A DNA stretch of 63,007 nucleotides, filler included, from Licmophora abbreviata (Eukaryota): NCBI GenBank assembly GCA_900291995.1. It is 10 parts of 10 records of this genome, joined end to end, with 100 filler letters (N's around TTAATTAATTAA, not from the genome) between each part and the next. Parts side by side here need not be neighbours in the genome. Positions count along the whole stretch, not along the records: positions 14,371 to 25,189 come from OLMU01002139.1; 9 more parts are not named here. The stretch is one strand, 5' to 3'. Shown here piece by piece: positions 1 through 63,007 of the stretch. The translations under genes and the position numbers were made by a program. Numbering within the stretch: the first letter of the stretch is position 1; every line of letters begins with the position of its first letter. Under the pieces are notes generated by a model, which saw only the letters and a list, made by a program, of their open reading frames with translations, was not told where the DNA came from and ran no database searches.

Positions 1-35
1 CTATCATCTCTTGTCTCTTTCCACTCTACCCAATC

Positions 36-782
36 ATGCACGTCAATCCTGCTTCTTCCTACCTCGAGACAGTTTGTCTCCGCCTTGAGCACGACGATCC
101 CTGTTTGACGCAGCTTGATCTCGGCACGAGCATGATTCAGAATAGGGGCGCGTCAGTTCTCAAACGTGTCTTGAGTACCAATACGAAACTCCGTCACCTC
201 GGTCTCTTCAACAATCACTTGGACGCCGATGGTATCATGGAGCTCGCAGAAGCCTTGAAAGCTGATGGCAGCAGCAGATCGGCCTGTCGCCTCGAAGTCT
301 TGTATCTGGGGAACAATCGCATTGGCAATCGCGGTGCTGCCGCATTGGGAGAAGCGCTCAAGTACAACAAATCGCTGAAGAAATTATACTTGTCAAATGG
401 ATGCATCGGAAACGAGGGCGCTGAGGCACTTGCCAGAGGACTGGCTGGAAACAGAACTTTGGAGTATCTCGATCTCCTCCACAATCCAATTGGCGCCCAA
501 GGCGTCTTGGCTTTGAAGCACGCTCTGGAGTACGACAATATGAGCCTAAAGAGACTCAAGATGGATACTATGTGGGGGGATGCCGACACGAACTGCAAGT
601 CGATCCAGGCTTTCTTGCGTCTCAATCGGTTCGGTCGTATCCATGCACTGCGCAACTCGACACTTCCACACAACGCCTGGTCGCTCGTGTTGAGCAAGGC
701 GTCATCTAGTCCGGATCTCCTCTACTTGTTGGTTCGCTCGAAACCAGACTTGTTTCGCGAGACGAACTGTGCGATGGAGTAA
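36..782 (+). CDS. Ribonuclease-inhibitor-type leucine-rich repeat protein (NLRC3-like LRR, diatom-expanded family)
   Basis: Intact 248-aa ORF with ~28-aa repeats LxxLxLxxNxIGxxGAxALAxAL and C-terminal 'LNRFGR...WSLVLSKA...LLYLLVRSKPDL' cap. Confidence 0.85.
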   Translation: MHVNPASSYLETVCLRLEHDDPCLTQLDLGTSMIQNRGASVLKRVLSTNTKLRHLGLFNNHLDADGIMELAEALKADGSSRSACRLEVLYLGNNRIGNRGAAALGEALKYNKSLKKLYLSNGCIGNEGAEALARGLAGNRTLEYLDLLHNPIGAQGVLALKHALEYDNMSLKRLKMDTMWGDADTNCKSIQAFLRLNRFGRIHALRNSTLPHNAWSLVLSKASSSPDLLYLLVRSKPDLFRETNCAME

Positions 783-1232
783 TAGGGAGGGAACGAGGGA
801 AGGGATGGTGGATGCTGTATGAATGTGTAGACAATGCATCTGATGAATAGACTATAGAAAGGAGGGCTCCTGCCGTACTTTGCAGAACGCGACTCGAGAC
901 AGTGTGAATGGTGATAGAAACAAACTAAGTACGTATTAGATAGAGTTGGAGATATACATACGTGTTGAATCAGCCTCTACGGTAGTCAAGAGGATAGTGA
1001 TACAGTGCTGGCACGACTTTGTTGGTCGAATAGCAACGGCGAGACCTCGTCGTGACGTATCTCAATCTCGAATCTTGCTTTCGCGCGCATTCTGAATGCG
1101 GCGGACGGGTGGACGGCACAATGAGAACCTGCATTGTGGCGGCGTTGAAGCTTTTGTGTCCTGAAGCACATGCAAGGAAGGTCCTAGACATCCTTGGACC
1201 ACTCCGCAGTCTCCACACATCTCTAATTTAGC

Positions 1233-4200
1233 ATGTGGGGCGATCCAGAGGTGCGTTGACTTCCAAGCGACCGAGAAAGAGATCGTAGTACAATGCTTGT
1301 TCCGAATCTATGGCAATCGTGCTCCGTGTGACGGTACCTCACCTCTTGCTCTTTCGCTTACAGAAAGCTTCACACTTAGAGTCGTCTGATACACTGTCGA
1401 CACTGCTCTTGCAAGTCTCAGGCCCAGCTCATATTCCTTGGAACGATCCGCGATGGCAAGAACTACTGCACGGCTACGACGTTTGGGTGCATCTCGACCC
1501 TTCCTTGGACGTCACTGCCGCTGCCTTGCATTCCATGACCAAACACGCCTCCACCTCATCCAATCTAGCAGCACTGAGTCTTCATGTCGCTCGAATGATT
1601 CATGATTTGCACCAAGCGACTATCGTCCCTCCGAGCAGCAACACTGAGGGCAATGGTGGTGCTACTGTGAACGACAGTGCCTTGCAAAATGGAACAATCG
1701 TAGTACCGCACGGTGGTCGCGGTGGTGCTGGCGGGGAAATGGATTTTACGAGAAAGATTGCTCTGGTGGGAAAGGCACGAGCGACCGCGGGAGCTTTGAA
1801 TCTCTGTCGCTTGTTCGTGCACGACGTCATGGCACGCTACGCCCAGGATCCGGACGAAACGTTGCTCGAGATATTTCTTTATCAGAGTCGGGACATTACG
1901 GAACGACACCACTCGGACCGTCAGGCGGGATTCGAATTGATGCATTCTTTGATGGCTTTCGTATCTAGTTTTCCGTGTCATGACGACGATCAAGGCAGGT
2001 TCCCTCCCTGGAACTTGGTTCCCGAATTGTACGATGCGACGGCGTTGAGTCTGCAGCTTCTGTTGGTACTCCTGTCGACGCAGCTCTATCAACCCATGGC
2101 GTCCAGCATCCAGCGACAGCATCAGGAGCGAAGTAGTACTAACAATCGAACCACCGGGTGGGGAGGGAACTTTCTGCTGGACTACTTGATGCAGGAAGCC
2201 AAGCATGCGCAGGCGCTTCAGCGACAGCGACAGAGGGAATTACAGCTTTTCGAGTCGACCTTGGAGCCATCGCCGCAGGCGGCGTCGGCGACTGTCTATG
2301 CACCACCGAAAATCACTGCCGCACCCGTTTGGAATCCACAGGCCTTGTTGAACACGCTGCTATCATGGCAGATGAATCGTCCCAAATCGCCGGAGCGGTC
2401 GATTGCGTTTCACTTTGCCGACTTGGTCCAGTCGGTCGTTCATGCCAAAGGAGAAAAGCTTGGTGTGGACGGCATGTATGAAACACATTTGGTTGTGTCG
2501 GCAGCAAAGCCGGTACCTCAGAATGGAGCGTCAGAAGGCGGAAGCAGTAGTATTGCATACTATCGACCGTCCAATCCCCTGTTGGCCAAACCGCCGTCTC
2601 GAGTGATCTTGGATGCGACCAAGGGAGTGTTGGTCTTGTCGTCGTCGTTGATTTTGTTGCCTTTTCGATTAATGAGTTTGGCACTGGGGTTGTGGGGGCA
2701 CGGGAAGCAAGGAAGGGAGTACGATCAGACGCGCAAGTCGCACATGCAGTCCAAGAGTCGACGGACGAATGAGGTCATGTGGTTGACGGACTCACCAGTT
2801 GCCGATTTGGGAAGTTCGCTCTTTCTACTGTTGACTCACAACTATCGTGCGACGGTGGAGTCAAATCGGGAAGTAGGGAATCCATTTCGGGCAGAAATGG
2901 CGGTGTTGAAGGACAATAGGTGGGATGCGGGGAATGCGAACGATCCCTTGGCGAGTCCAGGTCCGCTTGAACACGGGGGCGACAATGGGCAGTTTGACTC
3001 CTTTGTCAATGGAACCGAGTCCAAGCCGCTGCTGCCGGGAGTGGATTCTACCATGTTACCGTCTCGTCAGCTCTTGACGATCAACTTTGAAACGTTGTTT
3101 CAATCGTTTGGGGACATACTACACACCGAGAGCGGAGCACTGCTGCTCTATACTGCGTTACAGGCTTCGCCAAGCTTTGCAGCGTTTCTCACAGTTCGTT
3201 CCGACTTGGATACGTTAGTCATACCAATCCTGAGGACGCTATATTTCTCGTCATCATCGAGGCACTACTCACCCCATGGCCTGACACGTGAGAGCTCTAA
3301 CGGTAGTTTGGCTTCGCAGTTGAGTGGGGCATCGTCGATGCTCGCGATCCGCAGCTGCCCCTTTCGGTCGCAGTCCCAACTGTACGTCATCATGATACTG
3401 CTTCTCATCTTTTCGCAGGATGCCTCATTTGGACCAGATGCTTTTCGACGCGTTGTGGTTCCAGTAGTCCCATGGTACAAGGAACGGAACCTGAAAGACA
3501 TTAGTCTCGGTTCACTCGTTCTGTTGACCTTGCTACGATCCGTCACCTTCAACTTGAATAAGCTGCACGACGCGTTCCTATTGAGCAACTGTTGCGCGGT
3601 GCTGATGAATCTGTCACCACATATTGTCCATCTGCATGACTACGCTGCCATGCGTCTTGCATCAGTAACTGTGTCGTGCATGAAGAGATATTCGGTCTTG
3701 ATAGCGAAGAACAGTGGCAAGGCGGAGACCGAAGAGGATATGACGTCTGTTTTGGGCATGTACGGGGAGGTATGTACAAGCAAGATAGTGGATGGAACTC
3801 GAGGAATCATGTCAGTGAGGTTCCATTTGAACTAACGGCTCCACCTGCTCTACTGCACGTAGGTATCTCGGACGCTGTTGCGGCTGTTGCGCTACTGCAT
3901 TGGCCCAAAGAACTTAGAGCGCAACGTGCATCTTGTCTACGCCCTAGTCTATCACGAAACAGACTTCAAGAGTGTCCTGTCAAAGAAGCGTACGTGCCAA
4001 GATCTGTTCAGTGTTGACTGCCACCAAATTGTCTATCCGAACTGACGTGTCTCACTCTTATGTCGTAGCATGCCCCTTTCCAAAGTCGGAGACATCGCGC
4101 CTACAGCTCGTCATTGCGACCGCATCTAAACTCGTTCAGGAGCACGGCGAGGCTCGGACTGCTCCGCGCGCCATGGTTGTACTCGAACAGTCCATGGATC

Positions 4201-4469
4201 GTCTTCAGGATCAGGTGAACTCGTCTGAAAAGAAGCAAAAAGAGTCCAGGGAAGACTTCACATTCTCATACGAGGAAGAAGCCGATCCCGAACTCTTCTT
4301 CCTTCCCTATATTTGGGAAGTCGTCGTCTGTGTGATTACTGCGAGCACGATGGATTGGGATACCAATCAGATAAAAGTATTTGCCCTCTTAGACGAAATC
4401 GAAGAAGACGAGCAAGGTGCAGCTGCTCCGCCGGCTGGGTTTTCTCAAGACGTGTCGGACGTTGTGTAG
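1233..4469 (+). CDS. DYM: Dymeclin (Dyggve-Melchior-Clausen protein); exons ~1233-1250, 1364-3769, 3863-3989, 4069-4469
   Basis: Motifs 'LYVIMILLLIFSQD', 'SLGSLVLLTLLR', 'NCCAVLMNLS', 'NVHLVYALV' (spliced exon) and 'FSYEEEADPELFFLPYIW'; GT-AG introns restore the frame. Confidence 0.85.
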
Positions 4470-5029
4470 ATGTGGCGTGACTGTGTTGCTTTTTTAAGAG
4501 TACCAAGTAGAGCCAGAGAATGGCTCTAGCTAGAAGCGTATCATAATATAAGAGGCGCCAAAGGTGTTGGCGGGTACATAAAGGTACTCTCTCTAGTCGA
4601 CCATAGCTAGTCTCTCTACCCAATTTCCCAAAATCAGTACTGGGTGGGATGGCTAGCGCGGGCTACCATGTGGTTAGATTGTGATTGTACCTGGTGCCGG
4701 TAGCTGGTAAGGGACCTGGTACAAGCAAGCTCGTCTCCATCATCTGCCTGCCTTCTCTTTGACCGGCGGAATACCCTCTGTAATCGACACGTGGAGGCAT
4801 TTCATGCGCTTGTCGTCGCGACGCCGTCTGTTTTCGAATGAATCTTCAAGAATCTAAAGAGTACCTGGTATCGCCATCATCGGCGTCGCGATGTGTTCAG
4901 TGATGGTGACGAACAGATCGTCTTCGTTCACGCAAGTTCGCTGTGGTTCCAGGTGTCTTCAGCGAGAAAGAAAGAGAGAAGGAGGAGGAGGCATAAAAGG
5001 GAAAAAGACTCCTTGGCAATTTGTAGGCG

Positions 5030-6766
5030 ATGAAGTCCGCTTCAATTATTTTCTCCAAATCGCGAAAAAAGAAAAGCGACGACGACAATGAGGAAGGCGA
5101 CGAGCAATTGCCGCCACTGCCCTTGAAAGATGGATTCCATTACGAAAAAGGGGCTTGCGCGCTCGAGTATTGGGAACCCGTCAGACTGCTCGGGGAAGGA
5201 AGTATTTCCGACATTCACTTGGTGAAGCGCCGCTCGAAGAGACTTCATGTCCGCTACAAGAAGAAGAGAGACATCATGAAGTTTGCCAAAATCAAGGCCG
5301 GCGAGATGGAGGGAGAACCGGAGAACGAGGAGGAGCTCTTTGTACTCAAATCCATCATGAAAGACCATGTCGATAGTGATTACGTCTTGCAAGAAATGAG
5401 AAGTGAACTCTTTACCATGAGCAAACTTGAACACCCAAATATTGTCAAACTCTACGAGGCTTACGAGAGGCGCAGACACATTTATCTCGTCATGGACTAC
5501 TGTTCCGGTGGAGACTTGACGGACCGTCATTTCCCGGAACATGAGTGTGCCGTCGTGCTCCGCAAGATTCTATCCGCTGTTTCATACATGCACGCGGAGG
5601 GGGTCGTTCACCGTGACCTAAAGTTGGAGAATATCATGATTGACGGAGAAGGCCAAGTCAAAGTGATTGACTTTGGACTCGCTACCAAGTACCTGAGTGA
5701 AGAACACAAGGTTCTGACCGATCGCGTTGGAACTCTCTATACAATGTCGCCTCAAGTCTTGCAAGGCGTCTACAACTCGCAAGCGGACATGTGGAGTATT
5801 GGAGTGATTACCTACATGCTCTTATCCGAAGTTAATCCCTTCTGGGGCCCGCCTCGTCCGATGCCATGGAGCAAGCGTCGTAAAGTCATGATTGATCGCA
5901 TTATGCGAGGTCGGTACCAGTCCATGACGGGCCCAACTTGGAATAGGGTTTCACCGGCTGCCAAACAATTTTGCACCTCTTTGCTTCAAATGGATCCCAA
6001 AGATCGACCGACGGCACAAGAAGCTTTGTGCTCCGACTGGATCCAGACAATGGGATCTGAAAAGGAAAAGGAGAGAGTAGCTTCGGATGAGGAACAACAG
6101 TCCCGACGAGCTGTGTCGCAGCTCAAGCGGGTGCTCATTCAACTCTTATCGCAGGAACTGTCCCACGAGGAGGCCATAAAGCTGCGCAGTGCGCTTGAAG
6201 TGTACGACGAAGATGGTGATGGTCGAATCGAACTCAAGGAATGTCGAAATGTGGTGGAGGCACAAACGAGTGTTTCTTCGTCACTCGTCGCGTCAGTGTT
6301 TGATGAGCAACCACTCCTCGATATGACAGCTGCACTCGCATACAACGACTTCTGCATTAGGATTCTGGCTGATAGGGACCGAACCATCACAGAAATGACC
6401 GCCGAGGCGCTCGATGGCCTGGATGCAGAAGGAGTGCGAAAGGTGGACAAATCGAAAGTGCTTCCAGCGTTGGAAGCAATCGTGCCGTGCGATTTGCTCG
6501 AAAAGATTTTGCGCGACGTCACAGTCGATGAGGAAGGTTCTGTTTCCACCATTGCAATCTTGGAGATGCTGGACAAGAGTTTGGTGAGCGATACTCGACA
6601 TTCACTGCGCACCATTGGACGCCAAGATGAGCAAGGAGATGACGATGACTTGGTCGATGAAACGAACGCCGTCATTCCTGGAGGAAGAACGGACAGTCCT
6701 CAAAATCCAAAATATGTCTACGAAGCCACGACCCAGTCCATGCGAGAGGTAGAATACACCGCCTAG
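5030..6766 (+). CDS. Calcium-dependent protein kinase-like Ser/Thr kinase with EF-hand region
   Basis: HRDLKLEN, DFG, DMWSIG kinase motifs; EF-hand loop DEDGDGRIELKE, other EF-hands degenerate. Confidence 0.9.
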   Translation: MKSASIIFSKSRKKKSDDDNEEGDEQLPPLPLKDGFHYEKGACALEYWEPVRLLGEGSISDIHLVKRRSKRLHVRYKKKRDIMKFAKIKAGEMEGEPENEEELFVLKSIMKDHVDSDYVLQEMRSELFTMSKLEHPNIVKLYEAYERRRHIYLVMDYCSGGDLTDRHFPEHECAVVLRKILSAVSYMHAEGVVHRDLKLENIMIDGEGQVKVIDFGLATKYLSEEHKVLTDRVGTLYTMSPQVLQGVYNSQADMWSIGVITYMLLSEVNPFWGPPRPMPWSKRRKVMIDRIMRGRYQSMTGPTWNRVSPAAKQFCTSLLQMDPKDRPTAQEALCSDWIQTMGSEKEKERVASDEEQQSRRAVSQLKRVLIQLLSQELSHEEAIKLRSALEVYDEDGDGRIELKECRNVVEAQTSVSSSLVASVFDEQPLLDMTAALAYNDFCIRILADRDRTITEMTAEALDGLDAEGVRKVDKSKVLPALEAIVPCDLLEKILRDVTVDEEGSVSTIAILEMLDKSLVSDTRHSLRTIGRQDEQGDDDDLVDETNAVIPGGRTDSPQNPKYVYEATTQSMREVEYTA

Positions 6767-6819
6767 AGAGGAACCGCGTCGATTCTGACCGTACCGTCGA
6801 GTCCACAAGGCAGCCATGA

Positions 6820-8061
6820 TCATCCTGGCGTCACGTGACACACGAATGTCGGGTCCCTCTCAATGCCAATTGCTTGCCCCCACAATCTTAGTGGTTCATC
6901 TCGATGTAGTTGCGGCAGGGCTTGTGCCAACGGAATTGTTCCTCCCTTCTCTGTAAGGACTACAGTATTCGGTAACACCTTTCGAAGAAACATGTAGTGC
7001 GGACTTTGTATGAGTTCCCGTAGGCCTCGTTCATGCAGAATGTCATATGAGCAAGGGTGGTGCGTCACACAAGGCTGGTATTTCCAAAAGTATGGAGCAT
7101 TCGATTGTTGATGAGACTGCTCATCCAAACTGTACGGATTAATGGCATAGTATGTATCGTTGTACTTGCCATCCCACTTGACGTATGTCGCACAACAGCC
7201 GTGTGGCATAGTGTTGCTTTTCGGATCAATGGCGCCGTGACAGGTATGGAGTTGATCTCGTACAAGCCTCTTCAAGAGGGTCGGTATTAGCGACTCGTCT
7301 GGGGCTCCAGCCGATCCACCCGCAAATGCTTCGTTCCATGCCTCTAATGTGTCTTCATGTTCCAGTATCAGTCGAACATGACTGCGTGACAATGACGACC
7401 ACAATTCCGCTTTCGCCACTTCCTTTAGATTGACACCCAGTTGGGCATGGACCTTTCTCCAGTTGCCTTTTGCTTGTCCTGTTGGTGTCAAGCAAAATCG
7501 TGATTTGACATCAGAAGTGAGCTCCTCGTATACCTCCGAAAACGGTTTTAATGGAATTGTGGTGGGTGACACAAAGACAAAGTGTGTCGCATGCGAATGC
7601 GTGTAAGCATGTTGAAGCAGGCGCATCATAGCTGGATGCAGTCGGTACCAAGCAGACTCGACGGACGGAATGACATGGGGACAAAAGAAAGGTGGCATGT
7701 TTGGAACCGTCGTGTTGGATGGCTTGGTGTGAACAAAGATTGAATATCGGTCGTCTTCTGCTGGAGGAAACCATGACTTCCATAGCGCCTCGTTGATGTT
7801 GGCTTCTCCCGCCGACAGAAACAGGAAGGCAATCGAAGACGGGGTCGAGTAATCAGAACGAATGTGCGACTTCTGCGATATCGAGTGATATAAGCCAGGC
7901 GTCTGGGAATAAAGTTGATGTAGTTGCATGGATGTGTCTGGCAATACGCTCGCGGGATTGCCTTTAATGGTCGATTGTGACAAGGCCTGCCAGTGATGCA
8001 CGCGACTCGCGACTACTATCCCCAGGACTACAAGCACAACGACGGTCTCCGGCAAGTGCAT
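6820..8061 (-). CDS. GT14-like/Branch-family (core-2/I-branching) glycosyltransferase, type II membrane protein
   Basis: N-terminal hydrophobic anchor; 'IAFLFL', 'YSIFVH', 'FVFVS..TIPL..F', 'PDES..PT', 'TYVKW', 'FLRK' motifs. Confidence 0.8.
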   Translation of the reverse strand: MHLPETVVVLVVLGIVVASRVHHWQALSQSTIKGNPASVLPDTSMQLHQLYSQTPGLYHSISQKSHIRSDYSTPSSIAFLFLSAGEANINEALWKSWFPPAEDDRYSIFVHTKPSNTTVPNMPPFFCPHVIPSVESAWYRLHPAMMRLLQHAYTHSHATHFVFVSPTTIPLKPFSEVYEELTSDVKSRFCLTPTGQAKGNWRKVHAQLGVNLKEVAKAELWSSLSRSHVRLILEHEDTLEAWNEAFAGGSAGAPDESLIPTLLKRLVRDQLHTCHGAIDPKSNTMPHGCCATYVKWDGKYNDTYYAINPYSLDEQSHQQSNAPYFWKYQPCVTHHPCSYDILHERGLRELIQSPHYMFLRKVLPNTVVLTEKGGTIPLAQALPQLHRDEPLRLWGQAIGIERDPTFVCHVTPG

Positions 8062-8580
8062 CGTGCTATTGCTGGTCCATGTAGCAGAGAAACTATGGCT
8101 CTAGAGAGGGAATGCGTAACTTGACAGCATCACTGATACCGTTCTACAATTGCCTGGTCACATGTCGCGATCACGTCGGTCATTCTCTCATTTTGTGAGC
8201 AGCCGAGGGTCCATTTCTTGTACCGGTACGCATTGAGGCATAGTTTGATATTTATGCCTCGACAGTACTTAAAAAGTGTGTCTCCGATAAGCCGCTGGAC
8301 ACTCCGAAATTTTGAAATGTCAATCAAACGCTATACATAGCCCAATAGTATAGGCAACGAGGATTTTTACTCAGTTAGAAAAATCTGAAACCCTGAATTT
8401 ATAACCTCGGTATAAGATCTTTCAAAACAGGCGGTCAGTTATTTCCTCTCACTACGTCCGAGATTGCGGTAGATCCGTTCGGCACACGTCAACAACAGAA
8501 CATCCCCGTACATCGTACGTTCTTGCAGCAATGGTAACATCACGCAAGGGGATCACTTTCAGGAAAGGGTTGTCGTGTGG

Positions 8581-9905
8581 GATGTGAATAGGAGTGTGGA
8601 CGGGGAAAACGACAAGGGGCTGTCGGCGAGACTCGAAATTCGGCAAGCCAAAGCCGACACGAAAGTTGATTCCGATTAGCATACGGTCGAACTTCTCTCC
8701 AACACGACCAGAAGTTCTTCGAGCGATGCGAGTGGGATTGTTCTGGTTTCCCTGGTTGTCTTAATTGTTGGAGTCGTTGCCTTCGTGATCGGCGTGACAC
8801 TCCATGTGACATCCGACAAGAACAGCCATCAGCCATATTCATCTTCAGACGAGGACAATGTTCCAACGATACACGAAGATACACAGATCTATCATGGGAT
8901 GAAGAGCCTATCTGCAACGGAGCTGCCTCGAGCTGCAACTTACGAGTCGATCAAGTCATGTATGCGACCGTCAACTATGCCATGAGCTCTCAAGACAGCA
9001 GCTTTCATCCATTCCACAATCTCATGTCTCTAGAGGTGTGTCTCATTGGCGTGTATGTGTACGCGTTATGATATTGTACAAATCTCACATTTGGGCCTGT
9101 CGCCTCTTCTCTTATTAGGACGCTCTTGAGGCTGGATATCGAGGTTTAGTCCTGAGCACCTGTGATTGTCCAAGAGTTGGAGTGCAGCTCTGCTTTCATG
9201 GATGCGAGGAGGGATATCGTCACAGTATCGTCGTCTTTCAGAATATTGTCCACTTTCTCAGACAATAGTGATTGTCAATTTACAGGTACACGATGATAGC
9301 TTGATGTCAATGTTCAAAGAGCTGTCGATTGGCGTCGAGGAGAAGACGTTACTCATGTACAATCATCCCAGTGTCAAGACAGAGTGGCCGCTGCTTGGCG
9401 ATCTTATCCACCAGAATGAGGTGAGGTTTTGCACTAACTATCTGTTTTTTCCTGGGCAAGCAGTTTGTGTCTGATAATTCTGCATCTTGTTTTGCATTCA
9501 ACAGCGTCTGATCCTATTCCAAGACGGCGGTCCCAACTGCGATGTCCCGCGAGAATGCCCCCACGGAGTACACAACTTGTACGCTTACGCATTTAGCTCT
9601 CCATCAGACGTCGCTTCACCCGAAGGTCTGCTGGACTTTAAAAAGCTCATGTGCCGCAAGTCGGCTATCCTGAGAAAGCTGCATTCTTTGTTCTGAATCA
9701 CTTCGTGGATGCGGTCTTGCCGAACCCGAATGTTGCTTCCATGCTCAACTACAAAACTAACCTGCGGTTACGAGTTGAAGCTTGCCAAGAACAGCAGGGC
9801 AGGATTGTCAACATGCTCATCGTTAACTTTTGGAGCTTTGGGGACACGGTCGCCTTGGTTGATACTCTGAATCGAGCGAACGGTGCAGACGACAAAAATC
9901 CGTGA
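8581..9905 (+). pseudogene. Disrupted PI-PLC-X-like phosphodiesterase gene (membrane-anchored)
   Basis: Fragments in several frames: TM segment (~8735-8800), 'CNGAASSCNLRVDQVMYATVNYAM', 'EAGYRGLVL', 'WPLLGDLI', 'LNHFVD...VNFWSFGD'. In-frame TAG at 8677-8679 and several frame changes. Confidence 0.6.
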
Positions 9906-9992
9906 GGTTAAGGCGGAGATAGTATCGTCGACACATGATGCGTCCAGGAGGGTACCACCACTACATTTGAATTTGATCCTGCATCTTTAATT

Positions 9993-10092
9993 NNNNNNNN
10001 NNNNNNNNNNNNNNNNNNNNNNNNNNNNNNNNNNNNTTAATTAATTAANNNNNNNNNNNNNNNNNNNNNNNNNNNNNNNNNNNNNNNNNNNN
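9993..10092. other. Artificial scaffold linker N44-TTAATTAATTAA-N44 (also at 14271-14370, 25190-25289, 31244-31343, 48252-48351, 51149-51248, 52555-52654, 56508-56607, 60293-60392)
   Basis: Identical 100-nt spacer with a six-frame stop cassette, nine copies. Confidence 0.99.
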
Positions 10093-10807
10093 AATTCCAG
10101 TTCCTGGATTTTTCGGAGAGCTCTGGCACACGCCGCCAAGCTGGTTTGTCACGAGTCCGTATCGAGGCGTGGCCACCTTTACAATTGTGAGGAACCCGTA
10201 CGACCGCTACATCTCAGAGTTCTACTGCCCACATTACGGGGTAAATCGACCAGGACCTGCCATGGATATGATGTACCGTACAAAGATAGTGAAAATACCT
10301 CCAAACCAAAGTCAGGTTGCACAGATTGATGCAGAGGCGAAGTGGTCACTTCATGATGGCTCGGCTCGGCATCCAGTTGTGAATCCCGAGCGAGGCGATC
10401 GAAGAAGACTTGTGGAAGGAGGTGGTGAGTCGAATTCTGAATCTGAAACACCAGAGAGGTTCAATCGGTGGCTGGCTATGCGACTACGAGGCCAGTCGAT
10501 CCTCACAGCTCATATGATGCCCCAGCATCTCTATATCTACGATTTCAACGGAAACCAGGCTATCGATCATGTTCTCAAGTACGAAACATTGCAGGATGAC
10601 TTTATCGAGCTAATGGATCGATACGAACTGCCCGTACGACTGCCAAAGGAGGCAACGAACCAAGGAAAGGCGGGCAAGGAACGAATGACTGTCACTGATT
10701 TGACGGCCGATACGATCCAACTCATCAACGATTATGCAGCCGACGATTTCCGACTCCTTGGCTACGACATGATTGATCCGGGTGTCCCATCGGAAAGGTC
10801 AATGTAG
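10093..10807 (+). CDS. Sulfotransferase family 2 protein (carbohydrate sulfotransferase-like), 5' end lost in gap
   Basis: 'WHTPP', 'FTIVRNPYDRYISEF', 'HMMPQHLY', 'LKYETL', 'YAADDFRLLGY' motifs. Confidence 0.8.
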
Positions 10808-11130
10808 CCTAGTTTACGAATTAGTGTTATCGCGAGGATCTATCGGTACTACTCCGGAGTACCATACATAGACTCACTGCAGCGGGTGGCAGTGATATCA
10901 TAGACGTGGCAAGGGCTGACGGCGGTCAAAGACGCAATGTCAGCACATGCATCGTCATACCAAATGCAACTTGCCATAAGTAGATTGTGTCACATTGAAC
11001 TTCTGCGCGCTCGTCAGCCGCGTGTCTTTGAGAAGCTCAATGTTCACAAAATGCTCACAAGATGGTCTGACTCACCATGGGAATGCAATCCATAATATGA
11101 GAATCATATTTCGGAGGCGGTAACCTTGCC

Positions 11131-12209
11131 ATGGACAAACAAGAACAGCATACATCTACCGAGTCGTCGTCTTCGACAGGGGTGGAAGAAACGCCCACCG
11201 ACTCGAACAGTAGCGGCCGTAGTGGGACCGAGGAAGAAGAAGTACCTGCTGTTGCACGTCCCTCTTTTCCTCATTCTCAGAGACGGGGCGGACGCAAGAA
11301 ACAGTTCCCGCAGCAGCTTTTCGCCATGCTGAGTGAAAGTGCATGGTTAGGACATTCTTACATTGTCTCCTGGCATGTCGACGGACGCTCGTTCTTCGTC
11401 AATGATCAAGCCGAGATGGTGCGCAGTGTTTTACCCAGATACTTTGGTCAAACAAAATGGACATCATTTCAGCGACAACTGAATCTGTATGGCTTCGAAA
11501 AAATCTCATCTGGACCGTGTCGTGGTGGCTACTACAACGAGAATCTCCAGCGCGATAGACCTGACTTGGTCGCACAGATCGAACGACGTAGAAGCTCAGC
11601 CAACACGAGGGGCGTCCCGTCTCAATCAGTCGGACAATCGGGCGTTAAACAGAGTCGTCGTGGACAACATAGTTCAGGACAGTCTACCGTAGCCGTTGCT
11701 CATTCGTCGGGGGTGGCGCGAGCATCGATACCCACAGCAGCGACAGGGTTCGTAGAGGTACAGTCGTCAGGGGGAGCGTCTGAGCCGTCATCAGGGGATG
11801 CGGCGTTTGCGTCGGCAACGGCACAGCAGTTACTACAGCAGATGCTGATGAATCCCCAGGCAATGGTACCAGGATTCTTAATGACATTGCCAGTCCTGGG
11901 TGTGTCCAATCTTGCACTACCACCGACCTTGCCGACATATAATCCATCAAACATTCTCGACCCCCGTCCATCGTCAACATTGCTCCGCAACCAGAGCCAC
12001 AACCTTCTGTGGCACCGAGACTGGCAGCTTCCCAGGAAACACAAGAAACTGACATCGACAACGATAGCTCTATTTCATATAATTCGAGCACGCTGAGCGT
12101 CAATGAACTATTGGCACTGCCACAGAACGATACGGAATGGGGAGCAATGTTTCGTCACAACTCCAACGCCAATAGTGAAGAAGGGGAAGGCGATTCAAAT
12201 CGCGATTAG
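11131..12209 (+). CDS. Heat-shock-factor (HSF) DNA-binding domain transcription factor; probable frameshift near 11960-11975
   Basis: 'FPQQLFAML...IVSW...GRSFFV...LPRYFGQTKWTSFQRQLNLYGF'; an acidic C-terminus continues in another frame to 12209. Confidence 0.9.
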
Positions 12210-12829
12210 AATCAATTTATACATTATACAATTTCCGATGTGTCCGAGATCGTTGAGATCCGAGCGAAGAGAGCGCTTCGTGGATTGGTTCACAAGCGTC
12301 GCAAGCCTAAATTCTCCAAGATGACTTCTGTCAGTTCACTGCCGTGGTGGAACGCTACAAGACAGAGCCATCGAAATGAATTGCGCCCCATGGGATATTA
12401 TGTGAGGTATCTAACTTGAAGCCCGTGATACAATCGCCTCGTGGGTTCTAGGGTTTTGAAAATTGGCGATTGCGGATTTGTTTCTTCTAACGCCCGCATG
12501 TGCCAGGGACTTGTCATGTGACTGAAAACGTGCTGAGCTGGAACTGCAATACCTCCAGAGATAAAGAGTGCCATCAGCGTTTGGGGTCACCCGCCGTGCG
12601 AGCCATCGTCGGAAGGGTGAATTCGATATCGAACCCCGAGATGTGGTCGGCGAGCAACTTCCAACTTCCTACTCGTAATACTCTGGCATTGAAACGCGCG
12701 TCGCGCACCCTCAATTTCGAAAGCAGATTCAACGTCAGCCTTTTCGGTACCAGGCAGCAAGATTACAACATTTTCAAGTCTATGCAGCGTGTCGATAGTC
12801 TCCATTTCTGCTAGCAAGCTAGTTAACGT

Positions 12830-14131
12830 CTATGCAAGCCTAACTTGTACAACTCGAGCTCCGCCTCCGTTCAAATTCTGACCAATTCGCAGTCTGTCTC
12901 CCAAGAATACTCCGTCGAACAGGCCCTCGCCGGATATGGGGAGAGGAAGGCACGTTGCTTCCCGCCAGCACAGTCGACCATCTGAAATGTGCGCCACGAA
13001 TCGTTTTGGCGTCTCTAAGCTCGATGCGTTTTTTTCTTCGAGATCTCCCGAGACCCTGACTTCTACGAGAGGCCCGAGCAGCTCCCCGACGTTCGTGACA
13101 GTGTCGGGTCCAAAGATCTGATAGTTGGCGTTAAAGGGAAGTTCTGGAAAAGGAATACGGCGATCAATGCCACGACCATCGGGTCCAGGCTGCAGATATG
13201 CCAACATCCATTTCCCTTGCAGCAATTCTCGCTTCCATGGATACCGCTTGTCCACGATCTTCGAGATGAGTCGTTCGATTTCCAGACGCTCTCTGTCACT
13301 GAACTCATTCGGTCGTCGTCCATTGATGTACCCATACAGCTGTGTGACTTCTTTAGGTTCGTCGGAAGGCGTCGGTAACGTACCTTTAGGCGCCGGTGAA
13401 AACAATGAAGGTGTGAAGCTCTCTCGCAGTGCTTGAGATGTACTCTTGCTCCACTGTTGCGACTGTTCATAAATCAATCCATCGTCTTCGCCAACTCGAT
13501 ACGTTATTTCCGATTCGTATGAGGATATTTGAGGATGCCACGGAAACTTTAGTACTCCCCTAGATCGAATGGTACCCTTGATTGTTCGTGGGGCTTCCAC
13601 AGCAAGCGGCTTGATAATTTCGATTTCGGATTGCTCCGCATCAAAGAGAACCCGCAACGCGTTTTGGTATTGCGACAAGCTGGATACAGAGTTCGTGGGA
13701 TCAATAAACGTGCAGTCATCACGGAATAGGTCGGGGGAAAGATCTCCAGTGAGAAAGTAGCCCCCTCGATTAGTCGAGCCCAGAACAAGATCGTTCGATA
13801 GCTGCGCAGCTAGTTCGTTCAACGGTAGGTTGTAGGATTTGTTTGAAAAGGATCGAGGAGGTCCGAGTGGTGCCAGCTTTGTGATTGGTTTGACAAAGGA
13901 GGGAAACTCCTCGATTGCTGCATTTGCCGTTGTACATGGGGAAAGAATCAAAATACCACCGCCGACGGTCCCAGCGGTAGATCTCAGCCAATCGCGTCGT
14001 GTCGCTATCTGATGACTGGAGGCACCACTTTCAGCATTCCTTTATGACGGTGCAGGACGTGTCGTACTCCACCCGATGACAGGCCTTCCCTGAGCCGAGA
14101 GGACAATCACTAGAAGCCGAAGAGACAGCAT
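12830..14131 (-). CDS. Plastid (probably thylakoid-lumen) protein with NTF2/DUF2358-like domain plus fibrillin/PAP-like domain; one in-frame TAA at 14042-14044
   Basis: 'YFLTGDL...FRDDCTFIDPT' and 'LKFPWHP' (DUF2358-like); 'LLQGKWMLAY' and 'FLGDRLRIG' (PAP-like). Upstream in-frame ATG 14131 gives signal peptide, transit peptide and 'TRRDWL...ANA' Tat signal. Confidence 0.75.
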
Positions 14132-14370
14132 CTTCGGGGATATTGTGATGGCAATCGACGTTGCAGTCGTCGCGTCACTCTTTTACTTTTGTGAGATACC
14201 GCCTGGTATCATACCATCAAAGTTCAAAGTTCGCGGATTGAGTCACGCGTGAGTGAGTCGAGTCATCAGTNNNNNNNNNNNNNNNNNNNNNNNNNNNNNN
14301 NNNNNNNNNNNNNNTTAATTAATTAANNNNNNNNNNNNNNNNNNNNNNNNNNNNNNNNNNNNNNNNNNNN

Positions 14371-15128
14371 CCGCCAACTTGAACGACAAGATCTGATATA
14401 CCCGCTTGTGTGGCTGTCATCTGTGCCACGCCTGACTGATACGCGCCTTGAACGTAAAAAGAGGCTGTGATTTGCGAGGCGGTTTTGCCATTGATACTAG
14501 TCGTACTGGAGCTCTGCGAAAAGGGTTCCTGTACCTCGATCGGTTCGCCTAGAGCCTCACTCACGAGCGGATCTCGGACAAGATACGCACGAGCGTCGTC
14601 CAGCAGCTCGTTGACTTGTCGTTGTTGTTCGCCCACGGTTTCAGCCAATGATGAAAGCAGAGGAGCTACCATTCTACCCATCATTCGAATCGGGAGAGGG
14701 GCATCCTTCAGGATCTCTTGGATTCCTCCCGAGATCTCTCTGCGCGTTTCCTTTCGTTGAATCTCGGCAGATCGTTCTGTGTCCGACTGAAACCAACTCT
14801 TGGGGAGAACAGTCTTGGCAGCATCCTTGGCCTTATCCAGGAAGCCACTACCACCACCCTCTGATGCGTAGAGTCGAGTCGTCTTAAGGAGAGGAGGACG
14901 ATACTGCCGAGACAGTAGAAGGGGCTGTGCTGGCATCGCACCACGCACGTCTCGAGTCGCCGGATACTGCCGAGGCGTAAACGCATGCGAAGAGCTGCAA
15001 AAGCTCGACCCGATCGCAGCAGCTGCTGTCAAGTAGAGCTTGCGCCTTTGCGGACGCTGGTGATGCATGCTGCGGCTGAGGGAACGTGCTTTCATCATGG
15101 ATGCAACAGCTTGGTTGTCGTCATTCAT
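14371..15128 (-). CDS. Uncharacterised plastid-targeted protein (C-terminal Coa1/Tim21-like region), 3' end lost in gap
   Basis: Signal-like segment ending 'SSHA-FTP' (ASAFAP-type); 'ALGEPIEV..PFSQSSS..SING' region. Start codon uncertain. Confidence 0.6.
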
Positions 15129-15240
15129 CGTGGCAGTCTTGAGGTGCAATGAGGGCATCTTCGAATCAATCGAATTTCTGAGAAATCACGTCATGAGAAA
15201 TCGAGTGCTCGATCAGCATACGTATGAATTTTTTGTACAA

Positions 15241-15256
15241 GTTTATATATTTTAAG
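15241..15256 (+). promoter_or_regulatory. TATA-like element upstream of the permuted tRNA-Cys
   Basis: GTTTATATATTTTAAG ~35-50 nt upstream of the 3' half, in otherwise ~50% GC sequence. Confidence 0.55.
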
Positions 15257-15290
15257 ATCTCCGTCCTTGGTATCACACGTGGTAACAATA

Positions 15291-15372
15291 CTCGATTGGT
15301 CACCCGTTCGATCCGGGTCTAGTGCTCTTCTTGGGCGCACTAGTAGCTCAGTGGTAGAGCGTTCGATTGCAG
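15291..15372 (+). tRNA. trnC-GCA: Circularly permuted tRNA-Cys(GCA): 3' half (nt 38-73) at 15291-15326, 10-nt spacer, 5' half (nt 1-37) at 15337-15372
   Basis: Acceptor GCACTAG/CTAGTGC (7/7) with discriminator U73; D arm GCTC/GAGC with AGTGGTA loop; anticodon stem TCGA/TCGA, loop TTGCAG|C; T arm ACCCG-TTCGATC-CGGGT. The halves join at position 37/38. Confidence 0.9.
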
Positions 15373-15381
15373 CTCCACTTC

Positions 15382-15387
15382 TTTTTT
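15382..15387 (+). terminator. RNA polymerase III oligo(T) terminator
   Basis: TTTTTT 9 nt after the end of the tRNA 5' half. Confidence 0.75.
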
Positions 15388-15400
15388 GCATCTTGGTCGG

Positions 15401-15600
15401 AAAAAAGCCTGTTGTTGCGGCACCTAGACCTTTTGCAAGTCTGAAATATTTCACTGGGGTATACAGAAACGGCAATTTGACGTACTTCACACATTATACA
15501 GCTGTAACTATATGTGGCCGAGCTAAGAGGCCTTCGATAAGTCGCACCAGCGCGTTCTGCTCCGGTACCCGGCACCGGAACTTTCATGGCTAGGCTTACA
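15401..15600 (-). ncRNA. Candidate structured ncRNA, family unidentified
   Basis: Series of hairpins, some with G-U pairs only on the minus strand; terminal AAGCCT/AGGCTT complementarity; ends in T6 on the minus strand. Confidence 0.3.
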
Positions 15601-15735
15601 AAGGATCAGTTCGAGCTGCCATCCCGATATGCCTATGTATCAGATTGTGGAGAAACGTTGGTAACTAGAGTCATACATCGGGACATCGGGACAGTATTGC
15701 ATCCTGCCTAACTATGGCGTAGCTAGTTGTGTACA

Positions 15736-18585
15736 TTAACTAAGCAAGGCACCCGAACCGACCCGGGATAGAGCACCGGACTTTGCTCCGACCTTTGTTT
15801 GCATGAGATAGAGTAACTCGGCGAGTAACGCACTGGCAGTGGAATCGGCACCAGCGGCCGGACCTTGGACAATCAATGGGTACCGCCTGTGGCGTTGTGT
15901 AAAGAAACGAACGCAGGCGCAGCTAGGTGGAGTCAACGCAAATACGTGGTTGTTGGGGATTTCCACAATTTTGATCTCCAAGCTGTGTGTCTTAACGTCA
16001 ATACTAGACACGTGACGTAGCACGCATCCTCTTGATGCGGCTGCAGCAACGCGTTCCAGCATTTTCTGATCGATTTCTGCCGGCAACGACGAGTAGTCAG
16101 TCACACCGTCATCAAGGATCCTTTCAGTTCGGTCCTTGATCTCGCGTGCACCATAGTAGCGGTCGAGCTTCAGCTCACTCGCCAGAATCAAAGTCATCCG
16201 TGCTGTGTACTCGTTGCCGAGATCTTTCTCTGGATCGTCTTCCATTAGCCCCAATGCAATCGCTTCGCGAACCGCTTGGCTTAGAGAGCATGCTGTGCCG
16301 ACAGAAGCTGACGGCGACATGGAAATGTCTCCATGGAAGGCACCGCCCGTGAAGTCTTCGTCAAATTGACTACACCTGGCGACCTCAGGGGGCGGAGATA
16401 TGCGAAACATAATGAACGACATGGCCACAGACAAGATGCCATCGACACGACGGATCTTGTCGCCAGAATTTAGCAAGTTCCGGAGGGTGCGAATGACAGG
16501 AAGTCCTCCTCCAACCGTAACTTCTCGCAAATATTGTGCGGAGTGTTTGCCGTTCTTCTTTTCAGCGGCGTCGATCCCATCGCGTTGTTCCTTTGTCCCA
16601 GACAGGGCAGCATTGTTGGCAGTCACAACATGAATGCCCGCATTCAGCCAATCGACGTGAAGCATTCCAATATCATCGTCGGCTGTACAATCAAAGATGA
16701 CATGATGGGCACACTCTTCGCTAATCAGGCGCTCCTGGAATGCAGCAAGGTGACCAGTCAGAGTGGTAGCACAATTATCTCGGCTCCTTTCGGCATGCTC
16801 TGCTCCCACTGCTTTGCTGTAAGCGTCAAACGTGATGGAGTCTGTGCCGCCTCTGCAGTCATCCTTGAGGACTACAACTTCTGAGCTCTTTGAATCGTTG
16901 GCAAAAACAGCACAGACTTGAAGGTCCACTTCAAATGCATGTCGAAGTTTTTGTCGCTGCATTTCTAACAGCTTTACCAATGAATCACCGATTTCGTTCA
17001 TCCCAATCACTCCCACCCGCACGGCCGTGTTGGAGAGTCGAAATGCCGCGTGGACGGCTCGCAACGCCCGGGACGATTCAGAAGTCTTGACCACGGCCGA
17101 GATATTTCGTTCTGAGCAGCCCTGGGAAATAGCAAGAATATTGATCTTGGCATCTCCCAGGGCGGAAAAGAATCGACCCGCAACGCCCATGGTGTAAAAC
17201 ATTCCGTCTCCCACGGCTGCGATAATCGAGCAGGGGGACTGTACGTCGACATTGGATATGCGGTTCGCCTTCAGTTCTCGTCGAAACTCTTCTTCAATTG
17301 CCGCCTTGGCATCTTGTGCCTGCCGCTCCACAGTGGCAAAAGTAATGGAGTGCTCTGATGAGGCTTGGGAAATGAGTACGACATTGACTCCAATCCTCTC
17401 CAGAGTGCCAAACATGCGATGGGCTACACCAGGTACCCCAATCATTCCAGACCCCTCCACGTTAATGATGGCCATATTTTCAATGGAGCTGAAGCCGCAA
17501 ACACATTTGTCACTGTCTGTGTGAGTGGTGCTGGACGTGTAAATGCGCGATCCACGAAAGGCGGAGTTAAAGGTGTTGCGAATGTAGATGGGAATCTGCG
17601 GCGTCGCCGAAATGGCCGGTTGCATTGTCTTGGGGTGAATGACCTTGGCGCCGAAGTATGCCAGCTCCATGGCTTCATTATATGAGATCTCAGGCAAGAC
17701 GTGGGCGTTCGGCACTCGACGGGGGTCAGCCGAGAGAACACCGTCGACGTCGGTCCAAATAGTGACATTGGATGAGCTCAAGAGTTTGCCCATGATGGCC
17801 GCACTATAGTCGGAACCATCGCGCTGCAGCGTCGTGGCGACGCCCTGCGTATTGGTGGCGACATAGCCCGTAACAACAAAGTGAATGTTACAATCCTCTT
17901 CAACCTTGGCCTGCTCTAGCTCAAAAACTTGCTGCATTTTTTCGGCCGACGTATCCCAGGACACTGTCCCGTCTTGAATGGCCTCTTCGTCAATCGTAAT
18001 GACCCTTCGGGCATCCAAATAGACAAACTTCGGTTTCGAGGTTGAGTCGGTTTTTCGTTCACTCGCACGCTTCGACAACAAGGCCGCCAGGATCTGTGAG
18101 GACCAAAGTTCGCCGTAACCCGACACTAGTTCCGAAATACGCTTGGCCTGCCACTTCATCAAGGATACTGTTTTGAGAATATCGTAAATATCTTCAATGT
18201 CGGACTCGATGACAGATTTGAGTCTTTCCTGTTCCTCTTCTTCGAATAACGTTTCCAGACACGTACTGTGTTTGGTGAGTATCTGCTGCATGACGCTTTC
18301 GACTTGGACATCGTCTCGCCGCGCCGCAGCTTCGACAGTCGACAGAAGCAGATCCGTCACTTTGGGCTTGCCTCCCATGGCAGACACCACGACGCATAGA
18401 TTCAGATCAGTTCCAGACCTATCCTGAGAACTTGAGTCACTAACAATTCCGAGCTGCTCTTCGACGATCCCGGCTACTTTCGTTATGCATTCGGCATTGG
18501 CGACCGAAGTTCCTCCGAATTTGTGAACTTCCCAAAACTTTCCGGCAAATCCGCGTTTAGAAGTGCTACTGCTGTCACTTGCCAT
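15736..18585 (-). CDS. thrA: Bifunctional aspartokinase/homoserine dehydrogenase (AK-HSDH)
   Basis: 'VHKFGGTSV', 'VVSAMGG', 'TTLQRDGSDYSAA', 'YFGAKVIHP', two ACT domains, 'TVGGGLPVI', 'QGPAAG...TA'. Confidence 0.95.
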   Translation of the reverse strand: MASDSSSTSKRGFAGKFWEVHKFGGTSVANAECITKVAGIVEEQLGIVSDSSSQDRSGTDLNLCVVVSAMGGKPKVTDLLLSTVEAAARRDDVQVESVMQQILTKHSTCLETLFEEEEQERLKSVIESDIEDIYDILKTVSLMKWQAKRISELVSGYGELWSSQILAALLSKRASERKTDSTSKPKFVYLDARRVITIDEEAIQDGTVSWDTSAEKMQQVFELEQAKVEEDCNIHFVVTGYVATNTQGVATTLQRDGSDYSAAIMGKLLSSSNVTIWTDVDGVLSADPRRVPNAHVLPEISYNEAMELAYFGAKVIHPKTMQPAISATPQIPIYIRNTFNSAFRGSRIYTSSTTHTDSDKCVCGFSSIENMAIINVEGSGMIGVPGVAHRMFGTLERIGVNVVLISQASSEHSITFATVERQAQDAKAAIEEEFRRELKANRISNVDVQSPCSIIAAVGDGMFYTMGVAGRFFSALGDAKINILAISQGCSERNISAVVKTSESSRALRAVHAAFRLSNTAVRVGVIGMNEIGDSLVKLLEMQRQKLRHAFEVDLQVCAVFANDSKSSEVVVLKDDCRGGTDSITFDAYSKAVGAEHAERSRDNCATTLTGHLAAFQERLISEECAHHVIFDCTADDDIGMLHVDWLNAGIHVVTANNAALSGTKEQRDGIDAAEKKNGKHSAQYLREVTVGGGLPVIRTLRNLLNSGDKIRRVDGILSVAMSFIMFRISPPPEVARCSQFDEDFTGGAFHGDISMSPSASVGTACSLSQAVREAIALGLMEDDPEKDLGNEYTARMTLILASELKLDRYYGAREIKDRTERILDDGVTDYSSLPAEIDQKMLERVAAAASRGCVLRHVSSIDVKTHSLEIKIVEIPNNHVFALTPPSCACVRFFTQRHRRYPLIVQGPAAGADSTASALLAELLYLMQTKVGAKSGALSRVGSGALLS

Positions 18586-19017
18586 GGTGGAAATTGTAGT
18601 TGAGGCTGCGATCAGACTGGGGGTTCAACGTTTATGTTCGCAAGGCATGAGTCAAGTCGTCGACGTATGCCATGAAAGAAGGACCGCGTTGCGTCCGCCG
18701 ATGTACCGGAAAGAAGTGTGAAAGAATAACGGTACGACTTACATAGTAGAAGAAGAAAAGGTGCGTCAGGTTCTGGGCTGAGAAGGGAGCACAAACATTT
18801 TTTGGAATGTTGATGTGTTGACGGGAGACAGGACTACTATGTCATGACATTTCTTACTTAAAAAAGTGAAGATGAAGCGGCACTCGAAAGATCGCGGCGA
18901 AGATGCGGCGAAGTTTAAAAATTGTTGAATGTCAAGATTCAAGATTCACAAGAATTGCAACAAGATCTCTCACAAGAGGTTTCGAACGAAGAGCCTAGCT
19001 AGAGTCGGTTTCGATTC

Positions 19018-20712
19018 ATGCTGACCACATTTGGATCAGTGTTGAGACGATCGTCTTCCAATAGCCTTGCTGTTTCTCATCCCTTCTTGATTATCGCTCG
19101 ATCCTTCTCGTCGTCGTCAAATCGCAGCACCACCATGGCGACAACACCCGAGTATCACGATGTTGTCATCGTCGGAGGCGGCATCGGTGGGTTGTACACG
19201 GCAAAGAAACTCATGGATGCAGGGATCAAGGATGTTGTCGTGTTAGAATCGCGTCAGTGGTTGGGCGGCCGCGTTCAGACCAAGCGCGACGAACAGGGCC
19301 GCCCCATCTTTAACGACTTTGCCTGGCGAGTTGGCGAAGAAAACACCATGATGATTCAATTGGCGAAAGATCTTGGCATAGCCTTGCGACCTCAAACAAC
19401 TCCGGTGAAACTGGACATTCACAAAGCTGTCGACCAACAAGAGGATCGTCCCATGCTTCCGAATCGCGCTCCCCTTTCGGCGTTCGCCAAAGCTTCCTTG
19501 CAGTCCGCATCCGCGGCGGACCAGCAGGATCGAGAATCGGGATATGCCGGACGTACGGCACAGATCAGTTGGCCTGGCGAGACGCACGGTGAACTCAACT
19601 ATGTCGTTGAAGACGGTATGGCGACCTATGCGACAGAACTAGCCAAGCTTCTTCCTGAAAGATGCGTGAGAATGTTGACACGTGTTGCCGATGTCACGAA
19701 ACTAGATTCCACGAGTATTGCTGGTGCAGGTAGTAGTGCTACTGACGGTGTTGCCAAGCCTGTCAATTACCAAGTGACGGCAGTCAAACGTACCTTTGGA
19801 TCGAACACGCCAATCACCTTTCATTGCAAAACGGTCGTTCTTGCCACTCCCCCGTATCCGTTGCGATCAATGAGCGTTGCCAAAGACATGCTGCCTGCGC
19901 TATTTGCGGTACACGAACGTCGTCTCGGACACGCCTACGTCAAGGTTAAGAATGATACGACAGCCAGCATCCCTGACACTTCGGATGGCCCCGATCGTAT
20001 TTATCGCATGCTGCCCGACTCGATTCTCCAGCAGATCATTTCGGGAGACTATGGTCATGGGGCCGGTGCCGGTATCTTCCAGGCAGCCTACGCTTGTGAT
20101 CGATTCGAACGAGTGTGGCGTGAACTGCAATATCAAGGTCCTGAAGTTATGAAAGAAGAAGTCAAGAAGCAGCTGTCCCGTATTAGCGATGTCGATCCGG
20201 AATTGTACAAGTCGATTGAGGAGGTCTTCTTGAGAATCGGATTCGTGCACCGATGGAAGATTGAAGCACACGTGTCAGGAAAGACGAAGGAGGAATTATC
20301 GCTTCAAGCCATTCATCCGAATCCAGTTCGTTTGCCGCATTTGTATTTGGTGGGAGAAGCCTTTTCGCCTCATCAGGGTTGGACGGAAGGAGCGCTTTGG
20401 ACGGCGGACAAGACGGCTGCCATGATTGCTGCTAGTGGAGGAGGACATTCGAATTTTGTGCAACCCATGGTCTTTGAAAAGGACGAAGAAGGCAAGTTTC
20501 ACGGTCCCGCCAGTAACTTTCTTTTGTATCATGGACACGTGATTGATGGCAAGGACTGGGTCGAGCGTCATCCTGGTGGCCCACATCCGATCAATGCGTT
20601 TATGCACCGAGACATGTCAGAGTTCTTTGACAGTCTACATGGTGGATGGCCTGAGCCCTTGGCGACACTCTTTGGACTCCAGATTGGAACTACCGAACAA
20701 TCCGGGCCTTAA
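19018..20712 (+). CDS. FAD-dependent amine oxidase-family protein with C-terminal cytochrome b5-like domain
   Basis: 'VVIVGGGIGGL...VLESRQWLGGRV' Rossmann motif, 'LVGEAFS..QGWTEGAL'; C-terminal 'WVERHPGG...FFDSLH'; Ser/Arg-rich N-terminal presequence. Confidence 0.85.
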   Translation: MLTTFGSVLRRSSSNSLAVSHPFLIIARSFSSSSNRSTTMATTPEYHDVVIVGGGIGGLYTAKKLMDAGIKDVVVLESRQWLGGRVQTKRDEQGRPIFNDFAWRVGEENTMMIQLAKDLGIALRPQTTPVKLDIHKAVDQQEDRPMLPNRAPLSAFAKASLQSASAADQQDRESGYAGRTAQISWPGETHGELNYVVEDGMATYATELAKLLPERCVRMLTRVADVTKLDSTSIAGAGSSATDGVAKPVNYQVTAVKRTFGSNTPITFHCKTVVLATPPYPLRSMSVAKDMLPALFAVHERRLGHAYVKVKNDTTASIPDTSDGPDRIYRMLPDSILQQIISGDYGHGAGAGIFQAAYACDRFERVWRELQYQGPEVMKEEVKKQLSRISDVDPELYKSIEEVFLRIGFVHRWKIEAHVSGKTKEELSLQAIHPNPVRLPHLYLVGEAFSPHQGWTEGALWTADKTAAMIAASGGGHSNFVQPMVFEKDEEGKFHGPASNFLLYHGHVIDGKDWVERHPGGPHPINAFMHRDMSEFFDSLHGGWPEPLATLFGLQIGTTEQSGP

Positions 20713-21821
20713 GTTGACTTTGAGAGTGGTTAGAGTACGTCACGAGGAGCCAGAATTGGACGATTCATTCGTGCTTGAGAGAGTCCTACGTATCAGCAGC
20801 ACCCTAAAAGGTATAATTAGCAATGGTAGACTCTCTGTATACGTTTCGTTTCACGGCTTGAGTTATATGTTACCTATATGGCCGTGCTCTTTGGTGCCAA
20901 TCGAAGCCTCATTGTGTGTATCATAGACTGATTCTGTCGTCATCGAGTTCCTAGGAATTGCAAGTGAGTCAGTCGAGTCGCCGGGCGTCTGTCATCTCGT
21001 CGCTCTCGAGGTCTGCATTTCTCAAGCTCTTGCATTTTCGAGGAATTGAGCATTCCAGAATCTACAGTCATGAGGATTCTTGTTTTGGGTGGTGTCAGCC
21101 TCCTCACATTTTGTTGGTCGAGCGTCTGCAACGAGAGGTGAGGAGACGAATCTGGCGTTTGAGAGGGCAATAGCGATGTTTAGCGGTTAAACGAAGACGA
21201 CTTGTGAACTGACATGTGATGGATACTCAGGGGTAGTTTTCTGTTCTTGATCTGCTCAAGTCGGTGCGATAATGACGTTTCGAAGTCAGTGCCGACTCAT
21301 GATCCGTTTGAGACAGGGAAAAGCCGAACGAAGGCGATTTTCGCGTTACCCTCGCCGCAGGCTACCCTCCAACGTATTGTTAGTAGTGAGAGGGGGAGTG
21401 TTGTGATTGTCATGGACTTTTGACGCCGGTTATCGTCCATCAGGAATGCATTCTTTGGTACCTGATAGCGATGAAGCATCCGTCGTGTGTCACGCGCTCT
21501 TTGGACGAAAACGTTTGGAGGGAACTTGGAAGTTCGGATACCCCGAACACTCGTTCCAAGAAGTTTTGGCGCGAAAGTTGAAAGTTGACACCCCGTTGAC
21601 ATTTCTCATCGGCGCGTCATTTTGGGCATCAAGCGGGAGCGATGAGAAGTCAAGAACATCGACGCTCACAATTTCTTTCGCCCTTGCGTGTTTTACTTCT
21701 CTGTTGCTTCCCCCCTTGGGTCTGAACTTCTTCCTTTGCCTTTGCCATCATGAAGGTTCTCGTAGGCCCGTTTTCTTCGTCTAGCAATCCACAACAGGCT
21801 TCTTCGAAAAACAACAACAAC

Positions 21822-23941
21822 ATGCCCGTGACAAGCAGAGGACTTCGCGGTCTCGCTCGTGATCCAAGTCCCATCACCACCACTCAGGGCGAGTACGAGC
21901 TCCTCAAGACGGAGGCTGCTCAAATCGAGCAGTGGTGGTCCAATTCGAAACGATGGGGTCATACGACGCGTCCCTACTCTGGTGAGTCGAGACGAAGAGA
22001 CTTGCTTGTGAGAATGTCATGCCGGCTATACGAATCATCACGGTATTCTGCTAACGAGGTCTTTCGTTCCGCTTACCTCAACACACCACAGCTATGGATG
22101 TCGCTTGCCTTCGTCCGTCACTACAGGCACGAGGAGGCCGTCAGCGCTCTCCCAAGTGTTCTTACTCGACGCAATCCTCCGACAAGCTCTACTCGTTGCT
22201 TCACGCCCTCCATCGCATCGGTGGCTACTCGCACACCTTTGGAGCCCTCGATCCTGTTCAAGCTGTCCAGATGGCACCCCATCTGAGCAGTGTATACGTG
22301 TCAGGATGGCAGTGCTCATCTACTGCCTCAACTACCAACGAGCCCGGACCTGACTTTGCCGACTATCCCATGAACACCGTCCCTTTAAAAGTAAGTGCCT
22401 GACATGTGTTTTCATGGCAGCTCAGAGTCGATCTCAGTGTTTGACCTTGCCATGGTATTTCTCTGACGCATCTCGCGCTCTGCATATTGCTCCCGTAACC
22501 ACAGGTGGATCAGTTGATTCGCGCCCAGCTTCATCACGATCGCCGTCAGAACAATGAACGTGCCAAGAATCTGTTGGCAGGAGTCGATCCTGGTCGCAAA
22601 GTGGACTACCTTACGCCTATTGTGGCGGACGGTGATACGGGCCATGGCGGTCTCAGTGCCGTCATGAAATTGACCAAGCTCTTTGTCGAAGCGGGAGCGG
22701 CGGGTGTGCACTTTGAAGATCAGAAACCTGGAACCAAAAAGTGTGGACACATGGGAGGTATGTACTTTTGCAATGCTCATGTAGCCTGGAACCCTTTGTT
22801 TGGCTCATCCACCTTGCTCGATCTTTTTTGTCAACGTCGTACAACACAGGCAAAGTCCTCGTGTCGACGCAAGAACACATTGATCGTCTTGTTGCAGCGC
22901 GTTTGTCGTGCGACGTGCTGGGTGTCAACCTCGTGATTGTCGCTCGCACAGATGCCGAGGCCGCAACTCTCTTGGACTCTAACGTCGATCCACGAGACCA
23001 TCCCTTCATTCTCGGTTGCACCGTTCCTGGTATGCGTTCCTTGAACAAAAGCGTCCAGGAAGCCAAGTCTAGTGGTGGCGACGTCGACAAGATTACCGCC
23101 GATTGGACGCGTCGCGCCAACCTCATGACGTTTGGTGAGGCGGTGACTGCCAAGATTCGGTCGCTGCGCAACAAGTCGCCTCAACAAAAGCAACAAATGG
23201 AACGAACATGGCTTGCCAGTGACCCCAACACCTTGAGCAATGCCAAGGCCCGCCGTGTCGCGGACTCCATTCTTGGACAACGCAACTCGGTGAGTAGTGC
23301 TGTACGAATCAGTAGAATGCGCTTGAGGTCTTGCATTTCGTCTAACGCTGTGTATCATTGTTGTCTTGTTTGGCCACCAGATCTATTTCGATTGGGAATT
23401 GTGCCGCGTCCGCGAGGGGTACTATCGTCTCCGTTCCGGAATCGACTATTGCATTCAGCGCGCCCGGGCTTATTCGCCGTATGCCGACTTGATATGGATG
23501 GAGACGGCAAAGCCGGGTATTCCCGAGGCCCGAAAGTTCTCCGAGGGGGTCAAGCAGATGTACCCTCATCAGATGCTGGCGTACAACCTCAGTCCGAGCT
23601 TCAACTGGGACGCTTCCGGGATGAGCGATGCGGAACTCGCCAACTTCAACGACGAGTTGGGCCGTCTCGGATTCACGTGGCAGTTCATCACCCTTGCCGG
23701 ATTTCATTCAAATGGACTCATCGTGACGCAGCTGGCGCGATCCTTCGGCGACCGAGGTATGTTGGCGTATGTCGAGAGCATTCAGCGCGAGGAGCGAGAC
23801 AAGAAGGTGGAACTCCTAACCCACCAAAAATGGTCGGGCGCCGAGCTCATTGATGGTATGGTGACCGTCGCCTCCGGAGGAATGTCGTCTACAGCGGCCA
23901 TGGGTGCGGGAGTGACTGAGTCACAGTTTGGGTCACACTAG
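21822..23941 (+). CDS. ICL: Isocitrate lyase; introns 21982-22091, 22391-22504, 22758-22849, 23290-23380
   Basis: 'YVSGWQCS', '[12 protein letters not shown]', catalytic 'KKCGHMGGK', 'YNLSPSFNW', 'HQKWSGA'; all four GT-AG introns restore the frame. Confidence 0.96.
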
Positions 23942-24260
23942 CGAACAGGCTTTTCGGTAAGGATTGGTTGGTAGTTCGATGTTGTCATGGACGACTGTTT
24001 ATAACACAATTCAGTTACATAATCTTATGAAGAGAAGTAACGGGCAGGAATCTGTAGCTTGTCAATGATTCATTGCATTGCCACCGTATGTACAAGGCGA
24101 AGAGTAGCCTATGATATCCATGCCTATGTCATGTTCGTCGACATCCGCGCGAAAGCGACTTTTCTGGTAGCACGTAGATCACTCTTTCGCCAGTAGTAAG
24201 CCGAGAAGGCACTCTATTCAAAATTAGCAACAACACTATTCTATTCGTCCTCGACGGTAA

Positions 24261-24950
24261 TCACTTCTTCCTGGTGCTGGTGCCGCCTCCTCGGATCTTG
24301 GCCAGAGCCGCCTTTTGCTTTTCTGTCAGCGTCTTTTTCGATGAGCTCTTGGAGGACGACTTCTTCAGGTCTCGCTTGTTGTTTGTTTCTGACTTGAGAT
24401 CCCATCCAATACGCGAATCAGCCCCAACTGCTGTTCGAGCTTCTCGCACAACATCGCATGTTACAATGTCCGCGTCGTGCGAAACAACACTTTGACCAGT
24501 AGTGGCCAGTCGATTGACCCAGTCCGGATAAGATTTTAGCTTGGCGTGTTGGTTATCGACCAGCTCATCGTATAAAATCAAAGCTGTCGCCAGAGTCTGC
24601 GTAAAATGATTGCAATTTCGATGAACTAGATGATAGGATGTCCCGTGAAAGAACTTTTCCAGCTGCTGCAAGACACCATTAATTTGACCGCGACTGACAC
24701 TGCAGGCTCCCAAAGAAATCGACTCTTGAAACACTGCACCAGTAGGAACACCCTGATTTCGCGTCAGCGTCTTGATCACACCAGCGTTGGCAGCAAACGT
24801 GTATCGATAGCTTTCGACTTCCAAGGACGTATGAAACGCGCCGAGGCCTATCGAAGGCAGCATGCGGGCGAAGAACGATCCAACACGATTGTTCTGTGAG
24901 TCTGTCTCCGAGGGCTGCAGACGATAGACGTGCAGCGTGACGTCTGCCAT
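24261..24950 (-). CDS. PPPDE/DeSI family desumoylating isopeptidase
   Basis: 'V.LHVY.L', 'FHTSLEV', 'YHLVHRNCNHF' catalytic His/Cys motifs. Confidence 0.9.
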   Translation of the reverse strand: MADVTLHVYRLQPSETDSQNNRVGSFFARMLPSIGLGAFHTSLEVESYRYTFAANAGVIKTLTRNQGVPTGAVFQESISLGACSVSRGQINGVLQQLEKFFHGTSYHLVHRNCNHFTQTLATALILYDELVDNQHAKLKSYPDWVNRLATTGQSVVSHDADIVTCDVVREARTAVGADSRIGWDLKSETNNKRDLKKSSSKSSSKKTLTEKQKAALAKIRGGGTSTRKK

Positions 24951-25746
24951 CTCTCTATGATAAGGCACGTTCGATGTAATGGATACTGTACGGTGCTTGC
25001 ATCACTGGAAACGCATGAAATGCAGACTGGTCGAGCTCACCAATGCAATGCCATGTGCAATTTTGTCGCCGGTCTGTTGTCGGATAAAAAGTCGATGCGT
25101 TGGGAAAAGCCGCACGCTTCGTACCTCGCGACAATCAGATCAGAGCTCGCACCAAAGCTCGGCAATCGGGAACTAGCAAGCAACCGATGNNNNNNNNNNN
25201 NNNNNNNNNNNNNNNNNNNNNNNNNNNNNNNNNTTAATTAATTAANNNNNNNNNNNNNNNNNNNNNNNNNNNNNNNNNNNNNNNNNNNNAATTCTCTTGA
25301 TGATCACAGCAACTACCTCCAACACACACAACCCTTTCTCTTACAATAGTAGAACATAATTACTTTAATGATTAGCTAGCTAGTAGTGTCTTGAATCTTG
25401 TTGCCTGTGTCATCCTTCGGTCGTGGCGTTGAGAGCACTCCGACATTGCGAATTCGAATATTACCGTCTCGTGTTCTCATTGCTTCCGCCACTCCCCCAT
25501 GTCTCACCGTTTCATGTGAATCTACTTGTCTGCAGCGGCTTGGCTCATACAGTGGGACCACTGTACACTATCAACACGCGATGATAGACATCGAAAGAAT
25601 ATCCAGCTTGAAGTAAGACTGGCTAATTTCCAACGCCTATGTCCCTCTACCTATCGTACAGGTTCTCGTTAGTGCCGATCCACTCTCATATATCATCTCG
25701 GTCCTTTTGGGACGATCCCATTCCCTCTGGCTCTAGAGTAGTAACA

Positions 25747-26433
25747 CTACGCCTTCTTCGCCTTCTTCTTGGTTCCTCCCGACGAAAAGCAGCTCGCTAG
25801 CAGACACCCAATAACCAAACCAACAAAAGACCCGATCAACAAGAGAACGACCGCTGCATTCTTGCGCAGCTGCACAATATGCTCGAAATCTTCAACGACC
25901 ATTTGCACATGTTGGTTCGAATTGACCATCTTGTCGAACTTCTTTTGGAATTTTCGTTTCTGCACTTGCATCCAACTCGGCGGCAACGGAACTGGTTTCC
26001 CCCCTGTATCGGTCAAGTATCCTTTCAGCAGAAATTCCATCATTCCCTCTACAGACCTGTCGCCAGCTTGGTAGTGATACATGGTTCCTTCTGCAAAATA
26101 CAAGAGCATGGGGTACCCCCGGACATGAAATCGCTTGGCCAGTTCTTGATTCTTGACGGCATCCACCTTGGCAATGACGACACCCTCCTCGGAGCCTTGC
26201 AGCTGTTGACTCAATTCCTCCCAGTCAGGCTTGAGTCTCTTGCAGGCACCGCACCAGGTGGCATAAAACATGACGAACCACTTTCCCGTCGTGTGGCCAG
26301 ACGATGCCTGCGTGAGATGTTCAAAATTCTCATCCGTCAATTCTACAACGGATGACGCTGCTTCCGAGTAGTTCGGAGAAGCTAAAAGTAGTAGAACTAG
26401 GGGGAGTACGAAGAAGCGGCGAATGAATTGCAT
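25747..26433 (-). CDS. ER membrane thioredoxin-domain protein (TMX/PDI-like)
   Basis: Signal peptide, WCGAC active site, 'RGYP', C-terminal TM helix and lysine-rich tail KKKAKKA. Confidence 0.9.
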   Translation of the reverse strand: MQFIRRFFVLPLVLLLLASPNYSEAASSVVELTDENFEHLTQASSGHTTGKWFVMFYATWCGACKRLKPDWEELSQQLQGSEEGVVIAKVDAVKNQELAKRFHVRGYPMLLYFAEGTMYHYQAGDRSVEGMMEFLLKGYLTDTGGKPVPLPPSWMQVQKRKFQKKFDKMVNSNQHVQMVVEDFEHIVQLRKNAAVVLLLIGSFVGLVIGCLLASCFSSGGTKKKAKKA

Positions 26434-26739
26434 CGTGGAAGTGGATTCGTAGACGAACTCAAGAGTGCTGCGATGAGAGCGTCGCCGCCGAAGATCTCGA
26501 ATGAAAATCTTTCGAAGATCCATTATCCTTTACGTTTCGAAATTGGAGTATAGCTGCATTTATGTACAAATGTACACTGATTTTATATAGAGTGCAAAAC
26601 CTTATTCTGTGATGAATGATGAGTCGAGTCAGTCTCGTAGTCGGAGTTTGACTCACCCGACTACTCGTTCATAAGAGTGTACCTACCACTCCAACTTACA
26701 TTGCTGTTCTTAGTATAACCTCGCACCGAGGTCTTATAC

Positions 26740-27529
26740 CTACACCCTTGCATAAACTAGATCCGTGCGCAGGACATACTTGACTCCCTGCTCCACAGCT
26801 TCCGCCTCATGCAACAAGCACCGATCACCGTGAATGTGCACCAACATCGCACTTTGTTCGGGTGTAAAGGCAACCGAAGACTCATAGGAAGTAGATGTAG
26901 CTGGATAGAAGCGTGTGGCGCCACCTATACAGTCACTCAAGTAGATCAATATCGTCATTTCTGTCTTATTACCGTCTTGAAGTGTCTCTGAGTCGTCATA
27001 GTGCTTGCCGAACGTCATGCCCTTTTCATACTTGTAGAATCTCAACTTTGGATTACACGAGACTGGTTGGTAGTGATCGGGGAAGTCAAGTGCAGGTAGT
27101 TTGGGAATTATGCGTCTCTGGATCCGCGCAAAGAGTCGCTTGGCCATGTCGGTATCGTGTCGCTGCCACCGAGAGCACTCGCGTTGTGCCATGTATCGTG
27201 TCCCGGGGCTGTTCATATGATGGAGTTCACCACTCTTTTCGACATGATCGATCCATGCCTGGCATTCACGGGGAGTAAAAAAGCGTCTACAAACAAAGAC
27301 GGCGTTGGGGTGGAGTACGTCGAGGGACGGTGACGCTGTCGGGTGAGAGTGCTTGTCGTCGTCGTTTTTGTTCTTTTTCTTGTTTGTTGTTTTTGTTGTT
27401 GTTGTTGTTGTTGTTTCGAGCGTCGTCTTCTAGGAGGTGGAGAGGCAGAGAACCCATGTCACTTTTTCTGCTGTTGTCGTGCGAGGAATTTTTCGACGAC
27501 GCTGCCGTTTTGCTTTTCCTTTTCGCCAT
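26740..27529 (-). CDS. 2OG-Fe(II) dioxygenase (prolyl-4-hydroxylase-like); 1-nt frameshift in AAC repeat at ~27384
   Basis: 'FFTPREC', 'LRFYKY...FGKHYDDS', 'YLSDCIGGATRF', 'LLHEA..V..GVKYVLRTD'. Confidence 0.85.
27381..27415 (-). repeat. Imperfect (AAC)n microsatellite encoding poly-Asn
   Basis: GTT repeats on the + strand. Confidence 0.85.
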
Positions 27530-27827
27530 GGTACAAGAGAGACTTACTGTCGCGGGTCGCGGTGTGGTCGGGGGTCGCCTGGCCATCATCCATCATCGTG
27601 GTGTGGGTCTGTCGGCGCCGGCGTCATCCTGTCCTTCGTCCGCCGTTCGGTAGCAACTTCGACCGAGCCCGGACTTCGACGGTTGCTAACATACCCACTA
27701 TATGACCGCACGAATACCTACATTTCGAAGACAACTCCAAGTTCGACTTCGAGTTTGTCAGTTGAGTTTGAAGTTGCTATCCCAATCCGAACCACAATAG
27801 GTTGCGATGATCCCAGCAACGACCACG

Positions 27828-30800
27828 ATGAGTCGATGTGTGCGCTCGTTGCTGCTCTGTGCAGCCCTTTTTCACTCTCTACATGCCAAAGAGTCGAAAT
27901 CCTGTTCAACAGACGAGGCCACTTGCAACCAAAATGAGACTCACAAATCTACAAATTCCAAAATTGACCACACGCCGCCATGTTCTCTGTACATGGCTGA
28001 GTCGCAGTTGGGCGGTCTTGGCCTCTACACTGCAGTAGATATTCCCCAACACACTCCGATTCCATCCTCCGAATTAGTCATTCCCATGGTCGATGCCAAT
28101 ACTCACGAGTGGGGATTCTGGCAAGCCTACTTTTGGAACGGCGACTTGATGGATACCGTATTGCACGAGAACCAGCACGACTCGCATATCTTTGTTCCGG
28201 GGATTGGAACTACGCTTCAATGTCATCCACACCATGCCAATATTGCCTATGATGATGAATTGACCCAGAATACTGGTATGCTTCATCGGAGTACCAGCAG
28301 CAGTGCTGGCGCATACACCTATCGACACAATTATACCAATCTGGCCATGAGGGATATTCAGGCTGGGGAAGAATTGCTTCTCTGGTGCAATCAGGATTCC
28401 GACACGCTTAATCAGTTCGACCAATACGGACCTTCGCTGAAGTCGATTGCCACGTTGGAAGAGGAAGGCCTTTGTCTGGATCAATTGCGACCTGGGCCGT
28501 CGACGGTGAAAGAGGCCGGGCAAGGGGCCTTTGCGACACGGGCGTTCCAAAAGGATACAGTCGTGACTAGATCGCCAGTCATTCATGTCGACAAGTATCA
28601 GTTGGACATTCAAGAACAGTATTGGGAGCGAGGGGATGACGATGACGACGACCATGAAGACCGTCTCGTCTTTTCCTACGAAAAGGTCGGAAAGCAGCTT
28701 TTGACCAACTACTGTTTTGGACATTCCAATTCTGATCTCTTGTTGTTGCCCGTAGGGAGTGTAGTGAACTTCATCAATCACAATGGAAAGGACCCCAATG
28801 TGGAGATTCGTTGGTCGGAGGCTGTGCAGGACCAAATGCAGGAGTTGTTGGAGACACCAGCTTATGATTTGCTCACCATGATGAAGGGATTGGAGATCCA
28901 GTATGTTGCACTGCGAGATATTCAAGATGGCGAAGAAATATTTTTGGATTATGGTGAAGAATGGGAAGCGGCTTGGAAGAGGCATACGGATAGTTGGACG
29001 CCAGTGAGCGGCTCAGAAAACTATGTGTCCGCGTTTGACTACGTTCGAGCGCATTCGGGAGACGAGATTCGCACCGAGTTGGAACAACGCGAAACGCCGT
29101 ATCCAGACAATATTTTCACGACGTGCTATTTTCAAGAGACGGAAGAGGATGTGACCCATTTGGACAAGCAAGCTCGTTTTGCCTGGAGACCAGAAAACAA
29201 TGGCTGTCTTCGGCCATGTGCTATTCTCGAGCGTGACCATGGCACATACACGGCTCGTATGGAAGACATGGATTCCGATGCACTGCCGCCGTGGTGTATT
29301 TTGTCAGGCGACAGCGTCGAGGTGCTTGGAATTCCAGCATCAGCAGTAAAGCTTGTCGACAAGCCATACACTTCCGATTTGCACCTTCCCAACGCCTTTC
29401 GTCATGTGATTGGTGCACCGGAAGGATTGTATCCGGAGGCTTGGATGAATGAAAAACTCGTGCACGAGGAGTTTGTGGCGAGGCGGGAGTTACGGGGAGG
29501 GGAGATCGTGCCCATGACGATTGAATCTACGGGAGAGCGCATTGCGCCGTATGCTCACACAATTGGAATTCCAGAGTCCGTGACTGACGCTTTGCTAGAG
29601 TTCTGCGATCGAATGGGCATTACAGACAAGTTCCGCTCTCTCATTGTCGACGGAAATCCCGTCCAGCCTGGTGGTGACGAGTACGTGAAGTTTGGTGGTT
29701 ATGACTGGTATGTGCAGCGACCGGAAGCAAAGTGGAGATCAAATATGCGTAAGTTGTCATGAATGTATGATGTGGGCTTATCATGTTGAGTCACTTGTGT
29801 GGGACAGTTGACTGATTGATTGGATGTGTATCGCTCGCTCTTTAGATTGGATCTCACCGGCAGACGAGAGAAGTCACATTGACTACCTACGGGCGCTAGG
29901 AGCTGGTGGGTACGACGACGTTCTCAAAAGTGTTGGGGAATACTTTGGGTTTGATGGGCTTGTCGTGTACCATCTTACTTTTATTGGTGTGAACCACTGC
30001 AGCCAAGGCTTTTCACATCATGACTTCATCAATGCGGGTGGCAAGGCTTTCAATATGATTATCCCGCTGATTCTAGCAAACGAAACCGGACCAGAATTAG
30101 ACGTGTCGTCTGATGACTACACTGCCGGCTACAAATATGAACTTGGTGCCGCTTCCATGGTGGGAGACGAAGCTTATCATGCAACCGCGGCATGCGACTA
30201 CCGAGCCACCGGGGAAATGCGCATGGCGGCGACTGTTTGTAAGTGCTGTGGGTGATCCTTTGTGGCGAGAATACAGCACGAATGATTTACAGTGTACCGC
30301 TACTCCTTTGTGCTCAAAAACAGATATGGCGGATGTGAACGAAGAGAATGTTGAATCCATCGTGAATGATTTCACCCAGGCGTATCCAACTAGAGGTGAT
30401 ACGGAGTATGTGCTCGCCCGTGCAGGTAGTCACTGGAAGAAAGACGATCCTTTCGTCCATCTTCCAGAACCTCTACCATCTAGCGACTTCCTCACGGTGC
30501 CGCTCGAAGCTGGACAGATTGCGCCAGTTATGATGAACAAAGGTCACGATACCAATGTCGAACACGTGTTTCGTATGGGAGTATCAGAAGATCTTAGCTT
30601 TACTCTGCTAGATTACATCGATCGTATGGGGATGTCAAGTCGTGTCCATGAACTCCTGCACGAAGGTCGTGCTCTTGAACCCGACCGTAATGAATACACA
30701 ACTTTCAAGGGGTACAACTGGCTGATCCAGCGTCCTCCGGAGCATTGGAACTCGAACATGCATTGGATCAGTCCGTCAGACGAAGCGTCGCATGAAGACT

Positions 30801-32660
30801 TCCTGCGGGCGCTCTCCAAGGGTGGCTTCGACGATCTGCTGGAGCGAATAGGTACATATTTCGGCTATGACGGATTGGTTGCGTATCATCTTACCTTTAT
30901 CGCAGTGTCGCACTGCCAGAAAGGGTATGTACACTTTGATATCGATTCGATCGGTGGCCAGATGTTCAACGTTATCGGTAAGCGAGCGGAACAAGCAGAT
31001 TTAGATCTCATTGCAAAACGAGGGTGTGGTTCGACCCCATACTAACAGCATACATCATGTCTTTTACACAGTGCCGTTGATCCTAGCTAGTGAAACTGGA
31101 CCCGAACTCGAAATTCTGGACCAGGACTCGAACTTCCTGGGAGGGTACAAGTACGAGGACAACGTTGCCATCATGGTAGGCGACAGCGCTATGGTGAGTA
31201 CAAACTTTACCCAGCAGTTGATGCAAACAAGCCTCTTTTCATGNNNNNNNNNNNNNNNNNNNNNNNNNNNNNNNNNNNNNNNNNNNNTTAATTAATTAAN
31301 NNNNNNNNNNNNNNNNNNNNNNNNNNNNNNNNNNNNNNNNNNNTCCTGGGAGGGTACAAGTACGAGGACAACGTTGCCATCATGGTAGGCGACAGCGCTA
31401 TGGTGAGTACAAACTTAACCCAGCAGTTGACGCAAACAAGCCTCTTTTCATGTCTAGCCTCTACATCTGCGCGTGAGCCACTCATGCATTTTTTTCTTGC
31501 GACTCGACTACAGCACGCAACTGGAGCGGTAGACTACCGATATACTGGCGAATTGCGTCTTGCAGCGACAATCTACATCGCGACGCAAACGAAGACAATG
31601 CTGCTGACATTATGAAGGCTTTCACTCAAGATTATCCCAGGTCGGGTGACACACAGTTTCTGCTCGATCGCGCTGGTTCTCATTGGAAGAAGGGCGACCC
31701 GAGTAAAAAGCTTCCAGCTCCAATTGGTGATTTTTCGGCTCCTCCGCTGAAGAGCAAGAAATATCGCAGATCACTTGGGCGTCTAATGGGGAGCCAGTGA
31801 CAGAGTATGCGTTTAGAGTCGGATTGCCAGAGACTCTCGGACCGGCTCTTCTGCGCTACTGTGATAGAATTGGGATCACCGAGAAGTACAGGTCCCTGGA
31901 AATCAATGGTAACCCGCTCGAACCTGGACACAATCAGTACATGCAGTTCGGTGGACACAACTGGTATATCCAGAGACCAGACAACTACTGGCATTCCAAC
32001 ATGCATTGGTAAGTACCTGAAGGAGTATGTTGGTGCCGATCTTCGTAAGCCATCTTGTGCTCAGGGCTGACGCTGTGACCGCTATCCATGCCCAGGATCT
32101 CCCCCGCCGACGAAGACGCTCACAACGACTATCTCAAAGCCCTATCCGCCGGTGGTTTTGACGAAGTTCTCGCGAGTATGGGGGTGTACTTCGGCTTGGA
32201 TGGCTTATCCTGCTTTCACATAACATTCATTGCTGTCTCGAAGTGCCAGCGTGGGTACATGCACCATGATTTCGTAGAAGTGGATGGCAAAGCCTTCAAC
32301 ATTATCATTCCACTCATTCTCGCAAACGAGACAGGTCCTGAATTGGACATTCAATCGAGCGACTTCAACATGGTGGGCGGATACCGCTACGAATACAACG
32401 TGGCGAGCGCCGTCGGAGACTCGGCCTACCATGCGACTGGTGACTGTGACTATACCAGCACGGGTGAAATGCGGATGGCGGCAACGATTTACATGGCAGA
32501 TGTCAATGAAAAGAATGCGCAAGGTATTGTGGACGACTTCACACAGGCATATCCGCCCCGAGACTTGGACTACTTGATGGAACGCAGGGGCAATCACTGG
32601 AGTCGCACCGATCCCTCGAAGCGACTGCCCAGACCAGACGCCGTCCACCAAGAGCTGTAG
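27828..32660 (+). CDS. Secretory-pathway protein with two SET-like domains and three 2OG-Fe(II) dioxygenase-like repeats; C-terminal HQEL
   Basis: Signal peptide; SET motifs 'GLGLYT...AMRDIQAGEELL' and 'GQGAFATR...FINHN...ALRDIQDGEEIFLDYG'; three repeats with HxD...H...R. Introns 29749-29845, 30239-30323, 30978-31071, 31194-31513 (spans gap), 32009-32095. Two 1-nt frameshifts at ~31580 and ~31755. Confidence 0.8.
31135..31452 (+). repeat. 109-bp duplication across a scaffold gap (31135-31243 = 31344-31452, 2 mismatches)
   Basis: Direct comparison: TTTAC/TTAAC and GATGC/GACGC differences, both intronic. Confidence 0.9.
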
Positions 32661-32765
32661 CTACCCCCTAAACTTTAGAACCAAATGAATACGAATGTAA
32701 TCAGAGCTGCCTGCTACGTTGAGAGATAGCTAACTACTCCAAACCGCTGAATGTTGTCTTCGTGT

Positions 32766-34777
32766 TCAAGACGAAGAGTCATCCGCTTTTCGGGCTCGCT
32801 TGGCCGGAGAAGGAACGGAAGGATTTCTCTTGGTCGGCGGTGGCGTGGCCGCTCTTGTGTCTCGACGGATCGAAGGCTCCGACTGTGAGTTGTTAGTTTT
32901 GTCCCGCGGAGATAGGGGGGTAGATCGATGAGGCGGCGGTCGCGAATTGCCTACAGCAGCCTTCATGTGTGTCATCGACCCAAATGCAGAGCCAATCGGA
33001 GGCCCGCCGTTTTTACTCCTTCCCCGAGTCCTTTCTAGTACAAAGTCGGGCAAGTCATTCTGAACAATGTGATGAATCGACAAGTCCATTCCGATGCGAC
33101 GCCCGTCCCATGAGTTGACCTTGTGCAGAAAATCCGACGTACAAAAGCGCAAGTCGACACGGTCGACTTCCTGCGAGAAACGCAGTGCCACGAAGAAGAG
33201 CTTTTCTTGCTTGCAGTCGGGTGCACTCTTGCCTTCTCCAAGGCACATACCACCCGGGGCGTAGCGACGATCAAAGTACTTGGCAAAAGGAAAGCTCGCC
33301 ACGCCGCAATCGGGGTTCTCGAGTCCGACGACCAACAAGCGAAGCTTTGATTCGCAAAGACGGAACCACTCCAAGAAGTCTGACGAATTCGATGCCGAAA
33401 TGTTGACTTGAAGAAAATGAAAGTGCCGTTCAAAGAAATCATTTCCGATGAACAAGTCTCTCCACAATGCTCCGCCTGCAGAAATGCGGTCAAGAACCTT
33501 CTCGGCCTCGTGCAATTCGCATTGAATTCGACGAAGCTGCGGGAGACCAACATTGTAGGATGAGTTCATGCTTGGATAGGCGGGCGTAAGGATGGGCATT
33601 AAGTGCAGTCTGTCGCGATGATTGGTACGAGGATTCCAGACGGGCAGCGGGGTAACTCCAGGTGGCGCGCTGGCAACGAGCGGTCCAAGCGTGACGGGCG
33701 TCGGCCAGTTCCAAGAAGCATACGTGCGAAAGAAGGTCTTCACGAGTGACGGGGGAGACTCTTCCGGGTGGTTCTGATCGATTTGCGATGAGAGGAGGAA
33801 ACGTGTGTGAGTAATCAGGGCATAAAGAAGCACTGCGTTGTCACACCGCCAGCAACAAGACAAAGTGAAAGACGTACCCGACAGATATTCGCAACAAGAA
33901 TCGCCCAATTGATTCCTCCAAGAAAGCCCAAGACATTCGAATAGAGTCCATGCACCGTGGCCCATTCCTTGATGGCCCGCAAAGTCGTCCGAAACGTCTC
34001 GAGGTTAGGCACGAGCGACAAGAGCATTTGTGCCACACGCGCTCCGTTGAGACTGCGCATCGCCGGCTCGTCCAATCCCACCAAGTCCGAATCGTCAATC
34101 ATATAGTCTGAAGGAGAAGTGGTCGTAGTACTGGCAACATTGGGAGGCAACAGCAGCTTGGTCCCATCGTTGAGCGGCGCAAAGAGCAAGTCAATAGCGA
34201 TGCCGTTCAGACAGAACTTGATGACGGGTGTGTAGGCCAGGGGGATGGGATGCATTTCCGTCACGCGCTCATCGTTCTGAAGCAACTGTACAAGAGAATG
34301 AAAGAATTCGCCCCGTGAACAGTGTGGGGGCGAGAGAGCCAGTACGTCAATATCCGCGTCCGGCCGGTGGACGCCGAGGCGATAGGAGCCAAAGCTGACG
34401 AGTGCGACACGCGGTCGCTGCCACTTGTTTCGTGAGACGCGAAGAGACTGTGCCCAGTGACAGAGGACCGATTCAAGAGCCGAGAGTGCTTGTTGACGAC
34501 TTCGAAGCCCACCGGGAGTATCGTAAAGGCCGCGGTCTTGCAAAACTTGCTCCAGCCGAGCCGTGTGCTCCGGAGCCATGGCCAAAGCCTTGGGCAGGGA
34601 GCCATTGCGTCGCTGCGCGTACGACTGAGCACGACGACGGCGAGACCTCTTTTGCGAATTGGACAAAACGGAGGCTTGGTTTTCATTCGACGACATGTTG
34701 GAGAGAGGCGAGCGTTGGGAATAGACTGTAGAGGAGATCATGGCGGCGGCGTCGTCTTCGTCATGGTGCAGGCCCAT
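32766..34777 (-). CDS. PAP: Canonical nuclear poly(A) polymerase; intron 33774-33877
   Basis: 'FGSYRLGVH..DADID', 'AYTPVIKF', 'SLNGARVA', 'YSNVLGFLGG..WAILVA', 'MPILTPAYP.MNS'. Confidence 0.95.
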
Positions 34778-35135
34778 GAAATGAAGTTGAAAGTGGCTGT
34801 TGGTTACTCTGGTCGCACTTTTCGCCAAAAGTACAAAAGTACGAGTATGGAAATTCAAAATAGCCGTTGGAAATCTTCCGATTTTCAGCAGGTCCGGGTT
34901 TCTTTGTTCCAGAGAGCTCGAATAGACCTCGCAAATACATGGCGCGACGGACAGACTGCATAGTCGCGTGTTGGCGCGCACGGCGTGAAAGTTGAAAGTT
35001 GCTCAATGGCGTCGATCATACATCATGCTCCGTTGAAGCCACCGCTTGTTTCGTTGTTGCTCGCTCACTTTACTACCGTCATTCTCCATTATTCACTCTT
35101 CCCCTTAACGAAATAAGACCATTTCATATTCTACA

Positions 35136-35645
35136 ATGAGTTCAGCTCGAGGGAAAATAACAAAACTGCTTATGCGAACGCCAAAAAAGTCGAAACCTCA
35201 GCTCCGCGAGGCCGCCAAGAAGACGAGCTGGAACATCGTCCGAGGCGACAAGGTCCAGGTCGTCGGGACTCATCCGGAAAAAGGAAAGCAAGGAATTATC
35301 AAAGTCATGATTCGGGAGAAAGATCGAGTCATTGTCGAAGGCATCAACGTCGGAACGAAGAGAATCAAGGGAAATGCAGAGCGCGGTATTGCTGGCAGGA
35401 CTATTTCGAGGGAGCGCCCGATACATTACTCTCATGTCAACTTGGTCGATCCTATTACCAATTCCCCCACACGCGTCTTTCGGAAATTTCTCGACGACGG
35501 CACCAAAGTGCGAGTGTCAAAAAAGAGCGGGGCTATCATTCCCAAGCCCGAAATCTTGAAGATCCGGAAGCGACCTGCGAATTCCATTGTAACGGAGAGT
35601 GACACTCCAGAACACGATGTCTGGGCAGTAACTTATAATCCGTAG
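35136..35645 (+). CDS. MRPL24: Mitochondrial ribosomal protein uL24m
   Basis: KOW motif 'WNIVRGDKVQV..G...GKQG', 'VIVEGIN', 'ERPIHYSHVNLVDP', 'RVSKKSG.IIP'. Confidence 0.9.
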   Translation: MSSARGKITKLLMRTPKKSKPQLREAAKKTSWNIVRGDKVQVVGTHPEKGKQGIIKVMIREKDRVIVEGINVGTKRIKGNAERGIAGRTISRERPIHYSHVNLVDPITNSPTRVFRKFLDDGTKVRVSKKSGAIIPKPEILKIRKRPANSIVTESDTPEHDVWAVTYNP

Positions 35646-35912
35646 AATGACACATCTTGCGATCCCCCTGCTCTCTAAGGAGAGTGTTCTCTTGCACTTC
35701 ATTAATCGTCGACACGGGATCTCTAGGGCGGGGTCCCCTTGAACTTCTCCTTTTGCCTATTGATCTTCCATGCTATTTGGCTGGACTGGTGTTGCTCTTG
35801 CAGTACAAGTACGACTATAAGCCTGCATTTCATGTAAGCACGCTAGGTCTCGAACTAATTTCTAGCTACTTTAATATTACTCTCATGTCGTGATTTTCGC
35901 GTCGCGGCAAGA

Positions 35913-38192
35913 CTACGCCTTACGGGCACGCTTGAGTCGACGACGCTTTCCCGAGGCCTTGCGCAACCGAACAGTATCCTGTTGTTTCGCGTGTACACTT
36001 GCCGTACCAGCTTCGCTTGCACTGGAAGTCGTCGTCTTCGTTGGGACAGTAGGTACGTGGAGCTTGACGTAGTTTGATAGCACGCCGTGCATCCAGCCAG
36101 TCTCATCAAGGGCATCTGGAAGAGGAGGAGCCGTGTGCTGGTCGGGAGTAATAGCCGGATTCGCCTGAATTCCAAACGAATCGGCGACCTTGCGAGCGAC
36201 AATCGAATTCCAAGGATTTGATATGTTCGCCATGTTGGCTACAGAAGTATCACTTGTAGTTGGAAGAGTGTCGACCAAAGAAGCAATCGTTTGCTTGAAC
36301 GCATCAGCAGCTGGACTGTTCGCGGTGGGAAGGAGCATCTTGGCCATGATGGACGCTTGAATAGTACGTTCTGTAGACTTGGCAAGGTGCGAGCGGACCA
36401 ACGAGCGACCTGGCTCCACATCCTTTCGAAGACTCGATGCTGGCAAGAACGCCTCCAATTCTGTCGCAGCGCTAGTGCTCGCATCGACGAGCGAGCACAA
36501 TAGCGTCGTCGACCGGGCGAGTTCCAACGCATCGTCTTGGGGAAACTGTTGGAATTTGACTCCACCCTTGTCCTCGCGTGTCAGTACGAGTCTTGCGGTA
36601 GTTTGCAATAGCTCGACCGCCAATACACGCGTCTCATGATCGACGGGTGCAGTGTAACATGTAGTGGCAGTGCCAGCGTTACCATTGACGAGTTCTGCAC
36701 CTTGCGTGTCGCTACTCACATAGATGGGTACTAGTCTAGCCAAGGCAATCCACAAGGAACGGAGGGCGCCGACGAATGGAAGAGCCAAACCGAGTCCCGA
36801 ATTGAGCATCTCGATGATGGATAAGGCCAAGGACGTGAACCGAACCGCGTCGTGGACAGATTCGATATTGGTTGTTGAAGAGCTTGCAGTAGGGGCAGTA
36901 GTCATCGTGAGACTCATCGTTGCCATGTCCAGTACGTCAAGCGCAAGCTCCAATATATTGCGCCCAAATGCTTCACACTGGTGCAAGAATGTGTCGATGT
37001 CTTTACGGCCGTCAGAAGAAGAGGAGGGAAGGAGCGAAGTACGGTCGATCGAGGTGTGTTGGGGGACGTGGCGTACCTCGTCTTCGTCGTCGTATTGCTC
37101 CTTGTCTTGCGCTTGTACAAGACGAAATTGCTCTTGCAACCAGTCCTTGACGCTGATACAAGTCGATGGATGGTTTTGGTGATGAAGAAAGATCATATGC
37201 TGCAAAAGAAATGCCGCCAACGACACGAGCGCGAATTGTCCGTCCATTCGACTTTCATCTGAAGTAGTCGTTGTCGTTTTTGTTGGTGGTGAAGTATCTG
37301 CCGTCGTCGAGTCGAGTGTGACACAACAAGTAGGTAGAATCAATTGTAACCAACGAATCGTTTCATATTCACGCAAAAAGGGGAACAATGAATGTGACTC
37401 TGGGACTGTGGCCAAGTGGACGTAGAGCGTGGACAAGAGTTCGGAGAGTAGAGGGTGATGCGCAAGCACGTCCTGGTGGTTTTGGTGCTGCAATGTCATC
37501 ATAGAGTGAGCTGCATCCGCAGTCGAAAGATCAGCAGTCGCTTCGTGGAGGAGACCGCCGATGCGATCCAACAAAGCATCGACATGGTCTGCGTGCAAAC
37601 CCTGTTCTGCGATTGTGCTGTCCATGAGAATGTGAGAGGCGACATGAGCCGTGGAGTAGTACACCTGAAGGATGTCTTGATTCCCAAAGTCGATGATCAT
37701 GGATGCAGCAGAGCTTTGAGTGCAGATTTCCTCCAGGGCCTGTCCAACGGTGGTGATGAATGACACCAGGCTCGTCTGTAGCTGTATCAAGCAGACAGCA
37801 GACATCTGCTGCTCTGAGCGAGAAGGAGGCTCGCTGGAGGTCTGATCCGTATTGCTATTGCGCTCCAGCAAGACAGCATGGACGCTCTCCACTAGCTTTC
37901 CGAGACGCCTCAGGATGCGACGAAGCTCATACGATTGATTCTTCGAAGCCTGGTTCCGTTGCTGCAGCTGCGAAGGCAGTATCAGCACACTGGATGCGCC
38001 AGTGCTGTTGCTGTTCGTCGTATACGTACTGGCAACAGTCTTGTCGTCCTCCCCGTCGCTGATTCTCGCTTCCAGACACGACCACAAGGTCTCGACTGCA
38101 GTCTGTACCTCCTGTGAGAGACGTTCCATGGTGAAAAGCTCTGAAACGTGTGAAACAGTGGCTCTGAGTATACCATGGTGTGTGCTTGTCAT
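35913..38192 (-). CDS. Uncharacterised helical protein (~760 aa) with basic C-terminal NLS-like tail
   Basis: Long intact ORF divergent from ECM29; no family recognised. Confidence 0.7.
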   Translation of the reverse strand: MTSTHHGILRATVSHVSELFTMERLSQEVQTAVETLWSCLEARISDGEDDKTVASTYTTNSNSTGASSVLILPSQLQQRNQASKNQSYELRRILRRLGKLVESVHAVLLERNSNTDQTSSEPPSRSEQQMSAVCLIQLQTSLVSFITTVGQALEEICTQSSAASMIIDFGNQDILQVYYSTAHVASHILMDSTIAEQGLHADHVDALLDRIGGLLHEATADLSTADAAHSMMTLQHQNHQDVLAHHPLLSELLSTLYVHLATVPESHSLFPFLREYETIRWLQLILPTCCVTLDSTTADTSPPTKTTTTTSDESRMDGQFALVSLAAFLLQHMIFLHHQNHPSTCISVKDWLQEQFRLVQAQDKEQYDDEDEVRHVPQHTSIDRTSLLPSSSSDGRKDIDTFLHQCEAFGRNILELALDVLDMATMSLTMTTAPTASSSTTNIESVHDAVRFTSLALSIIEMLNSGLGLALPFVGALRSLWIALARLVPIYVSSDTQGAELVNGNAGTATTCYTAPVDHETRVLAVELLQTTARLVLTREDKGGVKFQQFPQDDALELARSTTLLCSLVDASTSAATELEAFLPASSLRKDVEPGRSLVRSHLAKSTERTIQASIMAKMLLPTANSPAADAFKQTIASLVDTLPTTSDTSVANMANISNPWNSIVARKVADSFGIQANPAITPDQHTAPPLPDALDETGWMHGVLSNYVKLHVPTVPTKTTTSSASEAGTASVHAKQQDTVRLRKASGKRRRLKRARKA

Positions 38193-38486
38193 GCGATCAT
38201 CATCTCGATTTTCGGCGCGCGCCAAACTTCTGATGCTCGACTCCTTTGACTAAGACAGTGTGTGTGACTCAGTCGACTCAACTCGAATCGCGCGACGTTC
38301 TCGCGCTCACCTTCGGTGGCATTCTTCGGCGCGCGCTTTTTTTCGTTTTTGGAATGTTGGCGTTTTCTTGTTGCATCTCAATTTGGAACATGTCCATTTT
38401 TGTTGTCACTTTTGTCCTCTACAACATCATCACAGGACAGTGCTTCTCTCTTTTGACACCGAAATAACTCTTCTCCTAAGCAAAAC

Positions 38487-41400
38487 ATGACAACAGAACA
38501 GACAGAGCTTCTTCAAAAGACCGCGACGAGCGACTTGCAGTCTCTCAATCGCGTCTCGCACAAGCTCGCCATGACGGAAAGTGGCCAAGCGTTGCAGCGC
38601 GTACTTGCTGTCTTGTTGCCTCGATTGTTACAAAGAATCGGTTCCAATCATGCTTTGAAACAATCTGCATCGTCCAATCGTAATTCTACATCGGGTAGTG
38701 CTGCTTCTACTAATACTCTCATTGCAACCTACGACCAGATTCATGCCAAACTTGTCGAAATGATGAGTCACATCATGAAGCGGGTGAGGCACGAGAGTGC
38801 GTGTCAATTGCCATGTCGAGAAATATTGGGACTCTTGTATAATGAAAAGGATGCGGATGCTGCTGCTACTCCACTGACATCGAGCGACAAGAATGTCAAT
38901 CCTTTCACTGTCAATCTTGCTCTGGCTTTTCTGACTTTGGGGGTGCCCCGACTCTCTGAGGTTGGACATGTAGAAGTCCTTGTGCCTGGATTGCTGGTCT
39001 TGCTGGGCGGCTACTCTACGATATGCAACAATAGCACCAACGGCAAGTCTCTATCGACAACTGCTGCGAAGACTGCACAAGCGAATCAAGTCGCTCATTT
39101 GCTTCTGAGCTGTATCGAACGACTGGTGACGGAGGGTACGCTTGTTGCCCCGAAGTCGGAGCAGAGTACTACTGCTGCTTCAACTGCTACTGGTGAAAAG
39201 ACTCCCATTCAACAGATTCGGCAGCTCCTACAAGATGACTCTACGGTTGCGCAGGCACTCTTTGATTTGTTGTTGGATTCGCTGTTGTATCAGCCTCATT
39301 CCAATTCTAACATGCCACCCCCTGGCTTGTCGCAAGCGGGACACGAGCGGTTGCGAAGCAATGCGACTTGGGTCAAGGATATGAGTTTGCAGAAGCGATT
39401 ATGTGACTTCAAGGTCGCGATGCTGGACTTCGTGTCGCCAAGTAAACGGTGGAGTGTATACTTGCCTGACTCGAGCACGAGTACGAGTAGCGATGGTATT
39501 GCTGATCGGAACAATGGTGGCGACTCTTCATCGGCCGCTAGAAACTTGGCACGGACAGTGGCACTGCTGGTGGCGGCATCGGGAGATTCGCATCGTGATC
39601 TTGCCGAACGGGCTCAGCAATTCTTAAAGTCGCACTTTGAACCGACAGCACGCACGGATACAGCAAGGATACTCGGAGACGCGATGGGACTATCCACTAC
39701 ACTTTTGTCATTGTGCGTGGGAGAATCCAATGCCGACAGTGCCGTCAAGAAAATCTTGGGTGATACACGACAAAGAGTGAGTGGAGGACGTTGGGTCGCA
39801 CAGTAGTTTTCGACTCGCGGGCTCCTCCATCACAACGGCAGCTTGTGCTTTCTTGGAAGCGACGCATGGTGGGCGACAAGACGTGCTCGGCATTGATGAA
39901 ATTTGTTGCGACACAAATTTTGGACGACACACCGAGTTGGGCCGTATCTGAAGCTCTAGTCCTGGGCGACTTGAGCAGTCTTGCGGCCGATCGTTGGTTG
40001 CTATCCACCGGAGGAACGTCTATCATGTCGGCGCAGCGCGCTGCTCCGTACGTGGCAGCGTCTCAATTGCTGAACTCGCTAGTGGTACGACTTACGTCCC
40101 TTCTTGAGAGAACAAACACTGGTGCGGATGATTTCACGGTCGTTGCGGATTGTCTCGCCAAAAGTCTGTCGACAGTTTGTTCGGTTGTTTCTGGTGCATC
40201 CACACCTCGTCCTGCTGCAACTCCTGGTACCGACGAGGGCAGCCTCGCCATGCGAGACGCTTGCTATGGAGCGATTTGTGCCTTGTCCAGATCCGGAGTT
40301 TTTGTGTCACGAAACGAGGGATGGGTTTTCTCGTGTGGCAACGTCGATAGCAACATGTCTGCTGCAACGTCTCCCGCAGTGTCGGTAGAAACGGCTTCGT
40401 TGCTGTTTGGGTGTGCGTCGAACGAACAGGAAACATTGCGCCCACGCGCCGTTGCGGCACTCGATGCGCTACTAGGAGCGTATTGTCGATTGTACGCGAA
40501 AATAGAGGACCAGAGCGTCGCATCTCCCTCTGTTGTGCCAATGGACGGTGTTTATGGTGAAAAAGTTTTGAGCAACCCTTGGGGGAGCTCACCGACACAG
40601 GAAGATGCGCTCACCGTCTCGGATGCAAAGCGTGCTCGCATGAGCCGAGTCGGTGGTGAGGGTGAAATAGCGAATGACAATGAAGGATTGGCACGGGTGC
40701 TGAATCCGTTGCTATGGAGCGCTTCGCAAGCAACACAGGCCAAGGCTTCTCGTGTGGCAGCCGCACGATGGGCCGGTGACTTGCTCAAGGGGCTGGATCT
40801 ATCAGGCGCTTGCCACCTTCTTTGCTTCCTTGCGGGTGACTCGGATGTTACCGCTGCATCAATTGCGCGCCAAGGACTAGGACTATCTCAGAAGGTTGGA
40901 GAAGGCTACGATACCGCCATATCGCTAGAAGATGGATTCCTTCCGGAATTCGGCGAATTGACGACAGTCTTGTTTTCACAGTCTTCGCTGGAATCAAGAT
41001 CAGCGAGACCGTCTTTCTTTGAATTTTCGCACAATGGGAAAGCCGTCGCCCTTCGATTCAGTCTGACTTGCATGTTTGGCGACCTTTATGATGGAGAGGA
41101 TGGCGCGGTCACGACGTATATGCTGGCTATAAGGTCGACACTGGCTGCCTTTCGTGACAACAGGATGATGGGACGAGATTCGGTTGACCTGTTGGATGAA
41201 TCTGCAATCTGTTTGGCTGGATGTCTGTCGACATCGCAATATGCCCGCCGTTTGGTTGTGAGCGAGCAGGCATTGCTGTGTTTGGCGGATATGGAGCGTC
41301 TCGCCGTCGGAGTCCTCTCGTCAAAGGCGCGTCGCTACCTCTCGGAGGCATGTGGGCACGTTTATGAGGACGAAACGCAATGGGCGGGCGCTAAGAGTAG

Positions 41401-44400
41401 CAGTGTCGCCCTTCATGAGTGGGTCGAAAAATCTGGGGTAAACCGAGCACTGAGCATGTGCGAGGATAAATTAAGTGGGCTGCAATCTGGTCAGTCTGCA
41501 AGTGGAGAGATTCACGGGTCAGCGTACCTTGGAGCACGATCTGTCCGGGCTTTTCGCCTGATCGCTGCCCGTCACCCAATGTCAGAAGATGCCACAGTAA
41601 GACAGTGCTGGGAAATGGCGGGTCGAATACTAGCGCTCTTAAGTCAAGGCCTGCTGCACGCGGACGAGGTTATCGGTAATGCTGTGGCACACAGCCTTCA
41701 GATCGCTTTTTCCTACAACGATGCTGATGCGCCGATTCTGGACGAGCATCTTCATGTCGGGACAACACAAGCCCTGACAGGACTCGAATCTGCTCTCCGC
41801 AAGTTTGGTGGTGGGGATCACACGGATCCCATTCGAGCGTCGGTCTTGGCACGCGCCGCAGGCGCAGCTCTTGCGGCTTCAACATCGGCAGCAGGACTCG
41901 TTACAGCCAATGAGTGCGACCCAAGAAGCGAGGGTAGTGTTGGTCCGTCAAGGTTGCAATGTGTTGAAGCTTTGTTTTCGTTGCTTGGATCACCTGCGTT
42001 CAGGAAGGATGCCGAGGTTGCATTAGCAGCGGGCGAGGCTCTGGCGCTGTACACAGACGCATACAGTCCCAGGGTTGCCATGTGGAGTTCAAATTCGACT
42101 AGATGGCCAGAGAACTTCGACGAAGAGCTATCAAGCACTCTACCACCCCATCAACAGGTCCTGCATATTCTCCTGAAGCGGGAGATCATGGTATCAAGTC
42201 CTCACAAGCGAACAGCCTGTGCCCCGGCTCTCCTCGCTCTAGTCGGACGTGCAACGAAAATGGTTAACGAAAATGTCGCAATGTCATCACGATATTTGGT
42301 TCGTGAACTACTATCTCATCTCGCAGACATCCAACAAGCTTTCATTGTACTGCTTGCTGATCCCAAGAGCAAACAATTCACCAGGGAAAGTGCATGTATT
42401 GGTCTCGCTGCGTGCTATGGACTTGCGCGAGCCGCTTCAATTCAATCCCAGTCGGATGAAATGATTGACGGTGATTTGTCGGGGGGTCTCAATGATAGCC
42501 TTCTGCGAGCGTTTGGTCAGACTACCAACTTTGGTGGCAGTGCACTCATGGAGACACGTGGGCAAGAAGCAGAACGGAGACAAGAGGCTAGTCGTGAACA
42601 AGAGAGTGGAACGTCGCTGGTCGAGCCATTCGGTATAGAGAGCGAGCAAGTTGCGGTCGGTGGCACTGCCGGGCTCAGTGAAGCATCTCTCGGGGCGTAT
42701 CGGGAGATGGCTGCAGCTTCTCTTGCTTTACAAAGGCCAGATATTCTTTACACGCTCTTGATGCTCTCAGTTTCGAGTCCAGTTTGGTTCAGCCAAGGGC
42801 TCCGTGATCGCTACAGCGTCGCTGCAATACTCGGAGAATCTTCAATTGTGGGAACACGTGCAAATGCAGCGGCGATGCGTGTAGCGCTTAGACCCCACCT
42901 AGCGAAGCTCATTCCTCGCCTTCTCCGGGCCTGTCACGACCCGAACAAGCAGACCAGAGAACAGTTGGGCACATTGTGGGTCGGGCTTACCGGTGGAGGA
43001 GCCGAAGCTCGAGCGGCCATTACACTTCACCTTCTGACAACGATTGACACCTTGATTGGGGACGCTTCCAACAAGTTCTGGCGGGCACGAGTTGGTGCTT
43101 GCGGTGCGCTTGCTGAAGTTATCGTCGGTCGATCATGGAATGAGCTTGGCGGAGGAAACCCAGTCATGGATGACGACGAAGTCATGGTTCGGACCAAGAC
43201 GGATCACACTCCTGCGGGAATCCGACTTCTTCGTCTATGGAGAGCTGTCGTGAGAGCTCTCGATGACGTTCGGCTCGCCGTTAGAGAAAGTGGAGAGACG
43301 CTAGCGAGAAGTCTGAAGGCTCTCACAATTCGTTTATGTGATCCATCTGCTTGGGAAGACTCTGAAGAACGTGAAACGTCTGAGAGTGAACAAGAGCGCC
43401 TTGTCCATGCGAAGGCGGCGGCGGCGACCTCGCTTCGATGGCTTGTGAAGTTTGGCTTGAACCAGCAATGTGACGAGGCGACGGGTGCGTGCGTTTCATG
43501 TCTTCTGGGTGTCATTGATGTTGTTCAACCTGTGGTCCTGCAGCCGGTACTCTCCGACATAATCGGAGCTCTACTTATGGCCATTAGCGGCCTTGAACCA
43601 AACGCACTGAACTATCTACAAGTCCGGGCTGCTGGACGTGATTCGTCGGGTGACTCTTACGATAGACTGGAACGTATTCGCTTGCAGATGGCTCAGAGCG
43701 GCCCGATTGCGGCCGCTCTGACCAAGTGTCTCGACATTGTTCCCTTACTGAATGATTTGCAAGCGCAGAAGAAAGTTATTCCCCAGCTCGACTCCTCACT
43801 GCGTGGTGGGGCTGGTACGTCTCCGTGCAATTGTTTCAGAGGCAGCGTGCGTATTCATGAATATTCTCATACGACTCAATGGTTGTTTTACAGGTTTCGC
43901 GACGCGTGCGGCCACCGCAGATGCGGTTTCTTCGTTGTGTGCCAAGTGTCCGATCGCTTTCAAGTTTCAGGGAAGCTCAACTGGGAATCCCACTGTACGC
44001 CTTCTTCGTGCGCTCTACTTTGCTAGCGAGCGGGAGCATGGACAAGCGGCAAGAGACAAAATGGCCCATGCATTGGGAAACCTTGCTGCAGTGGCACCTG
44101 GATCGAGCGTACGGTCTCTGGCTGTTCGAGCTTGTGAGCGTTACACTGCTGCTACAGGTAGCAACGATGACCCCGCTGCGAGACGTGCAGCGGCGGCAGC
44201 TCTTCGTGCTCTGGCAGTTCGCGCGAGTTCTCATTTGGCGGACGGAGGCCCGAACGATATATGGTGCAAGAAGGTGTTGCCTCTCGCTTTCCTAGGTCAG
44301 AAGGATGCGGACAGCAAAGTCGCTGCCCTGTGGAAAGAAGTATGGAATGAGGGAGGGGCAGTATGTGGCTCATCAAAAGGCAATTTGTCGACTGGTGATG

Positions 44401-45884
44401 CATCTGGCACTCTCCTCGAGGACCAGCTGCTACCGTATTTAGTCACAGCATGCGTCGAAGCCATGAATGACGTATCATGGGCGAGACGAGAAGCAGCGTG
44501 TACGGCTTTGGTCGAACTTTGCGATTTGGGAATTCTTTCGCCTGTTCCTAGGGGGTTAACATCCTCCTCTGCGGATGCTGAGCAGTCCAGGGCAAGGCAC
44601 CGTGCGGAAGCCGCTTGTCTAGCGTTGAAGTCGTCCGTATCGCTCATGATGAGACCTCGTGTGTGGAAAGGCAAAGCGTCTGTAGTCAAGGCTGCCGTGA
44701 AGGTAGCTGGTCAGTGGACCGCGGCTATTCTTTCAGAAGATTCCAGGTCAATTTTTGGGTGGGATTCTTTGCGAGAAACGTGCCCCTGGACGCCATTCGT
44801 AATCAAAGCTGAAAAGAACGAGAAAGATCTATTTCTGGGGGATGGGTGGTTCAGATCAATGCACGAATCTTTCGTGGAGACGTCAGCAACTACTGAGTTG
44901 AGTCCTTCAGTGGTGGAAAACTCGATGCGTGTGAGCGACAACGACAGAGACGATAGTAGAATCGATTTTGCTGAATTGGATAGAATCCTTGAGTCAGAAG
45001 TCGAACAAGAGGAAGAAGTTGCTATGGAGGAGGACATAACCGGACATCTCACACTTTCTGGATTGTGCCAGGCTCTTCTCTATCAGGGGCTACCGAACGA
45101 AGGAGTGAAGATTTCCGCGGTGTCGGTCAATGATTTGCTTCCATATCGGGCATCGGCGCTCGAAGGGCTGGCTGATCTTCTGCGGACAGTCCTTGTGCAC
45201 GGAGGAGCTGATTCGGCTTCTGGAGTTGCCATGGTAAAGGCGATGTTGTACGGTAGATTGTCGCCATCGCTCATCAAGGCTATCTCTCTCGGAGATAGCC
45301 CAAGTGACGAAGTAGGCAAATCGGCGCGACCTCCTATTATCGTCGCAAAATCGATCGACTGCTTAGCCGCCTCAATTTGGGAAGGAATCGGACACTGTGA
45401 GAGCTCAGAGGCGACACCTAAGAACGTCGTAGAATTGCTTACCATTCTCCGCCGTGCTGGAGGTCCCAAGCAGGCTGCGTGGACCGTTCGTGAATCCTCG
45501 GCGCTTGCAGCGGCATCTATCGTCTCCCTGTGCCATCCCGCCGTTTTCCAGTCCCATCAGACAGTAGATGAGCTGATAGACATGGCGAAATACGCATTGA
45601 CAGACAGAAAGTTCTGGCGTGTTAGAGTGGCGGGTTTAAAGATTATTTTTGCTCTCGTCAGCAGAGCTCGACCGGCGGCGGAGAAGTCTGCTGCCTGGTC
45701 TTTGCGAGGGCCTGGAGCTTCCAGAGCTGTGCCTAGTGCGGAAGAAAGCCACATAGTACTCGAAACACTGCTGCCTCAAAAAGAAACGGTTCTAGACCTG
45801 GCTCGTTCGAGCTTGACAGACTCGCAGGCAAATGTCGCATCGAAGGCCAGCGACATTGTAAAAGAAATGGCGTGGTGGCCGTAA
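38487..45884 (+). CDS. ECM29: Proteasome adaptor/scaffold ECM29 (HEAT repeats); frame break at ~39780-39800, intron 43815-43893
   Basis: 'LIPRLLRACHDPN', 'WRARVGAC.AL', 'RALDDVR..VR', 'ISGLEP..LNYL' Ecm29-type motifs across three ORFs. Confidence 0.85.
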
Positions 45885-45973
45885 TCTTAACATCCTGTAG
45901 GTTACAGTAATTTGTGATAGCTTGAATCTCATATGTGCGTCACTCCTGAACAAACTACTGTACAATAGACGAG

Positions 45974-48181
45974 TCAAGCCGCGTTTACCGGCTTAATTCT
46001 TAGCACACTTCCGTAGTTCAAGGGCATACAAAAGACGTCGCCGCTCTTGCTTACAACACCTCCTTCCCATTTATTCAAGCCCTCGTAGCTCCCGATTGCT
46101 GTAACGTCTGGTTGACCTCCGTCCGTGCTTGTTCGAACCCGAATGATGGAGTTGGATTTCAGTGGAATTCCATAGATGCTACCGTCGGGAGCTGTAAAAC
46201 CATTTTGCCACTTGTTCTGGTGTATCGGTTCAAGATCACGAAGATTCGGTCCGACTTCTCGGACTTCTTGTGTGTGCGGATTCACTTGCAAAACAAAATC
46301 TGCGTCTGATGGGAAGAAATAGACGCATCTGTCATGCCCGACAGCCCCGCCAAGGAATTTGTACTTACCGTCCGAGCGATGTCTCCCCGTTCGAAGCGGA
46401 CCACCAATAGTCGATATGATGGGAGGCTCGCCAGGATCTATCTTTAAAACGTCATCGGCGTGAGCAGGAATACCATAAATGCAGTTATCTGGGCCGGCAA
46501 TACCACCATGCCATTTGTATCCTCCTTCGGGGAAGTCCCCGTGCAAGGAAGCAGACTGAGTTAATGGATCTATTCTCAGGACACCTGACGCGTTCTGAGG
46601 GATCCCATAGATTGCGCCGTCACTGCCAAGCAATCCCCCGTACCACTTATTTCGTCCAGGAAATGGCCCCCCAAAGAAACTTAGCTGCTCAGTAGCGGGA
46701 TCTAGTTTGAGAATGTGCTCCGCAAATTGGGGGATGCAGTACAGGCACCCATCGTTCGGAGCCACATTTCCTCCGTGCCATTTCCAACGCAACCCACCAG
46801 GAGGAGCCATGGGGTCCTCCGAATCCCACCGTAGAGTAGACACATCATCGGTGGAAGGGTCAATACGGAGTACCGCATCTGCGTGGCAAGGGATCGCGTA
46901 CAGAATTCCAGTCGACATGCGCACAGCTCTCAGCCACTTGAATTCACCCCGAAACTTGGGACCGATGAGCTTGACTGTCGGCGGTTCCACTGAAGGATCA
47001 ATGACCATGACGCGATGCGCATGCCCCGGGACGCAGTAGATCTTGCCATTATCCCCAAGCTCACCGCCGAGATACTTCTCTTTACCAACCAGAGGAGGAG
47101 TGCACGGTATGACAGACAGCTCCGTATGTTCATCTCGGTACAAGTCAGGTAGTTGCCCATTCTCCGCACACGTCTCTCTTCTGCAAACGTTCGTCTTCTT
47201 CACCGCTGTCCCAGTTCGGATCGCTTTACCTTTACCGTAGTTTCGAGCCACGCGGGCATTCCATCGCTGAAAGTCGATCTGCTTCTTCAATACGGTCGAG
47301 TCGAACCTACTGCAAGGTGGCACTTGTAGTAGCGCAGTCGGTCGAGGGCGTACAAACAGAGTAGCCGCCATTCTCTCGCTGCCATCTTTCCAAATAACAC
47401 GGTGCTTGGCCGATTTAACGCTCCCCCCTGTTATGTAGGAGAGCACACTGCCTACAAACACCGTAGCGACCGCATGACCCGATCTAGGCACCTCGACCCA
47501 CGGACGCTTCTCGCCGTTGACAGAAGGAGCCTGATACTCAAGCCCCATGGCACCTTGCTGATGACCAGTCCGATCATGAACGACAATGGAGATCAGTGAC
47601 GGATCGGTGTGAGTCGGTAGCAGTACCACAGGCTCGTCGTCCTCTCTTGACGAATCTTTCGATTGTTCCGGTTCGACGTATCGCTTCACATGCCACTGAC
47701 TGTGATCTCCAGTAGGCCCCATGTTCCGTTGAAACCATCCCACCGGAAGATTCCACTTGCGCTCTAAAGCGAGCAGGATACAGCGTGAAATTCCATGTAA
47801 AGATTCAAAGAGGTCCTCCATGGCAGGTCGAAACTCATGCTCGGTGGTGGCAATGTCCATGAAATTGCCGTCCGAAAAGACAAGTCCTTCGCGGTACATG
47901 TTGTAGCGACTCATTCCTTCTGGCCCATGATAGCCCGTGGCGTGCGCGGAATCAGCGTCGGGAGGAATGCTTGGTAGCGATGAGCAGTGTGTCGGAGAAG
48001 ATAAGAGTGTTCGCGACACGCCAAATCCACGAGCATGAACGTCATCGAGTTTGGCGGGCAACGAGACGACCGCTGTGCCCCCGGAGCGCTCCAAATCTTC
48101 GACTGAACGATCCCAGATTTCTTCCTCAATACCAGAAATCGCCTCGACAATGGCCTCCTGTTGAGAGGAGGTCGATGTCAT
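45974..48181 (-). CDS. 2OG-Fe(II) oxygenase (IPNS/DIOX-like) fused to a C-terminal beta-propeller repeat domain
   Basis: 'HTDPSLISI', 'SAKHRV', 'RMAATLF'; ~8 repeats of KWxGG-x(4-5)-DGxIYxIPxxAxxVLxIDP. Confidence 0.85.
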   Translation of the reverse strand: MTSTSSQQEAIVEAISGIEEEIWDRSVEDLERSGGTAVVSLPAKLDDVHARGFGVSRTLLSSPTHCSSLPSIPPDADSAHATGYHGPEGMSRYNMYREGLVFSDGNFMDIATTEHEFRPAMEDLFESLHGISRCILLALERKWNLPVGWFQRNMGPTGDHSQWHVKRYVEPEQSKDSSREDDEPVVLLPTHTDPSLISIVVHDRTGHQQGAMGLEYQAPSVNGEKRPWVEVPRSGHAVATVFVGSVLSYITGGSVKSAKHRVIWKDGSERMAATLFVRPRPTALLQVPPCSRFDSTVLKKQIDFQRWNARVARNYGKGKAIRTGTAVKKTNVCRRETCAENGQLPDLYRDEHTELSVIPCTPPLVGKEKYLGGELGDNGKIYCVPGHAHRVMVIDPSVEPPTVKLIGPKFRGEFKWLRAVRMSTGILYAIPCHADAVLRIDPSTDDVSTLRWDSEDPMAPPGGLRWKWHGGNVAPNDGCLYCIPQFAEHILKLDPATEQLSFFGGPFPGRNKWYGGLLGSDGAIYGIPQNASGVLRIDPLTQSASLHGDFPEGGYKWHGGIAGPDNCIYGIPAHADDVLKIDPGEPPIISTIGGPLRTGRHRSDGKYKFLGGAVGHDRCVYFFPSDADFVLQVNPHTQEVREVGPNLRDLEPIHQNKWQNGFTAPDGSIYGIPLKSNSIIRVRTSTDGGQPDVTAIGSYEGLNKWEGGVVSKSGDVFCMPLNYGSVLRIKPVNAA

Positions 48182-48520
48182 GCTGTATTCAACGAGTCTA
48201 CCAGTAGAGCAAGAGATGGAAGTGAAGTAGCACTGCGTTACCGATATCCGGNNNNNNNNNNNNNNNNNNNNNNNNNNNNNNNNNNNNNNNNNNNNTTAAT
48301 TAATTAANNNNNNNNNNNNNNNNNNNNNNNNNNNNNNNNNNNNNNNNNNNNGAGAACATGGTTTCCAATGATATTTTACCCACGTTTCAAATCTACGGCC
48401 ATGAGCGGTTGTATCTGTCAGTCTGTCCACACAGTTTGTTCGCGAATCTTCGTCTCCCCCACAGCTATTGCAGTGTCTCTCTCAATACTCAATCATCATC
48501 CTACGTTGTGTTTCTTATAA

Positions 48521-49678
48521 TTACGATTCAATGTTAATACCATATCCAAATCGCATGGAGTCCGCTGCATGATCCAATTCCGCTGAAAAATTCAATGTCG
48601 GAGCTCCCTGACTCATTCCAAGCTTGGCTTCAACTACCGATTGAATCTTACCGGTCCCATCGACACAGGCCGCCACTTTGGATCGGGTGAGCTTAAATTC
48701 TGCTCCCAATAAGACTTGTGACTCCCATGTTCCAGGTTGACATTCCAGATGAGCTCCTAGAGTGACTCGGTTCGGTGTCACGACACGCTTATAATCCAAG
48801 GTAAGCAATTGTTGAGTAGTGTTGAAATTTGCAACAAGCGTCGACGGTGTTTCCATGGAACTCGTATTTTTTGTCAGTGACGTCTCGCCGTCATCGCTGG
48901 GTGCTGGAAAGGAGTACTTGAGTGAATAACTGGAAACCAAAGTCTGATTTCCTGCAATGTACATGCCTTCTCCTCCCATGGCAAGTCGTTCCGTTATGCT
49001 CTGCAGGTAGTTGCAGCCCCACACCAAGCCACCGCCCATGCTTCCATACTTGAAATTGGACGTCCACGTCGGTCCGTTAATGTCCACTTCTGCAAGACAC
49101 TGATCACTCTGACCCTCTGCTGATAGACCGAGCTGCAGCTTGGCGAGAGCCAGTCCTCCCAAGAGACTCCGGTGAAGTCGTCCGTCGACGGAGCCCCGGT
49201 CCGGATCGACACGAGCGCTAAGGTACATATTTTCGTCGGCCACCTGTGTGATGAAATTGTAAACGCGGGTCTTTCCATCCGGCGTGGACGTTCCCAAGAC
49301 GAAGTTATGCACGACCGCCATGTAGGGACTGAGCTGCTTGCTAAGATTGCATTGAAATCCATCCTGTGTGTGGAGATTGACCAAGCGGGATGCGTCCATG
49401 GTGAGCATTTCGAGCGGACCAGGATTAGGAATGGTCGATCCAGCTTCTTCTGCCGCCTTTTCAATAGTATCTTTCGGAGGAGGAGGTGGCTCTACTGGTG
49501 TTGATCGTTTGGAAGACGGTTCCTTTGGTTGATCTGGAGGAGGTGGGGGAGGCGTGGCTCCGGGCGGAGGTAGCGGCGGTGGTTCATTCGCGGCGCAGCT
49601 AGTTTTCTGTACCAAACTGCCGTAATTTACGTTCCCCCAGGCCGCCGAAGGAGCCGCCTTGGATGGCGAGGATCCCAT
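48521..49678 (-). CDS. TOM40: Mitochondrial import channel Tom40
   Basis: Pro-rich N-terminus, 'PNPGPLE', 'YLQSIT..LAMGGE', C-terminal 'RFGYGINI' beta-signal. Confidence 0.92.
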   Translation of the reverse strand: MGSSPSKAAPSAAWGNVNYGSLVQKTSCAANEPPPLPPPGATPPPPPPDQPKEPSSKRSTPVEPPPPPKDTIEKAAEEAGSTIPNPGPLEMLTMDASRLVNLHTQDGFQCNLSKQLSPYMAVVHNFVLGTSTPDGKTRVYNFITQVADENMYLSARVDPDRGSVDGRLHRSLLGGLALAKLQLGLSAEGQSDQCLAEVDINGPTWTSNFKYGSMGGGLVWGCNYLQSITERLAMGGEGMYIAGNQTLVSSYSLKYSFPAPSDDGETSLTKNTSSMETPSTLVANFNTTQQLLTLDYKRVVTPNRVTLGAHLECQPGTWESQVLLGAEFKLTRSKVAACVDGTGKIQSVVEAKLGMSQGAPTLNFSAELDHAADSMRFGYGINIES

Positions 49679-50074
49679 TTTTGCACAAGATTTAAGCTCG
49701 GAATAAACAACGGCGTCTCCGGTCTACATTGACGGCGTCTCTTATGCATAATGGCTGACGAGGAGAGAAAGAGCATCCTGCGGCACGAGAGATGGAGACG
49801 GAGTGTGGTGGGGTGACTAGATGGTTATGAGCCATATACAAAAAATGTCTTATCAGATATCTTAATCGCTAGCAAATGCTAGTGAAAAATACGTATTTCA
49901 AACGTTCACTCACCTTTGCTGCGCCCACCATGACGCGCAGCATCAGTCTGAGTGAGTCGCGACATGATGGATGACACTGCACGCACACAGCCATCGCAAT
50001 CGTCACCGCCGCCACGATTTGATCCTGCTTGGACATCACAGCACCTTCCAATGAGACTTTGAAACCAAACAGGA

Positions 50075-51130
50075 ATGTCTGATGTTCCATTTCGCTTCCA
50101 GTTTGATTTGGACGACGAGAACGGCGACGACGGGAGACGTGAGGTATTGGCAAATAGCACCTCGAACGCTGCTGTGCCATCGGAAGACAAGCAACCGAAG
50201 TTTTATAGGAAGCCGTTTCAGCTCTTGCCTGACTTGAAAGTTCTGTTGGAAGAGCGATGTCAGCAGGCTCTCGAGTTCGAGCAGTTTACAATTGGGCCAC
50301 TGCCCACCACCAACGACACGAACGAGCAGACGACACGACCGCTGCGAAGGGTGCATCAGTCATCCATTGATCGCAGTCACCGCCAGTACTCCTCTGACAC
50401 GATCAACAGCCATACAGACCTCATTCCAGGGGTATACGAGGGTGGACTCAAGGTTTGGGAGTGCAGTGTAGATCTCTGTCGCTACTTGGCTGATGTACAC
50501 TGGAACGACGAGTTTGTACCATCACCATTGCCAGTCAACTCCTCCAGCGAGTTGACTGTACTTGAACTCGGATGTGGTCATGGTCTTCCAGGATGCGTAC
50601 TGCTGCGACAAGCGATAGAAGAGCGTCGCAATTTACACGTGTTCTTTACCGATTACAATGACTATGTGCTGCGCGATGTCACGTTGTCCAACATTGTCTT
50701 GAACACCACTGCTGCCACACAAAGCGGACCGTCCATACATGAAATACTACAACGCGTCTCTATGGGTGCCGGTGACTGGATGAGTCTCTCAGAGCAACTC
50801 ATTTCGGGGGAGCTGAAAGTTCGTCATGGTAGTAGATTCAATGTCGTGTTGGCAGCGGAAACGACCTACACGGTCGAGGCGGCTAAAGCTACAGCAGCTC
50901 TCATGGCTCGGCACTTGAAACCAGAGATTGGGGTGGGACTTGTGGCCACAAAGAGGTACTACTTTGGGGTTGGTGGAGGGACTGACGCCTTTTCCAGTGC
51001 TGCCGCCGAACTTGAACGCAATCAATGGGAGGGCGACTTTCGAATGACTGTGAAAGTTATAGAGAGCTTTGACGACGGGGCCTCGAACATTCGAGACTTG
51101 CTCTGTATACGGTTGGTCAGGGCACTTTGA
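50075..51130 (+). CDS. METTL18: Histidine protein methyltransferase 1 (METTL18/Hpm1)
   Basis: 'DLIPGVYEGGLKVWECSVDL', 'VLELGCGHGLPG', 'KRYYFGVGGG'. Confidence 0.92.
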   Translation: MSDVPFRFQFDLDDENGDDGRREVLANSTSNAAVPSEDKQPKFYRKPFQLLPDLKVLLEERCQQALEFEQFTIGPLPTTNDTNEQTTRPLRRVHQSSIDRSHRQYSSDTINSHTDLIPGVYEGGLKVWECSVDLCRYLADVHWNDEFVPSPLPVNSSSELTVLELGCGHGLPGCVLLRQAIEERRNLHVFFTDYNDYVLRDVTLSNIVLNTTAATQSGPSIHEILQRVSMGAGDWMSLSEQLISGELKVRHGSRFNVVLAAETTYTVEAAKATAALMARHLKPEIGVGLVATKRYYFGVGGGTDAFSSAAAELERNQWEGDFRMTVKVIESFDDGASNIRDLLCIRLVRAL

Positions 51131-51804
51131 AATATATGCTACATAGCTNNNNNNNNNNNNNNNNNNNNNNNNNNNNNNNNNNNNNNNNNNNNTTAATTAA
51201 TTAANNNNNNNNNNNNNNNNNNNNNNNNNNNNNNNNNNNNNNNNNNNNACCTCATGATGGTGTTTCCTGTCTTGGCGCGGATAGCTACACGTCACACTTC
51301 TTGAATGTTGTCGAATTGATGATGAGTGACGCATAATTTCAAATTCGCGACTTGAACTTCGACGACAAGGTGTTGAGTGAGTCAGTCTTGGCAGGGAGAC
51401 GCGGAGACTCGGATCTCACGATCAGCTCGCGACTTTTACGTGATGAGTCTTGTCCATTTATTCCCGATTGTATGTAGTATAATCAATATACAAACTTCAG
51501 TCACAAGACGTATCATTGATTGAAATCAAATTACCAAACTACATATCTATAGGTATATCATTCAAAATTATGTCAAATGAACCTAAGCTCAACGGAAGAA
51601 TCAATGGGAAGTGGGCACCCAAATCACAAGTTCCACTCGAAAAATTGAGAGAGCACAACGCATGAACGCCGAATGCACCTTGTTGCTTGTTACAGACTGC
51701 GTTTACTCCCTCGTTTGCGCTGCCACCACCTTGTCGCGCTTGAACAACCCCTTACTATCTACTGAAGAGACTATATATACAATTGATCCATTGAAAAATT
51801 CGAA

Positions 51805-53832
51805 ATGACGTCGAGAAATTCAACATTGGCACGATCGCGTATCGTGCGAAGTCTATGCCTGCTGGGCTCTCTTGTAATGCTCTCCAACGCAGCCACTCCT
51901 CGCCACCGCGGGGGGCGTCGCAAGCTCGGAATTCTCGATGGCAGCTTGGCATGGCAGCACGGAGCGCCTCCCGACCTCTTCGCCGATGAGAGCGACGAGC
52001 ATTCGCCATTGGTTCCTGCTTCCCCACAGACACCGCGGGCACCCGGACCAGGACCTGGACCCTCTCCTAGCCCAGGTCCAGGAGTATCGCCTAAACTAGG
52101 ACCGGGATCCTCTCCAAGTGCGGGACCTAGCAGCAAAGGACCAGGATCCTCTCCGAGTCTGGGACCTAGCAGCAAGGGATCCCCATCGAGTCCGGGACCG
52201 AGCAGCAAGGGATCAGGATCCTCTCCGAGTCCGGGACCGAGCAGCAAGGGATCAGGATCCTCTCCGAGTCCTGGATCAAGCAGCAAAGGAAGCAAGTCAT
52301 CCAAGGGCTACTCGCCAACTGGCGGCTTCGCGGGATTTGATGACTGCAGCCCTTCGGCTCCTGGTGCGTCACCTGGTCCTGGTCCCGCTAGCAAGGGGAA
52401 GTCCTCCAAGTTTGGATGCAAAGAGGGGCCTCCTGGTACTCCTTCTGGAAGTCAACCATTGACTCCGACCGTCGGCACGCCGACTGTAAGCAAACCGACT
52501 GTCATGAGCCAGCCATCCATGTCTTCTCCAGGAGGGGCATCTCCTTCGGCATCANNNNNNNNNNNNNNNNNNNNNNNNNNNNNNNNNNNNNNNNNNNNTT
52601 AATTAATTAANNNNNNNNNNNNNNNNNNNNNNNNNNNNNNNNNNNNNNNNNNNNATGTCAGACCCAGCTTCGAGCCCCGCAGCCGCGCCTTCGTTCTCCG
52701 GAGCCCAGCCTGACACTACCAGTGGCGATACAGGTTTTGTCTTTGTCGACTGTAACGCCATTGCCGATGGGTCCGCTACTACGGATGGTGATGAGACTGT
52801 CTTCAATCTCAACATGCCCTTCTTCTTGGAAAGCGATGCTTCCTTTGGGACCGTTGCCGAAGACGTGCGCACTGTCTTGCAGAGCGTAGTTGCCCCTCGT
52901 ATTGCGGGCTGTACCGATGACGGTCTCTTGTCTGGTCGTCGTCGCCTCGAGGACTCCACCATTCTCAATGTCTTGTTCTCAACACCATCAATCGACGGTG
53001 GTGACGGTGCGTTTTATGTATCGTCAAGCTAGTGTTGCCTCGCTTTCTAGACGTGATTCCAGCTCACACTGTCTGAAACCCTCTTCTTGTCACAGGCCTG
53101 GGCCTTTGCAGCTCAAACTCTATTGAGGACACCGACTGCTATCCAACTAATACTGGAGTGAACTTTTTTGCGGATGGCGAGGAGAATGACGGGTATCTTG
53201 CACTTCTCACCGCCGAAATGCAGAGAGCTATTGACGAAGGACTCCTGGGCGATATCGACGGTCTTGCTGGTGTGGGAGGTATCACCGGCGAGGACGTGAC
53301 GCCTCCTCCAGACGACGGTATCGCCGGTGCTTCCGACAGCGGTTTTGTGGCTACCGACTCAGGTCTCAGCACTGGAGGAAAGGTAGGAATTGCCATGGGA
53401 GCACTGGCCCTTGTCTTGTTGCTGGTCTTGCTTGTGCGTCGCCGTCGCAACAGGCAAGACCGCGCAGTGAAATATTTCGACTATGACGACGAAAATATCT
53501 TGTTAGATGGAACGTTGGACACCTCTGTGGGTGGAGCCAGGGTTCTGGACGGTGAGGACGATTCCTTCTTGAATGAGTCTGTGGATTCCAGTGTGATTCG
53601 CAACATCCGTACGCTGGAAGGCTTGGAGGATGCACAGAGAGCGGACAATTCTCTGATCGGAAGACACCATGCCGGCCAAAACGTTCACGTTTGCCAGTCT
53701 TCCATGTGCGACATTTGTGAAAAGAGACGAGAGCTCGAGACTGTCTTTGTCAGAACGGGCACGCCTACGCGACCATCTTTGCCGGAGAATGCAAGCAGGC
53801 CGTACGTGGCGTCCGACACGGTTGCGCTATAA
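51805..53832 (+). CDS. Silaffin-like Ser/Gly/Pro/Lys-rich single-pass membrane protein (interrupted by gap 52555-52654; intron 53007-53095)
   Basis: Signal peptide, RRKL and RRRL motifs, SSKG repeats, TM 'VGIAMGALALVLLLVLLV' followed by RRRR, cytosolic HVCQSSMCDIC. Joining across the gap is inferred. Confidence 0.7.
52104..52290 (+). repeat. Coding tandem repeat, ~39-nt unit (GSSPSPGPSSKGS), about 5 copies
   Basis: GGATCCTCTCCGAGTCCGGGACCGAGCAGCAAGGGATCA-like units. Confidence 0.9.
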
Positions 53833-53988
53833 ATGGATCCTGCTGGTCGACATTGTTCAGTCTCTGTGGAGTGATACTTACTGTACGTGTTTGGTCGTAA
53901 GAACGATTTATTATAACTAAAAGTTTCCAAAATCTGGCACTATTCCCGAGTGTGTAGGACAGGACTACTCCCTTCATTCGCAAACAGC

Positions 53989-55149
53989 TTACAGTTTTGG
54001 TGCCAACCCAATGTCTCGTGCGTATTTGAGACTGATACCCTTGTCGTCGAGCATGCGTTCCACGTCCTGGTAGGTAGGACGCATTTCTGAGGTGCCCACC
54101 TTGATGTAATCGGTTGCACTGTCATTCTCAGCGTAAACAGCCCAGTCGGTGTCGAAACGCTTGACAAGTCTAATGTTGCCGCCCTTGCAGACGTAGCCTT
54201 CCAGAATATAGACATGCTGGAATCCCATATCATCCAGTCGCTTCAAGGAGTTACCCTTGCCACCGAGAAAGGACGCCAAATTTCTGATGAAAGAGAGAAA
54301 CGAATCGCGACAAGCCGTGAGGAGGTGGTTCCCAGTTGATTGACATGTATCCTGAACAAGTATACGTTTTAGAAGAGTCTGAAGACTGACTTACCCGACG
54401 ATACCGCCTTCGCGACTCGCTGCATCAAGTGCATCATCGGCAAACCGCCACTGTGGATTCAACATGGCGACCAGCCGATCTCCTGCCTGCTCGCTGATGG
54501 TGTCGACAGCGTCAATACATTCCTGCGTCGGCTGTACAAAGCAGCTAATGTCGTCCGCGGGCGAAGTACTCTGGGTCATCCACAAGCCGATCCCATCGAC
54601 GCCACTTTCATCAATACTGCGGTCTTCCACTAGTTTCGGAGGTACTCCTGCCTGTGATTTTGAGACCTTGCGCAACAATTCTTGACACGTAGGGCTCGCA
54701 GCTCTGTAAAGCTGCATGATACCCCCCTGCCATGTCTCATCGGGGGGTGCGAGAACCAAGGTGTTTTCGTTGCTGTCAATAGTAGCGTCCTCTTCAAAGT
54801 ATCGACCCAGCTGGGCATTGGAGGGGTCACGAGGAAGCAAGAGTCGAACCATCTGTCGTTTGATGCCAGTATCGCGAGCCTCCGTCATGGCAGTCGATGC
54901 CTGCTTGATCATTTCTTGGAACGAGAGCGGGATATACAGCTTGCTTGTCGCGTCGATGTCAGAGTCGGTGTCGCTACTGGTTTCGGAAGACGTACTCGAA
55001 AAGACGGGAGACGTGGATGTCGCTCTTGATACTCCAAAGGAAGCGGTGCGGCCACGGTGCGACGACGAAAAGGAGGAAGCTTGCTTTCCGCAACAGAGCA
55101 GCGCCAAGACGGCGAGCAGCACCGGAAGCGAATTTCGGACCTCAACCAT
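53989..55149 (-). CDS. Plastid-targeted DUF1995-like protein; intron 54284-54394
   Basis: Signal peptide ending 'ASS-F'; 'DETWQGGIMQL', 'SIDESGVDG', 'MLNPQW', 'RPTY..VE'. Confidence 0.75.
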
Positions 55150-55477
55150 CGCAAGAGTCGATCGATTCTTTAGTAGTATCTGACGGTTGTGAGCCAGAGG
55201 GGTGCGAAAGGACCTGCCAAAGCGTCAGGACAGTCCACGGCGACCAACAACGGGAACTTCAACGCCAGCACAGAGTGCAACATACAAATCGACGATGAGA
55301 AAGCATCGGTGGCGTGGCACGCAGACATCCGAACGCAAAAAAAGGTGGCGGGAAAGTCTGTTCGTCATTCCGGTACATGTCAGAGACCCGGCAGTCGGAA
55401 GGAATAGCATCCAAGGACATAAAGCTACAGTAACTGTATCATACTGCTTAGACTTGAGTGATTTCGATGTTATGTTG

Positions 55478-56275
55478 TCATAATTCGATTCGGCTGATAC
55501 AATGCCATTCGCTTAGTTTCCCACTTGTGCTCCAAATGGACAGATACCTTCCTCTAAAGGGCTCAAGCATGTACGGTTTGGAGTTTTCAAGGTCGCGAGT
55601 GTATGCTTTGAGCCACACCGACTTGGCTTCGGGGGCATAGACAAACGCCAAATGTGGAATGAAGGGTATTTGGTTGCCTTTGTCGGGAGAAGTTGTATCG
55701 GATATGGCAGTGTCGCCGTTCGTCTTGTCACGGGTTGGATCTTGACCATGCCTTTCGTCCGGAGGAAACCGCTGACGCACACTTTGCTGCATCGATGATA
55801 GCCACTCCGATGTTTCCAACAGGATCATGCTTATGACACATCCGAAACCTCTTCCGTTGTCAGCTGTCGTGGGATAAGGGAAATAATGGCACTGTGTCGG
55901 CCGCAGTATCGGGTAGCGTGAGGCTGATGTGTTGCGGTCATCTGTGGACTTGCGCTGCTTCCCCTCCTCCCGAAATAGAGCGAGACATTTTTCAAGCACC
56001 TTGTTCCCTATTTCTTCGTCACTCAAGTCCTTGTCATCGACTTGGTTCTGTTTTCGGACGACATCGGGCGACAAATTGTAGAGTAGTGTGCAGTGCGGTA
56101 CGAACGGGAAAAGACCACACTCACGCCCTCCACACTGCTCAGACAAGTATTCGACCTCACGAAACAAGTGCGAACTTTCGTTTTCACACGCTTCAATCCA
56201 AACACTCCAGCCCCCGAAGGAGTGGTCGAATACCGACGCCGGCGCATCGACTGGCGAATGGCCCGCGTCGCTCAT
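55478..56275 (-). CDS. 2H-phosphoesterase / cyclic phosphodiesterase (CPDase-like)
   Basis: 'WSVW', 'FVPHCTL', 'FIPHLAFVY', 'LSIWSTSG...W' motifs. Confidence 0.8.
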   Translation of the reverse strand: MSDAGHSPVDAPASVFDHSFGGWSVWIEACENESSHLFREVEYLSEQCGGRECGLFPFVPHCTLLYNLSPDVVRKQNQVDDKDLSDEEIGNKVLEKCLALFREEGKQRKSTDDRNTSASRYPILRPTQCHYFPYPTTADNGRGFGCVISMILLETSEWLSSMQQSVRQRFPPDERHGQDPTRDKTNGDTAISDTTSPDKGNQIPFIPHLAFVYAPEAKSVWLKAYTRDLENSKPYMLEPFRGRYLSIWSTSGKLSEWHCISRIEL

Positions 56276-56944
56276 GGTCGTTCTCTCGGTGCTTCGCAAC
56301 ATTCGCAGAGCGCGTATTTCATACTCGATTGTTGCGTTTCGAATATGTGTGGAGCAACCAAGATCAATCCGGGGTCTTCCAGTCCGTCTTAGTGTGCTCG
56401 AACTATTCTGTGAAGGTCTCCCGGTGAACAGAGGAGGACCTTCAACGTGAACATTCGGCGTGTGTACCGCCGACCGCGTTTGTCGAGGTTTCCCCTTCAT
56501 GTTCAATNNNNNNNNNNNNNNNNNNNNNNNNNNNNNNNNNNNNNNNNNNNNTTAATTAATTAANNNNNNNNNNNNNNNNNNNNNNNNNNNNNNNNNNNNN
56601 NNNNNNNGTATGTGAGTTTCGAGCGTCACACTCATGACTCGCAATTCTCAACGCTCGTATGCAGTCACGAGCGTCTCAAGTTGAGCAAGACTTAGCGCCT
56701 TGTCACAGTTTGAAGTTCATCACAGTCATCCCCTCGTCGTCGAACGCAAAACAAACAGACCTGCTCTCGGAAAGTCGTTTGATGCCTAAGCTGGCATCTT
56801 CGACAATTTGTCCATCGCATCACCATCCGTAGCTTGACACGATCGAAGACCCTACGAGTGGGACCTTCTCGTTATCAGGGGCTTGCAGTGGTAGCAGCGT
56901 TTTGTTGCCTCTTCGAAAATTGAAACAGGAAATCAGTGCAGACA

Positions 56945-58668
56945 ATGTCGCCATTTACAATACGATACTGGACTATTTCGCTGCTGCTACTGCTACAGCA
57001 AGTCCATCACACACATTCCCAACAATATTCTCGATTTCGGGACGTCTTTCCGGTTGTTCCTGGTGTTAACGATTTATTAGAAGACGACGGAGATGATGGG
57101 GGCGACGAAGGCACGCAGCCACCCTCGAGCGGATCTGTTGGTACGTATCCGTAACCGTTGAGTCATGGGCGCGCCGCGTTCTCAACTCACCGGAGCTCCT
57201 TCTTGCGCGTCTCGTCAGTATACGGCTTGCAGCCATCCTGTAATTCCCAAGACCTCTCTGGATTTAACCTGTGCTTAGACTTGCGATCTTCCAGAGGCGA
57301 GAAACAGCCGTGGATGGACATTCTATTCGAGGCCAAATCCAAATGGGAAGTGGTCATTACGGGAGATCTTCCCGCTGTATCGAGTGCGGATCTGCCTGTT
57401 GATAGTGACCGTGTGTGCACACAGTACCCACCCGTGATTGACGATCTCTATATCTGTGCCAGTGACGCCATTATCGATGGACCTGGAACAATCTTGGGCG
57501 GAGCTTTGCCAGTGACGGGTCGACAGCTTGGGAAAACGAATCCCAACACTGGACTACCCTATCTTGTGCCACTGACTGGACTCATGATTTTCGATGTCGC
57601 TGATATCGAGAATTTGATTAGAGAGAGGCGATTCTTTGAGGTTTTGAAGCATGAGATTGTACGAATGTGTTGTTTGAGTGTATACCTGTAAATCTTGTTT
57701 GCTACGCGGTTGATTGATGACGTTCTCACGAACATCTACTCGTCTTCTCTCTCTCCTTTTGCGTTCCTGCACTCGTGTTCAGGGGCATGGTGAGTGTACA
57801 TGTATGAATAGTGTGAATGTTTTGAGTTGCTGGACTTTCCTCATGTGTCCGTGAATAATGTGCTCTCACACTTTTTTCTCTACCATTTCGACTTCAGTCG
57901 TTGGACTTGGATCCCTATGGGTCGACAATGGGTTGCACCAAGCAGGCTCCGCGTTTTATGCTGCAGGTACGCATGCGCATGATGAATGGCTGAGTATCGG
58001 ATGCACTGGTCGCATTCCTGTGGAAACTGACGGAGGACAAGGGACGGCCGGGTCACACTGGGATGAAAGTAAGTGACCTCTATTTTGTGCTGAGCTTATT
58101 GCTTCGCCGATCAACACTAACTTATTTCTTCTTGACAGCTTGTTTGAATCACGAGATAATGACAGGGTTTATCAGCGGAGTGGAGCAGCCCTTCAGTAGG
58201 ATCACTATCGGGAGCCTGGAAGATGTAAGTGTGTATGTGCTATTGCTCCTTGTCATGGCTGCGCTTCCGCCTGTCTGACGTTTGGCGGTCCACGCTCTCC
58301 TACCACAGCTGGGGTATGAAGTGGATTACTCAAGGGCCGACCCCTTTAGCACTGGTGACTTGAGAAGTTGCGGAGGAGTTTGTCGAGGAGTTCGGAACCT
58401 CCGAGTGACTAATATGGGCGATAAGGGGGAACCGAAACTTCCGGTGAAGCGACGGCTGACGGATAAAGATTTCAGCAACATTCGACAGTATGCCAAGAAG
58501 GAGTTGTCACGGTTGCGTGAAAATACAGGTCGTAGAGGGACAACTGCGGAACTACCCGAAGGAGTCGTCGATCTAGGAGGGGAATCGATGGATGTGTTCT
58601 ACCAGGACGGCTCAGGGGTCCTGCATGTCGTCGGAGTCTCATGGGAGGATGCAGTATATGAGCCGTAA
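56945..58668 (+). CDS. Secreted leishmanolysin/GP63-like (M8-type) zinc metalloprotease; exons 56945-57140, 57219-57658, 57783-57789, 57898-58068, 58139-58224, 58309-58668
   Basis: Signal peptide; 'IDGPG.ILG.A', spliced HEIGHVVGLG, 'ETDGG.GTAGSHWDE', 'EIMTG', 'SRITIGSLEDLGY.VD'. Confidence 0.88.
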
Positions 58669-58902
58669 GACACCGGCCGGCTGCCGATTTCGCCAAAGTC
58701 ATTGACGTAGCTCAAACCCAATGGGGAGATGATGGCGTCGCATCCCGTCGCAACAACGCCGAGGCTGGTATCCAAGTTGAGTCCTGCGACGTCGATAGGT
58801 ACTAAAATAGCATAACTAGAGTTGTGTGTTGCTACATTCCAATCTCCCGATGCACGTCTAGCTTACTAGGTAATATGTCCTATCAGAAGGCTCGACCCCG
58901 CG

Positions 58903-60180
58903 CTAAACTGAATCTTCGATCAGCTCTTCTGGCTCTTCGTCCAGGTAAGGTTCCAGCGACCGGCACGTAGCTGACTCCTTCAACTTTTCCAATGCTCGAA
59001 CTTCCATTTGGCGGACTTGCGTCTTGGATAGGCCCAACTTATCAGCAATTTTCTGATAGCTCAATCCTGTTGACGGTGACGTATTCCTGCGATCCAGTCC
59101 ATATCGCATCCGAATGATTTTCGCCTCTGCGCCCGTCAATGTTCTGACAAGAAATTCTTCGACATCCTTTTGCATGAGTGTCTGCGAAACCTCCTCGTCA
59201 GGATCGCTGGTGAAATCGGGAATGGCGTCCTTCAGAGGTCCAGCGATCTGTTCTTGGTGTACCCACATTTCGTCGTCACCCTCTTCGGATGCATCTTGGC
59301 CTTCCAACAAACTCTCCTCGACATGATTTTCTGATTCCCACCGGTCTTGATCAGCAAACGTTGCCTTCCCATCCAGTAGGGGATCGTAAATCTCCACGGT
59401 CTGTTCCACTGACAGAGTGCCCCCACTGACCAAATGGTAGAGTTCCAACCGGTGGGCGGGCACGTCGAGTTTCTCCGCCACTTCAGCAATTGTCGGTTCT
59501 CGTCCATTGTTGTTTTCCATGTATGTGTGACGCACTTTACGGGCATGCTGTAGCAGGGACTGGACTTTCCGAGGAATCTGGATGGGCCGCGAGTCACGTG
59601 CCAGCGAGAGTCGCATCTTGTCTGCAATGTACTGACGAGTGTACTGTTCGAACGACTGCTGCGTATCGGTGTCGACATGATCCTGATAGTGGGTCATGGC
59701 ATAGAGCAACGCGACGACTCCGTCTTGGACTAAATCGGAATAGGATGACGCACTGCTGTCCCGGACAAGTGCTTCGCTGCTGGAAGTGGTGGAAGACGTC
59801 GCTGTAGTATCTAGTGTTTCGAGCATGTGTGTGGCGATCTCATCGACCCACCGCAATCCAGCACGTGTCGAAAAGGGAAATTTCTCCTGTTCGTTCTTAT
59901 CATGCAGTCGATGCTCGTGATCCCACTCCCAGATGCTAGTCGCTAAATCTCCACGAATGTGTCCCTTGCCATCGTCGATAAAATTGTTCTTTCGAATGCC
60001 GAAAGATTCTGAATCTTGTTTGCTCTCTCTTGCCAGAAGCAAAGACGATTCGTGAGACACACGTGTTCGGATTGGGATCAAGGGCTTTTGTAGAACCCAT
60101 GAGTGTCCTGTGGGCAACAAAAGGCCCAAAAACCAGCAAGAAATGGGCATTCTTAGTTGGACTCGTAGTATCTTCATCAT
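58903..60180 (-). CDS. Nucleus-encoded plastid RNA polymerase sigma-70 factor
   Basis: 'YSDLVQDG..AL' (region 2), 'RPIQIP', 'GREPT.AEVA..L' (region 3), 'IIRMRYGL...IADKLGLSKTQVRQME.RALEKL' (region 4); signal peptide ending HS-W. Confidence 0.88.
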   Translation of the reverse strand: MMKILRVQLRMPISCWFLGLLLPTGHSWVLQKPLIPIRTRVSHESSLLLARESKQDSESFGIRKNNFIDDGKGHIRGDLATSIWEWDHEHRLHDKNEQEKFPFSTRAGLRWVDEIATHMLETLDTTATSSTTSSSEALVRDSSASSYSDLVQDGVVALLYAMTHYQDHVDTDTQQSFEQYTRQYIADKMRLSLARDSRPIQIPRKVQSLLQHARKVRHTYMENNNGREPTIAEVAEKLDVPAHRLELYHLVSGGTLSVEQTVEIYDPLLDGKATFADQDRWESENHVEESLLEGQDASEEGDDEMWVHQEQIAGPLKDAIPDFTSDPDEEVSQTLMQKDVEEFLVRTLTGAEAKIIRMRYGLDRRNTSPSTGLSYQKIADKLGLSKTQVRQMEVRALEKLKESATCRSLEPYLDEEPEELIEDSV

Positions 60181-60530
60181 GGTCAAGAACTCGAGGCGAT
60201 TGTTATTTCGTCGTCTCGCGGATCGTGCGCGTTCATCTTCAACCAAATTTGCAAATTTGAAATTTGGCTGTCGCGCGCGCCATCCCAAATCGNNNNNNNN
60301 NNNNNNNNNNNNNNNNNNNNNNNNNNNNNNNNNNNNTTAATTAATTAANNNNNNNNNNNNNNNNNNNNNNNNNNNNNNNNNNNNNNNNNNNNCATTCATC
60401 AACACACAAGAATGGTGATGCTGCGACGGGTTGAATCGAATCAGAATCAAATTGAAAATATTATATCCTGGACCGTCTCTTGAACTACTACGAGTAATTT
60501 ACTAGAAATCAGAGGTCTTCTTTCCTCACC

Positions 60531-62901
60531 ATGACTGGAATGAGTGGGCGCGGATCGATAGTCACAGTGGCAGCGTGCAATTTAAACCAGTGGGCACTGG
60601 ACTTTGACGGCAATTTAGAACGTGTGTGGCAGTCTTGCGTCGAAGCCAAGAAGCAGGGAGCTTCGTATCGACTCGGGCCTGAATTGGAGCTATGTGGCTA
60701 CGGATGCGAAGATCACTTCCTTGAAGCGGACACCTTTGCGCATTGTTGGGAATCGCTCGCTACTTTGATACAACGAGGAGCTACGGACGACCTCCTCTGT
60801 GATTTCGGAATGCCACTTTTGCATGGAGGTATTCGCTACAACTGCCGTGTCATCTGCCACAATCGTGAGATTCTGCTCGTCAGACCTAAGCTGGCCCTCG
60901 CTGATGCTGGGAACTATCGAGAATCTCGATATTTTACCGCCTATCGACCATCTTCGGTCAATGAGATTATCTTGCTCCCGACAGAGTTTGCTTCCAAATT
61001 TGGACAGTCTGAAGCGCCCTTTGGAATCCAGTTTCTACAAGCCAGCGACGGAACTTCCATTGGATGTGAATCATGTGAAGAATTGTGGACGCCACAGAGT
61101 ACGCACATTGAAATGGCCCTGCAAGGAGTCGACATCCTCGGGAACGGCTCCGGATCGCACCACGAACTACGCAAACTCCACACCAGACTTGATCTTATGA
61201 TCAGTGCCACTCGCAAATGTGGCGGTGTCTATCTGTACTCCAACCAGCGAGGATGTGATGGAGGCCGAACTTACTTTGATGGATGTTCCATGATTGTCTG
61301 TAACGGAGAGATTCTCGCACAAGCGGAGCAGTTTGATGTCAGGAGCGTCCAAGTCGTTTCTGCCACAATTGATTTGGACGATGTGCGTTCCTATCGAGCC
61401 GCGCTTCCTTCCTTTGGAATACAAGCGGCTCATCACTCTGTAAAGAGTCCTCGAGTATGTGTGCCCTGCCCGGAACTAAAACTAGTCCAGGCGGAGATGC
61501 CCATGGTCACTCCAACTATCCCGACAACTCTGCGCTTTCATTCGCCCGAGGAGGAATGCTGTCTGGGGCCTGCTTGCTGGCTGTGGGACTATCTTCGACG
61601 CTCAGGAGCCACCGGATTTTTTCTCCCTTTGAGTGGTACGTTGACAAGTCGAAAATATGGGAGCATCACGTGTTGTGTCCGTTTCTGATTGAGATCAATC
61701 TCACCATTCTTTGCATGCCCTTTATAGGCGGAGCGGACTCGTCCTCGGTCGCGACGATTGTCGGTGCCATGTGTCAAATAGTCACCAAGGCGGCACAAGC
61801 AGAGCCAGATGGAGAAGTTGCTCAAGATTGTCGCCGTGTGTGTCGAATGGAGTCGTCGTCGTCGTCTGCATCGTGGGTTCCGTCGAGCCCTCAGGAAATG
61901 GCGAGCTTTGTTCTCCATACGACGTTCATGGGAACCGAGAACTCGTCCGAAAAGACAGATTCGCGCGCCAGGCGCCTTAGCATAGCCATCGGTTCATATC
62001 ATCTCTCTATCAAGATTGACCTTGCGGTCTCAGCCATTCTTAAGATTTTCACCCAGACGACTGGCAAGAACCCGCAATTTTCATCTCGTGGGGGTACCAT
62101 GACAGAAGACCTGGCGCTCCAGAACATCCAAGCACGTCTTCGTATGGTCATGGCCTATCTTTACGCGCAGCTACTCCCATGGGTACGCGGGCGATCGGGC
62201 TTTCTTCTTGTGCTCGGCAGTGCCAATGTTGACGAGGGACTTCGTGGATACATGACCAAGTATGACTGTTCGTCCGCAGATCTCAATCCCATTGGCGCCA
62301 TTTCCAAACAAGATCTCAAGCGCATGCTTCTCTGGGCGGCCGACGAGTACGACTTTCAAATTCTGAAGGAGATTGCGAGAGCTCCCCCTACTGCGGAGCT
62401 ACGTCCCAAAGCGGGCGGCGATAACTCCGAGGCGGAGCATTCACAGCTCGACGAAGAGGAGATGGGCATGACTTACGAGGAGCTCGGGTTCTTTGGGAAG
62501 CTTCGAAAGATGTCGAGATATGGACCCGTTAGCATGTAAGTGACAGTTGCTTGGTGAGCATGTGGTTTGTTATCTTGTGCCGTATCGTGGAGCTCATGCG
62601 CTCTTATGATTCACTTGTCTCGTGCCCACCAAGGTTCCGCAAGTTGCGAGTGACTTGGAGCCATCTTCCTCCAACTGACGTGGCGGCAAAAGTGAAGCGC
62701 TTCTTCTACTATTACTCTGTCAATCGTCACAAGATGTGTACGATTACACCTGCCTATCATGCTGAGGCTTATTCACCTGACGACAATCGGTTTGATCTCC
62801 GTCAGTTCCTCTATAATGTTCAATGGCCGCGTCAGTTTTCTGTTATAGACAGTTTAGCGGAATCCAGCGAAAGCGAAACGAATACAACTAAGGAAGACTA
62901 A
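60531..62901 (+). CDS. QNS1: Glutamine-dependent NAD+ synthetase; introns 61636-61727, 62536-62633
   Basis: 'NQWALDF.GN', '[14 protein letters not shown]', 'CEELW', 'LPLSGGADS', 'QNIQARLRM', '[11 protein letters not shown]', '[11 protein letters not shown]'. Confidence 0.96.
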
Positions 62902-62919
62902 CAATAGAAGCTTCGACAT

Positions 62920-63007
62920 AAGTTGCGAGTGACTTGGAGGCATCTTCCTCCAACTGACGTCGCGGCAAAAGTGAAGCGCTTCTTCTACTATTACTCTGTC
63001 AATCGTC
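62920..63007 (+). repeat. Second copy of the start of the last NAD synthetase exon (62641-62728), running off the window end
   Basis: 88 nt match with 2 mismatches, offset 279 nt. Confidence 0.9.

Follow-up and report, generated by a model that had tools for sequence, protein, structure and literature searches.

A probable circularly permuted gene for tRNA-Cys(GCA) from a diatom-like alga, and its putative splice motif compared across related permuted loci

At one locus in the window, the term used here for the whole stretch of DNA that was analyzed (63,007 nucleotides, or 63 kb), the two halves of a tRNA-Cys lie on one strand in reverse order, and the question is whether this is a circularly permuted tRNA gene, with the ends of its transcript behaving as an intron split in two, or the debris of a duplication. 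An earlier interpretation of the same DNA (the sequence-only reading) had favored function and had described the leader and trailer as a relaxed bulge-helix-bulge (BHB) splice site. A direct reading of 15000 to 15700 found all of the bases that it had named, including GTGG at 15279 to 15282, C38, U32 to G37 at 15367 to 15372, and the CTCCAC that opens the trailer. The features of the locus and of the two reading frames beside it are:

14371..15158, minus strand: upstream open reading frame, divergent from the tRNA, its 3' end cut by a run of N; the second synteny anchor
15244..15251, plus strand: TATA-like box TATATATT, starting 47 nt 5' of C38; likely an upstream RNA polymerase III promoter element
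15279..15290, plus strand: leader, ending in GTGGTAACAATA; the 3' part of the putative split intron, with GTGG at 15279 to 15282 and then TAACAATA at 15283 to 15290
15291..15326, plus strand: 3' half of tRNA-Cys, positions 38 to 73, with C38 at 15291 and the discriminator U73 at 15326
15327..15336, plus strand: intervening linker of 10 nt from U73 to G1, presumably removed by RNase P and tRNase Z
15337..15372, plus strand: 5' half of tRNA-Cys, positions 1 to 37, with G1 at 15337 and G37 at 15372
15373..15381, plus strand: trailer CTCCACTTC; the 5' part of the putative split intron, beginning CTCCAC at 15373 to 15378
15382..15387, plus strand: run of six T, likely an RNA polymerase III terminator
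15736..18585, minus strand: gene for a bifunctional aspartokinase/homoserine dehydrogenase, convergent to the tRNA; used as a synteny anchor and for taxonomic placement

The 3' half supplies the 3' strands of the anticodon and acceptor stems, with the variable loop and the T arm between them, followed by U73; the 5' half supplies the 5' strands of the acceptor and anticodon stems, with the D arm between them, followed by U32-U33-G34-C35-A36-G37 (15367 to 15372). When the halves were re-joined with the 5' half before the 3' half, ARAGORN returned a 73-nt tRNA-Cys with the anticodon GCA and the discriminator U73; in the native gene order, neither ARAGORN nor Rfam reported an RNA gene anywhere in the 63 kb, a silence that is expected for a permuted gene. 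The locus has the layout by which permuted genes are recognized, a 3' half located 5' of the 5' half on the same strand, a short spacer, and a cloverleaf on re-joining, and it is bounded by a TATA-like element upstream and a T-run downstream that would serve as promoter and terminator. When all 63 kb were scanned for more permuted tRNAs, 15291 to 15372 remained the sole candidate, and the window holds no ordinary tRNA. The pair 27:43 is U/U in the window, the single non-standard cell at that pair amongst the 43 listed rows of the family alignment described below. Judged from its sequence and that of its relatives, 15244 to 15387 is very probably a functional circularly permuted tRNA-Cys(GCA) gene from the nucleus of a diatom-like alga, broken between positions 37 and 38.

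Within the putative splice site, three central pairs are possible (U32:A15288, U33:A15287, and G34:C15286) and C35 faces A15285 in a C/A mismatch, leaving a central helix of 3/4 pairs and a 3-nt 3' bulge, U15289-A15290-C38, that contains the 3' cut site. The pairing of CAA (15286 to 15288) with U32-U33-G34, the A at position -3 facing U32, and the U-A-C38 bulge are thus possible as the sequence-only reading had drawn them, as is its outer helix of CCAC (15375 to 15378) with GUGG (15279 to 15282). One pair can be added to that drawing, A15284:U15374 with U15283 bulged out, and with it the 5' bulge becomes A36-G37-C15373, also of 3 nt and a mirror of the 3' bulge. The window motif is a near-canonical BHB with one C/A mismatch in the central helix and, in the outer one, a bulge of a single base, for which the word relaxed is apt, and the leader and trailer have the BHB-like motif of permuted genes in this relaxed form. 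The strict archaeal-type hBHBh' arrangement (two 3-nt bulges, exactly 4 bp between them, and two flanking helices) is absent from the window because the central helix has three pairs and a C/A mismatch and the outer helix requires the bulged U15283. Some relatives, e.g., L066, do have the strict form. As in substrates of the eukaryotic tRNA-splicing endonuclease, the predicted cuts separate 37 from 38 and keep a fixed distance to the mature domain, with a 32:-3 anticodon-intron pair (U32:A15288) and a 3-nt bulge. The first three bases of the trailer, CTC, copy positions 38 to 40, so that three further junctions are formally possible, an ambiguity correctly pointed out before; it is harmless to the product since each possible junction yields an identical mature sequence.

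Folding energies give a mixed picture of the single locus. A free fold of 15270 to 15387, which the sequence-only reading had put forward as a check, was of little help, with neither the cloverleaf nor the motif in the unconstrained structure (-31.8 kcal/mol, z = -0.86). When the cloverleaf was enforced, the minimum-energy structure (-29.2 kcal/mol) added exactly GUGG:CCAC; the 3-bp CAA:UUG helix was not predicted, even in that fold. Amongst 5000 shuffles of the flanks, at least 3/4 central pairs with -3:32 paired occurred in 20.5%, an outer duplex of -5.6 kcal/mol or lower in 7.9%, and the two together in 1.0%, while the central and outer motif occurred jointly at 7.7% of 4848 random places in the window. 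By itself, the window locus provides weak to moderate evidence, its motif being weakly above chance, and the argument for more than chance is the family comparison.

The weakness of these single-locus statistics would suit the reading of the locus as debris, a dead remnant of the tandem duplication of an ordinary tRNA-Cys where the first copy's 3' half precedes the 5' half of the second and the pairing of the flanks is due to chance. The identity of the trailer's CTC to positions 38 to 40 is expected from an origin by tandem duplication, and the U/U mismatch at 27:43 is found in no other listed lineage. Against such a remnant, U73 and the anticodon GCA are retained, both the TATA-like box and the T-run are present, and the 63 kb hold neither another permuted candidate nor an ordinary tRNA; the further evidence against it comes from related loci.

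These loci were collected by scanning metagenome contigs for a T-loop followed, within 19 to 49 nt, by a tRNA-Cys D-arm and U33-GCA, a pattern with at least 127 matches, the window included. To be defined as a permuted tRNA-Cys, a match needed 6/7 or more acceptor pairs spanning the gap and 4/5 or more anticodon-stem pairs joining the downstream part's end to the sequence that precedes the T-arm, and at least 62 permuted tRNA-Cys were present amongst the matches listed, the other 65 being mostly ordinary tandem tRNA genes. Unique loci made up 51 of the 62 listed permuted loci, from which 46 were kept after the removal of L043, L092, and L107 (no U73) and of two L023 rows (cut flanks); with L095 also removed for its odd anticodon loop, 45 loci were aligned, representing 43 distinct rows and 27 distinct mature tRNAs. 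The linkers of the accepted listed loci are 4 to 28 nt long. Because many of the loci are relatives, the locus counts given here are not independent.

The window locus is syntenic with three of these loci, L010, L024, and L008. In L010, as in the window, an aspartokinase/homoserine dehydrogenase gene is convergent to the permuted tRNA-Cys, and the two proteins align in two pieces, one of 534 residues at 63% identity and one of 232 at 53%; the L010 protein groups with that of Chaetoceros neogracile with 100/100 support. L024 and L008 have a homolog of the upstream reading frame of the window, placed divergently as it is there (36 and 35% identity; E-values of 8e-26 and 2e-15, respectively), and in the window this frame (14371 to 15158) has a weak match to Coa1 only, below the Pfam cut-off. 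The same permuted layout persists beside the same neighbors in all three loci, although the neighboring proteins are no more than 35 to 63% identical, which counts against a chance remnant.

Of the two neighbors, the aspartokinase/homoserine dehydrogenase also indicates the host. All of the named sequences amongst its best 120 matches are from diatoms (55–66% identity), including Fragilaria, Nitzschia, Fistulifera, Seminavis, Pseudo-nitzschia, Chaetoceros, Skeletonema, Cylindrotheca, Mayamaea, and Epithemia, and the top match overall, at 73%, lies outside this named set. In a tree of 20 rows the window protein groups with the 73% match, amongst the diatom rows; as the tree has no outgroup, the placement of the host stops at a diatom or very close relative. 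Other groups in the family also look diatom-like from the genes beside them: the named matches of a proteasome beta-5 protein adjoining L036 are diatoms and Parmales, and the clusters nearest to an NFACT protein adjoining L062, L060, and L035 have Bacillariophyta as their commonest phylum. L063, L075, and L015, at 59–68% G+C, have linker lengths (26 and 12 nt) that agree with those tabulated for the genes of Ostreococcus lucimarinus and Micromonas pusilla (PMC3978253). A prasinophyte origin of the window itself, considered on the ground that a permuted tRNA-Cys is known there, was rejected on the named matches of the neighboring gene, all of which are diatoms. A search for sequencing runs containing the window sequence listed none of RNA. 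In four runs, the window organism was present at trace depth only and none of its contigs spanned the tRNA locus; contigs that matched 15343 to 15375 were ordinary tRNA-Cys genes of other organisms, and no joints were observed.

In the alignment of 45 listed loci, the acceptor stem is paired in 99.7% of cells with changes on both sides at 6/7 pairs, the anticodon stem in 99.1% with such changes at 4/5 pairs, and the T stem in 99.5% with such changes at 4/5 pairs, while the D stem is invariant. None of 500 shuffles attained any of five whole-structure measures of the cloverleaf, and slid registers pair in 27 to 45% of cells. RNAalifold, unguided, produced the same permuted cloverleaf, with 21 pairs of which 14 have compensatory changes. 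Stems that form solely across both halves have been kept by selection, and the covariation of these cross-half stems together with the de novo cloverleaf rules out debris for the family. That the window locus is a dead remnant is very unlikely, and the earlier claim of function rather than debris draws support from this covariation and from the synteny with three loci.

The family also bears on the splice motif. Leader positions -6 to -3 form 4/4 pairs with C35 to U32 in 25 of the 46 listed loci and 3/4 pairs in 12, the window amongst the latter, compared to 4/4 pairing in 0 to 7 of the 46 for each of eight other registers. Counted per distinct tRNA (n = 27), 14 lineages have 4/4 pairs, eight have 3/4, and five have fewer, i.e., 22/27 have at least three. 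Overall, 82.0% of the cells between -6 to -3 and C35 to U32 are paired, versus 16 to 39% with a slid partner. The sequence at -6 to -3 amongst the 46 listed loci is most often GCAA (14), GCAG (5), or GCGA (4), with TGAA, GTAA, GCAC, GCGT, ACAA, and ACAT in two loci each; of the 46, 43 have a purine (A or G) at -4, 41 a pyrimidine (C or T) at -5, and 32 a G at -6. The substitutions in the leader are those that preserve pairing with the anticodon loop. The 32:-3 pair is kept in 32 of 43 rows, with U32:A replaced by C32:G in three rows. A shuffle control, in which 60 of 500 shuffles attained the observed pairing, is uninformative for the central helix because the loop side is nearly invariant.

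The leader of the window, through GGTAACAATA, holds two overlapping complements of UUGC, so that the central helix could be drawn in another register, with G15282-U15283-A15284-A15285 against C35-G34-U33-U32 in 4/4 pairs, one of them G:U. Such a helix would have a 6-nt 3' bulge and only CAC:GUG as the outer helix. L066 and L008 have GGTAATC, in which GTAA forms the central helix, and this speaks for the alternative. Across the family, the complement sits at -6 to -3 with a 3-nt bulge, and 4/4 pairing is confined to 0 to 7 listed loci in each of the other registers; further, L049 shares the AACAATA leader end of the window but lacks the upstream GTAA, and the eukaryotic enzyme is described as reading a 3-nt bulge and the 32:-3 pair (PMC3978253). 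The shifted register is very unlikely, and the CAA:UUG register with its 3-nt bulge is retained.

Support for the outer helix is uneven. In the strict register (-7:+2 to -10:+5), 51.7% of cells are paired versus 39.1 ± 3.0 in shuffles, and the covariation score is 0.352 versus 0.165, values that none of 500 shuffles attained in either case; slid registers pair in 31 to 47% of cells, and there are 35 cells with changes on both sides versus 10 to 19 when slid. Its first pair, -7:+2, persists in 33 of 43 rows, where it takes the form of five different pair types. The trailers are very short (the fourth T of the first T-run lies a median of 9.5 nt past the junction; 46 listed loci), and the helix is missing in many of the listed loci with very short trailers. 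Duplex energies do not separate matched from mismatched leaders and trailers over the 46 loci (-2.3 vs -1.54 kcal/mol; Wilcoxon p = 0.33, not significant), with only 6 of the 46 listed loci having a duplex of their own better than all mismatched controls, and the -5.6 kcal/mol of the window duplex is equalled by 11% of mismatched trailers. RNAalifold predicted neither flank helix on the family alignment. At the family level, the outer helix is weaker than the central helix, yet real.

The covariation that the sequence-only reading had proposed to look for is present in part: the helix between anticodon loop and leader and the strict-register outer helix bear it out, and the duplex energy over all loci (p = 0.33) and the flank helices sought by RNAalifold do not. 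The view of the flanks as a split intron is supported by the related loci, in which central pairing reaches 82% against 16 to 39% when slid and -7:+2 is kept in 33/43 rows. As a whole, the interpretation is supported comparatively, most strongly for the anticodon-leader helix and the 3-nt bulge, and the processing that it implies would follow from these. In our reading, the central helix and the 3-nt 3' bulge may be the constant requirement and the outer helix an optional clamp, which corresponds to the hBH form ascribed to eukaryotic 37/38 sites (PMC3978253).

The upstream regions of the family contain signals of their own. A TATA-like 8-mer scoring at least 7/8 occurs in 30 of the 45 listed loci that have 90 nt upstream, starting between -37 and -47 in 15 of those 30, and the A+T content upstream of the listed loci peaks at 0.76 at -40 to -36. 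A TATA-like box also precedes the permuted genes of Cyanidioschyzon merolae, in line with the promoter proposed here (PMC3978253). In Phaeodactylum tricornutum, tRNA genes are reported to have an AT-rich region at -30 to -40 and no conserved CAA, and those of flowering plants to have TATA-like elements and then CAA triplets at -1 to -10 (PMC3531208). From the position of the TATA-like box and the usual spacing alone, transcription in the window would be predicted to start near 15274 to 15277, upstream of GTGG.

The plant arrangement suggests a different role for the conserved leader bases, in which GCAA or CAA is a plant-type RNA polymerase III initiator at which transcription starts and its pairing with the anticodon loop is incidental. 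The TATA-like elements and CAA triplets of plant tRNA genes (PMC3531208) are in keeping with this, a CAA lies just upstream of two ordinary tRNA-Cys genes at the loose ends of contigs of other organisms, and the CAA:UUG helix is not predicted by energy. An initiator would not account for a single fixed register relative to the junction, for the G at -6 opposite C35 in 32 of the 46 listed loci, for variants (GCAG, GCGA, and GTAA) that keep pairing, or for a position -3 that tracks C32 in three rows; the absence of a conserved CAA in P. tricornutum (PMC3531208) is also against it, and the TATA-like box of the window, 42 to 44 nt upstream of the CAA, would be farther away than the usual spacing. 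Six listed loci have a tRNA-Ala(UGC) gene directly upstream on the same strand, separated from position 38 by a spacer of 6 nt (L004 and L084), 7 nt (L028), 12 nt (L113), or 20 nt (L006), and GCAA is nonetheless found at -6 to -3 in four of these five (L004, L084, L028, and L006). With a tRNA-Ala gene ending only 6 to 7 nt upstream of position 38, GCAA is not a start site in these loci, and its persistence there speaks against an initiator, a role that is very unlikely. The sequence of L048 is identical to that of L004.

With GCAA as the partner of the anticodon loop, a route to the mature tRNA can be proposed, every step of which we infer from what was observed directly, namely the anatomy of the gene, its conservation and covariation, and its synteny. 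RNA polymerase III, directed by the TATA-like box at 15244 to 15251, would start approximately 14 to 17 nt upstream of C38 and stop in the T-run at 15382 to 15387. The transcript would fold as a cloverleaf, with the 10-nt linker closing the acceptor stem, and with the first bases of the 3' half and the end of the 5' half coming together as the anticodon stem. The leader would then pair with the anticodon loop, leaving the bulges U15289-A15290-C38 and A36-G37-C15373, and A15284:U15374 and GUGG:CCAC would close the BHB. This relaxed, hBH-type motif may act as the signal that the eukaryotic tRNA-splicing endonuclease reads at 37/38, its canonical site, where the 3' cut would be marked by the 32:-3 anticodon-intron pair; the enzyme would cleave after G37 and before C38. 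A tRNA ligase would join G37 to C38 in a circular intermediate, from which RNase P and tRNase Z would remove the linker before CCA is added.

The locus has counterparts in known systems. As in the ordinary 37/38 introns of the yeast type, the site is the same, base 32 pairs with the third-last base of the flank, the 3' bulge is of 3 nt, and the 5' cut lies in a looser loop (PMC3978253); unlike in those introns, the putative intron of the window is split between both ends of the transcript, for which reason ligation would yield a circle and not a linear tRNA. The permuted genes of C. merolae (Soma et al. 2007, 2013) likewise have the 3' half first, a TATA-like box, and a T-run (PMC3978253, PMC3728597), a BHB-type motif formed by leader and trailer, and a proposed route via a circular RNA. 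In C. merolae the route has been shown experimentally and the junctions are at 20/21, 37/38, 50/51, and 59/60 (PMC3978253), whereas the junction of the window is at 37/38 only and is known from sequence; the C. merolae set as tabulated in that review includes no tRNA-Cys. The halves of the permuted tRNA-iMet and tRNA-Tyr of Thermofilum pendens are also joined via a BHB-type motif (Chan, Cozen and Lowe 2011, PMC3218864), and they differ from the window in being archaeal, in their junction at 59/60, and in an enzyme that reads the BHB alone.

The closest counterparts are the permuted tRNA-Cys(GCA) genes of the prasinophytes O. lucimarinus, O. tauri, and M. pusilla (Maruyama et al. 2010, as covered in PMC3978253). 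According to that coverage, they share with the window the isotype and anticodon, a type II junction at 37/38, a short intervening sequence, a relaxed junction motif of the hBH type, and an AT-rich upstream region. They differ in that the window host is diatom-like and not a green alga and that its linker is 10 nt, and the tRNA body of the window is identical to those of the prasinophyte-fitting L063, L075, and L015 at 46 to 50 of 72 positions. Permuted tRNA genes are also described in the Bigelowiella nucleomorph (PMC3978253) and in Auxenochlorella (PMC12633428). In the literature searched, so far as its text was available, such genes are rare, being listed only for one archaeon and one red alga, some green algae, a prasinovirus, and a nucleomorph. 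A search for permuted tRNAs in diatoms, Phaeodactylum, or stramenopiles found no report in the accessible portions of the literature, the coverage of Maruyama et al. (2010) apart, and the available portions of a 2026 review and of PlantRNA 2.0 mention no permuted tRNA in stramenopiles. The mechanism itself has been described before, in Cyanidioschyzon and prasinophytes, and it is the diatom host and the wide occurrence of the family that appear to be new.

A bolder reading, possible but rather doubtful, is that the permuted tRNA-Cys(GCA) with its 37/38 break is an old, conserved, and perhaps the sole cytosolic gene for tRNA-Cys throughout the diatoms and in some further marine algae, with one neighborhood kept since the split of a Chaetoceros-like centric from the window organism, and that it has been overlooked because tRNA finders miss the permuted order. 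If true, permuted tRNA genes would be extended to the stramenopiles, and it would have to be asked whether the diatom and prasinophyte permutations have one origin (e.g., through transfer of a green-algal gene) or arose twice, the latter being conceivable in that 37/38 is the only site that the eukaryotic enzyme can process. Conservation in diatom-like genomes would mean that standard annotation may under-report tRNA-Cys in major ocean primary producers, that the diatom tRNA-splicing endonuclease and ligase are needed for a core component of translation, and that the permuted architecture is more widespread than thought. The family may also be used as a natural mutational series for what the endonuclease needs, in which the central helix and 3' bulge are almost always there and the outer helix is optional. 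One permuted tRNA-Cys of the scan, L123, is located on a contig labelled as a giant-virus bin; the permuted tRNA described in the prasinoviruses BpV1 and BpV2 (PMC3673656) is a precedent, though its isotype is not Cys and the virus group is likely different.

The first three trailer bases of the permuted tRNA-Cys(GCA) locus in the window, CTC at 15373-15375, repeat positions 38-40 (15291-15293), the bases with which the upstream 3' half begins. A contig from another organism in sequencing run X1 carries an ordinary tRNA-Cys that matches the window from 15343 through the trailer CTC and then continues into a normal 3' half. Both the trailer repeat and the ordinary gene in X1 are consistent with tandem duplication as the origin of the permuted gene. 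The window tRNA has U43 and U27 (window 15296 and 15362), a combination where every other row of the alignment shows a standard 27:43 pair, and it has C at position 38, as opposed to T in 36 of the 46 loci among the matches listed.

A single 3.8-kb contig (L016/L017, 410-1517) holds three permuted tRNA-Cys copies with identical tRNA bodies, the leaders of which diverge upstream of -7 and in all three cases retain GCGA at -6..-3, the stretch complementary to anticodon-loop C35..U32. At six metagenome loci (L004, L048, L084, L028, L113, and L006) a tRNA-Ala(UGC) gene on the same strand precedes position 38 of the permuted tRNA-Cys by 6-20 nt. The two genes resemble a single transcription unit, with a leader that can be reduced to the 4-nt helix strand and two bulge bases. 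In L015 and L040, a T-arm-like sequence (GGGTTCGAATCCC or CCGGTTCGAAAC) sits just ahead of the leader, some 10-45 nt before position 38; ARAGORN called no tRNA at this sequence in either locus, and it may represent another disrupted or permuted tRNA gene.

A gene with an NFACT domain beside the permuted tRNA-Cys is common to L060, L062, and L035, a second conserved neighbourhood that is distinct from that of the window. The window itself contains nine blocks, each with 12 bases between two runs of 44 N. The ORF that lies upstream of the tRNA (14371..15158, minus strand) is truncated at its 3' end by one of them. The blocks resemble masked or withheld sequence rather than ordinary assembly gaps.

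N blocks in the window
9993-10092, N block
14271-14370, N block
25190-25289, N block
31244-31343, N block
48252-48351, N block
51149-51248, N block
52555-52654, N block
56508-56607, N block
60293-60392, N block

The same permuted tRNA-Cys, with a 7-nt linker and GCAA at -6..-3, was present in L123, from the viral collection, and in the metagenome loci L045 and L064. The surrounding DNA of all three is ~29-31% G+C, and the name of one of these records includes a giant-virus-bin label. This DNA may belong to a giant virus with a permuted tRNA, for which BpV1 is the precedent (PMC3673656). L045 additionally has a tRNA-Arg and a tRNA-Gly separated by 2 nt and an ORF with a Bac_rhodopsin match (E 5e-24).
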